Positions 1-64,000 of a stretch of DNA of 64,000 nucleotides are shown piece after piece. Both the position numbers and the translations under genes were made by a program. Source of the DNA: a bacterium (lineage in GTDB: Bacteria > UBA8248); the NCBI GenBank assembly GCA_965202625.1, contig CBDBBI010000010.1, positions 672,001 through 736,000 on the forward strand, written 5' to 3'. The notes beneath the pieces were generated by a model. That model did no database searches. It was not told the origin of the DNA and worked only from the letters and a program-made list of their open reading frames with translations. Positions within the stretch are counted from its first letter, which is position 1. Each line of letters starts with the position of its first letter.

Positions 1-844
1 TGAGTGTCCCCATGCCGCAAAACACCACATCTGCATCGTCAGTCATATATTCGTCAAGGAATGGATTCGTGTCCGCACCAAAAATTCTATTAAAATCAGC
101 ATGGGCTTCCTTCAACACGGTGTAAGCATTTTTGGCCGCCTCGCTGCTTTGACGTCTCACTTCCATGAGCCAGTCTTCATTCGCCTGAGGCGCGATGGTG
201 ATGGGATTGTCTGGATGAAGGAGCAAGTCGCCCCTATCATAGGGAGGAAGGAATTGATTGACTTCTTCTTGGCCAGGCAACCGTACCGTCGCCTGGCTGT
301 GCGTCAAGAACGCTCCGTCCATCGCAATGGCACATGGCAGATAGACCCTAGGGTCTTCTGCGATGCGATACGCCAATAAACCAAGTTCGACGACTTCTTG
401 TGCCGTGTCCGGAAAATTGATCATCCAGCCCAAATCACGAACGAGCATAGCATCATTGTGCTCGGTGCCAAATGCACCCGGATCATCTAAGGCGCGACAA
501 CCCACCAACGCCACCATGGGCAGACGTAAGCCGGCCGTGACAGCCAGCGGCTCCATAGCATAGAGCCATCCCACGCCGCTCGAGCCTGTGAATACGCGCG
601 CGCCGCAGGCTGATGCGTGTTTTACAATTTCAAACTGGCCATGCTCGCTCTCCGCCGGAATATAATCCGCGTCGAAATCACCCTCCGCGATAAACTTGGA
701 AACATATTGCATCACCGTATCATACGGCCTGATGGGATATGCCGTAATAACATCCACGTCGGCAAGGCGGCAAACATGCGCCATAACCTCACTTCCAGTG
801 AGGAGATGTACCCCCGCACCTTTTTGTTCAGTTGTCGTCGTCAT
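1..844 (-). CDS. 2-oxoacid:ferredoxin oxidoreductase alpha subunit, oxalate-oxidoreductase-like (3' end outside window)
   Basis: Not in ORF track. Hand translation from ATG at 844 (AGGAG RBS): MTTTTEQKGAGVHLLTGSEVMAHVCRLADVDVITAYPIRPY...ESEHGQ...GARVFTGSSGVG...RALDDPGAFGTEHNDA; open to the window edge. Confidence 0.9.
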   Translation of the reverse strand, partial: MTTTTEQKGAGVHLLTGSEVMAHVCRLADVDVITAYPIRPYDTVMQYVSKFIAEGDFDADYIPAESEHGQFEIVKHASACGARVFTGSSGVGWLYAMEPLAVTAGLRLPMVALVGCRALDDPGAFGTEHNDAMLVRDLGWMINFPDTAQEVVELGLLAYRIAEDPRVYLPCAIAMDGAFLTHSQATVRLPGQEEVNQFLPPYDRGDLLLHPDNPITIAPQANEDWLMEVRRQSSEAAKNAYTVLKEAHADFNRIFGADTNPFLDEYMTDDADVVFCGMGTL

Positions 845-857
845 CTGTTCGCTCCTA

Positions 858-2045
858 TTAAAGCTCTTTTAGAGATTTTGTTTTCGCCGTCTCTGAGTTG
901 TGTCCCGTGTCGAGACCCGCCCCCGAGAACGCTTCCGCGAGGCCGGTGATCGGGTGCCGGCCATCTATCTTTCCATTGCTGATTTTCTCGTCCATATATT
1001 TTGTGTATTCGCCTTTGTCCTCGCACCACATTTGGTATTGACTATCCCGTTCTTCAAAAACGACCTCATTCACCATCGTGATGCAATCCTTGACAGGACA
1101 AATGGCTTCGCATACGCCGCAGCCGCAGCAAGCTTCCATGTTGGCGTCGAAGAAGCCATCCGGAGTTACATCGAAACAAGTGTCTGGACATGCAATCCAG
1201 CAAAGGGTGCACTTCGTGCATTTGTCAAAAGACACTATGGGGCGCATGGTTCGGGTCGACCATTTTTTGAAGTAGGGATTACGGCCCGGTTCATAGCCAC
1301 CATTACCGCCCCTGAAACCCTCATGGCCCCCTACCCCGTCAATGACGACGCCTTGGCGCATTTCGTGCCACTTCAAAAGCTCAAACGTGAAGGGAACTTC
1401 GTCGTTGCCTTGGCCCGGTTCTATTTCCACGGGCCGTAAGTCCTCATAGACCTCGCGCGCGGCCTCTACGTGCGTTTCGGAGCCGATGTTCTCGCGAATG
1501 GCCGATTCCAAAGACGCCATGGAGCACATGCTCGGCTCGGCCTTAAGAGCCGCCCCTAAACACCGCGCGTCGGTGCCGTCATCTTTATACACCCAGAGGC
1601 CGGCAAAGCTTGGGTCACTGTTGATGACCGCAAGTTTATAAGGTGCTTCTCTACGATGAATATGTTTGACGAGTTCATCTTCCTTTTTTGTTGACGTAAC
1701 GATAAGCGTGCCGCCGGGTTTTGTCACAGCGTTGATTGGCTGAAGCCCATACCACGCCCAGGATTCCACGCCTTTACAGAGCGTATCGTCTACGCAGATG
1801 GAAATATCTACTTGCTTAGGCTCATATTGCGCTGCCACGGACTCGAGCTCTTCCTCATTATCCGCGATGTACCCAAATTGCTTTGCCGGAATTCCATTTC
1901 GTTCGGGCGAATCGCTGTATCGTCCGAATGAAATTCCTGGTTTACCTTCCTTCACAGCCGCAAGAATTAAGGAGCGAGAAATGTTCACTGCAAGTTTTTT
2001 CTGAAAAATACCTCGGTAGATCACTTCAAATGATATTACGCTCAC
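858..2045 (-). CDS. 2-oxoacid:ferredoxin oxidoreductase fused gamma/delta subunit with 2x[4Fe-4S]
   Basis: N-terminal PorC-like region (YSDSPERNG, PGGTLIV) plus CTKCTLCWIACP and CCGCGVCEAICP; directly upstream of the alpha subunit. Confidence 0.85.
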   Translation of the reverse strand: MSVISFEVIYRGIFQKKLAVNISRSLILAAVKEGKPGISFGRYSDSPERNGIPAKQFGYIADNEEELESVAAQYEPKQVDISICVDDTLCKGVESWAWYGLQPINAVTKPGGTLIVTSTKKEDELVKHIHRREAPYKLAVINSDPSFAGLWVYKDDGTDARCLGAALKAEPSMCSMASLESAIRENIGSETHVEAAREVYEDLRPVEIEPGQGNDEVPFTFELLKWHEMRQGVVIDGVGGHEGFRGGNGGYEPGRNPYFKKWSTRTMRPIVSFDKCTKCTLCWIACPDTCFDVTPDGFFDANMEACCGCGVCEAICPVKDCITMVNEVVFEERDSQYQMWCEDKGEYTKYMDEKISNGKIDGRHPITGLAEAFSGAGLDTGHNSETAKTKSLKEL

Positions 2046-2057
2046 ATTCGATACCCC

Positions 2058-2855
2058 CTACTTGGAAATTGATGAAATGAAACTTTTTGAAGATTTCCAC
2101 GAAATCGAGTTGCCCGTGTTGCGGTTGCGAATTCGTCGCATGTTCTCATTTGGACGCCTTTCGACCTCATTGCCTTCAGCCTCAACGAGGTGGCTAATCA
2201 TTCCGGCACTCGCCCTGTTTCTATCGCTAGTGAGAACGGCTTCCAAAATCTCTTCGTGCGCTTCCCATGAGCGGAAGCGAACGCTTTTATCACGAAGCGA
2301 ACGCTCTCTGATCTCACTTAGCGAATTTAGCAAGGTACTCAACAAATGGTGCAAAAATTTGTTTTTGGCGGCTTGTGCAAGGCCCAAGTGAAATTTGGTG
2401 TCCTCCTCCAAACCAAGGCCCCCACCTTCTATCTCATCACGTTGATGCCGGAGCGTGCTCTTAAGTTTTTCCACTTCCTCATTTGTTATACGCTCAGCGG
2501 CTAAAGTGGTGATTTGAGGCTCCAGAACCATGCGCGCCTCGAAAAGATGGTGGACTCCATCCTCTGTGTCGGATGACATTTTTTCAGAAATCATAGGAAC
2601 CATGGATTCGGGTTGCGCCGTGACGAATGTCCCTTCTCCTTGTCTCGTCTCTACCAGCTTAGCGGATTCCAATGAGCGCGTTGCCTCTCGAACTGAATTC
2701 CGGCCAACGCCAAATTGTTCACACAGCTCCCTCTCGGATGGCAACTTATCGCCGGGCTTGATTTCACCTTCCAGTATCAAGGACGTGAGTTGAGCGACTA
2801 TGGCCTCATAGACGCGAGTTTTTTTTACTATCTGCAACCTCTCGTGAATGACCAA
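2058..2855 (-). CDS. FadR/GntR-family transcriptional regulator
   Basis: KPGDKLPSERELCEQFGVGRNSVREA wHTH plus FCD domain (FEARMVLE, DTKFH, HEEILEA); TTG at 2855 chosen for its GAGG RBS (track start 2903). Confidence 0.93.
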   Translation of the reverse strand: MVIHERLQIVKKTRVYEAIVAQLTSLILEGEIKPGDKLPSERELCEQFGVGRNSVREATRSLESAKLVETRQGEGTFVTAQPESMVPMISEKMSSDTEDGVHHLFEARMVLEPQITTLAAERITNEEVEKLKSTLRHQRDEIEGGGLGLEEDTKFHLGLAQAAKNKFLHHLLSTLLNSLSEIRERSLRDKSVRFRSWEAHEEILEAVLTSDRNRASAGMISHLVEAEGNEVERRPNENMRRIRNRNTGNSISWKSSKSFISSISK

Positions 2856-2911
2856 AACAAATTCCTCGGACACATATTGTAAAAGCATATTATAGACTAT
2901 CACTTATGGGA

Positions 2912-2922
2912 TTGTCCTACCA
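2912..2922. promoter_or_regulatory. Putative FadR-type operator
   Basis: TGGTAGGACAA on the minus strand fits TnGT-N3-ACnA; near a TATAAT at 2889-2894 upstream of the regulator. Confidence 0.55.
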
Positions 2923-3095
2923 GCTATTTTAGAACAAGTCAACAAGTCTCAAAGGTAGTCAATCTGAAATAGAGGAGTTTTCGATCATTCCTGAATTTTG
3001 TTTGATTACATTCCTGTTGGCTTTGATGCTAGAGTTCTCCTTTCCCGCTTTGCTATGTTTCCCTCTCCGACAAAAAACAAAAAAGATGTGAAGCC

Positions 3096-4203
3096 TTGAG
3101 AAAATGGCAAATTCTCACTTTGCTTACTATCGGGCACGCTTTTGAACATTGGTACTAAGGCGTTTTAGGGCCTATTATCCCTATCTGACAGCAGACTTGG
3201 GTCTTACGTTGAACCAGGTGGGACTACTATTTACTGGCAGAGCCGTGATGAGCGCTTTTAGCAGTGTGGGTACAGGCTACATCATCGATCGTTACGTTGG
3301 ATGTATGGCTTCCGTTGCGTTGTTTTATGGCGGAGCAAGTTTTGCGAATGGATTTCTCACGGTGGCCCCCGTCATATGGTTGAGCGGATTGGCGACGCAC
3401 ACCTGGCATCCACCAGCCATGGGTCTACTGGGAATACGCTTTAAGAACCGAAAAGGCTTTGCGCTAGGCGTGCACGGAACGGGCGCGAACATGGGACAGT
3501 CCCTTGCCCCCATCATCGCAGGTTTCCTGCTCCTGGTGATGAACTGGCGAGGGGTGTTACTATTGAACACTGTTCCCTTGTTCGCCACGGCAATGCTTTT
3601 GTGGATTTGCCTAAAATCCTTTCACCTCAATGGAAATCAAAAGCCTAACGTCTCCGTTCATCCGAGCAATTTCAAGAATGCGCTCCAAGAATGCGCTCAT
3701 CAAAAACCCAGGCATAATTCGTATTTGCTTCTTATAGAGCATAAGGATACTGGCGCATAACGTGACGTTGATTTTTACTTCCGATATTGCTACTGAGGAA
3801 ATATAGGGTAGGGCCAAGCTTCTTGGGCATTGCGATTGGCGTATATTCGGCGGCGTCCATATTTCCAGAAACAATCGTTGGCTATCTCTCTGACAGGATG
3901 TCAAGAAAACTGATTTTGTCTGTGGGAATCGCCGCCGGTGGAATATCGATGCTCATGACTCCTCGTATGGGCACAGGAATTGTATTATACGGTTGCCTTG
4001 CTTGTGTCGGTGTTTTTCTCACCTCTATGCGCTCCGCTATTTTTGCATACGGATGCTCATGGCTTCGAATTCGCTTTTGGGGCGATCGGCATATTGTGTC
4101 TGGGAAGTTTATCTGCTTTTTTATGGTTGCCTGGAATAGAGGGAGAATCAGGTTTTCGACGCCCAGCCGTCAGCCAAGGAGATTCTGCACACCCATTTCT
4201 TAG
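3096..4203 (+). pseudogene. Degraded MFS transporter (Fsr-like)
   Basis: MRKWQILTLLTIGHAFEHWY, TAA at 3156-3158, then GVLGPIIP and a frameshift into YLTADLGL...; fragments with HTWHPPAMG, GFALGVHGTGANMG and GYLSDRMSRK lie in different frames. Confidence 0.8.
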
Positions 4204-4224
4204 GCCATTTCGAGGAGATGTCAT

Positions 4225-7200
4225 GTGAACGGGCAGATTCACAAGCATTTGGTGGTTGCTCATATAGAGAGATTATTGGCCGGTGGCGCGCTTACTCCAA
4301 CGGCGAAAGATATCCTCATTTCCATTGGCGTCACCGACCCAGCAAGCATAATCAGAAACCTCCAATCTTTAGCATTGCACCCGGCTTTTCCACGTAATAA
4401 CTCTAAGTTTTTAGAGCAGCTGTTATGCTCTTTGAGCGATACGTTCGACCCAGAACGCGCTCTGAGCAACTTTGAACGAATTTTAGCGACTCTCGATAAG
4501 CCAGATTCGTTTCTGAAAACCCTCAACCGCTCGGATGAACGCCGAACAGAGTTCTTCGCATTAGCAGGTGGAAGTCAGTTCTTGACAGAAACAATCCTGC
4601 GGCATCCTCGTTTTCTCGACTGGCTCTTGCGACCAAATACATTAAAAGCCGTTCGCACCAAAGAAAAAATGGAATCTGATCTATGGCGCTGGGTTTGCGA
4701 TAACAACGATTCCCTGAATGGGACTGAGAATGCAATGCGCCGATTTCGCCAGCGGGAATACTTAAGAATTGCGATATTGGATTTGATGCGTCAGGCGTCT
4801 CTCCAAGAAATCACCTCCAGCCTTTCTCATTTGGCCGACGCTTGTCTAGAAGTGGCGGTTCGAATTGCCAGTAATGAGCTTCAGAAAAAATATGGAAAGC
4901 CCCAACATAAAGACATAGGCGGGAGATGGAGAGATACCAAGTTCAGCGTCATAGGTTTGGGCAAACTCGGTGGGCTCGAGCTTAACTTTAGTTCAGATAT
5001 CGATTTGTTGTTCATATATTCATCAGATGACGGTCAAACGTCCGGGGCTGTAGATCCATTGACGGGGAAAAGAAAAAGAAGGATCACGAATCACGAATTT
5101 TTCGCCCACCTGGCTCGACGCATCATATCCTTGATGGGCAAGAATACCGAAGAGGGTCATGTATTTCGAATAGACATGCGTCTGCGACCCGAAGGCGCCC
5201 AAGGGGCATTGGCATATTCGCTTAGGAGCTGCGAGGTCTACTACGAGTCTTGGGGAGAAACATGGGAGCGGCAGGCGTTCATCAAAGCGAGACATTGCGC
5301 GGGTTCTGCCGCCTTGAGCCATTCATTTTTGAAAATGATGCGTCCCTTCATATACCGGCGAACACTAGACATAAGCGTCATCACGGAAATCGGAATCATC
5401 AAAGATCGCATCAACAGAAACTTGAAGGGTTCGGATGCAACCACGCGAAACGTAAAACTCGGCGAAGGCGGCATTCGGGAAATTGAATTTATTACCCAGG
5501 CTCTACAAATCATCTACGGCGGACGAGAAACCCTTCTTCAAAACTCAAATACATTGGAGAGTCTCTCCATCATAGAGGCGATTGGCCTTTTACCCAAGAA
5601 TGAGTGCGATGCGCTTTCGCGCGCTTATATATTTCTCAGAGGTGTCGAGCATCGCGTGCAAGTCACGCACGGGCTTCAATTGCACGAGGTGCCAACTGAT
5701 GAGAAAGATTTGACCGTGCTCGCCCGCAAAATGGACTGCGCGGGGAGCAAAGACTTCAAATCCCAACTCACATATCACCAAAATAATGTGTCAAGAATAT
5801 TTGAAAACATGTTTCGCAATGGGAATGAAGATGAACAAGCAGACGCAACGAGCGATGAGCAATCCCCGGCGCTTACTTTAGGAGATTCCCTATCTACCGA
5901 AGAGCTGGCCTCATATAATTTTGCAGACCCAGAAGACGTGAGCAGGCATCTAAAACTCTTGAGGAACGGCGCATCGCTCGAACATGTCAGCGCCAAGGCG
6001 AAGCGGATATTCGATGAGCTCCTCCCTCGCCTTCTCCATCAAACCCTCGAACTCCCGGAACCGGATAGAGCTGTCGCACACCTCAACAAATTTGTGGACC
6101 AGGGAGGAGGGCGTGAATCTATCCTCGGGTTTATGGCTGAGCAAGAGGAATCGCTGGAAATCATTCTTAAACTATTCGCTTCAAGTAATTATTTGTCTGA
6201 AATTCTGATTTCCCAGCCCGGACTACTTGAAACCCTCTTTCAAACCGAAACCCTCTCCAGGCCGCGCTCAAAAGAACTCCTCGCCTCTGAAATGGAGAAA
6301 ATAAGGGACGCGAAAATCTCGACAGAGGATAAATTTAACCGTCTGCACGTTGCGAAAAAAAGCGAAGAACTCGCGATAGGCATCAGAAGCCTCCTTGGGG
6401 CGGCAGATATTTTAGAAACTTTATCTGCCCTCTCTCATCTTGCGGAGGAAATTCTGAAGAGTGGCTATGCGATAGCACGCGAAAGAATGCTCAAACTCTA
6501 TGGCACTCCGATTGAGTCAGAGACGGGAAAGGAAGCACAATTCGTGATTATCGGCCTCGGCAAGTTAGGAAGCGGAGAGATGAATTATGGTTCAGATTTG
6601 GACTTGATATTTGTTTACAGCGCTTTAGGGAAAACGAATGGGCAAATCAATGGGAAAAGTTCTAAATACAAGCCCATTATAAATCATGAGTTCTTCATCA
6701 AAATGTGCACGTGTTTACGCGATGGCTTGGCCGCGTCAAGCGGTCGAGAACGAACTTACGAAATAGACTTTCGATTACGACCTGAGGGGAAAAAGGGGCC
6801 ATTGACGGCGCCGATGGAAAGCTTCACAAATTACTTTATGGGACGTGCCGAAACTTGGGAAAGACAAGCGTTTACAAGAGCAAGTTATGTTACAGGATCG
6901 CAAATGTTCGGCTCAGAATTTATGAGGCTTGTTGACGAATTCGTATATGAGAAGGAGGTCCCTGAACAATTTTCCGCACAGGTTCATCATATGCGCAAAC
7001 GCATTGAAACGGAATTGTCTCGTGAAGACGAGGCAATCATGGACATTAAGCTCGGGCGTGGCGGGATTATCGATATTGAATTTTTGACTCAATATCTCCT
7101 TATTCAAAATGGAAAGGCGCATACCGAGATTCGGGTTCCAAATACCTATCTTGCTCTCCAAGCGCTAAATAAAGCGAGGATACTCACGGACAAAGATAGC

Positions 7201-7461
7201 GCTGCATTACTGGATGGCTACCGCTTCTTACGACTTGTTGAGAACCGCCTCCGCATAGGCAACTCCCAGTCCATCAATATATTCCTCAAAGCACCGCGCT
7301 CGATGAGTATGTTGGCGCGGCGAATGAACTTTGTGGATGATATTGATGGAAGCGCTCACGCCAAGTTCCTGGCTGCATACGAGAAAAAAACAGGTCTTAT
7401 AAGAGAAGTATATGAAAAAGTGATGCTCGGAAGAAACAATCATTTCACGGACATTGTCTGA
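4225..7461 (+). CDS. glnE: Bifunctional glutamine synthetase adenylyltransferase/adenylyl-removing enzyme
   Basis: 1078 aa with two NT domains (GLGKLGGLELNFSSDIDL; GLGKLGSGEMNYGSDLDL), two D.RLRPEG and WERQA motifs, KLGxGGIxxIEF. Confidence 0.96.
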   Translation: MNGQIHKHLVVAHIERLLAGGALTPTAKDILISIGVTDPASIIRNLQSLALHPAFPRNNSKFLEQLLCSLSDTFDPERALSNFERILATLDKPDSFLKTLNRSDERRTEFFALAGGSQFLTETILRHPRFLDWLLRPNTLKAVRTKEKMESDLWRWVCDNNDSLNGTENAMRRFRQREYLRIAILDLMRQASLQEITSSLSHLADACLEVAVRIASNELQKKYGKPQHKDIGGRWRDTKFSVIGLGKLGGLELNFSSDIDLLFIYSSDDGQTSGAVDPLTGKRKRRITNHEFFAHLARRIISLMGKNTEEGHVFRIDMRLRPEGAQGALAYSLRSCEVYYESWGETWERQAFIKARHCAGSAALSHSFLKMMRPFIYRRTLDISVITEIGIIKDRINRNLKGSDATTRNVKLGEGGIREIEFITQALQIIYGGRETLLQNSNTLESLSIIEAIGLLPKNECDALSRAYIFLRGVEHRVQVTHGLQLHEVPTDEKDLTVLARKMDCAGSKDFKSQLTYHQNNVSRIFENMFRNGNEDEQADATSDEQSPALTLGDSLSTEELASYNFADPEDVSRHLKLLRNGASLEHVSAKAKRIFDELLPRLLHQTLELPEPDRAVAHLNKFVDQGGGRESILGFMAEQEESLEIILKLFASSNYLSEILISQPGLLETLFQTETLSRPRSKELLASEMEKIRDAKISTEDKFNRLHVAKKSEELAIGIRSLLGAADILETLSALSHLAEEILKSGYAIARERMLKLYGTPIESETGKEAQFVIIGLGKLGSGEMNYGSDLDLIFVYSALGKTNGQINGKSSKYKPIINHEFFIKMCTCLRDGLAASSGRERTYEIDFRLRPEGKKGPLTAPMESFTNYFMGRAETWERQAFTRASYVTGSQMFGSEFMRLVDEFVYEKEVPEQFSAQVHHMRKRIETELSREDEAIMDIKLGRGGIIDIEFLTQYLLIQNGKAHTEIRVPNTYLALQALNKARILTDKDSAALLDGYRFLRLVENRLRIGNSQSINIFLKAPRSMSMLARRMNFVDDIDGSAHAKFLAAYEKKTGLIREVYEKVMLGRNNHFTDIV

Positions 7462-7517
7462 CGTCCATTTTCAAGCGCGCATGTGTGTTTGTCCCCCTTG
7501 AAACCAGAGGCTTCGAG

Positions 7518-8741
7518 TTGATAATCAATACCGATCGTTTTCGCAAGTCCATGGAAGACATGGCGAGTATCGGAGCGACGAGCAGAGGCGGTGTGCACCG
7601 CCTCACCCTTTCGGAGGAAGATAAAAAAGCCAGGGAATTATTCGCTCATTGGGCAAATGATGCTGGGCTCTCTGTGCGGGTCGATGAGATGGGCAATATG
7701 TTCGCCAGACGGGCAGGTCAAAACGATGATGCCTATCCAATCATGGTTGGAAGCCACCTCGACACTGTGCCTAAGGGGGGGCGATTCGATGGATCCTTAG
7801 GCGTTTTGGCTGGATTGGAAATCATACGCACTTTGAAGGATAAAAAGATATCGACCAAGCGCCCGATAGAGATCGTAAACTGGACAAACGAGGAGGGGGC
7901 CAGATTTCCACCGGCTATGCTTGGAAGCGGCGTATTTTCGGGTCGGATATCACAGGAATTCGCGTATGAATTAAGAGATAAGGAAGGAGCAAATTTTCTT
8001 GGCGAGCTAGAATGCATCGGCTACCGTGGAAATATGCCTTGCGCACCAAGGCCCATTGCGTCCTATGTTGAACTCCACATTGAGCAAGGCCCCGTTCTTT
8101 TAGAAGAGGGCAAACAAATAGGTATTGTGGAAGGAATTTTTGGTATCTCGTGGCTTCGCGTCACTATGCGGGGAGAACGAGACCATGCAGGCCCCACGCC
8201 GATGCGCATGAGACGCGATGCTTTGGTAGGCGCGGCGCGCGTAATTTCGGCGATTCGCGATATCCCTAGAAAACTGCATCAGGACTTCGTGGCTACAGTT
8301 GGAGAACTATTTGTGTCTCCCAACGCCATAAATGTGATTCCTGACGAAGTGATATTCTCAATCGATTTTCGACACAACCAGCCAGAAATGCTGGATGTCG
8401 CATTCGAACTCGTCAAAGAAGCCGCATTCAGAGAAGCAAAAAAGGAAAACCTGAAAATCGAGATTGAGGACATCGGCTCATCTACTCCCATAGCATTCGA
8501 CATGAACGTTAAAGAAGCGATCGCAGCTGCATGTAGGGGGGCAAACTATAGCCATCGATACTTGTGGAGTGCTGCTGGCCATGATGCCCGCTATGTGGCT
8601 GAACTTGGGCCGACTGCTATGATTTTTGTCCCTTGCGTTGCCGGAAAAAGTCATTCAGAAGCAGAGGACATGGATTGGGAGGACGCGCATAGGGGTTGTG
8701 AAGTTTTAGCGCAAACATTGATAAAATTGGCTAATTCGTGA
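7518..8741 (+). CDS. M20 Zn-dependent amidohydrolase (N-carbamoyl-amino acid/allantoate amidohydrolase family)
   Basis: GSHLDTV, GGRFDG, NEEGARF, ELHIEQG, HAG, GHDA, SHSEAE; TTG start with AGAGG RBS (track start 7485). Confidence 0.92.
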   Translation: MIINTDRFRKSMEDMASIGATSRGGVHRLTLSEEDKKARELFAHWANDAGLSVRVDEMGNMFARRAGQNDDAYPIMVGSHLDTVPKGGRFDGSLGVLAGLEIIRTLKDKKISTKRPIEIVNWTNEEGARFPPAMLGSGVFSGRISQEFAYELRDKEGANFLGELECIGYRGNMPCAPRPIASYVELHIEQGPVLLEEGKQIGIVEGIFGISWLRVTMRGERDHAGPTPMRMRRDALVGAARVISAIRDIPRKLHQDFVATVGELFVSPNAINVIPDEVIFSIDFRHNQPEMLDVAFELVKEAAFREAKKENLKIEIEDIGSSTPIAFDMNVKEAIAAACRGANYSHRYLWSAAGHDARYVAELGPTAMIFVPCVAGKSHSEAEDMDWEDAHRGCEVLAQTLIKLANS

Positions 8742-8765
8742 TCAAAGATGGATGAGGAGAATTAA

Positions 8766-9641
8766 ATGCCAAGTATACGATGGGAAAATAGCGCACGATG
8801 CGCTGTGTGCTTCACTTTTGATGTGGACGGGGAAACGGTATGGATGGCCAGGGACCCATCGCTGGGACACCGGCCCATTCATAATTCCATGGGCGCATAT
8901 GGTCCTAAGGTGGGCGTCCCTCGGATCCTAAAATTTCTCAAAAAACACAGTCTACCCGCCGCCTTCTACGTACCCAGCTGGACGGTGGAAAAATGGCCCA
9001 AAATGACGGAATCCATCGTGAAGGCAGGGCATGAAATTGGGCATCACGGCCACATTCATGAAAAGCCATATCAGATGGCGAACATGGAGAGAGAAGAAGA
9101 GTTACTGGTGCGCGCCCTCGAGATTTTACGACGCGCCACGGGGCAAGAAATTCTAGGTTCCCGCACGCCTTCGGCAGACCCGAGCGTTCACACCATGGAC
9201 TTACTGAAAAAATATGGGCTCCTTTACCATTCCAATATGATGGATGATGATTGGCCTTATTATCATGGTTGCGGATTGGTCGAACTGCCCACGAAATGGA
9301 GTCTTGATGATTTTATATTCTTCGCCCACAGCACAAATCCCCCATTCGGCCACGGCATCCGGGACGCAGAGTCGGTTTATTCCATATGGGTCGAGGAATT
9401 TGAAGGCACGTATGAAGAGGGGGGATACGTCAACTTCATGTGTCATCCCCAAATTATCGGTCAACATCACCGAATGAGAATGCTGGAAAAACTTGTCCTG
9501 CACATTTTAAGTAAAGGCGACGTGTGGCTAGCGGCGCCTGGCGATGTGGCGAAATGCTGGGCATCGCAAAACAAAGCGCCAAAGACAAAAAGAACGAAGA
9601 GAGATGAGGTATCTTCAATGGATGATATTGGGGGCGCTTGA
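8766..9641 (+). CDS. Polysaccharide deacetylase family protein (PuuE/HpPgdA-like)
   Basis: TFDVDGE, YGPKVGVPR, HEIGHHGHIHE, HPQIIG. Confidence 0.88.
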   Translation: MPSIRWENSARCAVCFTFDVDGETVWMARDPSLGHRPIHNSMGAYGPKVGVPRILKFLKKHSLPAAFYVPSWTVEKWPKMTESIVKAGHEIGHHGHIHEKPYQMANMEREEELLVRALEILRRATGQEILGSRTPSADPSVHTMDLLKKYGLLYHSNMMDDDWPYYHGCGLVELPTKWSLDDFIFFAHSTNPPFGHGIRDAESVYSIWVEEFEGTYEEGGYVNFMCHPQIIGQHHRMRMLEKLVLHILSKGDVWLAAPGDVAKCWASQNKAPKTKRTKRDEVSSMDDIGGA

Positions 9642-9744
9642 ATTTGAATAGGCATTCAAGGGTTTGACAAGAGCGCAGATTGGCGAGGGAAACCACCCGC
9701 TGGCGCGCGAAGAAAACGTCAAAAATTCAGGCGAGCGCCGATTC

Positions 9745-10182
9745 TTACAGTATGGGAGATAGCCATCCGAGCAGCCCACCATAAATGGCGTGGGCGACTA
9801 CCGCGGTTTGCCATGCTCTCGGGTGCATTTTACGGCTGAAAAAGCCGTGCCCAGTAATGAATGGATTAAAGACGCATTGGGAAAAAACCAAAAGCGCGCC
9901 ACCCCAGACCAACCCACGAAATACAGGCGGACCTGAGATGTGCCCGGCGGCGACCGTGGCGTATAGCAAGCCTAAAATGACGCCATTTAGATGAACGGCG
10001 ATGACTCCAAGCACATAAGGTGGTTTTCCTTCATAAGATTCCCCGAAGAAGAGCATCGCCAAACCCTTACCAAAATCAAGCTTTACCATACCCACCCTGT
10101 CGGCAATCAAAGCAAACGCCATATGCGCGTACGTAGCGAAAAACGAAGTCACACATATAACGAGCAAATCACCTGGCGCCAT
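9745..10182 (-). CDS. Small multi-TM membrane protein of unknown function
   Basis: About four hydrophobic helices, each of three carrying a His (YAHM, AVHLNG, AHAIYG); follows the LVIVD gene. Confidence 0.75.
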   Translation of the reverse strand: MAPGDLLVICVTSFFATYAHMAFALIADRVGMVKLDFGKGLAMLFFGESYEGKPPYVLGVIAVHLNGVILGLLYATVAAGHISGPPVFRGLVWGGALLVFSQCVFNPFITGHGFFSRKMHPRAWQTAVVAHAIYGGLLGWLSPIL

Positions 10183-10249
10183 AAGATGTTTCCTCGCTCC
10201 GAGAGACTACACCCAGAGAATCAGTATATTGGCTTCAATTCAATGACGA

Positions 10250-11431
10250 TTATCCAATGTACTCCAATATGTGCATCCCCGCTCCATTCCGATCGATCAA
10301 ATACAACAAGCCATTCTCGTCCATCCCGATGTCGTTCGACTGGACGTAATCTTTCCCGAAATTAAGCGCAGGTATGTAGTGCCCTACTTCCTTGGGCCGA
10401 AATGGATCGGAGAGATCGATGGCCCTCAGCCCCGAATTAAAGTAGGTGAGGAAGACAATATCTTTCCAGGGCCCACCCGCAGGGGTATATTCTAGAATGT
10501 TGTGGGCACCAAACCGACCGCCTCGGCCCATGTTTTCATCTCTATCCGGAATATATGTCGATATGGGAATGGGGTTTGTCTCCTCTCTGATATCCACCAC
10601 CCACATAAACTGGCTATTCTCATAATTTTCATGCGCGCGCGCCTCGTCGGTTACGATCAGATACGGCCTGTCGCCAAGCGGCCAGACGGTGTGCGTAGAA
10701 CCGATGAAAGGTGGTGACCAACACAGATGCCCCACGAACGTGATGTTTCGCAAATCCGTACAATCAAAGATACCCAGACCCCCTCCCCAGAATCCAGCGA
10801 ACATGCGGTTCCCTCGAATGGTAGCGGGGCCATGGCATGTCCACGAACGCTCGAATTCATCCGGTTCTTCGTATGCCAAGCCTAGACTGAGGTCTTGTCG
10901 AGGCAGACCAACAATGTTGAGCACCTCTGGCTTGAGGGGGTTCTTGATGTCTACAGTCCACATGACCCGATTTCTCCAGCCATCGGCATCATTCGGAAAA
11001 AATGCGATATGACGTTCATTGTCTATTCCAAATCGGTGAGGTCCTGATCCGGGCAGATCGTAAAACCCCACTTCCTTTGGTTCGGATGGGTTGCCGATAT
11101 CAAAAATGCCTACGCCAGCCCTCGCCTTTTCTCCTTGCGGCGTATTAAGACGTTCGTAGTTCACGTAGAGAAGATTGTCTCCTACGATTCGAACTTTATG
11201 GTTATGCGTTCCAGGGGGAGCAAAAACCTCGGCAATTCGTCTTGGTTTTTGGGGATCTGACACGTCGTGCACAGTCCAGCCTTCGGGCCCTTCGTAGCTT
11301 GCCGTCCCTACTGCACCTACGTAGGCGTATCCGTTTTTCACGTCAACGAGACTGCCGCCTCCCCACGCGGCATCCGGGTCGTGTCCAATCAGTTTGAAAT
11401 TCTTAGATTCAGCAGGCGCGCCTTTTGCCAT
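10250..11431 (-). CDS. LVIVD-repeat beta-propeller protein
   Basis: Repeated HDVSDP/FDIGNP/VDIKNP/IDLSDPFRPKEVG motifs; HNHK, SGPH, STHT, FGAHN; GAGG RBS. Confidence 0.85.
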   Translation of the reverse strand: MAKGAPAESKNFKLIGHDPDAAWGGGSLVDVKNGYAYVGAVGTASYEGPEGWTVHDVSDPQKPRRIAEVFAPPGTHNHKVRIVGDNLLYVNYERLNTPQGEKARAGVGIFDIGNPSEPKEVGFYDLPGSGPHRFGIDNERHIAFFPNDADGWRNRVMWTVDIKNPLKPEVLNIVGLPRQDLSLGLAYEEPDEFERSWTCHGPATIRGNRMFAGFWGGGLGIFDCTDLRNITFVGHLCWSPPFIGSTHTVWPLGDRPYLIVTDEARAHENYENSQFMWVVDIREETNPIPISTYIPDRDENMGRGGRFGAHNILEYTPAGGPWKDIVFLTYFNSGLRAIDLSDPFRPKEVGHYIPALNFGKDYVQSNDIGMDENGLLYLIDRNGAGMHILEYIG

Positions 11432-11767
11432 CCTCTATTCCTATAGAATTGCTACAGCAGTCTATTATAAGCACGAGATTGGCCTTTCCTCGCACCCTTC
11501 TGAATGTGTCGGCTTTTGGCTTCTGCGCAACGCTACGTTTCGAGCCTGAGTTCTGTCATGTGTCCATCAAATCCTTTCTCGAGAGCGAGGTCAACGTAAA
11601 GGCCACTACTTTTCCCCACACCGGCATGGGGCGTGAAATCGCAATCAAAGACATTTCATGATCGCTTCACCTTTTTCTCGATAAAAGCGTAGAATGACTA
11701 CTCTTGAAATCACTAACGATGGTTTGCTTTACGCCCTTCAATCAAGACATGGCCGGAGAGAAAAACA

Positions 11768-12841
11768 GTGTCAAACACACCACTGCTCGCTCTACATCAA
11801 GATGCAAAAGCCCAATTCATAGAAGAGGCTGGGTGGCAAATTCCCGCCGCCTTTGAAAACGCGGTATCCGAACATCTAGCCTGCCGAGAAAGCGCTATCG
11901 TGGTCGACCTGTCTCACTGGGGAAACCTTCGGTTCAGTGGGCTGGACAGGGAAGAATTCCTCCACCGAATGCTTTCCAACCGCATAAAAGAACTCCAACG
12001 TGGCGAGGGCGTGTATAATACCTTCCTCACACGCTATGGAAAATTCATATCCGATTTATATATGTACAAACATGAAACTTTCATTGCCGCCATCCTAGCC
12101 CCGGGAATGGCGGATACTCTCGCCAACGAAATTAACAAATTCATTATTATGGACCAGGTAAAAATAACGAATGAGACGAAAACTTCATTTTGTTTCGGGC
12201 TTTTCGGCCCAGATTCACGAAAAGTCATTTCAAGAGCGGGCATGGTCGTGCCTTCTTTGAATGAACATGACCACATAACGTGCGACAACGTGATGATAGC
12301 CCGTGAGATGTGGACTGGGGAAGATGGTTATCTACTCGCAGGGCCTCGTGAGGCGGCAGAGTCTGTTTGGCAATCATTATTGCATGGAGGAGCGAATCAA
12401 GCAGGTGTTAGTGCGTTCGAATCACTCACCCTTGAAGCCGGCACACCACTATTTGGAAAAGACCTCACTTCAGCGGTCAATCCCATGCAGGCTGGACTAG
12501 AGGAAAAGGCCATCGACTTCGAAAAAGGCTGCTATATCGGTCAGGAGGTCATCGCTAAGATCAAGTACTTGGGCCGTGTGAATCGGGGAATTGCAGGACT
12601 CAGAATCAAAAGCGAGGTTGTTCCTGAGCAAGGGGCTGGTGTGTTTTTCAATTCACAACATATCGGATCAATCACCCGTTCGGCGTATTGCCCCACCGTC
12701 GGTGGCGTTTTGGCTTTTTCTTATTTACCACGCGCCCAAATGGAGCCAGGGACTGATGTGAGGGTAGATTGCAGAGGATACGACGTGAGGGCGATAGTCG
12801 ATACCATACCTTTTTATCAACGAGAAAATTTGGCCACCTAA
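11768..12841 (+). CDS. ygfZ: Folate-binding Fe-S repair protein YgfZ (GcvT family)
   Basis: TPL start, DLSHWG, signature KGCYIGQE. Confidence 0.85.
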   Translation: MSNTPLLALHQDAKAQFIEEAGWQIPAAFENAVSEHLACRESAIVVDLSHWGNLRFSGLDREEFLHRMLSNRIKELQRGEGVYNTFLTRYGKFISDLYMYKHETFIAAILAPGMADTLANEINKFIIMDQVKITNETKTSFCFGLFGPDSRKVISRAGMVVPSLNEHDHITCDNVMIAREMWTGEDGYLLAGPREAAESVWQSLLHGGANQAGVSAFESLTLEAGTPLFGKDLTSAVNPMQAGLEEKAIDFEKGCYIGQEVIAKIKYLGRVNRGIAGLRIKSEVVPEQGAGVFFNSQHIGSITRSAYCPTVGGVLAFSYLPRAQMEPGTDVRVDCRGYDVRAIVDTIPFYQRENLAT

Positions 12842-13304
12842 AACCCCCGGAGCGTTCGAGGAAACACGAAAAATTGCGCGGCGGATGAGACCAAGACGTT
12901 ATAGCAGGTGCCCTGCTCTCACCTGATAAAACTGGGATGATGAGGTTGGTGAGCACTCTCTGAGACAAGGCGATCCCCGGCGATTAAAAATAAGTAGACT
13001 GAAATCGAAAAATACCGATTCTACATTAACGTATCGCCGCCAATGTGCTGCGCAATCAATCTGTTCCCACCCATCAACGAATGAAAAACGCTCCTCCATT
13101 GCCAAGGGTTCATAGGGAATCATAAACCCCTTGTTCATTGTGATAATCTGCTATCCAGCTTTTGACTTCTTTGATGCGGCGAGGCATTATTGCAACCTCT
13201 CTTTGCATCGAGTTACATGGGATTAGCAAAAAACCTAGGGGACACACCGAGGGGAAAAGAATGTTCTATTTTAGAAACTTGGATTCCTAGGAGGAAGCAA
13301 CGGC

Positions 13305-14936
13305 ATGGCACAAGCCGAGGGAGGAGGAAAAGTTGTCTTCTCTTCTGCAAAAATAGGGACGGAGAAAACGTTTGGCCTTCATGAAATAGGTCTCAAAAAC
13401 ATCGGGACGGTATATCGGAATCTTCCCATTGCAACGCTCAAGGAAATGTCCCTTGCGCGCAGGGAGGGATTCCTCGCCCATAATGGCGCACTCGTCGTCA
13501 ATACGGGCAAATTCTCGGGTCGCTCGCCAAAGGATAAATTCACGGTAGATCAAAACCCTTCCAACAAGAAAATATGGTGGGGGCCCATCAATCAGAAAAT
13601 ATCAACAGAAAACTGGAACCATATCCTTCAAAAAATGGCCAGTTACGCCCAAAAGCGCGATCTTTTCATATTTGATGGCTTTGTGGGCAATGACCCACGA
13701 TACAAACTGCCTGTGCGAATTATTTCAGAACTGGCGTGGCATTCCATGTTCTGCCAGACCTTGCTCGTTCGCCCACAACCTGGAGAACTCAAACGCCATA
13801 AAAACCCTTTCACGGTGATTGATCTGGGCAGATTCTTGGGAGAAGGACCAGCCGAGGGCCTTAGACAAGAGAATTTTACGCTCGTGAATTTTGAGAAAAA
13901 CATGGCGCTTATCGGCGGATCAGAATACGCCGGTGAGATGAAAAAATCCGCCTTTTTCATCATGAATTATCTGCTCCCGCAAAAAGGGGTTTTTCCGATG
14001 CACTGCTCAGCCAATATGGGTGATGAAGGTGATACGTCCCTTTTTTTTGGCCTATCCGGTACAGGAAAAACCACTCTGTCCGCCGATCAGAATCGAAAAC
14101 TCATAGGAGATGACGAACATGGGTGGACGGATTCTGGCATCTTTAATTTTGAGGGTGGCTGTTATGCAAAAACCATCAATTTGACGAGAGAAAAAGAGCC
14201 CCAGATTTGGGATGCGATTCGGTTCGGTTCCGTTCTGGAAAATGTCATTGTTGATCCGCATACGCGAGAGATTGATTATGACGACATGTCAATAACGGAG
14301 AATACGCGCGCTACCTACCCCACGCACTTCATTGACAATTGTGTCCTCTCGGGGATGGGGGACCATCCGAAAAATTTATTCTTTTTGACTTGTGACGCAT
14401 TCGGCGTTTTGCCCCCGATAAGTAAACTGACGCCTGAACAAGCCGCTTACCATTTCCTTTCCGGCTATACCGCCAAGGTCGCTGGCACGGAAGCCGGAGT
14501 GGATAAGCCGAGGGCTACTTTTAGCAGTTGCTTTGGCGCGCCTTTTCTTGCCCTTCATCCCAGCGAATACGGCGAAATGCTGAGGGCAAAGCTCAACAAG
14601 CATAGCGCGCAAGTCTGGCTGGTCAATACAGGCTGGATCGGTGGTGCTGCTGGTGAAGTAGACAGGATACCATTGGTTCACACTCGAACTCTGTTGACAT
14701 CCGCCATGACGGGACGGCTTTCCGAGATTCCTACGCAAAACATATCTATTTTTAATCTACATGTTCCGACAAGTTGCCCTGGCGTTCCCTCAAAATTCAT
14801 GATTCCCATAAAACTATGGAAAAATGCTAACGAATATGACTTCAGAGCGCGCGAATTAGCAGACGCCTTTCAAAAGAATTTCAAGCAATTTGAAGATCGT
14901 GTGACTTCGGACATCATAGCAGCTGGGCCAAAATAG
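13305..14936 (+). CDS. pckA: Phosphoenolpyruvate carboxykinase (ATP)
   Basis: GRSPKDK, YAGEMKK, MHCSAN, GLSGTGKTTLS, LIGDDEHGW, NFEGGCYAK, TENTR. Confidence 0.98.
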   Translation: MAQAEGGGKVVFSSAKIGTEKTFGLHEIGLKNIGTVYRNLPIATLKEMSLARREGFLAHNGALVVNTGKFSGRSPKDKFTVDQNPSNKKIWWGPINQKISTENWNHILQKMASYAQKRDLFIFDGFVGNDPRYKLPVRIISELAWHSMFCQTLLVRPQPGELKRHKNPFTVIDLGRFLGEGPAEGLRQENFTLVNFEKNMALIGGSEYAGEMKKSAFFIMNYLLPQKGVFPMHCSANMGDEGDTSLFFGLSGTGKTTLSADQNRKLIGDDEHGWTDSGIFNFEGGCYAKTINLTREKEPQIWDAIRFGSVLENVIVDPHTREIDYDDMSITENTRATYPTHFIDNCVLSGMGDHPKNLFFLTCDAFGVLPPISKLTPEQAAYHFLSGYTAKVAGTEAGVDKPRATFSSCFGAPFLALHPSEYGEMLRAKLNKHSAQVWLVNTGWIGGAAGEVDRIPLVHTRTLLTSAMTGRLSEIPTQNISIFNLHVPTSCPGVPSKFMIPIKLWKNANEYDFRARELADAFQKNFKQFEDRVTSDIIAAGPK

Positions 14937-14986
14937 CAGGGGCTTACTTTGCCAAAACCGACATCACATTTCAAGGAGGTATTCCA

Positions 14987-15172
14987 ATGCCTGTCGTTCA
15001 AGTAAGCCTGCTGGAAGGCAGATCAAAGGATCAGAAAAGCGCGATGGCGGATGAGATTTCAGATGTGGTTCACAAGCACTCAGGCGCTCCGAAAGAAGTC
15101 GTCATCGTTATATTCAACGATATAGCGAAGGACTCCTGGGCGGCTGGTGGAACACTCTATGCAGATAAATAG
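14987..15172 (+). CDS. 4-oxalocrotonate tautomerase family protein
   Basis: 61 aa, catalytic Pro-1, EGRS, WAAGG; AGGAGG RBS. Confidence 0.92.
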   Translation: MPVVQVSLLEGRSKDQKSAMADEISDVVHKHSGAPKEVVIVIFNDIAKDSWAAGGTLYADK

Positions 15173-15184
15173 GAGGAGAGCCAG

Positions 15185-16042
15185 ATGAGTGCCGATCATT
15201 TCAGGCTGGCGCTTGTACAGCCGATGGGACACCCCCCGCCTGATGATGAAAAAAATGTGGCTAACGCCATTCGATACGTCGAGGATGCTGCTGCACAAGG
15301 AGCCAATTTTATCGCCTTTCCGGAGTCATATCCCGGCCCTTGGCGCATGCCCGCCACGTTCGACCCCTCTGCAGCGATGAAAGAAGTGGCGAATCGTTGC
15401 GGCGTGTATGTGCAGTATGGGACTCTCGAACCGCTGGACAACGAAAAAAATACAGCGCATAACCTCTTGAATCTTGCCCGACCCACGGGCGGCGCCCCAG
15501 GTCGCTATCGTAGAACCCATCCACCTGGTCCTTGGATTTATACGGGCGGCGGCATTTGGGAGTTTCAGTACGTCGCCGGGGACGAATACCCTGTTTTTGA
15601 GACCCAATATGGACAAGTCGGCATGGCGATGTGCAGCGAAGTATATATGCCCGAGGTGACGCGCGCCCTTTCGTTGCGGGGGGCTGAGGTCATATTCCTG
15701 CCTGCCGGCGTGGACAAGAAAAAGCTGTGGGCCACCTGGCGAAATTTGATTTGGTCTCGCGCGATAGAAAATCTGGCGATTGTGATAACCACGCAAAACC
15801 TTTTTCATAAAGACCACCGAGGTCTGGCGATGGTGGCCACCCCTGAGGAAATCATATTCGAGAGCACGAAAGCCGGCATGTTCATCGTAGACGTGGATTT
15901 AGAGAGAATTCGCGATCTTCGCGCGCAAAAAGACATGGTGAGTTCATCGGGAGAAAACGGGGCGAAGGCCGGTGTGCTCAGCCAATGGCAAAGACCGGAA
16001 TTGTATGAGAAGTTCTTTCCGAAAGAGGGTGCGCCCAGCTAG
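15185..16042 (+). CDS. Carbon-nitrogen hydrolase (nitrilase superfamily)
   Basis: FPES, MCSEVYMPE, GAEVIFLP, SRAIEN; triad Lys position is Arg (YRRTH). Confidence 0.88.
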   Translation: MSADHFRLALVQPMGHPPPDDEKNVANAIRYVEDAAAQGANFIAFPESYPGPWRMPATFDPSAAMKEVANRCGVYVQYGTLEPLDNEKNTAHNLLNLARPTGGAPGRYRRTHPPGPWIYTGGGIWEFQYVAGDEYPVFETQYGQVGMAMCSEVYMPEVTRALSLRGAEVIFLPAGVDKKKLWATWRNLIWSRAIENLAIVITTQNLFHKDHRGLAMVATPEEIIFESTKAGMFIVDVDLERIRDLRAQKDMVSSSGENGAKAGVLSQWQRPELYEKFFPKEGAPS

Positions 16043-16106
16043 TGCTGCGCACGCCCTTCGGGCGTCCCGGGCGTATTTTGCATACAACGTTTTCCCTAGA
16101 AGAGTT

Positions 16107-16610
16107 ATGACGAGAAGTTATTTTTGGTTTCTGTATGCGCATCTTCTGGCGGCTTGTCTGTATGAGGGCGCGCTCGTTTTCTTTTGGCTCCTCATGCGAC
16201 ACCTCAGACGCAGGCTCTCTCCGGATGAATTCGCCGGAGAAGTCATCTCCATCCTGCGCTTTTATCATCCCTTCGTCCTTATATGTATGGGTGCGCTCAT
16301 CATGACGGGCGCTTGGTATCTGACGGGTTTGAAGATGGCGATGGGGCCCTCTTTCGGAAAACTTTTCGTTCCGCTTGGCCTGAAGCTGCTGACGGTCTTC
16401 TTAATGATGATGGGCATTAGCTTCCAGTTTTTCGCCATCGGTCTGAGGCTCACCCGAGGAACGGGCCCCGCTGGAAATGGACGCCCCATCAGCGCGACGA
16501 CTGAGGAGCGCCTCAAACTGCTCAAGACGCTTGAGCGGGTAAATTTGGCAAACGCCGCTCTCGCCCTGTTCGCTATCTTCTTTGGACTGGTGTTGAATAA
16601 AGGATTTTAA
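16107..16610 (+). CDS. Four-helix membrane protein of unknown function (CopD/DUF4149-like topology)
   Basis: AHLLAA, hydrophobic helices, LGLKLL; ATG at 16107 preferred over track start 15972. Confidence 0.7.
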   Translation: MTRSYFWFLYAHLLAACLYEGALVFFWLLMRHLRRRLSPDEFAGEVISILRFYHPFVLICMGALIMTGAWYLTGLKMAMGPSFGKLFVPLGLKLLTVFLMMMGISFQFFAIGLRLTRGTGPAGNGRPISATTEERLKLLKTLERVNLANAALALFAIFFGLVLNKGF

Positions 16611-16674
16611 TTGGATACTTGAGGGGTGGTAGCTAAAAAACTATTCATTTAATTATTGGATGTCCCTCATCCCC

Positions 16675-17512
16675 TCAAATCGAATGCGGCGTAGATGAGA
16701 CGCAACGAAAACCGATGTAGCCGTGGCCGGTCGCCTGCCGCCCGGGCAGAACGACTTCTCGGTTCGTGGTCGTCATTTCCTGTGGCGCGCTCGCCGAGTT
16801 CCCAACCCGCAGGACGCGCGACCCCACTGCACGGAGATTTTCGCGTCCGTCTTTCGCCCGGTAAGGATATTTCATCGCCAACGAGGCCGTCCACTCCCAG
16901 ACCTGTCCCGCCATGTCGTTTACGCCGAACGGACTCGCGCCTTTCGGGTAACGCCCCACAATCGTCGTGTCGCCTCGATAGTTCCCCAAGTATAGATATT
17001 CTTCCGAAGGATTGTAACTTCCCCACGGGAACAAGCGGCCGTCGGTTCCCCGAGCCGCTTTTTCCCATTCCGCTTCGGTGGATAGCCTCTTCCCCTTCCA
17101 GCGACAATAGGCGAAAGCACCGGCCCAGGCCATCTCGGACGCCGGATATTTTTCAAAGCCCTTCTCCACCTCCCAAACGTCGCCTTTTTGCAGAATTTTA
17201 GCGTCCGGGTCGTCCGTGTCCAGATACACCTCCCCTTCGGGACCGGAGTCTCCTTTCGCCTGGATAAAAGGCAGGTAATCCGCCCAGGTCACCAGATCCC
17301 GATCAATGTAATAGGCGGGAAGAAACACGCGGTGGGCGGGCTTTTCCTTATCGGGCCCCTCGTCGCGCCCCATCGTGAACGGCCCACCCGGTATGAGAAC
17401 CATGCGCGCATATTTGCCTTTGACTGCTTCCGTTGATGAAGCCGTGTATCCATCTATAAAAAATCAGAGCGAGCAAAACGAAGGGAAGATTGTAACGCGT
17501 TGATCTTTTCAT
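16675..17512 (-). CDS. FGE-sulfatase (SUMF1/PvdO-like) domain protein; signal peptide separated by a frameshift
   Basis: MVLIPGGPFTMG, RLSTEAEWEKAARG, DMAGQVWEWT, GFRC in 16675-17403; upstream ATG 17512 with GGAGG encodes MKRSTRYNLPFVLLALIF one base out of frame. Confidence 0.8.
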
Positions 17513-17542
17513 CACGAGCGGAGCCTCCAGGACCCAGGCACT

Positions 17543-18271
17543 TCAGGCGATGGGCGCGTTTTGAGGCGGCCAAATGCGGCTTCCCACCAGAGGGGAGCCC
17601 GGCGGATGCAGTAAATATCCATGAACGCGCCTTGTCCATTCCGTCTCCTCGAGTGCGACATAATTCTCTTCACGCGCACTAAGCGATGTGAACTCGTATA
17701 GCACCGAATGCTTGGGTGCGCCCGTTGCCACCAGATACTTTCGCGCACCCATACAACCAGAAGTCCTCGAAACCTCCACCATGCGCTCCTGGGCATACCA
17801 CGCCTCCAGGTCCTCATCGTTCCCCTGCGCTTCGTATCGCCCCATTTGCATCGCCGGCGCCATGACGCCCGTCGCTTCCCTCTCTCCTGCGTCCGGCCCC
17901 TCCACACGCCACTCCTCACAAAGGATGAGCCCCCTCGCCTGAACCCTCATTCCCACCATCGCTTGGGTTTCAGGGCCTTGACGCTCTCTGAGTTGTGCCG
18001 TACTGGGGTCGTAGAAAACTTTTGTGTTTTCTCCGCCGAACAACGCGATGAATCCAGTACCAGATGCGAGCGCGGGATCGTCAGCGCGGTTCAGTCCTGC
18101 CTCTATCTTCTTAAACCTTTCGCCCGGATGCTTCACCTCGTAATGCGCCGCCCAGAGATAGCCCGGGCGGGAGAGCTTTTCAGGAATATGCGTCTCATGA
18201 AACCATTCCATATACACATCGCGCCCCTCATCAGGCAGATCATAGAAAATTGCCCATACCGCCCTGTCCAT
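17543..18271 (-). CDS. Hypothetical tandem dimeric alpha-beta barrel (DUF4286/EthD-like) protein
   Basis: Two repeats: WFHETHIPEKLSRPG and WYAQERMVEVSRTSG; GGAGG RBS. Confidence 0.7.
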   Translation of the reverse strand: MDRAVWAIFYDLPDEGRDVYMEWFHETHIPEKLSRPGYLWAAHYEVKHPGERFKKIEAGLNRADDPALASGTGFIALFGGENTKVFYDPSTAQLRERQGPETQAMVGMRVQARGLILCEEWRVEGPDAGEREATGVMAPAMQMGRYEAQGNDEDLEAWYAQERMVEVSRTSGCMGARKYLVATGAPKHSVLYEFTSLSAREENYVALEETEWTRRVHGYLLHPPGSPLVGSRIWPPQNAPIA

Positions 18272-18637
18272 GATTCGCTCACCTCCGTTTGCGAAAAAAT
18301 CCTAAATCAGAAAGCGCGCATTCATCACCCCCTTATGCTATTATAAACTTTATTCGGGAAACATGATATTTCAGCAACCCTCCTACTCATGGACGGGACT
18401 ATTCGCCTGTGTCCTTCCATGATTCCCGATACTTTCCCCTCATCTCCAAGGCGCAAAAGGGCGGGTTCCAAACCTTTCTCTCAAGGCGGATTTATGCTGT
18501 TTGTCCATGAAGTTTCCTACCTTCATGATTGAAGATTCTGCTATATTTCCCTCTCCCTTGATTTGAGGGAGATTTCCGTTCCGGGAGATGAGTCGCCCGC
18601 ACGTTCTGAATCCGAGGTCTTTTAGGGGGACTTCTGG

Positions 18638-19267
18638 GTGATTTATGAAATTCGCACCTACACGTTCACTATTGGCGGCGCTCCTGAGGCCGTGCGGGAT
18701 TTTGGGAAGATTATCGAAGCGAGGGTGAAAATATCTCCTTTAGTGGGTTTCTTTCTCTCTGCCATCGGAGAGCTGAACAGAATCCTCCACATCTGGGAAT
18801 ATGAGAATTCAGCCCACAGGGAGGAGGCGCGCGCGGAAGCTCTCAGCCAGACATGGTGGCCTCCCCTTTCCGTAGACAAAATCCTCCATCAGCAAACAAA
18901 GTTGATGCGCCCTGTGCCGTTTCTCCTAGAACCGCGCACTGGAACGCTGGGGGGCGTCTATGAGATTCGCAGCGATCTCACCCTCACGGGAAAAATGGGC
19001 GAAATCTGCGAGGCTTGGAAGAAAAATCTGCCCGAAAGAGAGCGAATCTCCCCCTTGGCGGCCGCTTTTTCAAATCAAGCGGGGGCGTTTGAGTCCGGCA
19101 CCTTGAACGAGTTCTTGCACATCTGGCCCTACCGAGACTTGAACCACTGGATGGAAGTGCAACAAAAAGCCAGCAAGTTAGCCGGATGGAGAGACGATTA
19201 CGAGCCTTTCTTGAGAAGTGAGACCTCGGAAATTTGGTGCCCCGTGGATTATTCACCCATGAGATGA
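18638..19267 (+). CDS. NIPSNAP family protein (two domains)
   Basis: IYEIRTY...GELNRILHIWEY and GVYEIRS...LNEFLHIWPY, final YSPMR. Confidence 0.9.
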   Translation: MIYEIRTYTFTIGGAPEAVRDFGKIIEARVKISPLVGFFLSAIGELNRILHIWEYENSAHREEARAEALSQTWWPPLSVDKILHQQTKLMRPVPFLLEPRTGTLGGVYEIRSDLTLTGKMGEICEAWKKNLPERERISPLAAAFSNQAGAFESGTLNEFLHIWPYRDLNHWMEVQQKASKLAGWRDDYEPFLRSETSEIWCPVDYSPMR

Positions 19268-19342
19268 TGGAGCGGGAAACGGGATTTGAACCCGCGACCC
19301 CAACGTTGGCAACGTTGTGCTCTACCACTGAGCTATTCCCGC
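19268..19342 (-). tRNA. tRNA-Gly (GCC)
   Basis: GCGGGAATAGCTCAGTGGTAGAGCACAACGTTGCCAACGTTGGGGTCGCGGGTTCAAATCCCGTTTCCCGCTCCA; 75-nt cloverleaf with encoded CCA. Confidence 0.99.
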
Positions 19343-19398
19343 CAGACACCTATTCGAGAGCATCGCCGAACTACGCGCAAGAGTCAAGAGGAAGCTCG

Positions 19399-20148
19399 TC
19401 AATCCCCGGGCTTGCGAGCGTGAATGCGAACTGAGATGACGGGGCGAAACGATGTGTGATCCGAAATTTCCACTTGCCCAAAACCCGCATCCATGAGGAG
19501 AGACTCCCATTCCCGTTCTTCGCATACGCCGCCGAGCGAAGCGTTCCACGCCTGGGGATCCTGGGCGATTTCGACAGGCAACGCCCCATCGCTAATCAAC
19601 TCACGAGCCACTAGGAGGCCGTTCGGCTTCAATATCCGATAGGCCTCTCCCAACGCTTTCTTCTTGTTCACGGTGAGATTAAACGAGGCGTTGGCCAGCA
19701 CGAGGTCGGCGACGCCGTCCCCAATGGGCAGATTCTCCATGTCGCCGGCCAGAAGACGCGCACCTGGTTCCTGAACGTCCATAAACGCCTCCCGGACGCG
19801 GCAGAGCATCTGAACGGCGAAGTCTAAGGCGAACAGCCTCGCACCATTCTCCAGTTGCTCGTGCGCGAAGCGCGCATCAAGGCCCGCACCGCACCCGAGT
19901 TCAACGGTTGTTCGCATCCCCGCCAAGTCAACCCCCTCAAGCAGATGCCCGCAACCACAATAAGAGGACGCAACCCGCCTCGGAAGACTGGCGACAAACG
20001 CTGTGGGATAACCCACTCCCCGCGCTCGATCCGCCCCGCCTTCGGGAAACGCATCCGTCGCCGCTAAATGGGCATAGCGTTTTCTCACGAAGGTCTTGAC
20101 CTGCTCCTCCCAAGTCTGCGGTTTGCTTCCATGGACGTATACGGGCAT
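19399..20148 (-). CDS. Class I SAM-dependent methyltransferase, ArsM-like
   Basis: YCGCG, VELGCGAGLD, GDMENLP, AYRILKPNG. Confidence 0.85.
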   Translation of the reverse strand: MPVYVHGSKPQTWEEQVKTFVRKRYAHLAATDAFPEGGADRARGVGYPTAFVASLPRRVASSYCGCGHLLEGVDLAGMRTTVELGCGAGLDARFAHEQLENGARLFALDFAVQMLCRVREAFMDVQEPGARLLAGDMENLPIGDGVADLVLANASFNLTVNKKKALGEAYRILKPNGLLVARELISDGALPVEIAQDPQAWNASLGGVCEEREWESLLMDAGFGQVEISDHTSFRPVISVRIHARKPGD

Positions 20149-20155
20149 TGGGGGA

Positions 20156-20908
20156 TTAGTGAGGCATATGGGCGGGATTCCAGAATTCTCCCGTCCTCAC
20201 CATTTTGGCGATGCGCTCGCCGTGCGGCAACCAGCCGTTCTCGTTCTTCTTCGCCTGGGTTTCGCAGTCGTATTCCACGCGCTTCGTCTCTACGCGCCAT
20301 TCACCGCCACCCTCATATTCTACGACCGAATAGACAGGTCGATAGTCGCCGTCCCAGTTCATGCCCACAGCAGCGGTGCACACTAGGGTCTGCCCGTCCA
20401 CCTCTCGAACGTAGGGGCCGTGCACGTGACCAAAAGCCATGATCTCCGCATCCGTCCCCTGTATCTTCTCCTTCACTTCCGCATCCGTGTATCTCAAGGG
20501 AATCGCATCTTCTATGTCATCCGGCGTGGCGTGGAAGATGAAAAAATCGTGCCCCTTCTCCGGCGTGATCGTCATCGACCATATCAGACTGTCGAGATAG
20601 GCGATCTGCTCGGCGGAGAGTCGCTCCCGGGTCATCTTCACCATCTCGTAAAGCCACACGTGGTGCTCATTCTTGGGCGGATCCGTCTCGTCTTTTCGCT
20701 TCGACACCCACCAGTCGAGATTTCCAGCGAGCACATCCACGTCCTTGCGCCCCATGAAGCGATCCACGACCTCGGCTGGCTCCGGGCCGAGCATGACCAA
20801 ATCGCCAATCACGATCTCCCTGTCCGCGTTTTCCCTCGCCACAGCCTCCTGGACGGCGTCCAAAGGCGCAAGCTGAGCGTGAATGTCTGAGTACAGAACT
20901 ATCTTCAC
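20156..20908 (-). CDS. Metallophosphoesterase (calcineurin-like)
   Basis: SDIHA, GDLV, GNLD, FHATP, FGHVH. Confidence 0.9.
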   Translation of the reverse strand: MKIVLYSDIHAQLAPLDAVQEAVARENADREIVIGDLVMLGPEPAEVVDRFMGRKDVDVLAGNLDWWVSKRKDETDPPKNEHHVWLYEMVKMTRERLSAEQIAYLDSLIWSMTITPEKGHDFFIFHATPDDIEDAIPLRYTDAEVKEKIQGTDAEIMAFGHVHGPYVREVDGQTLVCTAAVGMNWDGDYRPVYSVVEYEGGGEWRVETKRVEYDCETQAKKNENGWLPHGERIAKMVRTGEFWNPAHMPH

Positions 20909-21045
20909 TTCAAAACCCCCTGTTCAGCGCTAAAAAGAATGCCCACGCGCTTCAAAGAGACGAAGCGGACCTCAAGTCCAGCGCACTCAAGGACCCATCT
21001 ATCTCGACTCTCCTTGCTCTTTTGCCGTTGCAGAGACGAAAGGGC

Positions 21046-21198
21046 TCAAAAACCCCATTTCTTCATGGAGCGCGAGAGGGCACGGTGCGCCGCACGACGC
21101 GTCCGATTACGTGCAAAACCAGCCCCTCCTCCCCTCGACCTCGAAGCGCTCGTCAGCATCGAGAGGATAGATAGCATCTTATAGAGTCCTCTGAGCAT
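21046..21198 (-). CDS. 50-aa basic small protein
   Basis: Not in track. GAGAGGAG-7nt-ATG; MLRGLYKMLSILSMLTSASRSRGGGAGFARNRTRRAAHRALSRSMKKWGF*; co-oriented with flanking genes. Confidence 0.6.
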   Translation of the reverse strand: MLRGLYKMLSILSMLTSASRSRGGGAGFARNRTRRAAHRALSRSMKKWGF

Positions 21199-21330
21199 AA
21201 TTCAGCTCCTCTCCCGCTTCATCGCCGCGTAGAGCATCCTCCCCGCATCGGCGACGTGAAATATCTCAAGATTCGCAAATCTTCCGCACACTTCCAACTT
21301 AAAAAGCTGCCTGCCCCGGCTATGAATCCC

Positions 21331-22344
21331 TTAAATTTTCCCGGCTCTTGAGAGTGCCGCTTTCGTCACGCTGGTGTCAACGATATCCTCATAAGAGGGG
21401 ATGTCGCCCTTAATCTTTCCGAGCCGCTTCATGTAGTTAGCAGTGAAAGAAATCGAGTTTGCGGGAATGCCGTTGTTGACACCCCATATCCTCTCTTTCA
21501 CGAAAATATCGTACGTTTTCGACATCACATCCGGGTTCTTCTTGTAGACGGGACGCACCCATTTGGTCGCCGATTTGATGTAGCCCGCCTTATCCTTGTA
21601 GATGGAGCGCGTGGACTGCATCATAGCCATCGCAAAGCGCACATAGGCGCTTTTGTTCGCTTTGATTTTCGACGAGGGCGCAATAAATGCCCCGTAGAAG
21701 AAATTCGGCATTGCTTTCCACAGGTCCATCAGTTTGTTGAAGTTGGGCTTGTTCTTCTTCACCACGAGCACCTGTTCTACGTGAATCACGACAGCATCAG
21801 CCTTTCCCTTCAACAGAAAGGGAACGCGCGCCGGCGGCGGGGTCTTAATGTATTTTACGTCCTTGTCGCTTAAGCCCGCCGTCTCTAGTACGGCGAGCGC
21901 CCCGATGTGGCTGTATCCGCCGCGGCCCTCAATCCCGATGGTGCGGCCCTTCAAGTCAGAGGGCCGCTTGACCTTATCGTTCGCAGCCATCTGCGCCTCG
22001 TTCAAGTAGGCCATAGAGTGGAAAAACTTCATGCCGCTACCCTTGGTGATACCCACCATCGCAATCGGCGCGGGCACCCAGGCGGCGTCCAATCCGCTCT
22101 TTTTGCTCGTTATCGCCCGATGCGTAGCGACGCCACCACGGAAGAATTTCACCTGAACGTCCAGGCCGTGCTTCTCGAAAATCTTGTTGTCGAGCGCATA
22201 AAAAACCGGCAAATGGACCATGACCGGCGGGCGTACGGGCATTCCAAGCAATATCTTGTCCGCGGCCATGGACGGCACCGGCGCCTTCAGCGCCGCTCCG
22301 GCGAGAAGAATTGCCGCACCCAATCCCATCAGCACCTTTTTCAT
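21331..22344 (-). CDS. ABC transporter substrate-binding protein (SsuA/TauA/NMT1 family)
   Basis: Signal peptide, FEKHGLDV, DLKGRTIG; follows permease and ATPase. Confidence 0.9.
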   Translation of the reverse strand: MKKVLMGLGAAILLAGAALKAPVPSMAADKILLGMPVRPPVMVHLPVFYALDNKIFEKHGLDVQVKFFRGGVATHRAITSKKSGLDAAWVPAPIAMVGITKGSGMKFFHSMAYLNEAQMAANDKVKRPSDLKGRTIGIEGRGGYSHIGALAVLETAGLSDKDVKYIKTPPPARVPFLLKGKADAVVIHVEQVLVVKKNKPNFNKLMDLWKAMPNFFYGAFIAPSSKIKANKSAYVRFAMAMMQSTRSIYKDKAGYIKSATKWVRPVYKKNPDVMSKTYDIFVKERIWGVNNGIPANSISFTANYMKRLGKIKGDIPSYEDIVDTSVTKAALSRAGKI

Positions 22345-22399
22345 CTTCCTCTCCTCGTTAAAATGGAAATTTAACTCCTCTCATAAAACATCAACGCTA

Positions 22400-23224
22400 T
22401 CAAAAAGTTTGCTGCACCCTCCAAGATGAGAACTTCCTCTCGCAAATGGCGACTATTTTTGTTAAGGCGATGCCAACTATCATCAATAAGACAACGGGCG
22501 CCAGCCCCTTGTCCAGATCCAAGTCACCGATATAGTCTTGGCTGAGAGCGCCAAGGCCGGAGATACTCATCAAAAATTCCGCGACGACCATCCCAACCAG
22601 CGCGCGCCCGCACGCGAGTCCGAGACCCGCGACGAGGTACGGGACCACGCTCGGGAAGATGAGATCCCGCCAGCGCTGGCTCTCGGTGGAGCAAAAAGAG
22701 CGCGTCACCTCCAGAAGCGAGGCGTCCACGTTCCGGACGCCGTGATAGACGTTCACGATGACCGGCATGATGGCGAAGAAAACCACGATAGTCGTCTTAC
22801 CGACGAAATCAACTCCGAGCACCATTGCGATCGGAAACGCCAGCGCCACCACAGGCGTGGCATAAAGCGCGAACACGTAAGTGTCCACGGCGTATTCAAA
22901 AGTTTGGAAACGACCCATGAGAATTCCCAGAACAATCCCGAATGGAATGGCGATGAGGAGTCCCGCCACCAGAATTTGCGAGCTCTCATAACCGGCGGCC
23001 AGCATCTTGCCGTTCACGAGCAGCTGCCAAAAAGCGATGGATATGGCACTAGGATAGCTGAACGTGACCGGATCGATGTTTCCGGTCTGCCCCATTAGCT
23101 CCCAGCCTCCAATGACGACCAACAAGGATATCAGGCGCACATATATGGCGGGTTGCTTGACGCGTGCCCAAAGCGCGCTCCCCTCCGTCAATGCACCTGT
23201 CACTGTCGGGGCATCTGTGGCCAA
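22400..23224 (-). CDS. ABC transporter permease (SsuC/TauC family)
   Basis: TM helices, EAA-like LLEVTRSF, VVAEF, GLG. Confidence 0.92.
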   Translation of the reverse strand: MATDAPTVTGALTEGSALWARVKQPAIYVRLISLLVVIGGWELMGQTGNIDPVTFSYPSAISIAFWQLLVNGKMLAAGYESSQILVAGLLIAIPFGIVLGILMGRFQTFEYAVDTYVFALYATPVVALAFPIAMVLGVDFVGKTTIVVFFAIMPVIVNVYHGVRNVDASLLEVTRSFCSTESQRWRDLIFPSVVPYLVAGLGLACGRALVGMVVAEFLMSISGLGALSQDYIGDLDLDKGLAPVVLLMIVGIALTKIVAICERKFSSWRVQQTF

Positions 23225-23238
23225 AGGTTTGGAACCTC

Positions 23239-24048
23239 CTATCCGACGCTCAGTTCAGGAATGGGGTCCGGCTCTTTTTCCGGGTTGCGCATCATCTCCC
23301 ACAAATAATGGCGTAACGCTTGAAAGCGCTTGCCGCCCCGGATTTCCTCGAGGTCTCGGCTGCGGCCGAACCCGGTGTCAAACCGAAAGCGTATTTTTCC
23401 GGGCCGCGGAGTCATCACCAGGACGCGATCTCCGAGCAGCAAAGCCTCGTCGATGCTGTGGGTGATGAATATCATGGCCTTCGGCTCGGCGTCGTTGATG
23501 CGCAGCAGCTCCTCCTGCAAGGTCTCCCGCGTGAGTGCGTCGAGAGCACCAAAAGGCTCATCCATAAGCAGAACGTCGGGCTGCGCGGCGAGTGCCCTCG
23601 CCAACCCCGCTCTTTGCTGCATCCCGCCCGACAGCTGCGCCGGGTAGTTTTCCTCGAATCCACCCAGACCCACCAAACTCGTGTAATGTCCCACCAACCT
23701 GTCGATCTCGCTCTGCTCCTTACCCTGTATTCGCAGGGCGTAGCCGATGTTCTGATCCAGGCGTTTCCAGGGGAAAAGGCCAAAATTCTGAAAAACCATG
23801 GCCATCTCCGGCCTCGGGCCGCGCACCGCCTCTCCTTTGAAGGATATCTGGCCCCGCTCACAAAGAATGAGGCCATTCACGATGCGAAGAAGCGTAGTCT
23901 TCCCGCATCCGCTAGGGCCTAGGATCGTCAGAATCTCGCGCGTATTCACGTCAATGTCGATTCCATCCAGCACCTTGAGGGAGCCAAACCATTTTTGGAC
24001 TCCCTCGAGTCGCAATGTCGGGTTCGCGCCGTTATCAATTGGTGGCAT
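23239..24048 (-). CDS. ABC transporter ATP-binding protein (SsuB/TauB family)
   Basis: GPSGCGKT, LSGGMQQR, LLMDEPFGALD, THSIDEA; start uncertain (24048-24105). Confidence 0.94.
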   Translation of the reverse strand: MPPIDNGANPTLRLEGVQKWFGSLKVLDGIDIDVNTREILTILGPSGCGKTTLLRIVNGLILCERGQISFKGEAVRGPRPEMAMVFQNFGLFPWKRLDQNIGYALRIQGKEQSEIDRLVGHYTSLVGLGGFEENYPAQLSGGMQQRAGLARALAAQPDVLLMDEPFGALDALTRETLQEELLRINDAEPKAMIFITHSIDEALLLGDRVLVMTPRPGKIRFRFDTGFGRSRDLEEIRGGKRFQALRHYLWEMMRNPEKEPDPIPELSVG

Positions 24049-24206
24049 GGATGCACGCATTCCTATCAAGAAAGAGCGGCTCGACCGCAACCCAAGAGCG
24101 GACAAAACCCATCAAGAAAATTACGCCCCCTCGTCCCTTAAACTCTATGCGATAGAATATAGGGTAGCATCGTTCCAAGGGGGTAGCAAATACGGAATTT
24201 TCATTC

Positions 24207-24593
24207 CTACCCGAGGACGGCCACAGCTTGTATTTCGACCATCATTTCCGGCCTGGCGAAACCCGCCACCGTAATGAGAGCGCTGGCGGGATATCCATCC
24301 GCAAAATACGCCTTGCGTAACTCGACGAACTTATCCCCGTGTCTTGCGTCAAGGACGAATACCGTCATCGTCACAATATCCCCTAGCGTCCCACCCGCCC
24401 TTTTTAAAATTCTCTCAATCCGGCGAAACGAGGCGCGCACCTGGGCTTCAAAGTCGCCCGCCAGGACATTTTCCCCTTCATCACGCCACACCCCCACGCC
24501 AGCTAACCATATCTGCTCGCCCCCTTTCGTCTTTACAGCGGGGGAGAACGAGCGTTCCTCCTGCCAGGCGCCCCGAAAGTATTCACGTGTCAT
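24207..24593 (-). CDS. Rid (RidA/YjgF) family protein
   Basis: FSPAV, FEAQV, YPASAL, MMVEIQAVA; ATG 24593 with GAGGAG RBS. Confidence 0.88.
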   Translation of the reverse strand: MTREYFRGAWQEERSFSPAVKTKGGEQIWLAGVGVWRDEGENVLAGDFEAQVRASFRRIERILKRAGGTLGDIVTMTVFVLDARHGDKFVELRKAYFADGYPASALITVAGFARPEMMVEIQAVAVLG

Positions 24594-25821
24594 TTGGCAC
24601 TCTCCTCTGATGGTCGTCCTCCTCCTTCTTCTTTCCGCCCAATCGCGCCGACGCCAAGACGGCCAGCCAACCCATGATCGCGAAACAGAAATAGCTCGCA
24701 TCCAGCCCCATTCGCTCGGCAACCCACCCGCCAAGAAGCGGTGCGAGAAAACTCAAGCCATGACAAGAGTAAATAAAACCAACGGATGAGGTCAAAATGT
24801 CGTTTGCCGAGAAATCGACCGCTGCGGTGAGAATGATCGGGCTTACGAAACCGACGACGCCAGTCAAAGCTGCCAGAAGAAGCAAGCCTGTTCGCCATTC
24901 TATGAATGGTGTGACGAAAACAAAGGACCCCAGCAGCAATAGGGGCCAGAACAAGGCGGCGCGTGCACCCCAGCGGTCATACAGAATTCCCATAAGGGGC
25001 TTGGACAGCATCCCGAACCCGAAATGAAGCGATACAGCCACTCCAATCTGCGCCGTGCTCATCCCCAATTTCGATGTCGCCAAGAGAGGAAGGAAGCCTA
25101 TCATGCCCTTGATGCACATGCTCCTTAGCGTATAGGTTACCGCCAGCCATACCGTGTTCTTGTTCGCAACGACCCGTCGGACGATGATGCCAATTCCCAA
25201 ATCCGGGTTTTTCCCTCTCCTGTCTCGTTTTGGACGCTTCTTTTCACCAAAACGAACTCCCACCAACGGCAAAAGAAGGACCGCGAGCGCAGCGCAGGCG
25301 GCGAGTGCGGCGCGCCAACCCGCCATGGCCGCTATGCCCGCCTGCACCAGTGGGATAACGCTGGTGCCTGCGTTGCCACCCAGGCTGTGCCATGAGATGG
25401 CGAACGCGCGGTCGCGCTCGAAACGGCGGGCCGTCAGCGCTGTTCCACAAGGATGATAGACTGAATTTCCCGCCCCGGCGAAAAACGACAAGACGCCGAG
25501 TGCCCAAAAGCGGCTCGCCCAGATCATGGCGATGAAAGACACTGCGGAAACGCTCATACCCACCAGCAAAATTTGTTTTCTTCTGCCCGTGTTGTCCGCC
25601 AATATGGAGAGGGGATATTGAAAAATCATCGCGCCTAGACTAACGGAGCTAAGCAGGGCGCCCGCTTCAAAGGGCGATAGGTTCATGTCTGCAATGATGA
25701 GCGCAAGAACCGGCACCAGCATGTTGCTGAACCCATCACTCAATCCATGGGTCATGCCAATCAGGCTCAAATCAAAATAATCGCCGAGCCCCCAGCGAGG
25801 TTTTCGCTCGTGACGGGTCAT
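24583..25821 (-). CDS. MFS transporter (Fsr-like)
   Basis: THGLSD, LADNTGRR, VYHP, LYDRWG; ATGA overlap with upstream peptidase. Confidence 0.9.
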   Translation of the reverse strand: MTRHERKPRWGLGDYFDLSLIGMTHGLSDGFSNMLVPVLALIIADMNLSPFEAGALLSSVSLGAMIFQYPLSILADNTGRRKQILLVGMSVSAVSFIAMIWASRFWALGVLSFFAGAGNSVYHPCGTALTARRFERDRAFAISWHSLGGNAGTSVIPLVQAGIAAMAGWRAALAACAALAVLLLPLVGVRFGEKKRPKRDRRGKNPDLGIGIIVRRVVANKNTVWLAVTYTLRSMCIKGMIGFLPLLATSKLGMSTAQIGVAVSLHFGFGMLSKPLMGILYDRWGARAALFWPLLLLGSFVFVTPFIEWRTGLLLLAALTGVVGFVSPIILTAAVDFSANDILTSSVGFIYSCHGLSFLAPLLGGWVAERMGLDASYFCFAIMGWLAVLASARLGGKKKEEDDHQRRVPNDT

Positions 25822-26798
25822 GGCGATGAAGGTATATCTCGCCAGGCGGGTACGACTCCCCTGCCGTCGGCCAACATGACCGCGCGGCAAATCGCATGGC
25901 CGGTGGCAGCCATCGCGGCTGCGCCGAGAACGTCGAGCGACTCCTCGCGCTCCCCGTGGGAGAGGGCGAATACCATGTCGCCATCTACCGTCGTATAGCA
26001 AGGGCGAACCACGCGAATGAGCCCATTCGCCGCCAACTGGGCGAGCTTGTGCGTTTGCGGTTTCGTCAACTTAGCGTCCGTCGCCACGACAACCAGCGTC
26101 GTGTTCGCAGAAACGCCCGAGAACCCCTCGAACGGCCTCCCCCGGATACGCAAATACGCTTCGGTATCCACCAAGCCCCGCTCGGGCGGCACTGCCCTAG
26201 GTCCCGCTATGAGGTTGCCCGTCGCCGGGTCATGCACGCCCCCGAAGGCGTTTACCACGGCGACTGCCCCCACCACACCGCCTTTAGGCAGCTCCACGCT
26301 CGCCGTTCCAAAACCTCCCTTCATGGCGCGATCAAGCCCCAGCAATTTCCCGACGGTCGCCCCTGCACCCGCTCCTACACTCCCCTGTGGGCCTTCAGTG
26401 TCCAAAGCCGCCTCGCACGCGGCGCGTCCCATCACGGCGTCCGGACGCACCCGCCCGTCCCCGAAATGCAAATCGAACAGAACGCCGGCAGCCACCGTGG
26501 GTACGCGAAAACGTCCGGCGAAAAACCCCCTGCCCTTCTCCTCCAAGAAAGACATGACGCCATCGGCCGCGGCGAGACCGAACGCGCTTCCCCCCGTCAG
26601 AACGATCGCATCCACGTTACCCACGAGGTGTTCCGAGCGAAGAGCGTCCAACCCGCGCGAGGCCGTCGCCGTGCCGCGCAACTCGCATGCGCCAACGGTT
26701 CCCGGGGGGCAAAACACCACGGAAACACCCGTCCCGGCTTGCTCATCCTGCGCGTGTCCCAAGCGAAAACCCGAGACGTCCGTGATACAGCCTTTCAT
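25818..26798 (-). CDS. P1/S58 (DmpA-like) peptidase
   Basis: ITDVSGFRLGH, LTGGSAFGL, GAGAGA, KGGFG, VNAFG, NTTL, DGD. Confidence 0.92.
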   Translation of the reverse strand: MKGCITDVSGFRLGHAQDEQAGTGVSVVFCPPGTVGACELRGTATASRGLDALRSEHLVGNVDAIVLTGGSAFGLAAADGVMSFLEEKGRGFFAGRFRVPTVAAGVLFDLHFGDGRVRPDAVMGRAACEAALDTEGPQGSVGAGAGATVGKLLGLDRAMKGGFGTASVELPKGGVVGAVAVVNAFGGVHDPATGNLIAGPRAVPPERGLVDTEAYLRIRGRPFEGFSGVSANTTLVVVATDAKLTKPQTHKLAQLAANGLIRVVRPCYTTVDGDMVFALSHGEREESLDVLGAAAMAATGHAICRAVMLADGRGVVPAWRDIPSSP

Positions 26799-26858
26799 GT
26801 AGGCGAGATTCAGATGGAGAACTCCTCAGTCGTCTTTCCGGCGCGCGTCCGTCATTTT

Positions 26859-27527
26859 TCAATCCGGCATGGTGGGTTCGGCATACGCCCGGCCAGGAAG
26901 TTCGCCGGTCTCCAGAACACTGTTGATGACGCGTCGATATTGTTCAACCGGTACTGCGCCCACGAGAACCGCCCTGTCATTCACCACGACGGACGGGATG
27001 CCCGTGATGCCCATGGTCGTGGCCTCGGCGTATTCCTTGAGTGCTTTTTGCCTCAAACCCCCGCTTTCGAGGGCGTCGTGGAATCTATCCATGTCCAGGC
27101 CGCTTTCCTTCGCCACGTCGTGGACGACTTCCTTGTCCGAGATATTGCGGTTTTCAGTGAAAAAAGCGACCAACAAATTGTCATGAAACCTGTCCCACGC
27201 CTCCGCTCCCTGGAATCTCGCGGCGAGGCCGGCTTCCGCCGAGGGCATGGAGCAGTTCGGAAATTCCTCCTCGTTATTCTCCCACATCGTGAAGTCTCCG
27301 GAATCCAGATGGGCGTTCGCGTTTCTCCAGTTGTTTTTGCGATAATCGTTGAACACCGTCGACGGGTCGGGCGCGGGTCTGAGCATGAAAACCCGATACT
27401 GAATGTCCACCTTCTCCCTATATTCCTCCTTGATCTTCTTCAGACGCACGGCCGAATTGAAGCACCAAGGTCACAAAAAATCGCTGTACACCGTGAAGCG
27501 CACAGGCGCGTTGGCGTTATTATTCAT
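26859..27527 (-). CDS. DsbA/FrnE-like thiol-disulfide oxidoreductase, selenoprotein (UxxC)
   Basis: ATG 27527 with AAGGAG RBS; MNNNANAPVRFTVYSDFL-TGA(27471-27473)-PWC continues in frame to GITGIPS and GAVP; downstream hairpin. Confidence 0.88.
27427..27470 (-). promoter_or_regulatory. Candidate bacterial SECIS element
   Basis: Immediately 3' of UGA: CCUUGGU/AUCAAGG lower stem, CUUCA/UGAAG upper stem, apical GGC-CGUGC-GUC. Confidence 0.65.
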
Positions 27528-27951
27528 CTCGTCTCTCCTTTGCCTCCGCCATCAACTGGAATGCCTCTGTTCCAAGAGCTCGGATTCTGGGATAAGGCAG
27601 TAAAAAGCGTGGACGCCAAAGTTCTCGCCTTCATCGCTTGGCGCCGATCTCGCCCAGGGACGCGCTTCCCCTCCCTCTTCGATTCTTGTTCCCTCCACTT
27701 GATGGTCGCACCCTTAGAAATGCTTCGTCAACGTGTACAAATCCTCTCACTTCAAACGATGCGACGTTGCTTGAGCGCACACCACCTGAGCGGGGCTCTT
27801 TGCGAGGTCTCCCAGAAGGAGGTGGGAAAGATCATATCCTGCTGGATTGACGCACCGAGCGAGGGGACGCCCAGGCCGGTCGCTCTCAGAAGGGCGGAGG
27901 TGTTGGGAGAGGTGCGCTGGATGGCGCGGAGTTTTTGAGGGAGGAGGTGGC

Positions 27952-28503
27952 ATGGGACGGACGACGAACGGGTTGCTCGCCATCGTTATGATGCTGACTC
28001 TCATCTCCGGGTGCGCGGCCAGGCGCGCGCTTACGCGGGCGCAATATATGACAATGGTGAGCAGAACGTATGAAGGCGTGAAGCCGAAAGAGGCCATCGC
28101 GGCGGCCGAGAAACTGTTAAGACTCGCGGACGAGGAGGACATCACCTTTCAGCATTCCGAGCAAGGCTTCCGGGCACACAGGGCGTGGCTCCTGTACTTC
28201 GTGCTCGCCGCGGCCACCGGCACGGATATCTGGACTGTGACCGCCGCGCCGGTTGAGGGAGGAGCAAAGGTCACCATGTATCTTCACCGGGTGGGCGGCG
28301 GCATCATTCCCAGCGGAGTGTTTCCGGCCGATACGATGGCCATCTACGACCTGTTCTGGGGGCGCATGGATTATTTGCTCGGCCGGCGTGATAGATGGAT
28401 GACCTGCGAGGAAGCGCAATCCCGCGTGAATCAAGGGATCACGTTTGGCTCCCTGGAGTATCTGTGCCTGTTCACGGACGACAAAAAGCCGGAAGGAAAG
28501 TGA
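27952..28503 (+). CDS. Lipoprotein of unknown function
   Basis: GGAGG RBS; MGRTTNGLLAIVMMLTLISG-C lipobox; two further Cys near the C-terminus. Confidence 0.8.
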   Translation: MGRTTNGLLAIVMMLTLISGCAARRALTRAQYMTMVSRTYEGVKPKEAIAAAEKLLRLADEEDITFQHSEQGFRAHRAWLLYFVLAAATGTDIWTVTAAPVEGGAKVTMYLHRVGGGIIPSGVFPADTMAIYDLFWGRMDYLLGRRDRWMTCEEAQSRVNQGITFGSLEYLCLFTDDKKPEGK

Positions 28504-28732
28504 CTGTAAATGGAAGGGGAATCCATGAAAAGATGGATGACGTTTGTTTGCGCGCGCGGGTGAGGTGCGCTGCCATTACGACGGAAGCGGCCAATCGATG
28601 AGTATGGCTATGATGTTCTTGTTCTTGCTTTTCTCCCCGCCAGGTCGCGCCCAGCGACACCTGGCGCGGCCTCGTGGTCGCCCTCCTCATATCCAGGGGC
28701 ATCCCCTCATGAAACGGGTTTGGCGGGAGGAC

Positions 28733-30136
28733 TCACCCGTCACTGAGAGGTTCTCCCCACAAAACGTCCGACCTTGGGGCAACGCGATGGATCCGGGCTT
28801 TTTCAGGAGGAGAACCGAGGCGCATCCGAACCGTGCGACCCACCCACTCGTCTGCTCCTAAGGCTAGCACTCTCACATAATTGTCCGACAAACCGGTGAG
28901 AAAACCATCTTCCGTTCGCCTCCCCTCGAACAATACGTCTGCTTCTTTCCCCGTTTGCGAAGAGACGAACGCGGCCCACTTCCTGCACCCCAATGCCTGG
29001 AGGGCGCGGACGCGCTTTTTTCGCTCGCCGTGAGGAATTTCTCCCGACATCCGCAGAGCTGAGGTTCGCTCGCGCGGTGAATACGGAAAAACGTGCACAT
29101 ACGCCAAAGGAGACTCTCGCACCCATTCCATCGTCCGCCCGAACGCTTCCTCACTCTCGCCGGGAAATCCAACGATGAAATCCCCCCCAAGACATGCCCC
29201 GTCTATCTTGCCGGCAATTTCCTTGAAGCGACGCGCACATCGGGAGGCGGTGTAGTTGCGATTCATCGCTTCGAGAACTCCATCGTCTCCGCTTTGCACG
29301 GGTATGTGGAAATGGCGACATACAGAAGTTTGACGCCTCCCCGCGCTGGGGGCACAAGCCTTGGCCGCTACAACTCGAATGAGCTCCCGAGTGAATTCGC
29401 CCGGCTCCACCGAGGAGAGCCTAAGCCTGAACCCACCCTCGATTTCCAGCAGTCGCCCCACCAGTCGACTTAAAGTGCCGCGCGGCTTCAGATCCCTGCC
29501 ATACGCTCCGAGATGCACTCCGGTGAGCACCAACTCCTCGTGTCCGTTCGTCAGGAGCGCATGGGCGCGCCTCACGCATGACTCCACATCCAGGGAGCGA
29601 CTTTTGCCACGGGCGATGGTCGTCGCGCAAAAAGCACAAGCGAAATTACACCCATCCTGCACCTTGAGGTACGCCCTCGTCTGGTTCTCGAATGCGGGCA
29701 GGATAACGCTTTCGACGTCGAGGGCCTCCTCTATAGGAGCGACCCGAGTCTCAGGCTTTTCATTTCTCAAAAGTGGTTTCGCCAACTCATCGGGAAGGTT
29801 TAGTTTTTCCCTGTTTCCAAGCAAAAGGTCCGCCTCGGGAATCAGCATTTTCTCCATGTTCGCCTGAGCGGAGCATCCCGCTATTACCACCCGGGCGTTC
29901 GCGCCGCCGATTCGTCTGGCCCGGCGCGCCAATCGCCTGCCCTCTCGGTCTGCCTCCGCCGTCACAGTGCAACTGTTCACCACGTAAACGTCCGCTTCGC
30001 CGTTAAACGGGACGAGCTCGAACCCCGCTTCGGCACACAGGTGCTTCATGGCCTCACCTTCGGCGTGATTCAACTTGCAACCCAGATTTGTGAGGGCAAG
30101 GCGAAAAGGTCTAGTGCCTTCGCTTGTCGCTTTCAT
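28733..30136 (-). CDS. mtaB: tRNA t6A37 methylthiotransferase
   Basis: LGCKLN, NSCTVT, GC, KVQDGCNFACAFC, RLRLSSVEP, HVFPYSPR, DNY; start MKATSE at 30136 preferred. Confidence 0.93.
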   Translation of the reverse strand: MKATSEGTRPFRLALTNLGCKLNHAEGEAMKHLCAEAGFELVPFNGEADVYVVNSCTVTAEADREGRRLARRARRIGGANARVVIAGCSAQANMEKMLIPEADLLLGNREKLNLPDELAKPLLRNEKPETRVAPIEEALDVESVILPAFENQTRAYLKVQDGCNFACAFCATTIARGKSRSLDVESCVRRAHALLTNGHEELVLTGVHLGAYGRDLKPRGTLSRLVGRLLEIEGGFRLRLSSVEPGEFTRELIRVVAAKACAPSAGRRQTSVCRHFHIPVQSGDDGVLEAMNRNYTASRCARRFKEIAGKIDGACLGGDFIVGFPGESEEAFGRTMEWVRESPLAYVHVFPYSPRERTSALRMSGEIPHGERKKRVRALQALGCRKWAAFVSSQTGKEADVLFEGRRTEDGFLTGLSDNYVRVLALGADEWVGRTVRMRLGSPPEKARIHRVAPRSDVLWGEPLSDG

Positions 30137-30411
30137 GCACGCTACCTCAAGAAACGTTGGAAAGGCGGTGGTCTCCACGACGAATCTTACGCCTTGCACA
30201 AATCGCCCAGCAAGGGTTCTCTCGCTTGACTTGAGCCAGAAGCAGTTATAGAATGTAGTTGCTCGCGCCAGAGTCATGGGGGGACTGTCCGGTAATTTCG
30301 TTCCGAGCGCTTTATTCATCCCCCTAATTTGAAGGTATCACTCGGCGTCGTTTCACTTTTATTGTAGGCGTTGCGACATTCTATTCAGATGCTCAGGGAG
30401 AGATTCTGTCT

Positions 30412-31278
30412 ATGCGTGGTTTCGACTTCGTAGCTCCGACGACCATATCGGCAACCCTAAAAGCGGCAAAAGGCAAAAACGCTAAGTTTATCGCCGGCGG
30501 CACTAACTTCATGCCTGATCTCAGACACCAGCATGACGGTCCGGCGAAACTTGTTATCGACCTGATGAGGGTTTCCACCCTCCATGGTATATCCTCCACC
30601 AAGGGCGTAGTAAAAATGGGCGCTCTCACTACGATGACGGATTTTTTAGCCGACAAGACTATCCGCAGGGAAGCGCCAATTCTGACGGCGATGTCGGCGA
30701 AGTTTGCAGGGCCGATCATACGCAACCGCGCCACGGTGGCCGGCAACATCATTGATGGCGGGCCTGCAGCCGACGCCGTCCCTCCCCTCCTCGCCCTCAA
30801 GGCGAAGGTAAACCTCGCTCGAGAAAAAGGAAGAAGGACGGTCGCCCTAGACAAATTCCTCACCGGATACCGCCAGACGGCCATCAGGCCAGGTGAACTA
30901 ATCGCCAGCGTAAGTTTCCCCGCCCCAGGCAGAAACCACAGATGGGGCTATTACAAACTCGCGCGCCGAAACGCCATGGCGATCACCGTGGTTGGCGTAG
31001 CCATCGTGTTAAAAATGAAGCGCAAAAAGGTGGAAGAGGCGGGCATTTCGCTAGGCTCCGTCGCGCCGGTGCCAATCCGTTGCTACGAAGCTGAACGAAT
31101 GCTGGAAGGCAACGTGGTGGATTTCGAATTGGCGCAAAGGGTCGCAGAGGCTTGCGCCGCCGTGGCGACGCCAATTGACGATATTCGGGCGTCAGCGGAA
31201 TACCGCAAGCTGATGTGCGAGGTTTTGCCGCGGCGCCTTATCTGCCAATCTCTGGATATCCCTCAGAACAACGAATAA
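30412..31278 (+). CDS. Mo-hydroxylase FAD-binding medium subunit (CoxM/XdhB-like)
   Basis: AGGTN, IRNRATVAGN, PAAD, PIDDIRASAEYR. Confidence 0.93.
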   Translation: MRGFDFVAPTTISATLKAAKGKNAKFIAGGTNFMPDLRHQHDGPAKLVIDLMRVSTLHGISSTKGVVKMGALTTMTDFLADKTIRREAPILTAMSAKFAGPIIRNRATVAGNIIDGGPAADAVPPLLALKAKVNLAREKGRRTVALDKFLTGYRQTAIRPGELIASVSFPAPGRNHRWGYYKLARRNAMAITVVGVAIVLKMKRKKVEEAGISLGSVAPVPIRCYEAERMLEGNVVDFELAQRVAEACAAVATPIDDIRASAEYRKLMCEVLPRRLICQSLDIPQNNE

Positions 31279-31322
31279 GTCGACCTTCATCGTCTTTTGA
31301 AAATTCATTGGAGAATCTCCAG

Positions 31323-31895
31323 ATGCCTACAGCGAGCAAAACGAAACGAACCGCGAAGAAAAGGACGGCGGAAAAATCGAGCGCGCCCATATACAAACCA
31401 CCCAATAAAGTACCCATCACTTTTTCGGTAAACGGGCAGGAAGTGCGTACAGAGGCGCCCGCACACACCAGTTTGCTTTATTTGCTGCGCGACCTCGGCT
31501 TCACGGAGGTCAAGAACGGCTGCGAGGCGGGCGACTGCGGTGCCTGCACGATTCTTCTGGACGGTTTGGCGATGAACGCATGCTGTGCGCTCGGCGTGCA
31601 GGCGGAGGGACGGGAGATCGTCACCGTCAAGGGCATCGGAACAGTGGGCAACCTCCATCCGATACAACAAAAATTCATCGAGCATGGCGCGATACAATGC
31701 GGCTTTTGCACGCCGGGGATGATAGTCGCCGCGAAGGAGTTGCTCGACATCACGCCCAATCCCAGTCGGGAGGAAATCAAGGTAGGTATCTCTGGCAACC
31801 TTTGTCGCTGCACCGGTTACGTGAAGATCATTGACGCGATCGAGGCGGCCGCAGCAGAGCTTTCCCTTGGAAAAGGGAAAAGGAAATCATCGTGA
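31323..31895 (+). CDS. Mo-hydroxylase [2Fe-2S] small subunit (CoxS-like)
   Basis: GCEAGDCGACT, QCGFCTPG, GNLCRCTGY. Confidence 0.95.
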   Translation: MPTASKTKRTAKKRTAEKSSAPIYKPPNKVPITFSVNGQEVRTEAPAHTSLLYLLRDLGFTEVKNGCEAGDCGACTILLDGLAMNACCALGVQAEGREIVTVKGIGTVGNLHPIQQKFIEHGAIQCGFCTPGMIVAAKELLDITPNPSREEIKVGISGNLCRCTGYVKIIDAIEAAAAELSLGKGKRKSS

Positions 31896-32836
31896 CTGCT
31901 TCATCAAACGCCCCCCCCCTGACAAAGCCTCCCACGTTCGGATTCAAGCATGTGGAAGATGTTCAGGAGTCGTTCCGAAAACTGGATTATATCTCCGACA
32001 GAACGCTGGCGACCACCCTGTTCCTGGCGACGAAATTGGCGAAACCCCTCTTTCTTGAGGGGGAAGCCGGTGTCGGCAAAACGGAGCTCGCTAAGGTACT
32101 CGCCAGTGCGATGCATACGGAGCTCATCCGTCTCCAATGCTATGAGGGCCTCGACGCGAACTCGGCCCTCTACGAGTGGAACTACGCGAAGCAACTCCTT
32201 CACATCAAGATGGAAGAAGCAAAGGATTCGGACGCAAAGTCGATTGAAAAGGACATTTTCAGCGAGCAGTACCTGATAGAGCGCCCACTTCTCCGGGCGC
32301 TTTTGCGCTCAAAAGAAAAACCCGTGGTCCTGCTCATTGATGAAATCGACCGTTCAGATGAGGAATTCGAGGCCTTTTTGCTCGAAATCTTGTCCGACTA
32401 CCAGATTACGATTCCAGAGATGGGGACCGTCAAAGCGACTTGCAAGCCCCTAGTGGTGCTCACCAGCAACCGGACGCGCGAAATTCACGACGCACTGAAA
32501 CGCCGCTGCCTTTATCTCTGGGTGGACTACCCATCCTTCGAGAAAGAGGTGGAGATCATCACGACGAAGGTGCCCGGAATTACCACCCGGCTGGCGGAAC
32601 AAATATCGCGATTCATGACCCAAGCGAGACAAATGGACTTTTACAAGCGCCCCGGCGTGGCCGAATCCCTCGACTGGGCCCAAGCGCTCCTCGCTCTACA
32701 CAGAAACGAACTGGACGTCGACGCCGTGCGAGAGACCATCGGCTGCATACTCAAATACCAAGACGACATCAAACGCGTCGAAGATGATGGTCTCGACAGC
32801 ATGGTGGCGACGGCGCAGTTATCCCCTGACGCCTGA
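31892..32836 (+). CDS. MoxR-family AAA+ ATPase (CoxD-like)
   Basis: LEGEAGVGKT, LIRLQCYEGLD, LLIDEIDR, TSNRTREIHDALKRRC, PGVAE. Confidence 0.93.
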   Translation: MTASSNAPPLTKPPTFGFKHVEDVQESFRKLDYISDRTLATTLFLATKLAKPLFLEGEAGVGKTELAKVLASAMHTELIRLQCYEGLDANSALYEWNYAKQLLHIKMEEAKDSDAKSIEKDIFSEQYLIERPLLRALLRSKEKPVVLLIDEIDRSDEEFEAFLLEILSDYQITIPEMGTVKATCKPLVVLTSNRTREIHDALKRRCLYLWVDYPSFEKEVEIITTKVPGITTRLAEQISRFMTQARQMDFYKRPGVAESLDWAQALLALHRNELDVDAVRETIGCILKYQDDIKRVEDDGLDSMVATAQLSPDA

Positions 32837-32848
32837 TTTGAGAAATCC

Positions 32849-34114
32849 GTGGTAGCCGCCATCCGGCCCATCGTGAACGGTACCCTTCCCAAGCGCCGGA
32901 TCCGCATAAAGGGGCGCGGTCTGAAGGGTGAAATCATAGGCTTTTGCCGAGTACTCAGACGCACTGGGCTGAAGATAACCTCCGGCCGCATCATCGACGT
33001 GTTTCGCTGTTTCGACTCTCTCGACGTCACCAACCTCGACAACATTTATATTTGCAGTAAAGCCAATCTCATATCCAGCCAGGATGAGAGCGCGATATTC
33101 GACGCGGTGTTTCGTCAATACTGGTTCGATGAGGAGGGAAATCCATATTCAGGTGATGAATCCGTCCAGGTCGACACCCAGTTCGAGGAAGAGGGAGAGG
33201 GACAGGCCGGCGAGGGAGGCGGCACTTCGGAGGAAGGCGAATCGGACGCCGACGGCGAGGGGCAGGAAAACCCAGGCCTTCCATCGGAGGACGACGTGGA
33301 AAGCGCCGCCGAGCCTGGCGAGCAGGGAGACGACGAGGAGGGAGTCCCCTCCTATAGCCCCGCCGAGGTCATCTCGCATAAAGATTTCTCCTCGCTTGAC
33401 ATGGAGCAAGTCGCTGAACTCAGACGCCTCATCGCAAAACTCGTTCCCAAGCTCGCCACTAAAATCAGCCGCCGCAAGCGGCCCGACATGCGCTCCCCTG
33501 AAATTGACATGAGGCGCAGCGTGAAGAGAAGCGTGCGCTCGGGCGGGGAGGTTTTGAAGCTTTTCCGCAGGAGAAGAAAAATACAAAAAACCCAAATTGT
33601 ACTAATCTGCGACGTGTCGGGTTCGATGGACAGCTATAGTCAATTCCTGATTCAATTTCTCTACAGCCTACAAAACGAAATCAAATCGCTGCGCACGTTC
33701 GTATTCAGTACGCGCCTCTCGGACGCCACCCCATATCTACGCCACAAGGATGTCAACACCGCACTGAAGCGTTTGTCCACGGAGGTGCACGATTGGAGCG
33801 GCGGCACCCAGATCGGCAATTGTCTGAAGACTTTTAACTATGAGTACGGCAGAACCATCCTGAACAGCCGCACCATCGTCATCGTTATATCGGACGGCTG
33901 GGATCGGGGTGATACGGACACGCTGGCGAAGGAAATGGATCGGCTCAAAAAAATCTGCTACAGGCTCTTCTGGCTTAACCCCTTGCTGGGAAGTCCCGGA
34001 TACCGGCCAATTGACAGAGGTATGAGAACAGCCCTGCCCTATTGCGATGAATTTCTGGCCGCGCACAACCTTGACAGCTTAGTCGATATGACGAACAAGA
34101 TCGCGCGTATATAG
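32849..34114 (+). CDS. vWA-domain protein (CoxE-like)
   Basis: DVSGSM MIDAS, WSGGT, SDGWD, WLNP; acidic linker. Confidence 0.92.
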   Translation: MVAAIRPIVNGTLPKRRIRIKGRGLKGEIIGFCRVLRRTGLKITSGRIIDVFRCFDSLDVTNLDNIYICSKANLISSQDESAIFDAVFRQYWFDEEGNPYSGDESVQVDTQFEEEGEGQAGEGGGTSEEGESDADGEGQENPGLPSEDDVESAAEPGEQGDDEEGVPSYSPAEVISHKDFSSLDMEQVAELRRLIAKLVPKLATKISRRKRPDMRSPEIDMRRSVKRSVRSGGEVLKLFRRRRKIQKTQIVLICDVSGSMDSYSQFLIQFLYSLQNEIKSLRTFVFSTRLSDATPYLRHKDVNTALKRLSTEVHDWSGGTQIGNCLKTFNYEYGRTILNSRTIVIVISDGWDRGDTDTLAKEMDRLKKICYRLFWLNPLLGSPGYRPIDRGMRTALPYCDEFLAAHNLDSLVDMTNKIARI

Positions 34115-34197
34115 GCACATGGAATCATCTCTCCTCTTTCCCCCACCCCGTTTGGTTATATAAATACCCTTTTATTCGCCATTTTTGTAAACTGGGA

Positions 34198-34863
34198 ATG
34201 GAATTGGCCGATCTCCTTATCTACACGGCGGACAACGAATTCGCGGACGCCCTTGGACGCGCACTGAGACGAGAGGGCCATTTTTGCAAAATGGTTCAGG
34301 ACGAAACAACGGCGCTTCAAGAGGTTCGCGCTAGAGGTCTCTCCCTTATTTTACTGGATGACGCCCCCGCTCTCCCGAAAGTGGGGGAAATGAAAAATTG
34401 GACCATCTTGCCGATACTCCTACTCATCGAACCCGACCGTCTATTGACCGTCCGGATCCCACCGCAAGCCGAGGACGTTCTCGTAAAACCCGTTCGTGAG
34501 GAGGAACTCTTGTATCGTGTCCGCAATCTCTGCCGTCGCTCCGCCTCCGACGCCGAGGGCGGACGAGCACTGAAAAACAAAGGCTTAACGATCGATGAAA
34601 ATCGCTACGAGATCAGACTCGACGGGGAGCTGATCGATCTAACGTACCGCGAATTTGAGCTTTTGAAGCATTTGATAAACAATCCGGGGCGCGTATTCGA
34701 CAGGGAACAGCTTTTGAACCTCGTCTGGGGAGTTGACTATCTCGGAGGCCCACGGACGGTGGACGTTCACGTTCGCAGAATCCGCTCGAAAATCGAGATC
34801 CGGGGGTATGCGTTCATCTCAACGGTGCGCGGGGTGGGGTATAAATTCATAGGTGAGTCCTGA
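34198..34863 (+). CDS. Orphan OmpR-family response regulator (possibly GlnR-like)
   Basis: LTYREFELL, REQLL, RTVDVHVRRIRSK, TVRGVGY; divergent receiver domain; directly upstream of glnA. Confidence 0.88.
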   Translation: MELADLLIYTADNEFADALGRALRREGHFCKMVQDETTALQEVRARGLSLILLDDAPALPKVGEMKNWTILPILLLIEPDRLLTVRIPPQAEDVLVKPVREEELLYRVRNLCRRSASDAEGGRALKNKGLTIDENRYEIRLDGELIDLTYREFELLKHLINNPGRVFDREQLLNLVWGVDYLGGPRTVDVHVRRIRSKIEIRGYAFISTVRGVGYKFIGES

Positions 34864-34993
34864 TGCGCGAAGCGCCTCTCGCCTCCCCTAGCGGAACGAA
34901 AACCCCATAAAAAGAAACCAGCCTGAAACATTCAGCAGATATGCTGAATCGCTTTGATGATAATGGAAAACATTTGTTCATCTGGAGCACATC

Positions 34994-36340
34994 ATGTCTG
35001 AGGCGTTTGACGATAAAGACCGCGAATTCGTCCTGAACCAAGCGCGCGAACTGGGCGTGCGCTTTATAAGGATGTGGTTCACGGACATTCTGGGTTTCCT
35101 GAAAAGTTTCGCCATCACCATCGAAGAGCTGGAAAACGCGCTCTACGAGGGGCACCTCTTCGATGGCGCCGCCATAGAGGGCTTCGCGCGGATCGAGGAG
35201 AGCGACATGTTTGCCCATCCCGATCCCACAACGTTCTGTGTGCTGCCCTGGCGCCCGCAGGACGGAGGATCCGTCGCTAGGATGTTTTGCGACATCAAGG
35301 ACCCCGACGGAAACCCCTCCGAGAGCGACCCAAGGTTCATACTTAGGCGAACCCTTCAGAACGTGGCGCAAAAAGGATTTACGTTTTATGCAGGCGTGGA
35401 ATATGAGCATTACTATTTCAAATCTCCCGAACCGCCAATCGAAACGCTTGACGAGGGTGGATATTTCGACCTCACACCTCTAGACATCGCGAGCGACCTG
35501 AGACGTGAGACGGTCTTGAACCTCGAGAAAATGGGAATCGGGGTGGAGTACAGTCACCACGAGGTCGGGCCCAGCCAGCACGAAATCGATCTGCGCTACG
35601 GCGACGCCCTCGCCATGGCAGACAACGCAATGACTTATCGACTTGTCGTCAAGGAAGTGGCTATGCGGCATGGCGTTTACGCCACTTTCATGCCGAAGCC
35701 GATAGCCGAATCGAACGGCAATGGAATGCACACCCATCTTTCATTGTTCCGGGGCTCAGCAAATGCGTTTCACGACCCTGAGAAACCCGATGATCTTTCA
35801 GACACATGCTACGCCTTCATCGCTGGCCTTTTGAAATACGTCCCAGAGATGACGCTCGTACTGAACCAATGGGTGAACAGCTACAAGCGTCTCGTTCCCG
35901 GTTTCGAGGCGCCCGTCTATCTCACATGGGCGCATAAAAGCAGAAGCGATTTGATACGCGTTCCCAGCACGCGCAAGGGAAGGAAATCTGATACGCGAAT
36001 CGAGCTGCGATCCCCAGACGCGGCGTGCAATCCCTATCTCGCGTTCGCCTGCATGCTGGCGGCCGGAATAGCGGGAATCGACGAAGGTTTGCCGCCGGTT
36101 CGCGCCGTGGAGGAGAACGTATTCGAGATGAACGAGGAGAAGCGTAAAAACCGAGGTATTGAGAGCCTGCCGGGAAACCTGCATGAAGCCACGATGCTGG
36201 CCGAAAAGAGCACTTTTTTAAGAAACATCTTTGGAAAACAACTTTTTGAAAAATTCATCGAGAACAAAAAAATCGAATGGAGACCCTACCGCGCGCACGT
36301 CTCGGATTTTGAACTAAAGAAATATCTATCTATTCTATGA
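34994..36340 (+). CDS. glnA: Glutamine synthetase type I (short, GSI-alpha-like)
   Basis: FTDILG, FDG, EESDM, HHEVGPSQHE, ATFMPKP, GMHTH, NSYKRLVPGFEAP, RIELRSPD. Confidence 0.95.
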   Translation: MSEAFDDKDREFVLNQARELGVRFIRMWFTDILGFLKSFAITIEELENALYEGHLFDGAAIEGFARIEESDMFAHPDPTTFCVLPWRPQDGGSVARMFCDIKDPDGNPSESDPRFILRRTLQNVAQKGFTFYAGVEYEHYYFKSPEPPIETLDEGGYFDLTPLDIASDLRRETVLNLEKMGIGVEYSHHEVGPSQHEIDLRYGDALAMADNAMTYRLVVKEVAMRHGVYATFMPKPIAESNGNGMHTHLSLFRGSANAFHDPEKPDDLSDTCYAFIAGLLKYVPEMTLVLNQWVNSYKRLVPGFEAPVYLTWAHKSRSDLIRVPSTRKGRKSDTRIELRSPDAACNPYLAFACMLAAGIAGIDEGLPPVRAVEENVFEMNEEKRKNRGIESLPGNLHEATMLAEKSTFLRNIFGKQLFEKFIENKKIEWRPYRAHVSDFELKKYLSIL

Positions 36341-36381
36341 AACCGCCCTTCAAAACCGGAATTGAGGAGTCCGCTCGTCAT

Positions 36382-36729
36382 CTAACCAGCACAACCCTCC
36401 GCCAGCCACTCAAGATAGGACGCGCGGCCCTGATGGAGGGATACCGACACGACTTCCGGGACGTCATAGCTGTGAGCCTCAGCGATGTGCGCGGATAGCT
36501 CTTGTAGATTGGCTTTCGTGGTCTTCATCACGAGCAGGACTTCTGTGTCATCTTGCACCGCGTCCGCCCAGCGATAGATGCTGCGAACCTTAGGGATCAG
36601 GTTGACGCAAGCGCACAGTTTGTGTCCAACCAGGGATTTCGCAATCCGCGCACCCTCCTCCTCAGAGCCGGCCGTGGCCATCACGATGCAGAACTCTCGC
36701 CCATCTCTCAAGACTTCCTCCTCACGCAT
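36382..36729 (-). CDS. cutA: Divalent-cation tolerance protein
   Basis: LCACVN, SIYRW, E...KT, HSYDVPE, YLEW. Confidence 0.93.
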   Translation of the reverse strand: MREEEVLRDGREFCIVMATAGSEEEGARIAKSLVGHKLCACVNLIPKVRSIYRWADAVQDDTEVLLVMKTTKANLQELSAHIAEAHSYDVPEVVSVSLHQGRASYLEWLAEGCAG

Positions 36730-37675
36730 TCAGTAATTTTTCGGCCGCACTATAAGGATCCTCTTCTCGCGCCGCTATCGCATCAAGAAGCTCATCCAGC
36801 TTCTGCGCATCCTCCGCCCAAAATCTCATGCGCTCCACAGCGTGTTCCCTCACCATTTCCAAGAGCATGACGCGAGAGCGCTCTCGCCCCAAACGCTTGG
36901 CCTCATCCGGATTTTCACGCAAATAACACATTCGCGCCTCGACTTGAGCCAGTACGTCGCTCGCGTCCTCTAGCGCTTCTGTCTTCAGCACGGGCGGTCT
37001 CCAGACGTTCGCCGCCTCACTAGGATGGAACTTGAAGTCCAGCATTTCCTCAATCTCTTTCACAGTGCGGTCCGCCCCAGCGCGCTTCGCTTTGTTCACC
37101 ACAAAAATATCCCCGATTTCCATGATCCCCGCCTTCGCCGCCTGGACGTGATCTCCCTCCCCGGGCGTCTGGAGCAAGACGACCACGTTCGCATACTGCA
37201 TGACGTTCACCTCACCCTGACCCACGCCGACGGTTTCAAGGATCACAACGTCCCAACCCATGGCGTCCATGACGCACAGCGCGTCCCCCGTCGCGCGAGC
37301 AAGCCCGCCGAGATGGCCACGGGTGGCCATGCTCCGGATGAAGACTCCCGGGTCCGTGCTGTGCCGTCCCATCCGAATGCGATCTCCCAAAATCGCCCCC
37401 CCTGTAAACGGACTTGTCGGGTCCACCGCAATGACAGACACCCTTTTCTCCTGGGCGCGCAAATGCGCGATCATCTGATCGGAAAGCGTGCTTTTGCCCA
37501 CACCAGGAGGCCCCGTGACCCCGATGATCAGACTTTTTCCGCCTTTGCGATACAACTCTCGCAAAATCGGCCTCGCACTTGGATCGTTCGCTTCTACCAA
37601 TGAGATCAGCCTAGCCGCGGGTCGCAACATCCCCGCCAGAATTTGAGAGATTCGTTCTTTGTTTTTGTCATTCAT
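36722..37675 (-). CDS. meaB: Methylmalonyl-CoA mutase-associated GTPase
   Basis: GVTGPPGVGKST, AVDPTSPFTGGAILGDRIRM, ETVGVGQ, KAGIMEI, NKA. Confidence 0.93.
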   Translation of the reverse strand: MNDKNKERISQILAGMLRPAARLISLVEANDPSARPILRELYRKGGKSLIIGVTGPPGVGKSTLSDQMIAHLRAQEKRVSVIAVDPTSPFTGGAILGDRIRMGRHSTDPGVFIRSMATRGHLGGLARATGDALCVMDAMGWDVVILETVGVGQGEVNVMQYANVVVLLQTPGEGDHVQAAKAGIMEIGDIFVVNKAKRAGADRTVKEIEEMLDFKFHPSEAANVWRPPVLKTEALEDASDVLAQVEARMCYLRENPDEAKRLGRERSRVMLLEMVREHAVERMRFWAEDAQKLDELLDAIAAREEDPYSAAEKLLNA

Positions 37676-37741
37676 TTCAATTTATTTATCAATAGATTAT
37701 GACAAGTATATTCAAGTTTTCCTTGCACGAAAGAGCGCGCC

Positions 37742-38896
37742 TCAAGAATCAAACAGATAGCGGGAGATGAGGTTGCGATGTATTTCGCTCGCGCCTTCCC
37801 AAAGGGTGAACACCCGGGCATCGCGCCAAAGAAGCCCGGCGGATGTTTCGCCTGCATATCCATATCCGCCATGTATCTGTATGCCCCTATCACATACGCG
37901 CAGACACGCTTCAGACGTGAAAAGTTTCGTCATCGCCACTTCTCTTTTGTTGTTACCTCCCCTATCCCGAATTTTTGCCGCATTTGAGACCATCTCGCGC
38001 GCAGTCACAATTTCAATGGCGCTTTCCGCCATCATCCCGCGCAGGCCGGAAAACTCCGAGATATGTTTGTCAAGCGCTTTCCGCCCCTTCGCGTGGGAGA
38101 TGGCGGAGTCAAGAGACGCCTGCGCTATTCCGACGCACATCGCCCCCAGCACGACCCTTCCGTCATTCAAAACGCGCGTCGCCTGTCGAAGACCGTCTCC
38201 GACGTTTCCAATAAGGCGATTCTCCGGAATTTCGCAATCCTTGAAAAAAACCTCCGCCGTGTTCGAAGAAAGCATCCCGAGATTTTTGGCGAGCGGGACA
38301 CTCTTGCGGCCCTCATCCCCCTGTTCTATCACGAATGCGCTGATCCCGTTTTTCCCCTCTGACGTGCGCGCGAAGATGAGAAGTCTCTCAAAGTGCAGCC
38401 CTTGCGTAACGAACATTTTCGATCCATTGACAACGTAGGCGTTCCCCTGTCGTCTCGCCTCACATTGAATGGCCGTCGCATGACTGCCGGCGTTACGCTC
38501 GGTGATCGCCCATGCGCCCAAGGAGCCCTTCGCGAGAGGAGGGATCCATTTTCCTTGCTGCCCGTCCGTCCCGTAGAAAAGCAAGTGCGCCCCGCACAGG
38601 CCCGCCGACACACTCACCGTGAGAGCGAAGCTCGCATCGGCGCGGGCCAGTTCCTCCATGACAAGACACTCCGAAAATAACCCGAGGCCGCGGCCGCCCA
38701 GGTTCTGGGGTATTTTGACGCCAACAAAACCCCAATTCGCAGCTTCTTTATACAGACCGGAGGAAAATGCCGCGTTTCGATCGCGTTCCAATGCGCCGGG
38801 AGCGAGTCGTGCTCGCGCGAATTCGCGGGTACTCTCTTGGAGGGACACTTCCGCTTCCGTTAATTCCGCGTGGGTCGTGATAGGCAAAGTCGTCAT
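37742..38896 (-). CDS. Acyl-CoA dehydrogenase
   Basis: AITERNAGS, NGSKMFVT, QIHGGYGY, EGASEI. Confidence 0.93.
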   Translation of the reverse strand: MTTLPITTHAELTEAEVSLQESTREFARARLAPGALERDRNAAFSSGLYKEAANWGFVGVKIPQNLGGRGLGLFSECLVMEELARADASFALTVSVSAGLCGAHLLFYGTDGQQGKWIPPLAKGSLGAWAITERNAGSHATAIQCEARRQGNAYVVNGSKMFVTQGLHFERLLIFARTSEGKNGISAFVIEQGDEGRKSVPLAKNLGMLSSNTAEVFFKDCEIPENRLIGNVGDGLRQATRVLNDGRVVLGAMCVGIAQASLDSAISHAKGRKALDKHISEFSGLRGMMAESAIEIVTAREMVSNAAKIRDRGGNNKREVAMTKLFTSEACLRVCDRGIQIHGGYGYAGETSAGLLWRDARVFTLWEGASEIHRNLISRYLFDS

Positions 38897-39882
38897 TCCT
38901 CCTTTACATAGAGTGCCGGAAGAATATCTTCACCCAAGAGCGTCAATCTATGAGGGTGAGCATCCAGGTCGGGAATGGTGACCAGTATGTGGTTCACGCC
39001 CGCCTTCAGATACTCTCTCAGGCGGGCGGCGCAATCATCTGGCGTTCCATGGATCGCTCCTGAATCTGGAACGACACTCAACTTCTCTCGCGCCGCCTTC
39101 GCCTTGGCCCTGTCTTTCTCAGGAATCACCATCAGCATCACGGATGCCCGAACGCCGCGCGGATCCCTGCCGCTTTTTTCACACTCCGCCTCAATCTGAG
39201 GTCTTCTGCCCAAAAATTGCGCGGGCGTCCACCAACGGCAATTATAGCCATCCGCATGGCGCGCGGAAACGCCGAGAATCTTCTCCCCCTCGCCACCCGT
39301 CCAGATCGGCGGGTGCGGCCTCTGGACAGGCGGGGGGCGGCAAATGGCGTTTTGAATTCGAAAGTGCTCCCCTTCAAAGTTCGGAACAGGATCGGTCCAC
39401 ATCGCGCGTATGAGTTGAATGGCTTCTTCGAGCTGCCTTATCCTGACGGAAACCTCCGGATAGGGATATCCGAATGCGTGGTATTCTCTTTCGATCCAAC
39501 CCGCTCCAATCCCGAAGTCCACGCGGCCTTTGCTGATGACGTCGACCGTGGCAGCCATCTTCGCCAGCATCGCCGGCTGACGATACCCTACACAAGAGAC
39601 CAAAGTGCCTAGACGGAGGGTATTGGTGTCCCGCGCGAGGGCGGCGAGGCTCGTCCATGGTTCGAGAATCGCGGTATCGACAGATTGCGCTTTTTCGTCC
39701 TGGCTACCGAATCCAGTTTGGCTTCCATAAGAGGTGGGGTCGAGCGTCACGAAATGATCGCAATGCCAGAGAGAATGGATGCCCACTCTCTCCGCCTCCT
39801 GGGCAATTTCCCTGAGTTTCTCATAGTCGCCGACATACAAGCCCTTAAGCGTCAAGGCGGCGATGATGCCAACTTCCGTCAT
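38893..39882 (-). CDS. LLM-class (probably F420-dependent) oxidoreductase
   Basis: CDHF, EPWT, LGTLV, LAKMAATVDVISKGR, GIGAGW, PPIWTGGEGE. Confidence 0.88.
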   Translation of the reverse strand: MTEVGIIAALTLKGLYVGDYEKLREIAQEAERVGIHSLWHCDHFVTLDPTSYGSQTGFGSQDEKAQSVDTAILEPWTSLAALARDTNTLRLGTLVSCVGYRQPAMLAKMAATVDVISKGRVDFGIGAGWIEREYHAFGYPYPEVSVRIRQLEEAIQLIRAMWTDPVPNFEGEHFRIQNAICRPPPVQRPHPPIWTGGEGEKILGVSARHADGYNCRWWTPAQFLGRRPQIEAECEKSGRDPRGVRASVMLMVIPEKDRAKAKAAREKLSVVPDSGAIHGTPDDCAARLREYLKAGVNHILVTIPDLDAHPHRLTLLGEDILPALYVKEE

Positions 39883-40013
39883 ATGCGATGCCCCTATCAA
39901 GCGTGAAAGCGTCGAAAACCCATGTTTCCTACCCTATCAGCAATATGGGAGAGAGACGAACAGCCGTCGAACTCTCCCCTCCATTCGGCGCTTTTTACGG
40001 AAACGACGCTCTC

Positions 40014-40895
40014 CTATTTTCCTAAAACCACCCCAAACGCCCCCAAGACGGATAGAAAACCACCAGCCACGACGCGCCAGCCTACGGCTTCCTGCTTTCT
40101 GAAAAAGAGCCAGGAGAAAAAAATGATGAGTAGCACCGACAGACGGTTCAGAGGGACGAGCTGAACGATGTCCCCCATCTTGATGGACGACCAGAAAAAA
40201 AAGGCGGCCAGGGCATTCAAGCATGCGCCACCCAAAACAGCCAGCAATCCTTTGCGGTCCCAGGCCTTGGGTTTCCTCCCCTCTCCGGAGAAAGGCAAAA
40301 CGACGAGCATGAAACAAAACCCCGTCATGCTGCCAATCGTCATCCCAAGTGGCGCGGATTTTATCGTCATCAGGCCAAATTTTCCGAAAAGGTGCGTCAT
40401 GGCGAACAAAACGGCAGTACCCAAAGGCGCCACGTAGTAATGCAGAGGGATGTACCGTTGAACCTCCCCTTTCTCATAGACGAGAAGAATTGATCCCATC
40501 ATGATGGCCAGCGTACCGATAGCAATGGGCCACGTCATTTGCTCGCCCGCGAAAGCCACCGCGAACAATGACGCCCACACGAGACTGGTTTGGCTTACGA
40601 CGGAGGAACGGGCCAACCCCACCAGTTTCATACCTACAAGGCTCAGATAACGACCGATAAACGAGCCCGAAACGCCCATGGCAACGAACCAAAGGACGCC
40701 CTTGAGTGGCCAACTCTCCACACCACCTTCCAACAAGTAAAAAATAGAGCCGAAGCACATCTGCACGGAGGCCATGACAAGGTTCATCACCACCGGGCTG
40801 AGGCGCGCTACTCCCACCCGGTACAGCGTGCGCGCAGAGGCGATAAAACAAGCGGCGATGAGAACCAGGACATTGGGATGAAGTAAATCAACCAT
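40014..40895 (-). CDS. EamA/DMT family transporter
   Basis: 10-TM two-repeat pattern; paralog of the upstream gene. Confidence 0.88.
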   Translation of the reverse strand: MVDLLHPNVLVLIAACFIASARTLYRVGVARLSPVVMNLVMASVQMCFGSIFYLLEGGVESWPLKGVLWFVAMGVSGSFIGRYLSLVGMKLVGLARSSVVSQTSLVWASLFAVAFAGEQMTWPIAIGTLAIMMGSILLVYEKGEVQRYIPLHYYVAPLGTAVLFAMTHLFGKFGLMTIKSAPLGMTIGSMTGFCFMLVVLPFSGEGRKPKAWDRKGLLAVLGGACLNALAAFFFWSSIKMGDIVQLVPLNRLSVLLIIFFSWLFFRKQEAVGWRVVAGGFLSVLGAFGVVLGK

Positions 40896-40898
40896 TGT

Positions 40899-41783
40899 CT
40901 ATTTTCCCATTACGATGACAAAAGCGCCAACAAGCGCGAGACATCCGCCGACGACGACGCGCCATGTCACGTTTTCCTGGTGCCTGAAAAAGAGCCAGGA
41001 GAGAAAGATGATCAGCAAAACGGACAGACGGGTCAGTGGGATGACGCGGGTAATTTCGCCGAGTTTCACCGATGACCAAAAGAAAAAAATTGCGCACCCC
41101 TGCAACATCGCACCCAGAAGAAGAACTAACCAGCCTTTTTTGCCATCAGGCATCCCCGAGGCTCTTTGCTTTTGCGTGAAGGGCAGCATTCCCACCAGGA
41201 GGGTAAGCGAGGTTGTGTTGGCGATCGCCACCCCGAAAGCAGAGGACGGAATCCATTGGAACGCGAATTTGCCCACCAGATGAGCAAACGCGTACAGCAG
41301 CGCGGACGCGACAGGGATCGCATAATAGTGAAGTGGTATCTTGGTGTTGTTTCCTTCCGAATAATAAACGAGCATGCTTGCCCCGCACATCACCGCTGAA
41401 ATTCCAGTCGCTTTCTGAAGCGACATTTCCTCGCCCAATATAAAAACGGCCAGCAGAGACGCCCACACGAGCACGGTTTGACTCATCACCGCCGCGCGCG
41501 CCAGGCCCGTGTAGCGAATAGCGATAAAGTTGACGTATCTGCCTGAGAAACTTCCAAAAAATCCCATCGCCATAAACCACAGAACGCCCTGATAGGGAAT
41601 CTGCTCGAGCGCGCCCTCCAGCCAATAGAAAAACCAGCCCACGATGGACGTCACGCATCCCATGGCCAAATTGGCCGTGTGCATTCTCATGCGCACAATC
41701 GCATAGCGCTGTGAAACGCGCGCGAAGGCGATGAGCACGGCCGAGCAGAGCGCCAAGACGTTAGGATGTATGGAATCAAGCAA
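40899..41783 (-). CDS. EamA/DMT family transporter
   Basis: 10-TM pattern; shares HPNVL, IPLHYY, FFWSSxKxG, RLSVLLIIF with its neighbour. Confidence 0.88.
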   Translation of the reverse strand: MLDSIHPNVLALCSAVLIAFARVSQRYAIVRMRMHTANLAMGCVTSIVGWFFYWLEGALEQIPYQGVLWFMAMGFFGSFSGRYVNFIAIRYTGLARAAVMSQTVLVWASLLAVFILGEEMSLQKATGISAVMCGASMLVYYSEGNNTKIPLHYYAIPVASALLYAFAHLVGKFAFQWIPSSAFGVAIANTTSLTLLVGMLPFTQKQRASGMPDGKKGWLVLLLGAMLQGCAIFFFWSSVKLGEITRVIPLTRLSVLLIIFLSWLFFRHQENVTWRVVVGGCLALVGAFVIVMGK

Positions 41784-42253
41784 AACGGCAGCCTTTTATG
41801 AAAAAATCCACATTTTCATGTCCCGCATCCACCAAAAAACGCGCGCGAGCACGACGAAAGTAGCAGATAAACAACAGGAACGTCGTGCTGTGAAAATTTC
41901 GACAAGGAGTTTCCGAGCTGGTGGTATATGGCAGGCGATTATGCGCGGATCAGGCTTTTCCGGCCCGGAACAGGCGCTGAGGGCAGGGAGATGCAAAAAT
42001 CTTCTCCAAACCCTTTATGTGTATGATACGCAGTCATCACCCCATTACCCTGCGAAGACAGCGTTTATAGACGTGGAGGCGGAGCAAAACTTTTCTACAG
42101 GCATCGGAGGGACGCCGATGAAATCACCACCATCGTCTCTTCAGATACAAAGATTGCGAAACTGCATGAACTTCGTCGTGGGGTTGGAGGGGACACCCAA
42201 AAGCGCGCGGGCCACATCTGCTCGTATGAGGCATGGAACCTTTCAAGGACGTC

Positions 42254-42613
42254 CTACATCTCATCCAATCTCTTGTCGACCACTCGGGGGCCTTGATAGC
42301 CCGGAAAATTCTCGACATAGGGGCAATCTTCCGGCAGTCCCCCCATCTCGATGATCTCCGCCCCGATAGGCATGCACATCGGCTCTCTCTCAAACCGCTC
42401 GGTATATACGCGGCAGCGATTCATTTTCACGTCAAGATAAGAGCACGCGCTCCTCAGTAAAAGGAGCCTGTCCCCCTCCCATACCTTGTCATAACAACAC
42501 TTCCCGCACCCGGTGCAAAGCGCTTCCCAATCAGGGGTCCCGACGGAAGGCAGGTTTTCATCCATCCATTCTTGAATTTCGTCCAAGCGGCGTTCTTTCT
42601 GGGTTTTATACAT
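42254..42613 (-). CDS. YcgN-like cysteine-cluster (CxxCxxCC) protein
   Basis: WEALCTGCGKCC, ACSYLD, CRVY, LPEDCPY; start uncertain. Confidence 0.82.
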   Translation of the reverse strand: MYKTQKERRLDEIQEWMDENLPSVGTPDWEALCTGCGKCCYDKVWEGDRLLLLRSACSYLDVKMNRCRVYTERFEREPMCMPIGAEIIEMGGLPEDCPYVENFPGYQGPRVVDKRLDEM

Positions 42614-42743
42614 TGGGATGACTTGGATTCCATCCCGTTCATGGGGCTCAAGACCAGATGTCTCCTCCTTGCGTCTCTTCCGGCCACCTTTCATTTTTCT
42701 TGCGCTTGACCGACTTGCAAAACGCGCTTTTCGTCCCATAAAT

Positions 42744-43526
42744 TCAACCATCCTGAAAGTTGGCGGAACGCTTTTCAATGAAGGCCTGAAGTCCCTCCTG
42801 CGAATCCTCCGTACTGTTGACCAAACCAAATTTCTCGGTTTCAAGGGCCAGCCCCTCCTCAAGGCCGGTTTCCAGCCCGCCATGGACGGCTTGGAGAATA
42901 AACTCAATCGCAGGTCGGCTCTTAGAGGCCAGTTTTCGGGCGAGCGCCTTCGCCTCGTTCATCAAGTCATCTGGCTCACACACCCTGTTCACCAAGCCGA
43001 TTCGATAAGCCTCCGAAGCGCTTATCGAATCGCCCGTCATCAACATCTCCAAGGCGCGTCCCTCTCCCACAAGCCGAGGGAGACGTTGGGTGGCACCGTA
43101 GCCGGGAATAATTCCCAGATTGATCTCCGGCTGGCCGAACTGCGCATTCTTGGAAGCCAGACGAATCGAGCACGCCATCGCCACCTCACAGCCACCGCCA
43201 AGGGCGAACCCGTTCACCGCCGCAATCGTCGGTTTCTCAATGGTTTCCAGTGTGCACAGGATTTTTGATCCATGTGCCGACAGATGCCGCGCCTCAATAG
43301 GACTTCGACCCGCCATGCCCTTGATGTCCGCGCCGGCGATAAACGCTTTCTCTCCTGAACCCGTCAATATCAATACTTTCAGATATTTGTCATCTCGAAC
43401 CTTTGATACCACATGAGAGAGCTCATTCACCGCCTCCGCGTTCAAGGCGTTCAACGCCTTCGGGCGATGGAACGTACAGGTGGCGACTCGCCCATCTGTT
43501 TGGTATATCAAATTATTGTAATTCAA
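42744..43526 (-). CDS. crt: Enoyl-CoA hydratase (crotonase)
   Basis: RPKALNAL, AFIAGADI, GFALGGGCE, GQPEINLGIIPG. Confidence 0.9.
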   Translation of the reverse strand: MNYNNLIYQTDGRVATCTFHRPKALNALNAEAVNELSHVVSKVRDDKYLKVLILTGSGEKAFIAGADIKGMAGRSPIEARHLSAHGSKILCTLETIEKPTIAAVNGFALGGGCEVAMACSIRLASKNAQFGQPEINLGIIPGYGATQRLPRLVGEGRALEMLMTGDSISASEAYRIGLVNRVCEPDDLMNEAKALARKLASKSRPAIEFILQAVHGGLETGLEEGLALETEKFGLVNSTEDSQEGLQAFIEKRSANFQDG

Positions 43527-43648
43527 CGTCTTATCACCCTATGGAAAAACCATTCTTTTATAGCGAATTTTTTCGATTTTACAGGTTGTCCATCTGCCGC
43601 CAGAGGTGCCCGGGAACTCATCGCGCGCCACGCGCGCTCCGGACGACG

Positions 43649-44839
43649 TTAATCCTCATACGCCTCCACAATTACCGAAAGCCCCATGCCGCCGCCGATG
43701 CACGCTCCCGCCAAGCCATACTTGCCGCCCCGGCGCCTCAGCTCGTGCAGTATCGTGAGGGTGAGACGCGCCCCGCTCGCGCCCACTGGGTGGCCGATGG
43801 CAATTGCACCGCCGTTCACATTCGTCTTTTCACGGTCCAAGCCCAGTTCCTTCTCTACCGCCAGATACTGGGCGGAGAACGCCTCGTTTATCTCGATGAG
43901 GTCCATGTCATCCAGCTGCAGCCCCGCCTTTTCGAGTGCGATGCGGCTGCTCTGCGCCGGCCCGATGCCCATGATCTTCGGATCACACCCCCACACCCCC
44001 CAGGAGACCAGTTGCCCGATGGGCTTGCGGCCCAGACGCTCGGCCGCTGCACGTGAGGAGATCACGAGAGCCGCCGCCCCATCGTTGATGCCGCTGGCGT
44101 TGCCCGCCGTCACCACGCCGTCCTCCTTAAAAACCGGCTTGAGCCTGGCGAGCGCCTCCACATCGGAATTCGGACGGGGATGTTCGTCGCGTTCGAAGAG
44201 AATCGTCTTTTTCCGCTCCCTCACTTCGACGGGAAAACACTCTTCAGCCAATCTTCCGCTCTCCCATGCGTCGTGCGCCCGCGCCTGGCTCAAGGCCGCG
44301 AACTCATCCACCCCCTCTCGATGCAGGTCATATTTCTCCGCCAGATTCTCCGCCGTGATTCCCATCGGCACGTTGGCCTGCGTATCGGTGAGCGCCGCGT
44401 AGAGGGCGTCTTCCATCGGCGCCTGAAACAGCTTGATGCCGGTGCGCGAGTTTCTGATCACGTGCGGCGTCAGGCTCATGTTCTCCGCCCCGACAGTGAG
44501 CACCACCTGAGCGTCTTCGGTCATGATTTCCTTCGCTCCGCTCACGATCGCCTGAAAACCGGAGGCGCACATGCGGTTCACGCAGTAGCCGGGCCTGTCT
44601 TGGGGAACGCCCGCGGCTAGGGCGACGTGCCGACCAATGTACACGCCATCAGAATTCGACTGGATGACGTTGCCCACCACGGTGTGGTCAACATCCTCCG
44701 GCGCGATACCTGAGCGCTTCATCGCCTCCTTCGCCGCTAGGGCGCCCAACTGCGTGGCCGACAAATCTTTCAAGGCACCCAGAAACGCTCCGAAAGGCGT
44801 TCTCGCCCCACCCAGAAAAACAATGTCCTTATCCGACAT
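43649..44839 (-). CDS. Acetyl-CoA C-acyltransferase (thiolase)
   Basis: RTPFG, NRMCASG, TAGNASGINDGA, NEAF, GHPVGASG, CIGGG. Confidence 0.95.
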   Translation of the reverse strand: MSDKDIVFLGGARTPFGAFLGALKDLSATQLGALAAKEAMKRSGIAPEDVDHTVVGNVIQSNSDGVYIGRHVALAAGVPQDRPGYCVNRMCASGFQAIVSGAKEIMTEDAQVVLTVGAENMSLTPHVIRNSRTGIKLFQAPMEDALYAALTDTQANVPMGITAENLAEKYDLHREGVDEFAALSQARAHDAWESGRLAEECFPVEVRERKKTILFERDEHPRPNSDVEALARLKPVFKEDGVVTAGNASGINDGAAALVISSRAAAERLGRKPIGQLVSWGVWGCDPKIMGIGPAQSSRIALEKAGLQLDDMDLIEINEAFSAQYLAVEKELGLDREKTNVNGGAIAIGHPVGASGARLTLTILHELRRRGGKYGLAGACIGGGMGLSVIVEAYED

Positions 44840-45062
44840 TTCCCCAATTCCTCCCGCCTCGGCCAAAAGGAAACTTACGTTTCACCCGCTCTCCCCACGC
44901 CTTCCAACATAACGCCAAGAGAAAGCCAAGCGCAAGAGGTCTCATCTTGCGAGAACCCGAGACGGGAGCCTTTCTCAAGCGCACATGCGCGCCGGCGATT
45001 GACGAACAGATACGCTCCACCCAAAAAGAAGCAAGAAAACTCCGCTTTTCACATAAAATCTT

Positions 45063-45530
45063 TTATTTTGATTCAGGTTTTGGAATTCTATGCGAAGCGC
45101 CTCGAATGGCTTGCAAAAGGTCACGGGCACATTCGACTTCATACTGATCAAATGCGGAGATATTCGTATATTTCATATGCAACTGTCCTTCTCCAACATT
45201 ACCGCGATGCTGTTTATCGGTAAAAAATCAATTTTTCCTTACTTTTAGAAGAAAGAACCCAATACCTGATTTTGTAGCACCAAACGGCTACCCAAACGAA
45301 AACATCGCAACAACTCAGCTTCACCTGCTGGAAATGCATAAGAAAAGGCTTTCGCATACGGCTGGAAAGCACTCTTTCCACTAACGAACCTTCCGTCGAG
45401 GAATCGACAGTCCTTGACGCTTTCACTTCAACCTTAAACTTCCCATCAAGGTAAAAGTCATATTCTCCTGCGTAAGACGGGGTGTCTTTCCTGGATGGTT
45501 TCTTGAGTTCAGGCACCAGTTCCTTTGTTT
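45063..45530 (-). pseudogene. Type II restriction endonuclease remnant
   Basis: GEYDFYL...KVEVKASR (PD-D/ExK-like), FQQVK..CCDVFVW, frameshift to KQHRGNVGEGQLH, TAA at 45063; AT-rich; N-terminus deleted. Confidence 0.65.
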
Positions 45531-46232
45531 CGCCGACGCAATGAGAGTGGAGCCTGAGTGCAAAAAAATCCGCAACAACATCGTTTTTCGCGGAACTGGC
45601 GAGAATGAGTCTCTCAATACATTTCAAAGGCTTCTGTTCGTAACAACCACCCACATTTTCTTTCATACGATAAAAAACTTGCTGAACATCTACCCAAACG
45701 TTGCCAGAACGAATGTTCTCGGACTTACTTCGCTCCAAATTTTCGGTTTTTTCCCCGTTTACCTCTTTGTAGTATCCACGAAGAATTTTGGGAATGTCCG
45801 TATATTGAACATTGAATTTCGGTTTTCGCTTTACATACATAATAAAGGGACTCCTGTATTACCGCCATCCAGTTATACTGGGTCCCGTAGCCTTGTTGAT
45901 CCCGCATCGTGATGAAAGAGCGGCTCTTCAAGGAATCAAAATCACGCATCATGATCATAAATTCTGGAATTTTCCGTAAGCGTCTTTTCCGTCACGGCTA
46001 CCCACCGCCTGCACCAATCAATAAATTCCTCAGTTGATCGCTTCTCAAACGCAACGAGACTATTAGGGTGGGGCCTGAATCGACAAGTTGGCTTTCTCAC
46101 GCACCATGAGAAGATAAATTTCCTCTGGAGAGGCCGCGTCAAGGCATCCGATGCGAGACGGCAAAGCGGAAACAGTTCCCCCCGGACTCTTGAATTTTTG
46201 TCCAACCGCCCTATGATCTGATTTTTCGTCAT
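45531..46232 (-). pseudogene. Beta-class N4/N6 DNA methyltransferase remnant
   Basis: IQAPP* at 46063-46080 where DPPY is expected; NVW, QKPLKCIERLILASS...VADFF and frameshifted HSGST. Confidence 0.8.
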
Positions 46233-46296
46233 TTCCCTGCCTCGACAAATCTCCGGACTGAGAAAAACGCCATGTTCACTATTTTGATTATCTTCC

Positions 46297-47355
46297 TCAC
46301 GTCCACGAGAGCGGGGTATCCACGTCTCCCTTGAACCTTCGCGCGGCGTCTCTGGCGAAGTAGGTGAGAATAACATCCGCTCCCGCGCGCTTGATGGAGG
46401 TCAGCATTTCCATGAACGCACGCTCGGGGTCGAGCCATCCGTTGCGGCTCGCCGCCGCCAGCATAGCGAACTCCCCCGATACGTTGTAGGCGGCGACGGG
46501 CAGGTCCGACAGAGCCCGCGCCTTGGCGATGACGTCGAGATAAAGGAGCGCGGGCTTCACCATAACGATGTCCGCCCCCTCCTCGACGTCAAAACGCATC
46601 TCGCGCATAGCCTCGCGCGCGTTGGCCGGGTCCATCTGATAGGAGGCCCTGTCGCCAAAGGCGGGCGCACTCTGCGCCGCCTCCCTGAAAGGGCCGTAAT
46701 AGGCACTCGAGAATTTCGCCGAATAGGCCATGATGGGGATATGGGTGAACCCTTCCGCGTCGAGAACCGAGCGAATCGAGCCCACGTGCCCGTCCATCAT
46801 GTCTGATGGGGCGATGGCGTCGGCACCCGCCTTCGCGTGGCTCACCGCGGTTTTATTGAGGAGGGCTAGGGTCGGGTCGTTCAATATCCTCTCGCCCCTG
46901 ACGAAGCCGCAATGGCCGTGGTCCGTATATTCGCAAAGACAGACGTCCGTGATGACGCACAGCCCAGGGTGCGCTTCCTTGAGGGTGCGCACGGCGTTCT
47001 GGACAACCGCGTCCTCAGCGTAGGCGTGGCTGGCGAACGCATCCTTGTGTTCAGGAATCCCGAACAGGATGACGCCCGGTATGCCAAGGGCGACGATTTC
47101 CGCGCAGTCCGCCACCAGTTGATCGACGGAGAGTTGGTATTGTCCGGGCATTGAGGAGATCTCCCGCCGCACGTTCTCTCCCTCGACCACGAACATCGGG
47201 TAGATGAGATCGTCCACCGAGAGGCGCGCCTCCCGCACCATGCGCCTCATGGCGGGCGTCTCGCGCGTGCGTCGCGCCCGATTTTTCACGTTGCTCACAG
47301 AAAGGGGGGGGGCGGGAACCTCCCCGGGGAGGGAAACGTCAACGTCTCGGGTCAA
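46297..47355 (-). CDS. hemB: Porphobilinogen synthase
   Basis: [44 protein letters not shown]. Confidence 0.97.
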
Positions 47356-48227
47356 TTTTGATGTCCTTCTCTTTGAAGTGACGATGGGCGGAGAACCTCC
47401 TGTTCCGCTCCCGATTTCCGGTAAAAAGAGACGATGGCCCGCGCCATGCCCGAAATCGTCGATTCAGCAGCCTCGAGGTCCGGCTCAATTCCCCATTCGC
47501 GCGCCGTGCGGGTGGTCGCCGGGCCAATAGAGGCCACCTTTGTGTGCTCTATCCACATTTTCGCCCTCCCCTCGCCCGCCGCCCGCACAAAACCCGTAAG
47601 CGCAGAGGAGCTAGTGAAGGTCAGCATATCCATTTTTCCGACCTCCAGCTCTCCCCACACCTCTCGCAGCGCCTCGCGCCCCAGAGGCGTCGTCTGGTAG
47701 GCCGCCACGTCATCCACGACAGCCCCCAGTTCAAGCAGCATCCGGGGGATGGCGTCCCGCCCTTCCTTCGCCCTGGGCAGCAAAACGCGCGCGCGCGCCA
47801 CTTTCTCAGCCGCAAGCAGTGCAACGACGCCCTCAGCCGCATACTCTTTGGCTACCCTGTCGGGCGTTCTTCCCAAATACTTCTTCACAGAGGACGCCGT
47901 GGCCGGTCCGATGGCCAAAAGCGACGCCTTCTCCGGAATAACTTCAGGGCCAATCCCCAGCTTCTCGAGCCTTAGCGAGAGATATCTTGGTCCGTTCGCG
48001 CTTGTGAAAATTATCCACGCATAGCCCTCAAGCGCGTGGATGGTCGCGTCTAGCGGCCCCCAGTCATCCGGCTCTCCAATTTGGATGATCGGTGCGGCGC
48101 GGACGCACGCTCCCAGGTCAGCAAGCATCTCACCCATGCGCGAAGCACCCTCTTTGGGGCGCGTGATGAGAATTCGCCTGCCCAAAAGCGGACGCGCGGC
48201 TAAATCCTCGCCTTTTCCATCATTCAT
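47352..48227 (-). CDS. hemD: Uroporphyrinogen-III synthase
   Basis: [34 protein letters not shown]; ATGA overlap with hemC. Confidence 0.93.
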
Positions 48228-49144
48228 CGCACGTCTCTCAATATCTCCGCCCCACCGTGATACAAAATCTCCTCGGCCAGCTCTTCTCCCAGCCGCATGG
48301 CGCCGGCGGGTGCTCCCACTCTTTCCTTCTCCACCATCCGTTTCCCATCGAGACTCACGAGACGGGCGCGGACGCACAACGCGCCCTTGCGCATTTCCGC
48401 CAGAACAGCCAGGGGCAGCTGGCACCCGCCCTCCAGACGCGCCATAACTACGCGCTCCACCAAAACGGCGTGTTTCGTCGCGGAATGTTCCAGCCCCCGA
48501 AGGAGGCGGCGAGCGCTCTCGTCCGCTTCTCTTATTTGGACCGCAAGCGCGCCTTGGCCCACGGCGGGGAGCATGAGTTCAGGTGCGAGGACTTCCGTCG
48601 CCCGCTCTCCCCATCCCAGACGATTCAAGCCGGCGAGGGCCAGAATGGCGCAATCTACCTCTCCCGACGCCACTTTGGCGAGGCGCGTATCCACGTTTCC
48701 GCGCACCTCCACAATTTCAAGATCGCTCCGAAACCGCCTGAGCTGCGCGATTCTCCGCAAGCTGCCCGTGCCAACCATGCTGCCCGGCGCCAAGCTCCGA
48801 ATGGACGCCCCGCCTCTCGACACCAAGGCGTCCCAGGGCTCCTCCCTGCGGGGTATCGCGCCCAGAATGAGCCCCTCGGGCAATTCGCTCGGTAGATCCT
48901 TCAAACTATGGACGGCGGCGTCAATTTCGCCGCGCAGTAGAGCGTCCTCGATTTCTTTGACGAAAAGACCTTGCCCGCCCAGCTCGCGAATCGGGCGGGT
49001 GGACATCTCGTCTCCCCTTGTGCGGACGACGATTTCCTCTACATTGAGGTCCGAATGCAGGTTTCGCAGCTGGGCGGCTACCTGTGCTGTCTGCGCGCGC
49101 GCCAGCGCGCTGCCTCGCGTCCCGATACGCAACGAGTCACCCAT
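48224..49144 (-). CDS. hemC: Hydroxymethylbilane synthase
   Basis: IGTRGSALA, GLFVKE, VHSLKD, RGNVDTRL, PAVGQG, LEGGC. Confidence 0.97.
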   Translation of the reverse strand: MGDSLRIGTRGSALARAQTAQVAAQLRNLHSDLNVEEIVVRTRGDEMSTRPIRELGGQGLFVKEIEDALLRGEIDAAVHSLKDLPSELPEGLILGAIPRREEPWDALVSRGGASIRSLAPGSMVGTGSLRRIAQLRRFRSDLEIVEVRGNVDTRLAKVASGEVDCAILALAGLNRLGWGERATEVLAPELMLPAVGQGALAVQIREADESARRLLRGLEHSATKHAVLVERVVMARLEGGCQLPLAVLAEMRKGALCVRARLVSLDGKRMVEKERVGAPAGAMRLGEELAEEILYHGGAEILRDVR

Positions 49145-49147
49145 GCC

Positions 49148-50458
49148 CTAAGCCGATTCATCCGCCGGCGCGTCGGACGAACGCTCCTGGCTCTCGGTCT
49201 CCACACCAAAGAGTTTGCGCACCGATTCCAGCTGAATGCCCTCCGTCTCCTCCTCGCTCATTCGGCGGAGGGCGGCGAAGGGATGATGGAGGAGCTTGCT
49301 GACGAGCGCCTTCGTCATGGCGTCCAGCGCCCCGCGACCGCTCTCGCCGAGTTCGGGCAAGCGCCGAATGGTTCTCTCCATCTCACTTTGGCGCATCGAC
49401 TCGGCGAGGGAGCGTATGGCCGCGAAGGTGTCTCGAAGCTCCTCCGCTCGCTTGCGCGCGAGGTGGGTGCGCAACTCGCTTTCGAGTATGGCGCGCGCGC
49501 CGCGCGCCACCTCCTCTCGACCTCTCAGGTTATCCGCCACGACGGACTGCAAATCGTCCACATCGTAGAGATAGGCGTCCTCCAGGTCGTTCACGTCGGG
49601 CGCGACGTTTCTCGGCACGGAAATGTCGATGAGAAAAACGGGGGCGCCGCGGCGACGCTCCAAGGCGGCGGCCACGGTCGCTTTGTCAAGAATGAACTCC
49701 GGAGCAGACGTTGAGGCGATGACGACGTCGGCGTCGATGAGCGCCTCTCGCAGATCCTCGAAACCCATCGCGTGGCCCTTGAGTCTTGAGGCCAGCGTCT
49801 GTGCGCGTGCGCGCGTCCTGTTCGCCACATGGAGGGCGCCAATCCCACTCGCCTTCAGATGTCTCGCCGCCGCCTCGCCCATCTCACCCGCGCCCAGCAG
49901 GAGCACTTTCTTGTCTGTGAGAGAGCCGAAAATCCTTTTGGCCAGGTCCACAGCGACGGAGCTTACCGACACCGGCGTTTCGCCTATCGGGGTTTGTTCG
50001 CGAATCTTCTTCGCCACCCGAAACGCGCGGGAGAAGAGATCGGCAAGTGCCTTTCCGGCATGGCCGGAAGCGTGGGCAACCCGGTAGGCCGCCTTGACCT
50101 GGCCCAGAATCTGCGGCTCGCCCACCACCATGGAGTCGAGGCTCGAAGCCACGGCGAACAGATGGCGCGTGGCCTCCACCTCTCCGTGAACGTAGAGGTG
50201 CGCGCGCAGCTCCTCGGGGGCGACGTCCCGCGATTCGAGGAGAAAGCGATGAATTGCGTCGATGCCCTGATCGAAATCCTCCGCTGCGCTATAGACTTCC
50301 ACCCGATTACACGTGGACAGGATGAGGCGCTCCTCCAATCCGCGATAGCCAGCCAGATGATCGAGCCACTCGCCCATGCGCCCCTCCGGAAAATAGAGGC
50401 GTTCGCGAACGCTGAGCGGCGTGTTGCGATGGCTCACGCCGGCGAGAATGATGTGCAT
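49148..50458 (-). CDS. hemA: Glutamyl-tRNA reductase
   Basis: LSTCNRVE, SLDSMVVGEPQILGQVK, GAGEMG, DISVPRN. Confidence 0.97.
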   Translation of the reverse strand: MHIILAGVSHRNTPLSVRERLYFPEGRMGEWLDHLAGYRGLEERLILSTCNRVEVYSAAEDFDQGIDAIHRFLLESRDVAPEELRAHLYVHGEVEATRHLFAVASSLDSMVVGEPQILGQVKAAYRVAHASGHAGKALADLFSRAFRVAKKIREQTPIGETPVSVSSVAVDLAKRIFGSLTDKKVLLLGAGEMGEAAARHLKASGIGALHVANRTRARAQTLASRLKGHAMGFEDLREALIDADVVIASTSAPEFILDKATVAAALERRRGAPVFLIDISVPRNVAPDVNDLEDAYLYDVDDLQSVVADNLRGREEVARGARAILESELRTHLARKRAEELRDTFAAIRSLAESMRQSEMERTIRRLPELGESGRGALDAMTKALVSKLLHHPFAALRRMSEEETEGIQLESVRKLFGVETESQERSSDAPADESA

Positions 50459-50470
50459 CTGCGCCGCTCC

Positions 50471-51238
50471 CTAGAAATGCGCGACCAGCGCGAGAAGCGC
50501 GGCGGCGAAGGTCAGCATCGAGAAAACGGCGGAGCGCTTTCCCTTCCAACTCCTCGTGAGCCGGCAAACGAGCAGGAGGCCATACGCGCCCCAAATCAGG
50601 AGCAGAGGCCAGGTGCGCACCGGATCGAGGCTCCAGTAGGCGCCGTGGCGCGACTTGGCCCACATCGATCCGAGCAACAGACTCGCCGTCAGGAACGCGA
50701 AGCCGAAATAGAGTATCTTGTGGTTGAGGTCGTCCAAGACGTCGAGCGAGGGCAGGCGATGCAGCCAGGCGCTCGGTCTTCTGGATTTGAGCTGCTGCGA
50801 TTGGACGAGATACATCAGCGCTGAGGCGGAGAGGAGAAAAAACGCGGCGGAACTCAAAAGCGCCAACACCGCGTGGCCCTTGAGCATATAGCCCTGCACG
50901 ACCAGAGAACCCGCTCCCCACGCGCCGGGAAAGGCGGATGCGTATCCCTCAAGGACGAACGCCGCTGGCACGGCGAAGCCGCCGAGGGCGATGTCGCGGT
51001 AACGCGCATAAACGATGAGATACATCAGCACAATCACCCACGCCATGCCGCTCAGCCACGGCCCCCAACCCTGGGGCGCGGCAGTGGAGAAACCCATCCC
51101 CAGCATCAAGGTGTGAAGGGAAAAACCCAGAAGCAGCGCTCCCATGCCGTAGATGATGCCGGACAACCTGCCCGTGAAGAGCAGATACAAGTGCGTGAGA
51201 GCGGCGATGAGATAGCAGGCGATCAAAATGGCGACCAC
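50471..51238 (-). CDS. Cytochrome c assembly CcsA/HemX-like membrane protein
   Basis: TM helices, conserved His, RLPSLDVLD, YWSLDP; heads the hem operon; GTG 51238. Confidence 0.85.
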   Translation of the reverse strand: MVAILIACYLIAALTHLYLLFTGRLSGIIYGMGALLLGFSLHTLMLGMGFSTAAPQGWGPWLSGMAWVIVLMYLIVYARYRDIALGGFAVPAAFVLEGYASAFPGAWGAGSLVVQGYMLKGHAVLALLSSAAFFLLSASALMYLVQSQQLKSRRPSAWLHRLPSLDVLDDLNHKILYFGFAFLTASLLLGSMWAKSRHGAYWSLDPVRTWPLLLIWGAYGLLLVCRLTRSWKGKRSAVFSMLTFAAALLALVAHF

Positions 51239-51510
51239 GGGACTTCTTCTCTCCCTCTCGGCACAAGAGAACAAACTGCGTGATTCGGAGAACGGGAAAT
51301 ATCGCCCCCGCTCTCCGAAGAAACAGGCAGAATTATTTAGAGCACCATTTCGGGCATTTTGCAATAATCCCGCATTCACGCCGCCTTCCACACAGGTGGA
51401 TTTATACATTTCCCTCCCTGGCCCCTGGTTGGCACGGACATCCCATCCAAACTATACTCCTCGCGCGTATCCGCCTTCACTGCTCAGCATCGGGAGGGGA
51501 GAGAAGCCTT

Positions 51511-52446
51511 GTGATAACGCTTCCCGAAATCGATCCGCCTCTGCTCAACGCCAGCGGCATTCTGAGCTATCCGGAAGTTTTCGCCGCCTTCGAGAATGCG
51601 GGCGCGCGCCTCGGCGGCTACGTCACGAAGTCGATCGGCCCCCGGGAGAAGCCGGGCAACGAGAATCCGGTGCTCGTCCACCCGTCGGGAGGTCCCGTTC
51701 TCAACTCCCTCGCCCTGCCGACGCAAAGCGCCGAGGACTGGGAGCGCGACCTTGAAGAAATACACCTGAAGAAAGCCAAACTCATCGTCTCCATCTACGG
51801 CGGAACACCCGATGAGTTCGCGCGCGTCGCCTCCCGCATGTCGAGATTCAGCGACGCCATTGAGGTGAACCTCGGATGTCCGAACAAAGAACCGGGCGAG
51901 CGCGCCATCATGGAGAGTATCGGCCAGAGTCCTGTCTTCTCGCGTGAGGTCATCAAGCACGTGCGCGGCGAGACGGACAAGCCCGTTATCGCGAAGCTCT
52001 CTCCCAACAGCGACTACATATCCGTGGCGGATTCATGTCTGGGCGCAGGGGCGGACGCTCTCGGCTGCGGAAACACTCTCGGTCCGGGGTTGGCCGTGGA
52101 CATCACGAGCCAAACGGCGATTCTCGCAGGCGTCACAGGCGGCATCAGCGGACCCGCGCTCAAACCCGTCAACCTACGCATGACCTATGAGGCATACGCG
52201 CGTTTTGAATGCCCTATCGTCGCATACGGCGGCATCGAAACCTGGGAGGATGGCGTCGAGTATATCCTGGCGGGGGCCTGCGTCCTTGGAATCGGCACCG
52301 CATTCATGCGAAAGAGCACGGAAGAGGCCGCCGCGCTCACCCACGATATCTGGGAGGGAGTGCAAAGGCACCTTGCCGACAGACCGATGTCCGCGCTCAT
52401 CGGCGGCGCGCACTGCGGCACCGCAGGAGATCGCTCTCATGCGTAG
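51511..52446 (+). CDS. pyrD: Dihydroorotate dehydrogenase family 1B catalytic subunit
   Basis: LNASG, TKS, GNENP, NLGCPN, KLSPN, GGISGPALKP, GGI. Confidence 0.88.
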   Translation: MITLPEIDPPLLNASGILSYPEVFAAFENAGARLGGYVTKSIGPREKPGNENPVLVHPSGGPVLNSLALPTQSAEDWERDLEEIHLKKAKLIVSIYGGTPDEFARVASRMSRFSDAIEVNLGCPNKEPGERAIMESIGQSPVFSREVIKHVRGETDKPVIAKLSPNSDYISVADSCLGAGADALGCGNTLGPGLAVDITSQTAILAGVTGGISGPALKPVNLRMTYEAYARFECPIVAYGGIETWEDGVEYILAGACVLGIGTAFMRKSTEEAAALTHDIWEGVQRHLADRPMSALIGGAHCGTAGDRSHA

Positions 52447-53167
52447 CCTCTTTCGGGTCGTGGAAAATCGCCGAGAAAGCGCGTGGACGCAGACGATTTT
52501 CTTCGATCAGGAGGTCTCGTCTAGGCCAGGGCAATTCATGATGGTCTGGCTGCCTCGCCTCGGAGAGAAGCCGTTTACGCTCTCCTACCCAAACGCCATC
52601 ACCGTGAAAAAGGCCGGCGCGTTCACCCGAAAGCTGGCCGCTCTCCAGGCTGGCGAGAACATAGGACTTCGAGGCCCTCTGGGCCAGGGATATCCACCCC
52701 TCGAAAAGCCCGTGTTGATCGGCGGCGGGGTGGGGATCGCCGAACTCAGACTACTCGCCCTCGTCTCGGAGGAGCCTTCTTTCGTCCTGGGCGGCGCAAC
52801 GGCGGACGAGATTTTATTCTATAAGGAATTCCAGGAGTTGGGGCCTATCCGCGTCGCCACTGAAGACGGCACTCTCGGGAAGAAAGGCCTAGTCACCGAC
52901 TTGCTGCCGGTCGAAGCGAGGAGCTACGCCCTCTGCGGGCCGGAGCGCATGATGGCTGCGTGCCTGCCTATGCTTCCAATGGAGCGGACATACCTCGCCC
53001 TTGAGCGATACATGAAATGCGCCGTGGGTCTATGCGGCCAATGCACCTGCTCCGGCTGGCGCGTATGCACAGACGGTCCCGTATTCTCGGCTTCAAGCGT
53101 CGCGCGGATGGCGGATTTTGGAAAGCGCAGACGCTCGAAGAGCGGAACTTGGGAGAAGGTTTCATAG
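52439..53167 (+). CDS. pyrK: Dihydroorotate dehydrogenase electron transfer subunit
   Basis: PGQFMMVW, RGPLG, GGGVGIA, CGPERMM, ERYMKCAVGLCGQC, CTDGPVF. Confidence 0.92.
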   Translation: MRSLFRVVENRRESAWTQTIFFDQEVSSRPGQFMMVWLPRLGEKPFTLSYPNAITVKKAGAFTRKLAALQAGENIGLRGPLGQGYPPLEKPVLIGGGVGIAELRLLALVSEEPSFVLGGATADEILFYKEFQELGPIRVATEDGTLGKKGLVTDLLPVEARSYALCGPERMMAACLPMLPMERTYLALERYMKCAVGLCGQCTCSGWRVCTDGPVFSASSVARMADFGKRRRSKSGTWEKVS

Positions 53168-53351
53168 ATAACAGATATGGGTTCGCCATATTTTCCCGAG
53201 CGGCAGAAAGTTGTCCGTCCGCTCTTCTCAGGTTTCATAGAGGCGGTTCGCCGTATCTTCCCAAAATGCCCCGCCTGTGCTTATAATCAGGCGAAGGTGT
53301 TAAAAGGCAAAGGCTTCATCGCATCCACGAGACCCCGACGGAGGGCAGGCT

Positions 53352-54113
53352 ATCCAATTTCGTGTGTTGGGCTGCTTCGGCGGGAAAGCGCCCGGATGTG
53401 ACCTGACGTCTTTTCTGCTCAACGAAGAGTTGTTGGTAGAGGGCGGATCCGCCGCTTCGAGCCTCAGCATCCAGGAGCAGGCCGGGCTGACCGGCGTGGT
53501 GATATCCCACGCGCATCTGGATCACGTCGGAGAGTTGCCCTACATCGCCGACAACATCTTCGGGCTTCGGGAGGATTCGCTGCAAATCATGGGCGCGCGT
53601 GAAGTCTTGAACGAGATGAGAAACTCCATCTTCAACAACGCCATCTGGCCGGATTTTTGCGCCATACGCCACAAAGACAAGCCGATACTCGACTTCGTCC
53701 CCATCCAGGAGAACGAGGCACACTCATGCGACGGAATCCAGATTACCGCGCATGCGGTGAACCATGCGACGACCACCTTCGGCTTTGTTTTTCAGGACAC
53801 CGAGAGAGCACTACTCTACACCAGCGACACCGGGCCCACGGAGGCCATCTGGCGAGGCGGCCTCAAGGCGCGCAACCTGCGCGCGATCATCACCGAGATC
53901 TCGTTTCCGAATAAGATGGAGGAACTCGCGCGCCTCACCAGACACATGACGCCCACCCTGCTTCAGGAGGAGATGCGCAAGATGCCGCCGGAAATCCCCG
54001 TCTACATCTATCATCTCAAGACGCAGTATTACGAGGAGACGAAGGGGGAAATCGAGGCGCTGAAAGAGCCGAGGATCCAGCTGCTCGAACAGGGAAAAAC
54101 ATATCACCTATAG
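53352..54113 (+). CDS. Class II cyclic-nucleotide phosphodiesterase / MBL-fold hydrolase
   Basis: RVLGCFGG, SHAHLDH, IFNNAIWPDF, VNH, SDTGP, EISFPN, HMTP, YHLK; probable ATC start at 53352 (track uses GTG 53364). Confidence 0.9.
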   Translation: MQFRVLGCFGGKAPGCDLTSFLLNEELLVEGGSAASSLSIQEQAGLTGVVISHAHLDHVGELPYIADNIFGLREDSLQIMGAREVLNEMRNSIFNNAIWPDFCAIRHKDKPILDFVPIQENEAHSCDGIQITAHAVNHATTTFGFVFQDTERALLYTSDTGPTEAIWRGGLKARNLRAIITEISFPNKMEELARLTRHMTPTLLQEEMRKMPPEIPVYIYHLKTQYYEETKGEIEALKEPRIQLLEQGKTYHL

Positions 54114-54187
54114 TGCGTTTGTGCTCAAGCGGGACGAGGCCGCTCCGCAGTGGGCGATGAGAAAGGGAGGCGGCCTGAAGAACGGAG

Positions 54188-54514
54188 ATGGGGGCATCAG
54201 TTAGGCAACGCGGGCCTGAGCGTGAGGAAGCGCCGCCGAGGTCACTTGCCTTAAGAGGAGATATTTTCTTGCAAGACGTCGAGGCGCAAAGGAAGAACAG
54301 CCGCATTCTGACCGAGAGAATCAGCCGTATTCTGGCCGGAGATATCGCGGGCGTCGATGCGGACATTCGCTACACCTATCAGGACGGGGGCTTTCGGCTT
54401 TGGTGGGGGGAACGAGGAGACCCGGACACTACGGCCCACATTACCTTCGAACAAATCGCCGCGCTGAACAACGAGGAGTTGCGCCAAGTCATCCGCTCAT
54501 CCGTCATCGGCTAG
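54188..54514 (+). CDS. Hypothetical protein
   Basis: GGAG RBS, 108 aa, protein-like composition, no recognised motif. Confidence 0.6.
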   Translation: MGASVRQRGPEREEAPPRSLALRGDIFLQDVEAQRKNSRILTERISRILAGDIAGVDADIRYTYQDGGFRLWWGERGDPDTTAHITFEQIAALNNEELRQVIRSSVIG

Positions 54515-54833
54515 GAGCGTATTCCGACCCCGAGGGGCGTCCATACGTTTTTCAGACCCTAGGCGTCGTCCGCCTTCCGGTCGCGTTTCTCTCCGCCAAA
54601 GCACCCATCTCCGCAGACGAATCCTATTCCGATCAGGAAAGTGTGCAAACGCCTGAAAGCATGGAGGGGAGGGAGGAGTTGAAAATCCATTATTTTTCAA
54701 ATTTTTAGAGGTGAAATTGAAAGTAAAAAATAAAATATCACGCGCGCGGATCGGTTTTGGTTCCGTGTGAAGGCGGCACGGAACGACGATTCTGGGTTAC
54801 GGAATGGCGACGCCATTTGGTTTTTCTGAAAGG

Positions 54834-55718
54834 CTAGGCGATGTTGGCGAGCTCCTGGTAAATTCGAAATATCGAGCTTCCGTCCTCGTGCTGCCTGCCC
54901 TTGCTTCTCTGTGCCATGTAGAGATGCTCCAGCAAGCCTCCAAGCGGTACGGGGACGTCGAGGTCCTTGGCGGAGGCGATCGCGCATTCGAGGTCTTTCA
55001 AGACTATCCATATCGGGCCGGATTCCGGAAAATTGCCGGCTAGCATGTCCGCGCCCCGAACGTCGAGCACGTTGGAACCCGCCGCCCCGGAGCACAACGT
55101 TTCGAGCATGACCTCCTTGGGTATCCCCGCCTTCAGACCAAGCGTGAGCCCCTCGCTCGCCCCCGCCATGTTGATGAACAACACCAGATTCACCACGAGC
55201 TTGAGCTGGGCGGCGAGCCCGTTTTCCTCGCTCACGAAAACCGTCTTCTTGCCGATGGCGTCAAAGGCAGGCCGCGCCTTCTCGAAAGCAGCTCTCGGCC
55301 CAGCCGCCATTACCACGAGGTCCTTCACGGCGGCCTGTTTGCCAACGCCGCTCACCGGACAATCGAGCCAGTGGACGCCCCTCTCCCCCGCCTTCTTCGC
55401 CATGGCTTTGGAGAATTTCGGCGGAACCGTGCTCATATCGGCGATTACGCCTTCGGCGGACGTCCCCTCCAGAACCCCCTCCTCTCCCGTCACCGCCTCT
55501 TCCACGACCTTGTAGTTCGGCAACGACGTCATCACCAGATCGGCGCCGGCGGCGGCATCCGCCGGCGAGGAGGCGCGGCGCAGGTCCCTCCCCTCGAATT
55601 TCTCATACGCCGCATCGAGCGGGTCGTAGCCCGCCACTTCCATTCCGGCGTCCAACATGTGTCCTGCAAAGGCACCCCCCATCACGCCCAGACCCACCAC
55701 TCCCACTCTCATGCCCAC
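54834..55718 (-). CDS. Beta-hydroxyacid dehydrogenase (HIBADH/tartronate semialdehyde reductase family)
   Basis: VGLGVMG, DMSTV, DCPVSG, LKLVVN, KDL. Confidence 0.92.
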   Translation of the reverse strand: MGMRVGVVGLGVMGGAFAGHMLDAGMEVAGYDPLDAAYEKFEGRDLRRASSPADAAAGADLVMTSLPNYKVVEEAVTGEEGVLEGTSAEGVIADMSTVPPKFSKAMAKKAGERGVHWLDCPVSGVGKQAAVKDLVVMAAGPRAAFEKARPAFDAIGKKTVFVSEENGLAAQLKLVVNLVLFINMAGASEGLTLGLKAGIPKEVMLETLCSGAAGSNVLDVRGADMLAGNFPESGPIWIVLKDLECAIASAKDLDVPVPLGGLLEHLYMAQRSKGRQHEDGSSIFRIYQELANIA

Positions 55719-55802
55719 GGCTTATGCTCCTCCCCTGGTGCGGCGGCGGAGGATGAACCCGCCCGCCGGCATCGAAGATGAAAAATGCGCATTCGCGCAT
55801 CG

Positions 55803-56110
55803 TTAATGAATCACGTAGCCGCCATCCACTACGAGGTTGCGTCCCTGAAAGAAAGAGACGTCCTCTGGTCCCAAGAAACACGGCCTGAGCGATTTCCATC
55901 GGCACGTTCGCCATGCACTTGGGCACGCCCCTGCGATGTTTCGTAGGCGTGCTTAGATACTCCGTCGCCATCGGTCCCGGTTTGACGGCGTTCACCAAAT
56001 GTTCTCGCGCACGAGTTCGAGCCCCATGGAGCGTGCAAGTGGAATCCGCCTCGCCTTGGTCGTGCTGCAGAACGCGGGCGCGCGAGGGTCCTCTTGCCAT
56101 CAAAGAGACG
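55803..56110 (-). pseudogene. Short-chain dehydrogenase/reductase remnant
   Basis: Frame-broken fragments STTKA, ARSMGLEL, VNAVKPGPMAT, EIAQAVF, GRNLVVDGGYVIH*. Confidence 0.7.
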
Positions 56111-56196
56111 CCAACAGAGTTTCTCCGCCGCAAGAGTTGGGCTATATTCATCCACGAAGCGACGCCGCGCGACGCAGATCAAAGGAGAATCGCATC

Positions 56197-56769
56197 ATGC
56201 CCCGACCAAAGACGCCGTTTGAAGGGTTGCAGCACGTCGCCATCAAGGTTTCGGACATTGCAGAATCCCTCAGGTTCTACACCCGGATTCTCGGCTTCAT
56301 CCTCACGGAACGCCACGATCCGGGCGAGCACCCCACCCTGGACGTAGGGCTTTGCTTCCTGCGATGCGACGCGCTTCATCACGATTTGAACCTAGTATAT
56401 CACACGGGCGCGCAGCCCGCCCTCACGAGACTGAAAACGGACGACCAGGGCCCTGTCAAGGATCTGGGGTTGCATCATTTCGCGTTGCAGGTGAAAAACC
56501 GGGAAGAGTTCCGCGCCTGGAGAGAGTGGCTGGAGGAGTGCGGGGTCAAAATCGTTCGCGGTCCCCTCGTTCACAGCCCTACGCATCCGGAGGGGGACGG
56601 GACATGGGGCGAGAACCGGGCCATGTATTTTTGCGATCCCGATGGGCACCGAATCGAAATTTTTTGCGACCTGGCCAGAATGGACGAAGCCAACAGCATC
56701 GACAAACGATGGTATGAGAATCGCCTCCGCCAGGAGGGAATCAACTCCACCTCGCACCCGACCGAATAG
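56197..56769 (+). CDS. VOC/glyoxalase (extradiol dioxygenase-like) protein
   Basis: LQHVAIKV, HHDL, GLHHFA, YFCDPDGHRIE; AAGGAG RBS. Confidence 0.9.
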   Translation: MPRPKTPFEGLQHVAIKVSDIAESLRFYTRILGFILTERHDPGEHPTLDVGLCFLRCDALHHDLNLVYHTGAQPALTRLKTDDQGPVKDLGLHHFALQVKNREEFRAWREWLEECGVKIVRGPLVHSPTHPEGDGTWGENRAMYFCDPDGHRIEIFCDLARMDEANSIDKRWYENRLRQEGINSTSHPTE

Positions 56770-56948
56770 CCGCATGATGCCCCTTCAGTTCCCTGTAGAG
56801 GCGTCCCGGAATCACGATCCTGGGTGTGCGGAATGACGCGCTATGGACGCGCGGCTGCCCGGTACTGCGTTCCGCGTGAAGGCGCGACGGAGGCGCAGGG
56901 TGCTGAGCCACCACCCCCAAGGAGGCGCTCTTCCATGGACGAGACGAC

Positions 56949-58712
56949 GTGAGCTGGAAAAATTTTCGTATTCGGCTTCTCCGCTGGCTGCTTCATTTCA
57001 ATTTCTCCGACAACGGCATCTTCTACCTCACCACCATCATCGTAGGAGCGTTTACCGGACTCGTCGCCGTCTTCTTCCACCTCGCCCTGGGCTGGACGCA
57101 TTTCCTCCTCTTCGGCTCCCACGACCTTTCTGCGATTCATCGCGCTTGGTACTGGGTGGCACTGATACCCGCAGGGGGCGCTTTCGTTTCCGCCCTGTTT
57201 CTCCAATACGTCGCGCCCGAGGCGCGGGGCAGCGGCATCCCGCAGACGAAAATCGCCTACGTCGCCCGGAACGGCCACATCGAGAAGCGCGTATGGATGG
57301 GCAAGTTCCTCGTCGGACTTCTCAACATCGGCTCAGGCTCCAGCCTGGGGCGCGAAGGCCCCACCGTGCAAATTTGCTCGGGCGCGGCGAGCTGGATCGG
57401 CGAAACGTTCTCGCTATCAAGAAGACGCGTGCAGGCACTCGTTCCGGTAGGGTGCGCCGCCGCCCTGGCCGCCGCGTTCAACACGCCGATCGCCGCCGTC
57501 TCCTTCACGCTTGAGGAACTCGTGGGCGACCTCAACGCGCGGGTTCTAGGCTCCATCGTTTTCGCCGCCGTCTCCGCCTCCGTCGTCGCGCGCGCCATTC
57601 TCGGCAACAAGCCCGTGTTCTCCGTGCCGGCCTACTCGCTGGGCAACCCTCTGGAGCTGCTCCTCTACGCCCTGGTGGGCGTGGTCTGCGCGCTCATCGG
57701 CGTGGCGTTCGTCAAGGGTTTGCTGCTCATACGCGGGCGATGGAAGCGCCTGGGAGGATTGAGGGGGGTTCTCGCCACCGGACTGGGCGGTCTGGTCGTC
57801 GGCGTCATCGGCATCTGGTTTCCCGAGGTGTTCGCCGTGGGCTACCCCGCCGTGAGCAACGCGCTCACGCACAGCTACTCCCTGCCCTTTCTCTTGGCTC
57901 TGCTCGCACTCAAGCTCATCGCCACCATGGTGTCCTACGGCACCGGCTCCTCAGGCGGCATCTTCGCCCCCACCCTGTTTCTGGGCGCCATGGCCGGAGG
58001 CGCCGTGGCGTCCCTCGCCGAGCTCGTGCTCCCCGGCTTCGTCGCCCACCCGGGCGGATACGCGCTCGTGGGCATGGGCGCGGCTTTCGCCGCCATCATC
58101 CGCGCGCCCATGACGTCGGTTCTCATCATCTTCGAGCTCACGCAGGACTACAACATCATTCTCGCGCTCATGGCGGCCAACGCCATATCCTTGGGTCTGG
58201 CGCGATACTGGCATCCGGAGCCGATATACAGCGCCCTCTCCTCCCAAGACGGAGTCGGACTTCCTGATTACGAGACAGAACACCTCCTGCACGAGATTCA
58301 CGTGTCAGACGCCATGATCAGGAACGTCGTCACCCTGCCCGAGGACATCACTATAGGGGAGGCGATAGAGAGAACGAAAGAGAGCGACATCTCCGGATTT
58401 CCCGTCCTGGACGCGCGAGGGAAGCTCTGCGGCATGGCGAGCAGATATGACTTCAGCCAGGCGGAAGCCGCCGGCGCCCTGCCAAAAAACATCAGCGAAA
58501 TTTCTCGAAAAAAATACGTCATGCACGCGCATCCGGATCAGTCGCTCGATTCGGTGATGGCCAAGCTAGGCGACAGGCGCATCTCGCGCCTGCCCGTGGT
58601 GAGCCGGGAGGATCCGACCGCGCTGCTGGGAATCATCACGGCCGAGGACGTGATTTACGCTTTCGGCAAAGTGTGGAATGATCGAGCGTTACATCATCGC
58701 GATCCCGTCTAG
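56949..58712 (+). CDS. ClC Cl-/H+ antiporter with CBS pair
   Basis: GSGIP, GREGP (gating Glu), LEE (proton Glu), GIFAP, IY; two CBS domains. Confidence 0.95.
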   Translation: MSWKNFRIRLLRWLLHFNFSDNGIFYLTTIIVGAFTGLVAVFFHLALGWTHFLLFGSHDLSAIHRAWYWVALIPAGGAFVSALFLQYVAPEARGSGIPQTKIAYVARNGHIEKRVWMGKFLVGLLNIGSGSSLGREGPTVQICSGAASWIGETFSLSRRRVQALVPVGCAAALAAAFNTPIAAVSFTLEELVGDLNARVLGSIVFAAVSASVVARAILGNKPVFSVPAYSLGNPLELLLYALVGVVCALIGVAFVKGLLLIRGRWKRLGGLRGVLATGLGGLVVGVIGIWFPEVFAVGYPAVSNALTHSYSLPFLLALLALKLIATMVSYGTGSSGGIFAPTLFLGAMAGGAVASLAELVLPGFVAHPGGYALVGMGAAFAAIIRAPMTSVLIIFELTQDYNIILALMAANAISLGLARYWHPEPIYSALSSQDGVGLPDYETEHLLHEIHVSDAMIRNVVTLPEDITIGEAIERTKESDISGFPVLDARGKLCGMASRYDFSQAEAAGALPKNISEISRKKYVMHAHPDQSLDSVMAKLGDRRISRLPVVSREDPTALLGIITAEDVIYAFGKVWNDRALHHRDPV

Positions 58713-58919
58713 ACGACGCCCCCGCGAATGCGTTTCGGTGGGTGGGATGGGTGACGCGGATCGCGCTTCATGGGCTTGGAAAATCACAGGGAGCACGTCG
58801 CCCCGCCGTCATTTTCGGCTTAAGGGCGCAAGTCCCGTTCGTCAGGAAGCCCCGAAAAAGTAGCGGGCCGCGTTGGCGGAGCTCGCCTATGCGATGCGGA
58901 CGGTCGCCATTTCGGGCAA

Positions 58920-59624
58920 GTGGAAATCCGGAATCCAGAAATCGGCAACGCGACGATGAACGCGCGAAATCCAGCCACCTTGCTGCCGAGCGGCCAGCCT
59001 TTTTGGCTCAAGAAGATCGTTCAGGCCGTTTTGGTGCTCTCCTACGGCGGAGTGGACGTCCATGGCATGGACAACGTTCCGGACGATGGTCCGTTGCTCG
59101 TCGCCTCCAATCATCGAAGCTACCTCGACCCCGTGATTCTCGGCGCTTTCCTGCCGAGGCGGGTGTATCACATGGGCAAGCAGGAGATTTTTCGCAATCC
59201 TCTGTGCGCCAGGTTCCTCACTTTTTTCGGCGGCTTTCCCGTGAACAGGGAAAGCCCGCGCCCCAGCACCTTCAGAACGGCCCTCAGACTTCTGGACATG
59301 AACGCAGCGGTCGTAATTTTTCCGGAGGGCGGCATCGTGAATTCCATGCTCGAGACGGGGATGAAAGAAGGCGTCGCCGCTCTTGCCGCCATAAGCCGCG
59401 CCCCCGTTCTTCCGGTCTATATCGGGGGTTCCGACTCCCTGGTTCGCCTGGGGGGAATTCTCTATCCATGGCTCGCCATTTGGGTGGGCGAGGTTATCCG
59501 GCCGGTAGCGGAGAAAGACGGCGGAAAAAGGGAAAATCGCAAGGATCTGTCCAAAAGAATCGCGCAGGCGTTCTCTCGACTGGAGGCGGATTTTCTGGCT
59601 GCGCAAAAGAGAAAAAAATTGTGA
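58920..59624 (+). CDS. plsC: 1-acyl-sn-glycerol-3-phosphate acyltransferase
   Basis: NHRSYLD, FPVNR, IFPEG, VLPV; start uncertain (58920 or 58956). Confidence 0.88.
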   Translation: MEIRNPEIGNATMNARNPATLLPSGQPFWLKKIVQAVLVLSYGGVDVHGMDNVPDDGPLLVASNHRSYLDPVILGAFLPRRVYHMGKQEIFRNPLCARFLTFFGGFPVNRESPRPSTFRTALRLLDMNAAVVIFPEGGIVNSMLETGMKEGVAALAAISRAPVLPVYIGGSDSLVRLGGILYPWLAIWVGEVIRPVAEKDGGKRENRKDLSKRIAQAFSRLEADFLAAQKRKKL

Positions 59625-59836
59625 ACGGGCGGGGACGCCTCTGAAATTTCGCAACCTGTGGGCCCATTAGACGCGCAGCGGGAAGGAGTGTGCAGGCCGT
59701 CATTCCCGCGAAAGCTGAAACCTAGGGCGGAGGCGAAGGATGCGCGCGCGGCCCGGCTCCCGTGTAAAGATCTTTGGGGGGCAGACCTGCCGATCCGCCC
59801 CCCAAAGATAAAACCCTTCAAACGAAACCCGGATGC

Positions 59837-61219
59837 TTAGAAACTATACTGAAGTCCGAGCTGAAGGCGCGTGGCATCTCCGTCCTGATCGTCGTTCGTA
59901 TCGCGCGAACCTCTGATGAACTCGATGCCGGCCCGCACTTTCGGCGCCGGATCCCACCACAAGTTGGCGTGAAGCGTCCGAAGACTCTCGCTGTGCTCGC
60001 CCGCGAACGTCTCTTTAGCGCTATCGTCGAAATCGTTTTCCACCCAGCCGTAATACACGTTGGAAGTCAGGGTGTCGGTCCAGCGGTGTCTGATGCCAAA
60101 GAATCCGCCCATGGAATCCACCGCATCCAGATTGCCATGGATATCCCGCGTGGCGGCGATGCCCGCGCCTTGCATGTAGAACCCCATGGCGCCCTTGCCC
60201 GCATTGAACGTCGCCATCAGCTGGGTGCCGCTCAGCACGTTGACGTGCGCGCCCACGTGAACACCATAGGTGGTCAGGTCATCATCGTTGTCCTCGTCGC
60301 GAATCTGGCCCACCACGCCGGCCAGGTTGACGGCGCCCCAGGACGGCCGCCAGCGCAAAGCCCCCAGAAGGTTCGGCAATCGATCCTGAGAACCGGTTAC
60401 ACCTGGAGAGAATGTGTCTAATTCTTCATCGTCTGATGTACCCAACACTTCATCGTTTCCTGGTGCTATGTCTCTTACTCCGTGCAGGATACGCGGGCTG
60501 GAGGGATCGTCAAGCGCGACCTGTGCGGTGAGGCCCTGCCCCATCGACCAGGTGTAGCGCAGCTGCGGCTGGCGCGCGAAAATCATGCCCACCGGTCCGT
60601 AAAAGTCCACCGTGTCGGCGTAGGTATCTTCATCCTGGAGAATCGTCCAGGCCTGGCCCGCCAGGACCGGTCCGAGGGTGGCGTAGGCGTGACGCATGCG
60701 CAAGCCGGCGGAGTTGTCTCTGCCGCTGCCGAAGAAATCCGTTTCAATGCGCGTTTTCAATGTGCCTATTGGCGTCGGCGTCAGGCTGTCGAAGCGGAGG
60801 CGCGTTTGTCTGGCGTGCATGGAGAAGCTGCGCACATCCTCGGTGCCATCCAGCGGAATGCCACTCGGGTTGCCGCCGACAAAAAAGTCAGGGCCAGCGT
60901 CGTAATCTAGATCGTAGATGGCGTCGAGTTTGACGTACCCGCTGAAGGAGACGGACGTGTTGCTGCCCGGCATCTTCCAGGAGCCGGGAAAATCACCCGT
61001 AGCCACAGCTTTTTCGTTCGCAATTTTACTCTCCAGGGCCCTCATCTTTTGTTGCCGATTTTCTATATCCTGGAGACGCTCCTGAAGGGCTTTTATCTGC
61101 GCCTTCAGGTCGTCCAACTCCGTCCCAGCCGCCGGCGCGGCGAACAGCGCGAACGCCATTCCCAATGGCAGGAGCACATGGCCTATGCGCCTTGCCCCTC
61201 TCCACATCCTCTCCCTCAT
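59837..61219 (-). CDS. DcaP-family outer-membrane porin
   Basis: Signal peptide, coiled coil, GYVKLD, ARQTRL, IETDF, RMRHAY, LAGQ, RQPQLRY, terminal YSF. Confidence 0.9.
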   Translation of the reverse strand: MRERMWRGARRIGHVLLPLGMAFALFAAPAAGTELDDLKAQIKALQERLQDIENRQQKMRALESKIANEKAVATGDFPGSWKMPGSNTSVSFSGYVKLDAIYDLDYDAGPDFFVGGNPSGIPLDGTEDVRSFSMHARQTRLRFDSLTPTPIGTLKTRIETDFFGSGRDNSAGLRMRHAYATLGPVLAGQAWTILQDEDTYADTVDFYGPVGMIFARQPQLRYTWSMGQGLTAQVALDDPSSPRILHGVRDIAPGNDEVLGTSDDEELDTFSPGVTGSQDRLPNLLGALRWRPSWGAVNLAGVVGQIRDEDNDDDLTTYGVHVGAHVNVLSGTQLMATFNAGKGAMGFYMQGAGIAATRDIHGNLDAVDSMGGFFGIRHRWTDTLTSNVYYGWVENDFDDSAKETFAGEHSESLRTLHANLWWDPAPKVRAGIEFIRGSRDTNDDQDGDATRLQLGLQYSF

Positions 61220-61239
61220 ATCTTTCTCCCTCCTCCGTT

Positions 61240-61272
61240 AAAAAAAAAACCAAAAGCTCCACAGCCGGGAGC
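61240..61272 (-). terminator. Terminator-like hairpin in porin 5' region
   Basis: GCTCC-CGGCTGT-GGAGC followed by TTTTGG and T10, directly before the GGAGG RBS. Confidence 0.5.
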
Positions 61273-61298
61273 ATAGAAGCATGGTGAGTAAAGCGCAC

Positions 61299-61328
61299 AT
61301 TTTAACACAGGACGCGCATTTCTGTAAA
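61299..61328 (-). promoter_or_regulatory. Putative sigma70 promoter of the porin
   Basis: TTTACA-18 nt-TAAAAT with extended TG. Confidence 0.5.
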
Positions 61329-61462
61329 GTTTCCTCACGATGTATTCCATCCATTTATTCTGCGAGACTCTGTAACACCCCAATCTCGTCATTCCGTGAT
61401 GCCTCTACACGGAAGCCAGGGAGCATCCTCTCGTCCTTCCGCAACGCCAAAGCGCGGAGAGA

Positions 61463-62335
61463 TCAGGACGCGCCCAGCGCCTTCAGAATGGTGCGCCGGA
61501 CGAGGACGGGCGTCACCTGCCTCCTGTAGTCGCCGCTCGCGCGAATGTCGCTCAAGGGCTCCAGATCGTCCAGCGCGCCGGCGAGCGCGGCGTCGATATT
61601 CTCCCCGTTGAGTTCCTTTCCCCTGAGTCCTTCCTCCGCCGTCCGCAGACGCCTGAAAACCGCCTCCACTCCGCCCAGGCCGATTCGCACCTCCCTCGCC
61701 GTCCTGCCATCCTCCTCGGCAAGCACCGCGGCGGAGATAGACGCACAGGGCTTGTCTTCCTTCGATCTCGTGGTGAAGCGCGTGCAGGCCGTCCGGAATC
61801 CAGCGGGCAGCGGATCCACCTCGATCGCGCACAACAACTCATCCTCCGCCAGGGCACACTCGTAATACCCCGTCCAGAATTGCGACGCAGGAATCGTCCG
61901 CTCCGTCCCGTCCGCCTTGCGCGCCCGCATTCGGGCGTCGAGGACGAGAAACGCGGCGGGCGGGTCAGAAGCCGGTTCGGCGAAACAGAGGTTTCCGCCC
62001 ACCGTGCCCTGGTTTCGAATGCGAACCGTCGCCACGTTGTGAAAGATTTCGGCGAGGAGAGGGAAACGCTCCCGCACAAGGGAGGAGGTCTCGAGCCTGC
62101 GATGCACCACGCGCGCGCCGATTCGGATTCCGCCGTTCGCCGTCTCCTCGATAAAATCCAAATCTTCCGCCCCCGCGATATCTATCAACACCTCGGGCGC
62201 ATACACCCGCGATTTCATGAGAATCGAGAGCGCCACGCCGCCGGCGAACACTTTCGCGTCGTCGCCATGCTCCTTCATCGCGGCGAGCGTCTCCTCCACG
62301 CTGTTCGCTGACAGATGCCGAAATGCCATTTTCAT
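61463..62335 (-). CDS. Xanthine dehydrogenase-family FAD-binding subunit
   Basis: AGGVAL, RIRNQGTVGGN, PASD, PLSDIRASGDYR. Confidence 0.93.
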   Translation of the reverse strand: MKMAFRHLSANSVEETLAAMKEHGDDAKVFAGGVALSILMKSRVYAPEVLIDIAGAEDLDFIEETANGGIRIGARVVHRRLETSSLVRERFPLLAEIFHNVATVRIRNQGTVGGNLCFAEPASDPPAAFLVLDARMRARKADGTERTIPASQFWTGYYECALAEDELLCAIEVDPLPAGFRTACTRFTTRSKEDKPCASISAAVLAEEDGRTAREVRIGLGGVEAVFRRLRTAEEGLRGKELNGENIDAALAGALDDLEPLSDIRASGDYRRQVTPVLVRRTILKALGAS

Positions 62336-62347
62336 CCCCCCTCTTCT

Positions 62348-64000
62348 CTAAGCGCCATTTTTCTCTCGCATGGCGGCCAGTATCTTCTCAGGCGTTATCG
62401 GCAACGAGGAGATCCGAACGCCAACGGCGTCATACACCGCGTTCGATATCGCCGCGGAGGTGCCCAGCTGCGCCATCTCGCCCAGCCCTTTCGCGCCATA
62501 CGGCCCCGAGGGATTTTCCGTCTCGACGAGCACGACTTCAAGGGCGGGCAAATCTTGGGTCGTAGGCAGTTTGTAGTCAAGCCAGTTCGGGTTCACGGGC
62601 TGGCCATCCTCGACCTGAAAATCCTCCGTCATGGCGTAGCCCACGCCCATGAGCGCGCCGCCCTCGATCTGCCCCTGCGCGCCCGCCGGATTCACGATGG
62701 TGCCCACGTCGTTCGCGCTGATGACGCGCAGCACATCCAGAGCGCCAGTTTCGACGTCCACCTCCACCTCCGCCACCTTCGCGCCGTAGGCGTAGGCCGC
62801 GGACCAGTTTCCATAGCCCGTCACCGGATCGGGCGTCTCGCTCGGCGAATCATACGAAGACGCCGTATAGACGGCTTCGCTGCCCTCCTTGTCGTATATC
62901 TTCATGTAGGCATCGGCGTGGGTCACCTGGTGCTCGGGAGAGCTCGCGACGAAAATTTTGCCCTCGCGCGCGTCGAGGTCTTTCGGGTCGCACTCAAGCA
63001 GTTCCGCGGCACCTCTCAGGAGCATGTTTTTCGCCTCCAGCGCCGCCAGGCGCGTGGCCTGGCCGTCGATGGTCGTCGTCCGGCTTCCCCGCACCCCCCA
63101 TCCGTAGGGGTTCACCGCGGTGTCCCCGTTGATGATTCGCACGTCCTCCACCCGCACGCCCAGCGTTTCGGCGCAAATCTGCGCGAGCGTGGTATCCGAG
63201 CCGTTGCCCATCTCAATGGTGCCGGAGAGGAGCTGCACGGTGCCGTCCTTGTTCATCTTGATGAACGCGCCGGCCGTCTCCGGCCCCATCGCGCGCGCAC
63301 CGGTGAAGTGCACCGCCGCGCTCAGCCCATAACCGCGCTTATTCGTCTTCGCGTCGCGGCTCTCGTATTTTTCTCGCCAAGGCACGCGCTTGACCGCCTC
63401 GCGCACGCACTCGGAAACCCCGCAACTCGTAATTTTGGCGCCGATGATGGTCGTGTCGCCCTTTCTCACAAAATTCTTCACGCGAAACTCCGCCGGGTCC
63501 ATCCCTATCTCCTCGGCGTGTTTCTCCATGGCGACTTCCGATCCGAAGGAATAGCCGCCGTTGCCCACGCCGCGCATCGCCCCACCCGGCGGCACGTTTG
63601 TATAGACGACGTCGGCGTGGTGGCGATAGGCCTTGTAGTTGTAGAGACTTCCCCCCATGTGCGCGGTGATGGCGCCCACCACCGGGCCGTAGTCAGAGTA
63701 GCCGCCGTTTTCCACCACCATTCTGACGTCGCGCGCGAGGAGCATACCCTCTTTGTCCGTCGCGATTCGGAAGGTATGAAACTGTTTCGTCCGGTGGGTG
63801 CCGAGGAGAAACTCCTCCTCCCGCGTATAATAGAACTTCACGGGAACGCCCAGTTTCTTCGCCGCGATGATGGAAAGAAAGTCGATGTTGAATTTGCTCG
63901 TCGCCTTTCCCCCAAACCCCCCGCCCACGTAGTTCGTTACCACGCGAACGTTAGCTTCGGGAATCTTGAGGAGTTTGGAGAAATACTGGCTCGAAAGGCT
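62348..64000 (-). CDS. Xanthine dehydrogenase-family molybdopterin-binding subunit (5' end outside window)
   Basis: VGGGFGGK, AMRGVG, MDPAEFR, GSRTT, GQIEGG, DYKLPT, GAKGLGE. Confidence 0.94.
   Translation of the reverse strand, partial: SLSSQYFSKLLKIPEANVRVVTNYVGGGFGGKATSKFNIDFLSIIAAKKLGVPVKFYYTREEEFLLGTHRTKQFHTFRIATDKEGMLLARDVRMVVENGGYSDYGPVVGAITAHMGGSLYNYKAYRHHADVVYTNVPPGGAMRGVGNGGYSFGSEVAMEKHAEEIGMDPAEFRVKNFVRKGDTTIIGAKITSCGVSECVREAVKRVPWREKYESRDAKTNKRGYGLSAAVHFTGARAMGPETAGAFIKMNKDGTVQLLSGTIEMGNGSDTTLAQICAETLGVRVEDVRIINGDTAVNPYGWGVRGSRTTTIDGQATRLAALEAKNMLLRGAAELLECDPKDLDAREGKIFVASSPEHQVTHADAYMKIYDKEGSEAVYTASSYDSPSETPDPVTGYGNWSAAYAYGAKVAEVEVDVETGALDVLRVISANDVGTIVNPAGAQGQIEGGALMGVGYAMTEDFQVEDGQPVNPNWLDYKLPTTQDLPALEVVLVETENPSGPYGAKGLGEMAQLGTSAAISNAVYDAVGVRISSLPITPEKILAAMREKNGA

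Follow-up and report, generated by a model that had tools for sequence, protein, structure and literature searches.

An oxalate oxidoreductase-like enzyme clade with alanine at the position of the switch aspartate: a likely overlooked CoA-free route of oxalate breakdown

The closest described relative of the enzyme considered here is the oxalate oxidoreductase of Moorella thermoacetica (MtOOR), for which published accounts describe a reaction that does not need CoA (PMC5020499, PMC12337175), a YPIRP motif carrying Arg31 (PMC5020499) and an Asp116 that is important for a bait-and-switch mechanism (PMC5020499). CoA binding has been assigned to domain III (PMC13768988). The locus compared with MtOOR below lies at the left end of the window, a stretch of 64,000 nucleotides (contig CBDBBI010000010.1, positions 672,001 to 736,000) from a genome (G000) that is 99.7% complete.

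The operon is read from the minus strand. Its alpha subunit (domains I-II, with Pfam POR_N and PFOR_II matches) occupies positions 1-844, which hold the 5' part of the gene since the reading frame runs off the window; the whole gene (404 aa) lies at G000:C10:671630-672844, and its best PDB match by phmmer is the MtOOR alpha chain (5c4i_A, E 1.2e-70). The first-pass annotation had reported a fused gamma-delta gene upstream of alpha, and the 395-aa reading frame at 858-2045 (minus strand; domain III plus two 4Fe-4S motifs, C276-C286 and C306/307-C316) is indeed of this kind, its residues 8-331 matching the MtOOR delta chain (a gamma-delta fusion, 5c4i_B, E 4e-21). It also carries a clade-specific SWAWYG insert and a C-terminal tail of about 60 aa. 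The beta subunit, which the same annotation had expected in the adjacent DNA, was found just left of the window, after alpha (L001:14599-15624, equivalent to G000:C10:670599-671624, minus strand), with MtOOR as its best PDB match (E 2e-83); a single-sequence AlphaFold model of it reached a pLDDT of 37 and was discarded. Past beta, still on the minus strand, lies a gene for an FGE-sulfatase-domain protein (L001:13603-14496). As judged by motifs, the cysteines for three clusters, including those of the proximal cluster, are present across the chains.

The YPIRP motif of alpha is encoded at 725-739 (minus strand, as are all codons given here), with Arg39 (728-730) equivalent to MtOOR Arg31, and is followed in YPIRPYD by Asp42 (719-721), a clade-specific acid where Asp116-type enzymes have threonine. 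The switch loop RALDDPGAFGTEHND (452-496) pairs in the phmmer alignment with RTLDPPGDFGEEHTD of MtOOR alpha, and because that alignment runs through the loop without gaps, Ala124 (codon GCA, 473-475) can be equated with Asp116. Both the YPIRP motif and this alanine had been noticed beforehand and are upheld by the alignment to 5c4i_A; what had been overlooked is that the absence of Asp116 is accompanied by the gain of an aspartate in the same loop, Asp121 (482-484) standing at MtOOR Pro113, with Arg117 (494-496) at Arg109. Further along, Gln220 (185-187) corresponds to MtOOR Gln211, presumably a residue with a role in the plug loop, and is followed by the clade-specific W225, E228 and R230. 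In beta, Asn167 corresponds to MtOOR Asn143, which we take to act on the substrate side, and Asp169 (within a clade-specific ANTDIQ) to Gly145.

This combination is not a chance match, as YPIRP and DDPGAFG occur together in 121/121 proteins (the query and its best 120 homologues). A scan of GTDB genomes with the pattern left free at position 116 returned at least 115 matches in at least 113 loci, and among the 115 matches listed this position is Ala in 72, Asp in 42 and Asn in one (we refer to Ala-type and Asp-type enzymes accordingly). Most of these genomes are incomplete MAGs and related genomes are counted separately, here and in the counts below. Ala-type enzymes occur, among others, in Acidobacteriota, Rokubacteria/Methylomirabilota, SAR202 and other Chloroflexota, Myxococcota, bins labelled Nitrospinota and one Bathyarchaeon.

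Phylogenetic analysis of 60 full-length alphas (fragments excluded) separates Ala-type (40) from Asp-type (19) sequences with branch supports of 98 and 100. When nine outgroup PFOR-type alphas are added to 25 ingroup sequences, all YPIRP enzymes fall together (SH-aLRT 99), the Ala-type enzymes and the Asn form (97) being sister to the Asp type (99). The suggestion that PGAFG marks a clade is thus borne out, the DDPGAFG group being well supported, spread over several phyla and sister to the Asp116-type OORs; membership of the OOR clade is likewise sustained by this tree and by OOR being the best match or profile for all chains. Ala-type alphas are 37-42% identical to Asp-type enzymes. Asp116 is missing from 40/40 full-length Ala-type alphas, and the two types differ consistently (Ala-type/Asp-type) at alpha D42/T, D121/P, A124/D, W225/Q, E228/P and R230/Q and at beta E51/G and D169/G. 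Position 42, for instance, is Asp in 38/40 Ala-type and Thr in 19/19 Asp-type alphas, and among all readable betas ANTD is found in 41/42 Ala-type and ANTG in 25/25 Asp-type chains. The alanine therefore covaries with three new acids: alpha Asp42, alpha Asp121 and beta Asp169.

The first-pass annotation had described the active site as rewired from an aspartate, a direction of change that the wider family does not establish. When residue 116 is surveyed in 150 representatives (50% identity), most YPITP enzymes prove to carry Asn (38), Ser (19) or Thr (11), as opposed to Ala (17), Asp (9), Asn (1) and Ser (1) in YPIRP-type enzymes, and the deepest branch of the Ala side carries Asn. Among present-day sequences, Asp at this position is confined to the Moorella branch. 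With outgroups that are mostly Asn, Ser or Thr and an Asn on the deepest Ala-side branch, Asp116 may be a peculiarity of that branch.

Further evidence comes from the gamma domain and from profile scores. The gamma-delta chain has YRGIFQ where PFOR-type gammas show GRGGQG, a motif that we take to be the CoA site and that is absent from our own gamma and from 25/25 Asp-type gammas; it is present in 7/12 of the outgroup loci fetched. At E 1e-4 our gamma also gave no match to Pfam POR. Of 48 gamma-delta chains, 43-45 retain the two ferredoxin motifs. Against the NCBIfam OOR models NF045790, NF045791 and NF045792, the chains score 99/230, 374/500 and 336/590 bits (score/cut-off), NF045791 (OOR alpha) being the best NCBIfam model for alpha; for all three chains the top models are those of OOR, yet the scores fall below cut-off. 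The same cut-offs are passed by 5/5 Asp-type alphas and by one of two Asp-type betas. The PFOR/VOR models NF040682 and NF008819 give 328/550 and 280/405 bits, also below cut-off. The PadG and PadI models of phenylglyoxylate dehydrogenase (PadEFGHI) score 268/700 and 149/700 bits, far under cut-off. A literature search, covering few subscription papers, yielded no characterisation of Ala-type enzymes, a point on which the primary MtOOR papers may bear.

Past beta, and convergent with the operon, lies a tctC-tctB-tctA transporter (L001:10460-13588, plus strand; tctC at L001:10460-11458), which is likely the oxalate importer of the operon. Transporters were surveyed in 81 motif loci with flanks; for the Ala-type loci, 148 of 248 representative neighbour genes were scanned with Pfam, the remainder being distal genes of single loci. 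Of the 81 loci, 26 (12 Ala, 14 Asp) hold an MFS transporter of the OFA family and 15 (12 Ala, 3 Asp) a TctC. The 12 OFA genes come from 49 Ala-type loci, in 11 of which they directly follow beta, and on a tree they interleave with those of Asp-type loci. Two of two tested score above TIGR04259, the oxalate/formate antiporter model, and 12/12 keep Arg272, Lys355, Gln34, Tyr35, Tyr124 and Trp324 of OxlT, residues that line its oxalate site (PMC10070484). As the same paper ascribes the two basic residues to the OFA family at large and describes weak malonate binding by OxlT (PMC10070484), conservation of Arg272 and Lys355 is no proof of oxalate transport. Seven of the 12 genomes with an OFA gene at the Ala locus have neither the Asp-type motif nor Oxc. 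Many loci of SAR202 and other Chloroflexota have no oxalate-type transporter in view.

The Tct transporter belongs to a single subfamily common to Ala- and Asp-type loci and apart from five paralogues in G000. Every full-length TctC from Ala- or Asp-type loci has our TctC as its best match in G000, with 38-44% identity for other lineages as against under 31% for the paralogues. A scan of metagenomes with an alignment of these proteins returned 80 TctC loci, of which 13 hold an Ala-type enzyme, 8 an Asp-type enzyme and 11 frc, for formyl-CoA transferase (32/80 in total), and none holds two of the three systems (Ala-type, Asp-type, frc/oxc). The Ala and Asp counts are partly circular, as the query was built from OFOR-adjacent proteins; the link of the subfamily to frc/oxc does not depend on the construction of the query. 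Four of the 11 frc loci have a true oxc (oxalyl-CoA decarboxylase) in view, six have in its place a PRK05858-like TPP enzyme and one is cut; our TctC group is sister to eight frc-locus TctCs (support 99). The other 48 loci contain none of the three systems, 27 of them being under 5 kb. In Skermanella, one of three annotated plasmid loci, the same Tct and a GntR gene lie beside gcl (glyoxylate carboligase), glxR (tartronate-semialdehyde reductase), pyk (pyruvate kinase) and PPDK; the other two plasmid loci have no oxalate gene within 14 kb. A sulfonate substrate, to which a TauE gene in two Ala-type loci might point, was set aside, since TauE is also found behind this Tct in a glyoxylate cluster. 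A literature search on the Tct subfamily yielded a single genome paper.

The first gene of the operon encodes a FadR-subfamily GntR regulator (GntR plus FCD domains; 2058-2855, minus strand, start uncertain within 2843-2903), a homologue of which occurs in 62/81 motif loci. Upstream, at 2889-2922 on the minus strand, consensus matches place a sigma-70-like promoter (AGGACA-18-TATAAT, 2918-2889) and a candidate operator TGGTAGGACAA (2912-2922) that overlaps the predicted -35 box. This 11-mer stands at the matching place in 13/20 relatives. The exact palindrome TGGTCNGACCA occurs in 23/49 Ala-type loci, where composition predicts 0.66, with 22 of the 23 copies located 1.1-2.6 kb before alpha, and in only 3/29 Asp-type loci. 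The motif is presumably the general box of the FadR subfamily and does not itself name a ligand. The conserved candidate operator together with the regulator supports the idea of a repressor-controlled catabolic operon, and the substrate-inducible module suggested earlier, with its FadR-type regulator, fits these observations.

Other neighbours fare differently. The decayed importer of the first-pass annotation is a real frameshifted MFS gene (3090-4183, plus strand; five pieces in three frames, the intact relative being 407 aa), but the role given to it is rejected, as it is divergent from the operon, is not of OxlT type and has relatives in 2/80 loci, both from close relatives; it is the Tct system that is the conserved importer, and the pseudogene is probably a family-level neighbour outside the module. 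The proposed link to purine breakdown or oxamate has to be abandoned on similar grounds, the window's amidohydrolase having a match in 1/80 motif loci, that of a close relative, while PuuE and AllG have none in 80, with flanks of at least 10 kb in 36/50 Ala-type loci. Past glnE, and on the opposite strand, the amidohydrolase and PuuE-like genes of the window form part of a block that is syntenic within its own family only. At genome level AllG is weakly commoner with the Ala type (15/50 genomes versus 5/29 for the Asp type, kin not being independent). The AllG-family gene of G000 lies elsewhere, beside genes for a TPP enzyme and a deaminase-like protein, with no allantoin cluster seen near it in the ORF list, and no cyanase was found in this genome. 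A recent horizontal island was also considered, since G+C here is low (49-51% versus 58.5%), and rejected because synteny of the block extends across the family.

Three E1 dehydrogenases are encoded in G000, as is a haem-copper oxidase; neither a second OFOR nor any Oxc or Frc over cut-off was found in it, and the OFOR described here is near-core in its genus (19/22 genomes). Oxc over cut-off is absent from all 50 Ala-type genomes, which is weak evidence as it is rare in Asp-type genomes too (2/30 searched). The two enzyme types coexist in 8/50 Ala-type and 5/29 Asp-type genomes (two genomes being shared), at times in one operon (L031), which suggests that their jobs are not identical. In Acidobacteriota the Asp-type delta carries a fused NAD(P) flavoprotein, and a different electron acceptor could be the reason for such coexistence.

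Since its neighbours are transporters of oxalate type, oxalate breakdown seems likely in spite of the missing switch aspartate. On sequence grounds we regard the Ala-type enzyme as probably a CoA-free oxalate:ferredoxin oxidoreductase variant, and the clade as likely an overlooked and widespread CoA-free route of oxalate breakdown. Oxalate would enter through the adjacent Tct transporter, or elsewhere through an MFS of OxlT type, and relieve FadR-type repression at the candidate operator over the -35 box. Arg39 and Arg117 would bind the oxalate dianion, to which the TPP ylide would add with departure of the first CO2; two electrons would then pass through the three clusters to ferredoxin at low potential, and carboxy-TPP would release the second CO2 with no involvement of CoA, the TPP steps being assumed by us to follow OOR chemistry. 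More tentatively, the part played by Asp116 in MtOOR would either be dispensable here or fall to one of the new aspartates (alpha Asp42, alpha Asp121 or beta Asp169).

The different small 2-oxoacid favoured by the first-pass annotation now appears less likely than oxalate, given the oxalate-type Tct and OFA neighbours, although another substrate, or a product other than two CO2 from oxalate, keeps a real if clearly smaller share of the probability. A similarly minor weight can be given to the Ala type being a second, mechanistically distinct enzyme, its acid moved to beta Asp169 or neighbouring residues and its reaction directed at a congener or towards formate; retention beside an Asp116-type OOR in one operon would then be due to a different reaction.

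It is rather unlikely that the same CoA-free chemistry acts preferentially on an oxalate congener, be it mesoxalate (alanine giving room for the extra carboxyl and oxalyl-TPP hydrating to the OOR intermediate), oxamate (with release of cyanate or carbamate) or glyoxylate. Such a substrate would suit the fixed absence of Asp116, the remodelled plug-loop region and the tandem Ala-/Asp-type operons of Acidobacteriota (L031, L049; also L015, L052, L074), yet the transporters are common to Asp-type OOR and frc/oxc loci. In five SAR202-type loci a gene for an FMN 2-hydroxyacid dehydrogenase comes immediately after beta, which points the same way, but FMN dehydrogenases flank two Asp-type loci too. 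Also in keeping with a congener are the GlcG-like, TRAP and aminotransferase genes of L021, a formamidase-family gene after the MFS in two loci, and the AllG-family gene of G000, away from the operon as it is; linkage to amidohydrolase, PuuE or AllG is nevertheless absent outside the own family, most Ala-type genomes lack AllG, and G000 has neither a cyanase nor a visible allantoin cluster.

Very improbable is a conversion of oxalate to formate, with beta Asp169 protonating the carbanion left after decarboxylation in a CoA-free oxalate/formate antiport cycle. Operons with an antiporter homologue in genomes lacking Oxc, the new acid of beta just two positions past the substrate-side Asn, and coexistence with the oxidative Asp type would agree with it; the retained ferredoxin motifs and proximal-cluster cysteines speak for electron transfer, Asp-type loci have the same antiporter, and the importer in G000 is Tct, not an antiporter. 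An ordinary CoA-dependent pyruvate or 2-oxoacid:ferredoxin oxidoreductase, as database names ('pyruvate ferredoxin oxidoreductase') and its being the sole, near-core OFOR of G000 might suggest, is scarcely credible and is rejected, given YPIRP rather than YPITP, no GRGGQG, a gamma without a POR match, PFOR profiles scoring under the OOR profile and far below cut-off, the oxalate-type transporters, and three E1 dehydrogenases in the genome.

If the preferred reading, oxidation of oxalate, is true, a large clade named after pyruvate in databases would be removing oxalate unnoticed in lineages abundant in soil, groundwater and the sea, including aerobically respiring hosts; it would be missed by surveys of oxc/frc and by the NCBIfam OOR models, and would gain low-potential electrons from oxalate without CoA. 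It also raises the question of whether oxalate chemistry needs the Asp116 switch, or whether this is dispensable or supplied from the beta chain, and it makes the Tct subfamily a candidate oxalate importer. Were the Ala type a mechanistically distinct enzyme, it would represent an undescribed CoA-free activity in SAR202, Rokubacteria, Acidobacteriota and Nitrospinota/Tectomicrobia-like lineages.

Among known systems, the Oxc/Frc pathway of the Oxalobacter formigenes type shares OxlT-type MFS and Tct-subfamily neighbours with the locus described here, but is unrelated, CoA-dependent and formate-yielding, and is not found in G000. PorABDG PFOR/VOR (PDB 9BT4; NF040682, NF008819) has the same fold family and set of domains (9BT4 is matched by alpha at E 1e-42 and by beta at E 5e-59), whereas our enzyme lacks YPITP and GRGGQG and has gamma and delta fused. 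With MtOOR (EC 1.2.7.10; PDB 5C4I/5EXD/5EXE; NF045790-NF045792) it has in common the alpha, beta and fused gamma-delta chains, the equivalents of Arg31, Arg109, Glu59, Gln211 and beta Asn143, the cysteines of three clusters and the lack of GRGGQG. It differs in Asp116 to Ala, Pro113 to Asp, Thr34 to Asp and beta Gly145 to Asp, in the stretch remodelled after Gln211, in the insert and tail of gamma-delta, in a host with a haem-copper oxidase and in chains that score below the OOR cut-offs. Given the absence of Asp116 and these scores, we set the enzyme apart from the MtOOR type, OOR-like though it is.

Downstream of beta and in the same orientation, our own locus (L001) carries an FGE-sulfatase-domain gene (L001:13603-14496), whose conservation is limited to the source genome's own family. 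The surrounding stretch of the contig (G000:C10:630001-690000) has a G+C content of 49-51%, against 58.5% contig-wide, and its gene order is nonetheless common to the family. Elsewhere in the source genome, which totals 12 Oxc-superfamily TPP enzymes and six Ldh_2-family genes, an AllG-family gene lies convergent with a TPP-dependent enzyme (L172:8418-12605). Its neighbours include a deaminase-like gene as well as acyl-CoA genes; no allantoin cluster was seen around it.

A CDC48-like AAA ATPase accompanies 18 loci of the Asp-type oxidoreductases (e.g. L008, L012, L014 and L039) but only two of the Ala-type, and ThiC/thiamine genes lie close to several Asp-type loci. One Asp-type ORF of 755 aa (L009:1143-3410) appears to join alpha and beta in a single polypeptide. 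The two types adjoin as paired operons in the Acidobacteriota loci L031 and L049 (also in L015, L052 and L074), with genes for an acyl-CoA ligase and a PanE-like protein ahead of them in L031; the Asp-type delta of the paired acidobacterial loci is fused with an NAD(P) flavoprotein, the fusion being 610 aa long. Position 116 is Asn (DDPGNF) or Ser (DQPGSF) in deep YPIRP-like branches (L047, P0131 and P0271), the archaeal L047 having a beta that reads ANTG.

In six frc/Tct loci the position of oxc is taken by a conserved TPP enzyme (L186:4417-6228, L188:5763-7520, L189:6816-8567, L195:5816-7552, L198:1000-2754 and L250:4191-5903), with frc, a formyltransferase-like gene and Tct as neighbours. 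It is PRK05858-like, this being its best model, with a score under the cut-off. The enzyme, a candidate non-orthologous oxalyl-CoA decarboxylase, shares only about 25% identity with Oxc.

Follow-up and report, generated by a model that had tools for sequence, protein, structure and literature searches.

A conserved in-frame UGA and a probable selenocysteine in a FrnE/DsbA-like oxidoreductase of a UBA8248 bacterium

The window, by which we mean the whole 64-kb stretch of DNA analyzed here, carries on its minus strand a gene for a thiol-disulfide oxidoreductase of the DsbA fold that is, with high probability, a real selenoprotein gene in which the catalytic cysteine has been replaced by selenocysteine (Sec) via a recoded UGA. 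The UGA occupies codon 19, a sense position conserved in frame among orthologs, and the full machinery for Sec insertion is present in the organism. To judge from its sequence, the gene belongs to the catalogued 'DsbA-like protein' family of selenoproteins, known since 2005. The selenoprotein reading offered in a preliminary description of the window is supported, for a UxxC protein of an already catalogued family and not for a new kind of selenoprotein. The main value of the case lies in annotation: in this lineage, public gene calls leave an inactive-looking fragment of 186-197 residues and no NCBIfam model covers the gene, so that redox inventories of these bacteria would miss a selenoenzyme.

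The reading frame and its in-frame UGA

The mechanical list of open reading frames contains a 196-aa ORF (26859..27449, minus strand) that begins at a GTG and, as the preliminary description had remarked, lacks an active site, the U-P-W-C motif being encoded upstream of that start. Another 26 in-frame codons lead from the GTG back to an ATG (27527-27525) that is preceded, as had been proposed, by a Shine-Dalgarno-like AAGGAG (27540-27535), the spacer being 7 nt long. Translated with TGA as U, this frame reads MNNNANAPVRFTVYSDFL-U-PWCF..., 222 residues in all, and the UGA falls, again in agreement with the earlier proposal, on residue 19 of 222 within a motif of the SDxxCPWC type (SDFL-U-PWC). 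The only TGAs in frame are the internal one at codon 19 (27473-27471) and the terminal stop (26861-26859). The elements of the gene are the following.

26859..27527 (-): coding sequence of the putative Sec-containing FrnE/DsbA-like oxidoreductase, 222 codons plus terminal TGA, translated with TGA as U
27535..27540 (-): Shine-Dalgarno-like AAGGAG, 7 nt upstream of the ATG, read from the sequence
27525..27527 (-): ATG, the true start codon; ortholog starts lie 13-18 codons ahead of the TGA
27471..27473 (-): TGA, predicted to encode Sec as residue 19, the nucleophile of U-P-W-C; column conserved, Cys in homologs
27462..27464 (-): TGC for Cys22, the resolving residue of U-P-W-C; invariant in the 29-ortholog alignment and in a 12-sequence alignment
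27447..27449 (-): GTG for Val27, the wrong start of the 196-aa gene call (from the ORF list), in the apical loop of the core hairpin
26994..26996 (-): codon for Pro178 in G-I-P; I177 and P178 are invariant in 29 orthologs

Independent contigs read TGA at codon 19, not TGC or TGT. The sequence across the TGA and the ATG agrees with the window, with 0 differences, in a DNA contig from another study (X5, covering 27298-27586) and in a metatranscriptome-library contig (X7, covering 27358-27534). Contigs from RNA libraries constitute no proof of transcription, read-through or transcript ends; those from a second RNA run (X8) leave the TGA uncovered, and such gaps carry no information. A promoter scan near the gene detected no promoter-like site on the minus strand.

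The conservation of the UGA was examined by a six-frame search of 60 related genomes and the genome itself, which produced matches in 49 of the 61. An in-frame TGA is present in all 45 rows of at least 43% identity (43 genomes), with one TGA in 43 rows and two in the other 2. These TGA carriers include every one of the 36 genomes from the family, a single genome at the order level and five at the class level; with this query, the search found no ortholog in three others that belong to the class or the order (G038-G040). At each of the 44 orthologous loci inspected, down to ~43% identity, the TGA occupies the identical column and is therefore not private to this strain, its context being FTVYSDFL-U-PWCFNSAVRL within the family and YHDYC-U-PWCYNSAVRL at the class level. 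Nearly all the variation seen in codons -11 to -1 among the 30 closest loci is confined to third positions, which indicates that the stretch 5' of the TGA is translated in this frame. The coding signature extends to both sides of the UGA: third-position variation and purifying selection are seen upstream and downstream, and the Pfam domain spans the codon.

An exhaustive HMMER search retrieved 8708 relatives, in which truncated forms start from query residue 27-28 and full-length ones from residue 7. All 11 of the full-length homologs that were fetched, which come from other lineages and share 33-40% identity with the query, have Cys in the column of U19, within SDxLCPWC. A published rule for the recognition of selenoproteins, as given in the available text of its source, calls for two or more Cys homologs and for a TGA/Cys pair that is conserved (PMC1088965); in the present case, the pairing anticipated in the preliminary description consists of Cys in 11/11 homologs and likewise in FrnE, and of TGA at 44/44 loci. 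Long matches made up of several stretches, which were returned by the representative search, proved to be ordinary tandem Cys-type DsbA domains and are unrelated to this gene. The public gene calls are truncated in all 32 clusters (136-197 aa, at most 88% of the query), as gene callers had been expected to do. Those fetched start at V/M-R-L-K, and those that bear a name are called 'DsbA family protein' and derive from bins labelled Tectomicrobia or Nitrospinota.

The Sec machinery, which had been postulated to lie elsewhere in the genome, is indeed encoded there. In the host genome (3.09 Mb, 10 contigs), selA (565.5 bits), the adjoining selB (361.4 bits), selD (332.6 bits, itself with one in-frame TGA) and tRNA-Sec (75.8 bits) all score above the curated cut-offs, and all four are located outside the 64-kb window, the sole tRNA of which is a tRNA-Gly. 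A crude scan of the genome for read-through frames with UxxC or CxxU motifs gave 381 frames, mostly noise, of which 20 hand-picked ones were kept. A redox Pfam domain extends across the TGA in 16 of these 20, namely DSBA (2), Thioredoxin, AhpC/TSA (3), Glutaredoxin (2), ArsC, DUF3179, CMD (3), UGSC, GRDB and Rdx; the remaining 4 have no Pfam match at 1e-5, and three of them are CMD-like by eye only. A Grx-DinB gene is among the hand-picked frames. Rich in selenoproteins, this genome has at least three DsbA-like Sec genes, the present one included. According to the available text on BSepDB, three Nitrospinota-labelled bins, each with 48-54 selenoprotein genes, rank in the top ten by richness of the selenoproteome (PMC13326102).

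A 'DsbA-like protein' (COG2761, UxxC, nine sequences) was one of 15 selenoprotein families described from the Sargasso Sea, with a predicted SECIS (Zhang, Fomenko and Gladyshev 2005, PMC1088965), and was later reported in the genomes of Anaeromyxobacter, Desulfovibrio and Desulfotomaculum (Zhang et al. 2006, PMC1794560); a 2026 review carries the DsbA-like protein as 'form 1, PF01323, UxxC' (PMC13188914). The present gene resembles this family in its PF01323 domain, in having Sec as the first residue of UxxC, in the majority of Cys forms among its relatives and in a predicted stem-loop 3' of the UGA with a small G-containing apical loop. It differs in its lineage, which is not named for the family in the parts of these three papers that were available (PMC1088965, PMC1794560, PMC13188914), the comparison being one with descriptions and not with example sequences. 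The available text of the 2026 review (PMC13188914) contains no occurrence of 'Nitrospin', 'Tectomicrobia' or 'FrnE'. The literature passages searched contain no paper on this gene or on its pairing with the S58 peptidase gene described below, and supplements may list such genes.

Protein family, fold and alternative readings

The full-length product matches Pfam DSBA (PF01323) with 81.4 bits (cut-off 25.6), residues 13-201 corresponding to profile positions 4-190 of 191. Because the match begins at residue 13, it is the 26-codon extension that provides the start of the domain. Among the NCBIfam models, none reaches its cut-off for the full-length product, the nearest being NF041057 (Rcas_1661 family thioredoxin-like (seleno)lipoprotein), with 54.6 bits against a cut-off of 190 and over residues 93-203 only. 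Compared by sequence with PDB structures, the protein comes closest to FrnE of Deinococcus radiodurans (E 8e-14 over residues 8-195), whose active-site motif has its first Cys opposite U19 in the alignment. An AlphaFold2 model built from an alignment of 29 orthologs (pLDDT 88.3, pTM 0.83) puts U19 between a strand (9-15) and a helix (20-39), which is the classical position in the thioredoxin fold. The top PDB matches obtained with Foldseek are 3kzq, YjbH, FrnE, SCO1869 and 2in3 (TM 0.72-0.79), and the cytoplasmic FrnE/YjbH/SCO1869/2in3 group outranks the kappa glutathione transferases and periplasmic DsbA. Invariant across the 29 orthologs are D16, U19, P20, W21, C22 and the I177-P178 loop; in view of the usual architecture of the thioredoxin fold, the G-I-P loop at Pro178 is probably its cis-Pro loop.

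The protein contains 18 polar residues ahead of the Sec codon, 9 of them in strand β1, which starts at residue 9 in the model, and the N-termini of the orthologs place 13-18 polar residues before this codon. There is no room for a signal peptide before β1, and the protein is predicted to be cytoplasmic, in keeping with the preliminary description. With the FrnE subfamily (cd03024), the protein has in common a DsbA-like thioredoxin domain, a CP(W/F)C-type motif in the form U-P-W-C and a predicted cytoplasmic location; we place it in the FrnE subgroup of the DsbA fold, as a predicted cytoplasmic thiol-disulfide oxidoreductase. COG2761 is presumably the FrnE-type COG. With periplasmic DsbA (e.g., that of E. 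coli; PDB 1bed), in which the motif is CPHC, the protein shares the thioredoxin fold with a helical insertion, a CxxC-type motif that starts helix 1 and TM values of 0.53-0.59, whereas the apparent absence of a signal peptide and the xPWC motif set it apart, and in both sequence and fold it is closer to the cytoplasmic FrnE/YjbH type.

The only Cys residues of the protein are C22 and the non-conserved C92, with none beyond residue 92; a C-terminal CxxxxC motif is absent, and the 29-ortholog alignment contains no conserved C-terminal Cys. FrnE of D. radiodurans (DR_0659) has been described as a cytoplasmic disulfide reductase/isomerase that reduces insulin and DTNB, and a C-terminal CxxxxC tail as a property of many FrnE members that is absent in FrnE of D. 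maricopensis and S. roseofulvus (PMC8945050, available text). The present protein has D. radiodurans FrnE (PDB 5cnw and related entries) as its best sequence match among solved structures and is similar to it in fold (TM ~0.75), in the CP(W/F)C-type motif and in the lack of a signal peptide, and is dissimilar in having Sec for the first Cys, in lacking the CxxxxC tail and in an identity of ~21% in the structural alignment. By analogy with FrnE and with other enzymes of the UxxC type, U19, located at the N-terminus of helix 20-39, would attack substrate disulfides with its selenolate, Cys22 would then resolve the mixed selenenylsulfide with formation of an intramolecular Se-S bond, and this bond would be re-reduced by a thioredoxin- or thiol-based system. 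In the absence of the CxxxxC tail, the active site would have to be regenerated by a route other than that of D. radiodurans FrnE.

Several other readings of the UGA were weighed. An in-frame stop in a single genome looks like a broken gene, and a pseudogene, a nonsense mutation or a sequencing error might be suspected; however, the same TGA stands at 43 other loci and in contigs of two other studies, which for practical purposes refutes this reading, and purifying selection is seen on both sides of it; the probability of a broken gene or an error is negligible. Hardly any credence can be given to the idea that TGA has been reassigned throughout the genome, as in genetic codes 4 or 25, considering that the gene itself terminates with TGA, that the in-frame TGAs checked occupy catalytic Cys positions of redox families and that a dedicated tRNA-Sec and SelB are present.

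The 196-aa protein starting at GTG 27449 could also be the real product, with the upstream 26 codons representing a leader or a small uORF that ends at the UGA, and it is true that every public gene call has this form (32/32 clusters) and that GGGAG lies just 5' of the GTG. Such a protein would nevertheless be devoid of strand β1, would lack U-P-W-C entirely and would miss the opening turns of helix 1. D16, U19, P20, W21 and C22 are invariant; moreover, the codons upstream of the GTG vary at third positions only and correspond by homology to the N-terminus of Cys-form proteins, themselves single polypeptides. This makes the shorter product very improbable. Decoding of the UGA partly or mainly as Cys or another residue, for example under selenium limitation, would fit the Cys that homologs carry at this column. 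We consider it quite unlikely, given that the complete Sec pathway has been retained and that TGA, not TGC or TGT, has been kept at 44/44 loci across deep divergence, which argues for selection for Sec itself.

The hairpin downstream of the UGA

If the UGA is read as Sec, which is the interpretation we favor, SelB with Sec-tRNA(Sec) would be recruited, as in established bacterial Sec decoding, by an mRNA hairpin that immediately follows the UGA. A SECIS, according to the available text of PMC1088965, is a stable stem-loop that closely follows the UGA and has G in a small apical loop. The likeliest recruiting element here would be a small conserved stem-loop with an apical GUGC 21 nt after the UGA, extended in this genome by an outer stem. 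The relevant segments are listed below.

27428..27470 (-): extended hairpin composed of outer stem, lower stem and core; forms in this genome, outer stem not conserved
27439..27456 (-): conserved core hairpin, candidate SelB-binding part of the SECIS; recurs in ortholog folds
27435..27455 (-): codons +6 to +12 after the TGA, with the lowest synonymous diversity of the gene (ortholog codon columns)

The two-stem hairpin that the preliminary description had drawn 3' of the UGA does form within the MFE fold of the window's sequence, the 43 nt involved having an energy of -15.3 kcal/mol; its outer stem is not conserved, whereas the small core is. The energy is ordinary in comparison with dinucleotide shuffles (z -0.43; 63/200 shuffles fold as well), and the extended hairpin is rare among synonymous recodings of the same peptide (3/300 as stable, and 15/1000 in another run). 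The core comprises UUC/GAA and GGC/G(C/U)C stems with a bulged U, 6-7 bp in total, and an apical loop of ~GUGC (27449-27446) that begins 21 nt after the UGA, at +22..+25. The comparison of hairpins was based on 44 orthologs, equivalent to 40 distinct sequences. The core recurs in the single-sequence folds of most orthologs, and on fixed columns 86.7% of its cells are paired, a value reached by 0 of 500 shuffles. Covariation in the core is thin, the pair 21-31 (GC to AU, in 3 related sequences) being the sole one with a double change. The strongest signal for the hairpin comes from synonymous constraint: diversity at codons +6 to +12 is 0.204, compared with 0.438 on average for the gene. No other 7-codon segment among 153 informative codon columns has a lower value, and this segment coincides with the core hairpin. 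The conserved RNA feature, as seen in the ortholog sequences, is the small inner hairpin and not the full two-stem structure, and the core probably serves as the SECIS.

Several further lines were followed and discarded as support. The outer stem CCUUGGU/AUCAAGG was rejected as a conserved part of the SECIS, with 71.8% of cells paired and covariation below the shuffle mean, and so was a continuous 7-bp register of the core (80.7% paired, 245/500 shuffles as good), the register with the bulged U fitting better. Fold energy gave mixed results and cannot carry the claim of a SECIS: the core is weak in the genus (-3.6 to -4.3 kcal/mol, with ~25% of synonymous recodings as stable), and p<=0.05 relative to recodings was attained by the core in 8 of the 40 distinct orthologs, mostly distant ones, and by the 45-nt stretch in 5 of the 40. 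Since Val27 requires GU at this place in the apical loop, the conservation of the dinucleotide does not amount to independent evidence. A scan of 27300-27600 against Rfam at E<=10 matched no family.

In other Sec genes of the genome, a small G-containing loop is located at +17 to +27, the same position as here. A loop-position criterion, set post hoc once those genes had been seen, holds for 11 of the 18 other Sec genes against 114 of 3000 random sites. The window's gene itself fails it, as its MFE fold has a C-U mismatch in the core that stems from a private CGC-to-CGU change, and 19 of the 40 orthologs pass in a 55-nt context. The SECIS of Escherichia coli fdhF is a stem-loop directly 3' of the UGA, of which SelB binds the apical part, with G/U in the loop and a bulged U. 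The hairpin described here resembles it in its position directly after the UGA, in the small GU-containing loop ~21 nt downstream and in the presence of a bulged U; unlike in fdhF, the bulged U is on the 3' side and the core is short (6-7 bp) and weak, and the hairpin is put forward as a candidate SelB site.

The neighbouring peptidase gene

On the same strand, the Sec gene is followed by genes for Peptidase_S58, MFS_1, Rid/L-PSP and an ABC ATPase, and a radical-SAM/UPF0004 gene is situated ~1.2 kb upstream of it. The peptidase-MFS-Rid run named in the preliminary description was recovered by Pfam as Peptidase_S58, MFS_1 and Ribonuc_L-PSP.

25818..26798 (-): Peptidase_S58 (DmpA-type) gene, 60 nt downstream of the Sec gene; Pfam PF03576, 140.6 bits
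24583-26001 (-): MFS transporter gene, co-directional; Pfam MFS_1
24207-24734 (-): Rid/L-PSP gene, co-directional; Pfam Ribonuc_L-PSP

The S58 gene follows the Sec gene at 30/30 family-level loci and at all of 8 further, more distant ones (5 of them at the class level), that is, at 38/38 Sec-form loci down to 42% identity. By comparison, none of 80 loci that encode Cys-form homologs in other phyla (34-42% identity) has an S58 gene within ±3 kb, some of these loci being cut by contig ends. The pair formed by the Sec gene and the S58 gene is clade-specific. It is conceivable, although we regard it as rather doubtful, that the Sec-containing FrnE and the S58 peptidase constitute a dedicated two-enzyme module that exists only in the Sec-form clade; the pairing could equally be explained as inherited synteny within one clade. 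Under the assumption of a module, the selenoenzyme might open a disulfide-bridged peptide that the peptidase then degrades, or it might keep the peptidase or its substrate reduced, and the pair would offer the first physiological context for the DsbA-like selenoprotein. In the literature passages searched, no mention of a fixed S58 peptidase neighbour of the DsbA-like selenoprotein was found and no such function is stated, and the strict S58 linkage represents a small testable lead on the role of this selenoprotein, as well as the one hint at its physiological substrate that the gene's context supplies.

A 132-aa ORF upstream (27747-28145), which belongs to no Pfam family and is present at 1 of 30 loci, was treated as spurious. 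The MFS, Rid and radical-SAM genes were also considered as conserved partners and set aside, their linkage being confined to the family level: the MFS and the radical-SAM genes each accompany the Sec gene at 29 of the 30 family-level loci, and of the 8 more distant loci, MFS is found at 2, Rid at 1 and the radical-SAM gene at 3.

Hairpins around the selenocysteine codon

In the class-level orthologs of the FrnE/DsbA-like Sec gene (loci L053–L057), the active site reads C-U-P-W-C, with an additional cysteine immediately N-terminal to selenocysteine. The core hairpin, the candidate SECIS element 3' of the Sec UGA, has a folding energy of -5.9 to -8.1 kcal/mol in these loci, which makes it clearly more stable than its counterparts from the window's genus, and between 7 and 29 of the 300 synonymous recodings of the same peptide made for each sequence were equally stable. 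A paralogous subgroup, represented by L066–L068 in the genomes G041, G045 and G042, respectively, shares 29–32% identity and carries the motif H-U-A-W-C. By eye, a possible GCGACC/GGUUGC stem with a GGGC loop can be recognized in this subgroup, unrelated in sequence and as far from the UGA as the core hairpin; the computed minimum free energy fold contains another hairpin, closer to the UGA, instead of this stem.

Directly 5' of the Sec UGA, within the coding sequence, there is a further structure that resembles a terminator:

27484-27505, minus strand: hairpin of nine pairs followed by a 3' U-run

Since the U-run consists of the codons GAU UUU UUG of the Sec gene and, in a comparison of ortholog codons, is absent where these are GAC, UUC or CUC, this hairpin is probably incidental.

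The exhaustive HMMER search also returned P0035, P0123 and many similar matches, which are long proteins (430–1196 aa) composed of two to five tandem DsbA domains with Pro/Ala-rich linkers between them. These domains are of the Cys type (EFSDFECPFC), and the matches were set aside as having no bearing on the selenocysteine question.

Other frames with in-frame TGA in the genome

Further frames with an in-frame TGA on contig C10 of the same genome, G000, include:

124657-125412, minus strand: DsbA-fold gene (L071)
144412-145074, plus strand: DsbA-fold gene (L070)
1611050-1612009, minus strand: selD (L010), TGA context KAGG-U-GSKL
2035819-2036460: UGSC-family frame (L086), PF24696 at 175 bits
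2151840-2152739: GRDB-like frame (L087), PF07355

The motif is YSDYT-U-PFC in one of the two DsbA-fold genes (PF01323 at 92 bits), where a GUG loop at +22..+24 caps a strong hairpin, and the reversed C-Y-V-U in the other (PF01323 at 63 bits). The hairpin 3' of the selD TGA, at -26.4 kcal/mol, is the most stable among the compared Sec-gene hairpins of this genome. The raw read-through scan gave two to three more look-alike candidate copies each of the UGSC-family and GRDB-like frames.

Flanking genes

Between the start of the Sec gene and the upstream radical-SAM gene lies a gap whose counterpart in orthologous loci measures about 0.95 kb:

27528-28732: gap of about 1.2 kb
27847..28503, plus strand: ORF within the gap

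A 132-aa ORF in the gap had no match in a Pfam search and was found in 1 of 30 related loci.

Downstream, the mechanically called ORFs overlap on the minus strand by 184 nt between S58 and MFS (25818-26001) and by 152 nt between MFS and Rid (24583-24734). As the Pfam domains begin only at residue 86 of the MFS ORF and residue 60 of the Rid ORF, the real starts of both genes are probably downstream of the listed TTG codons.
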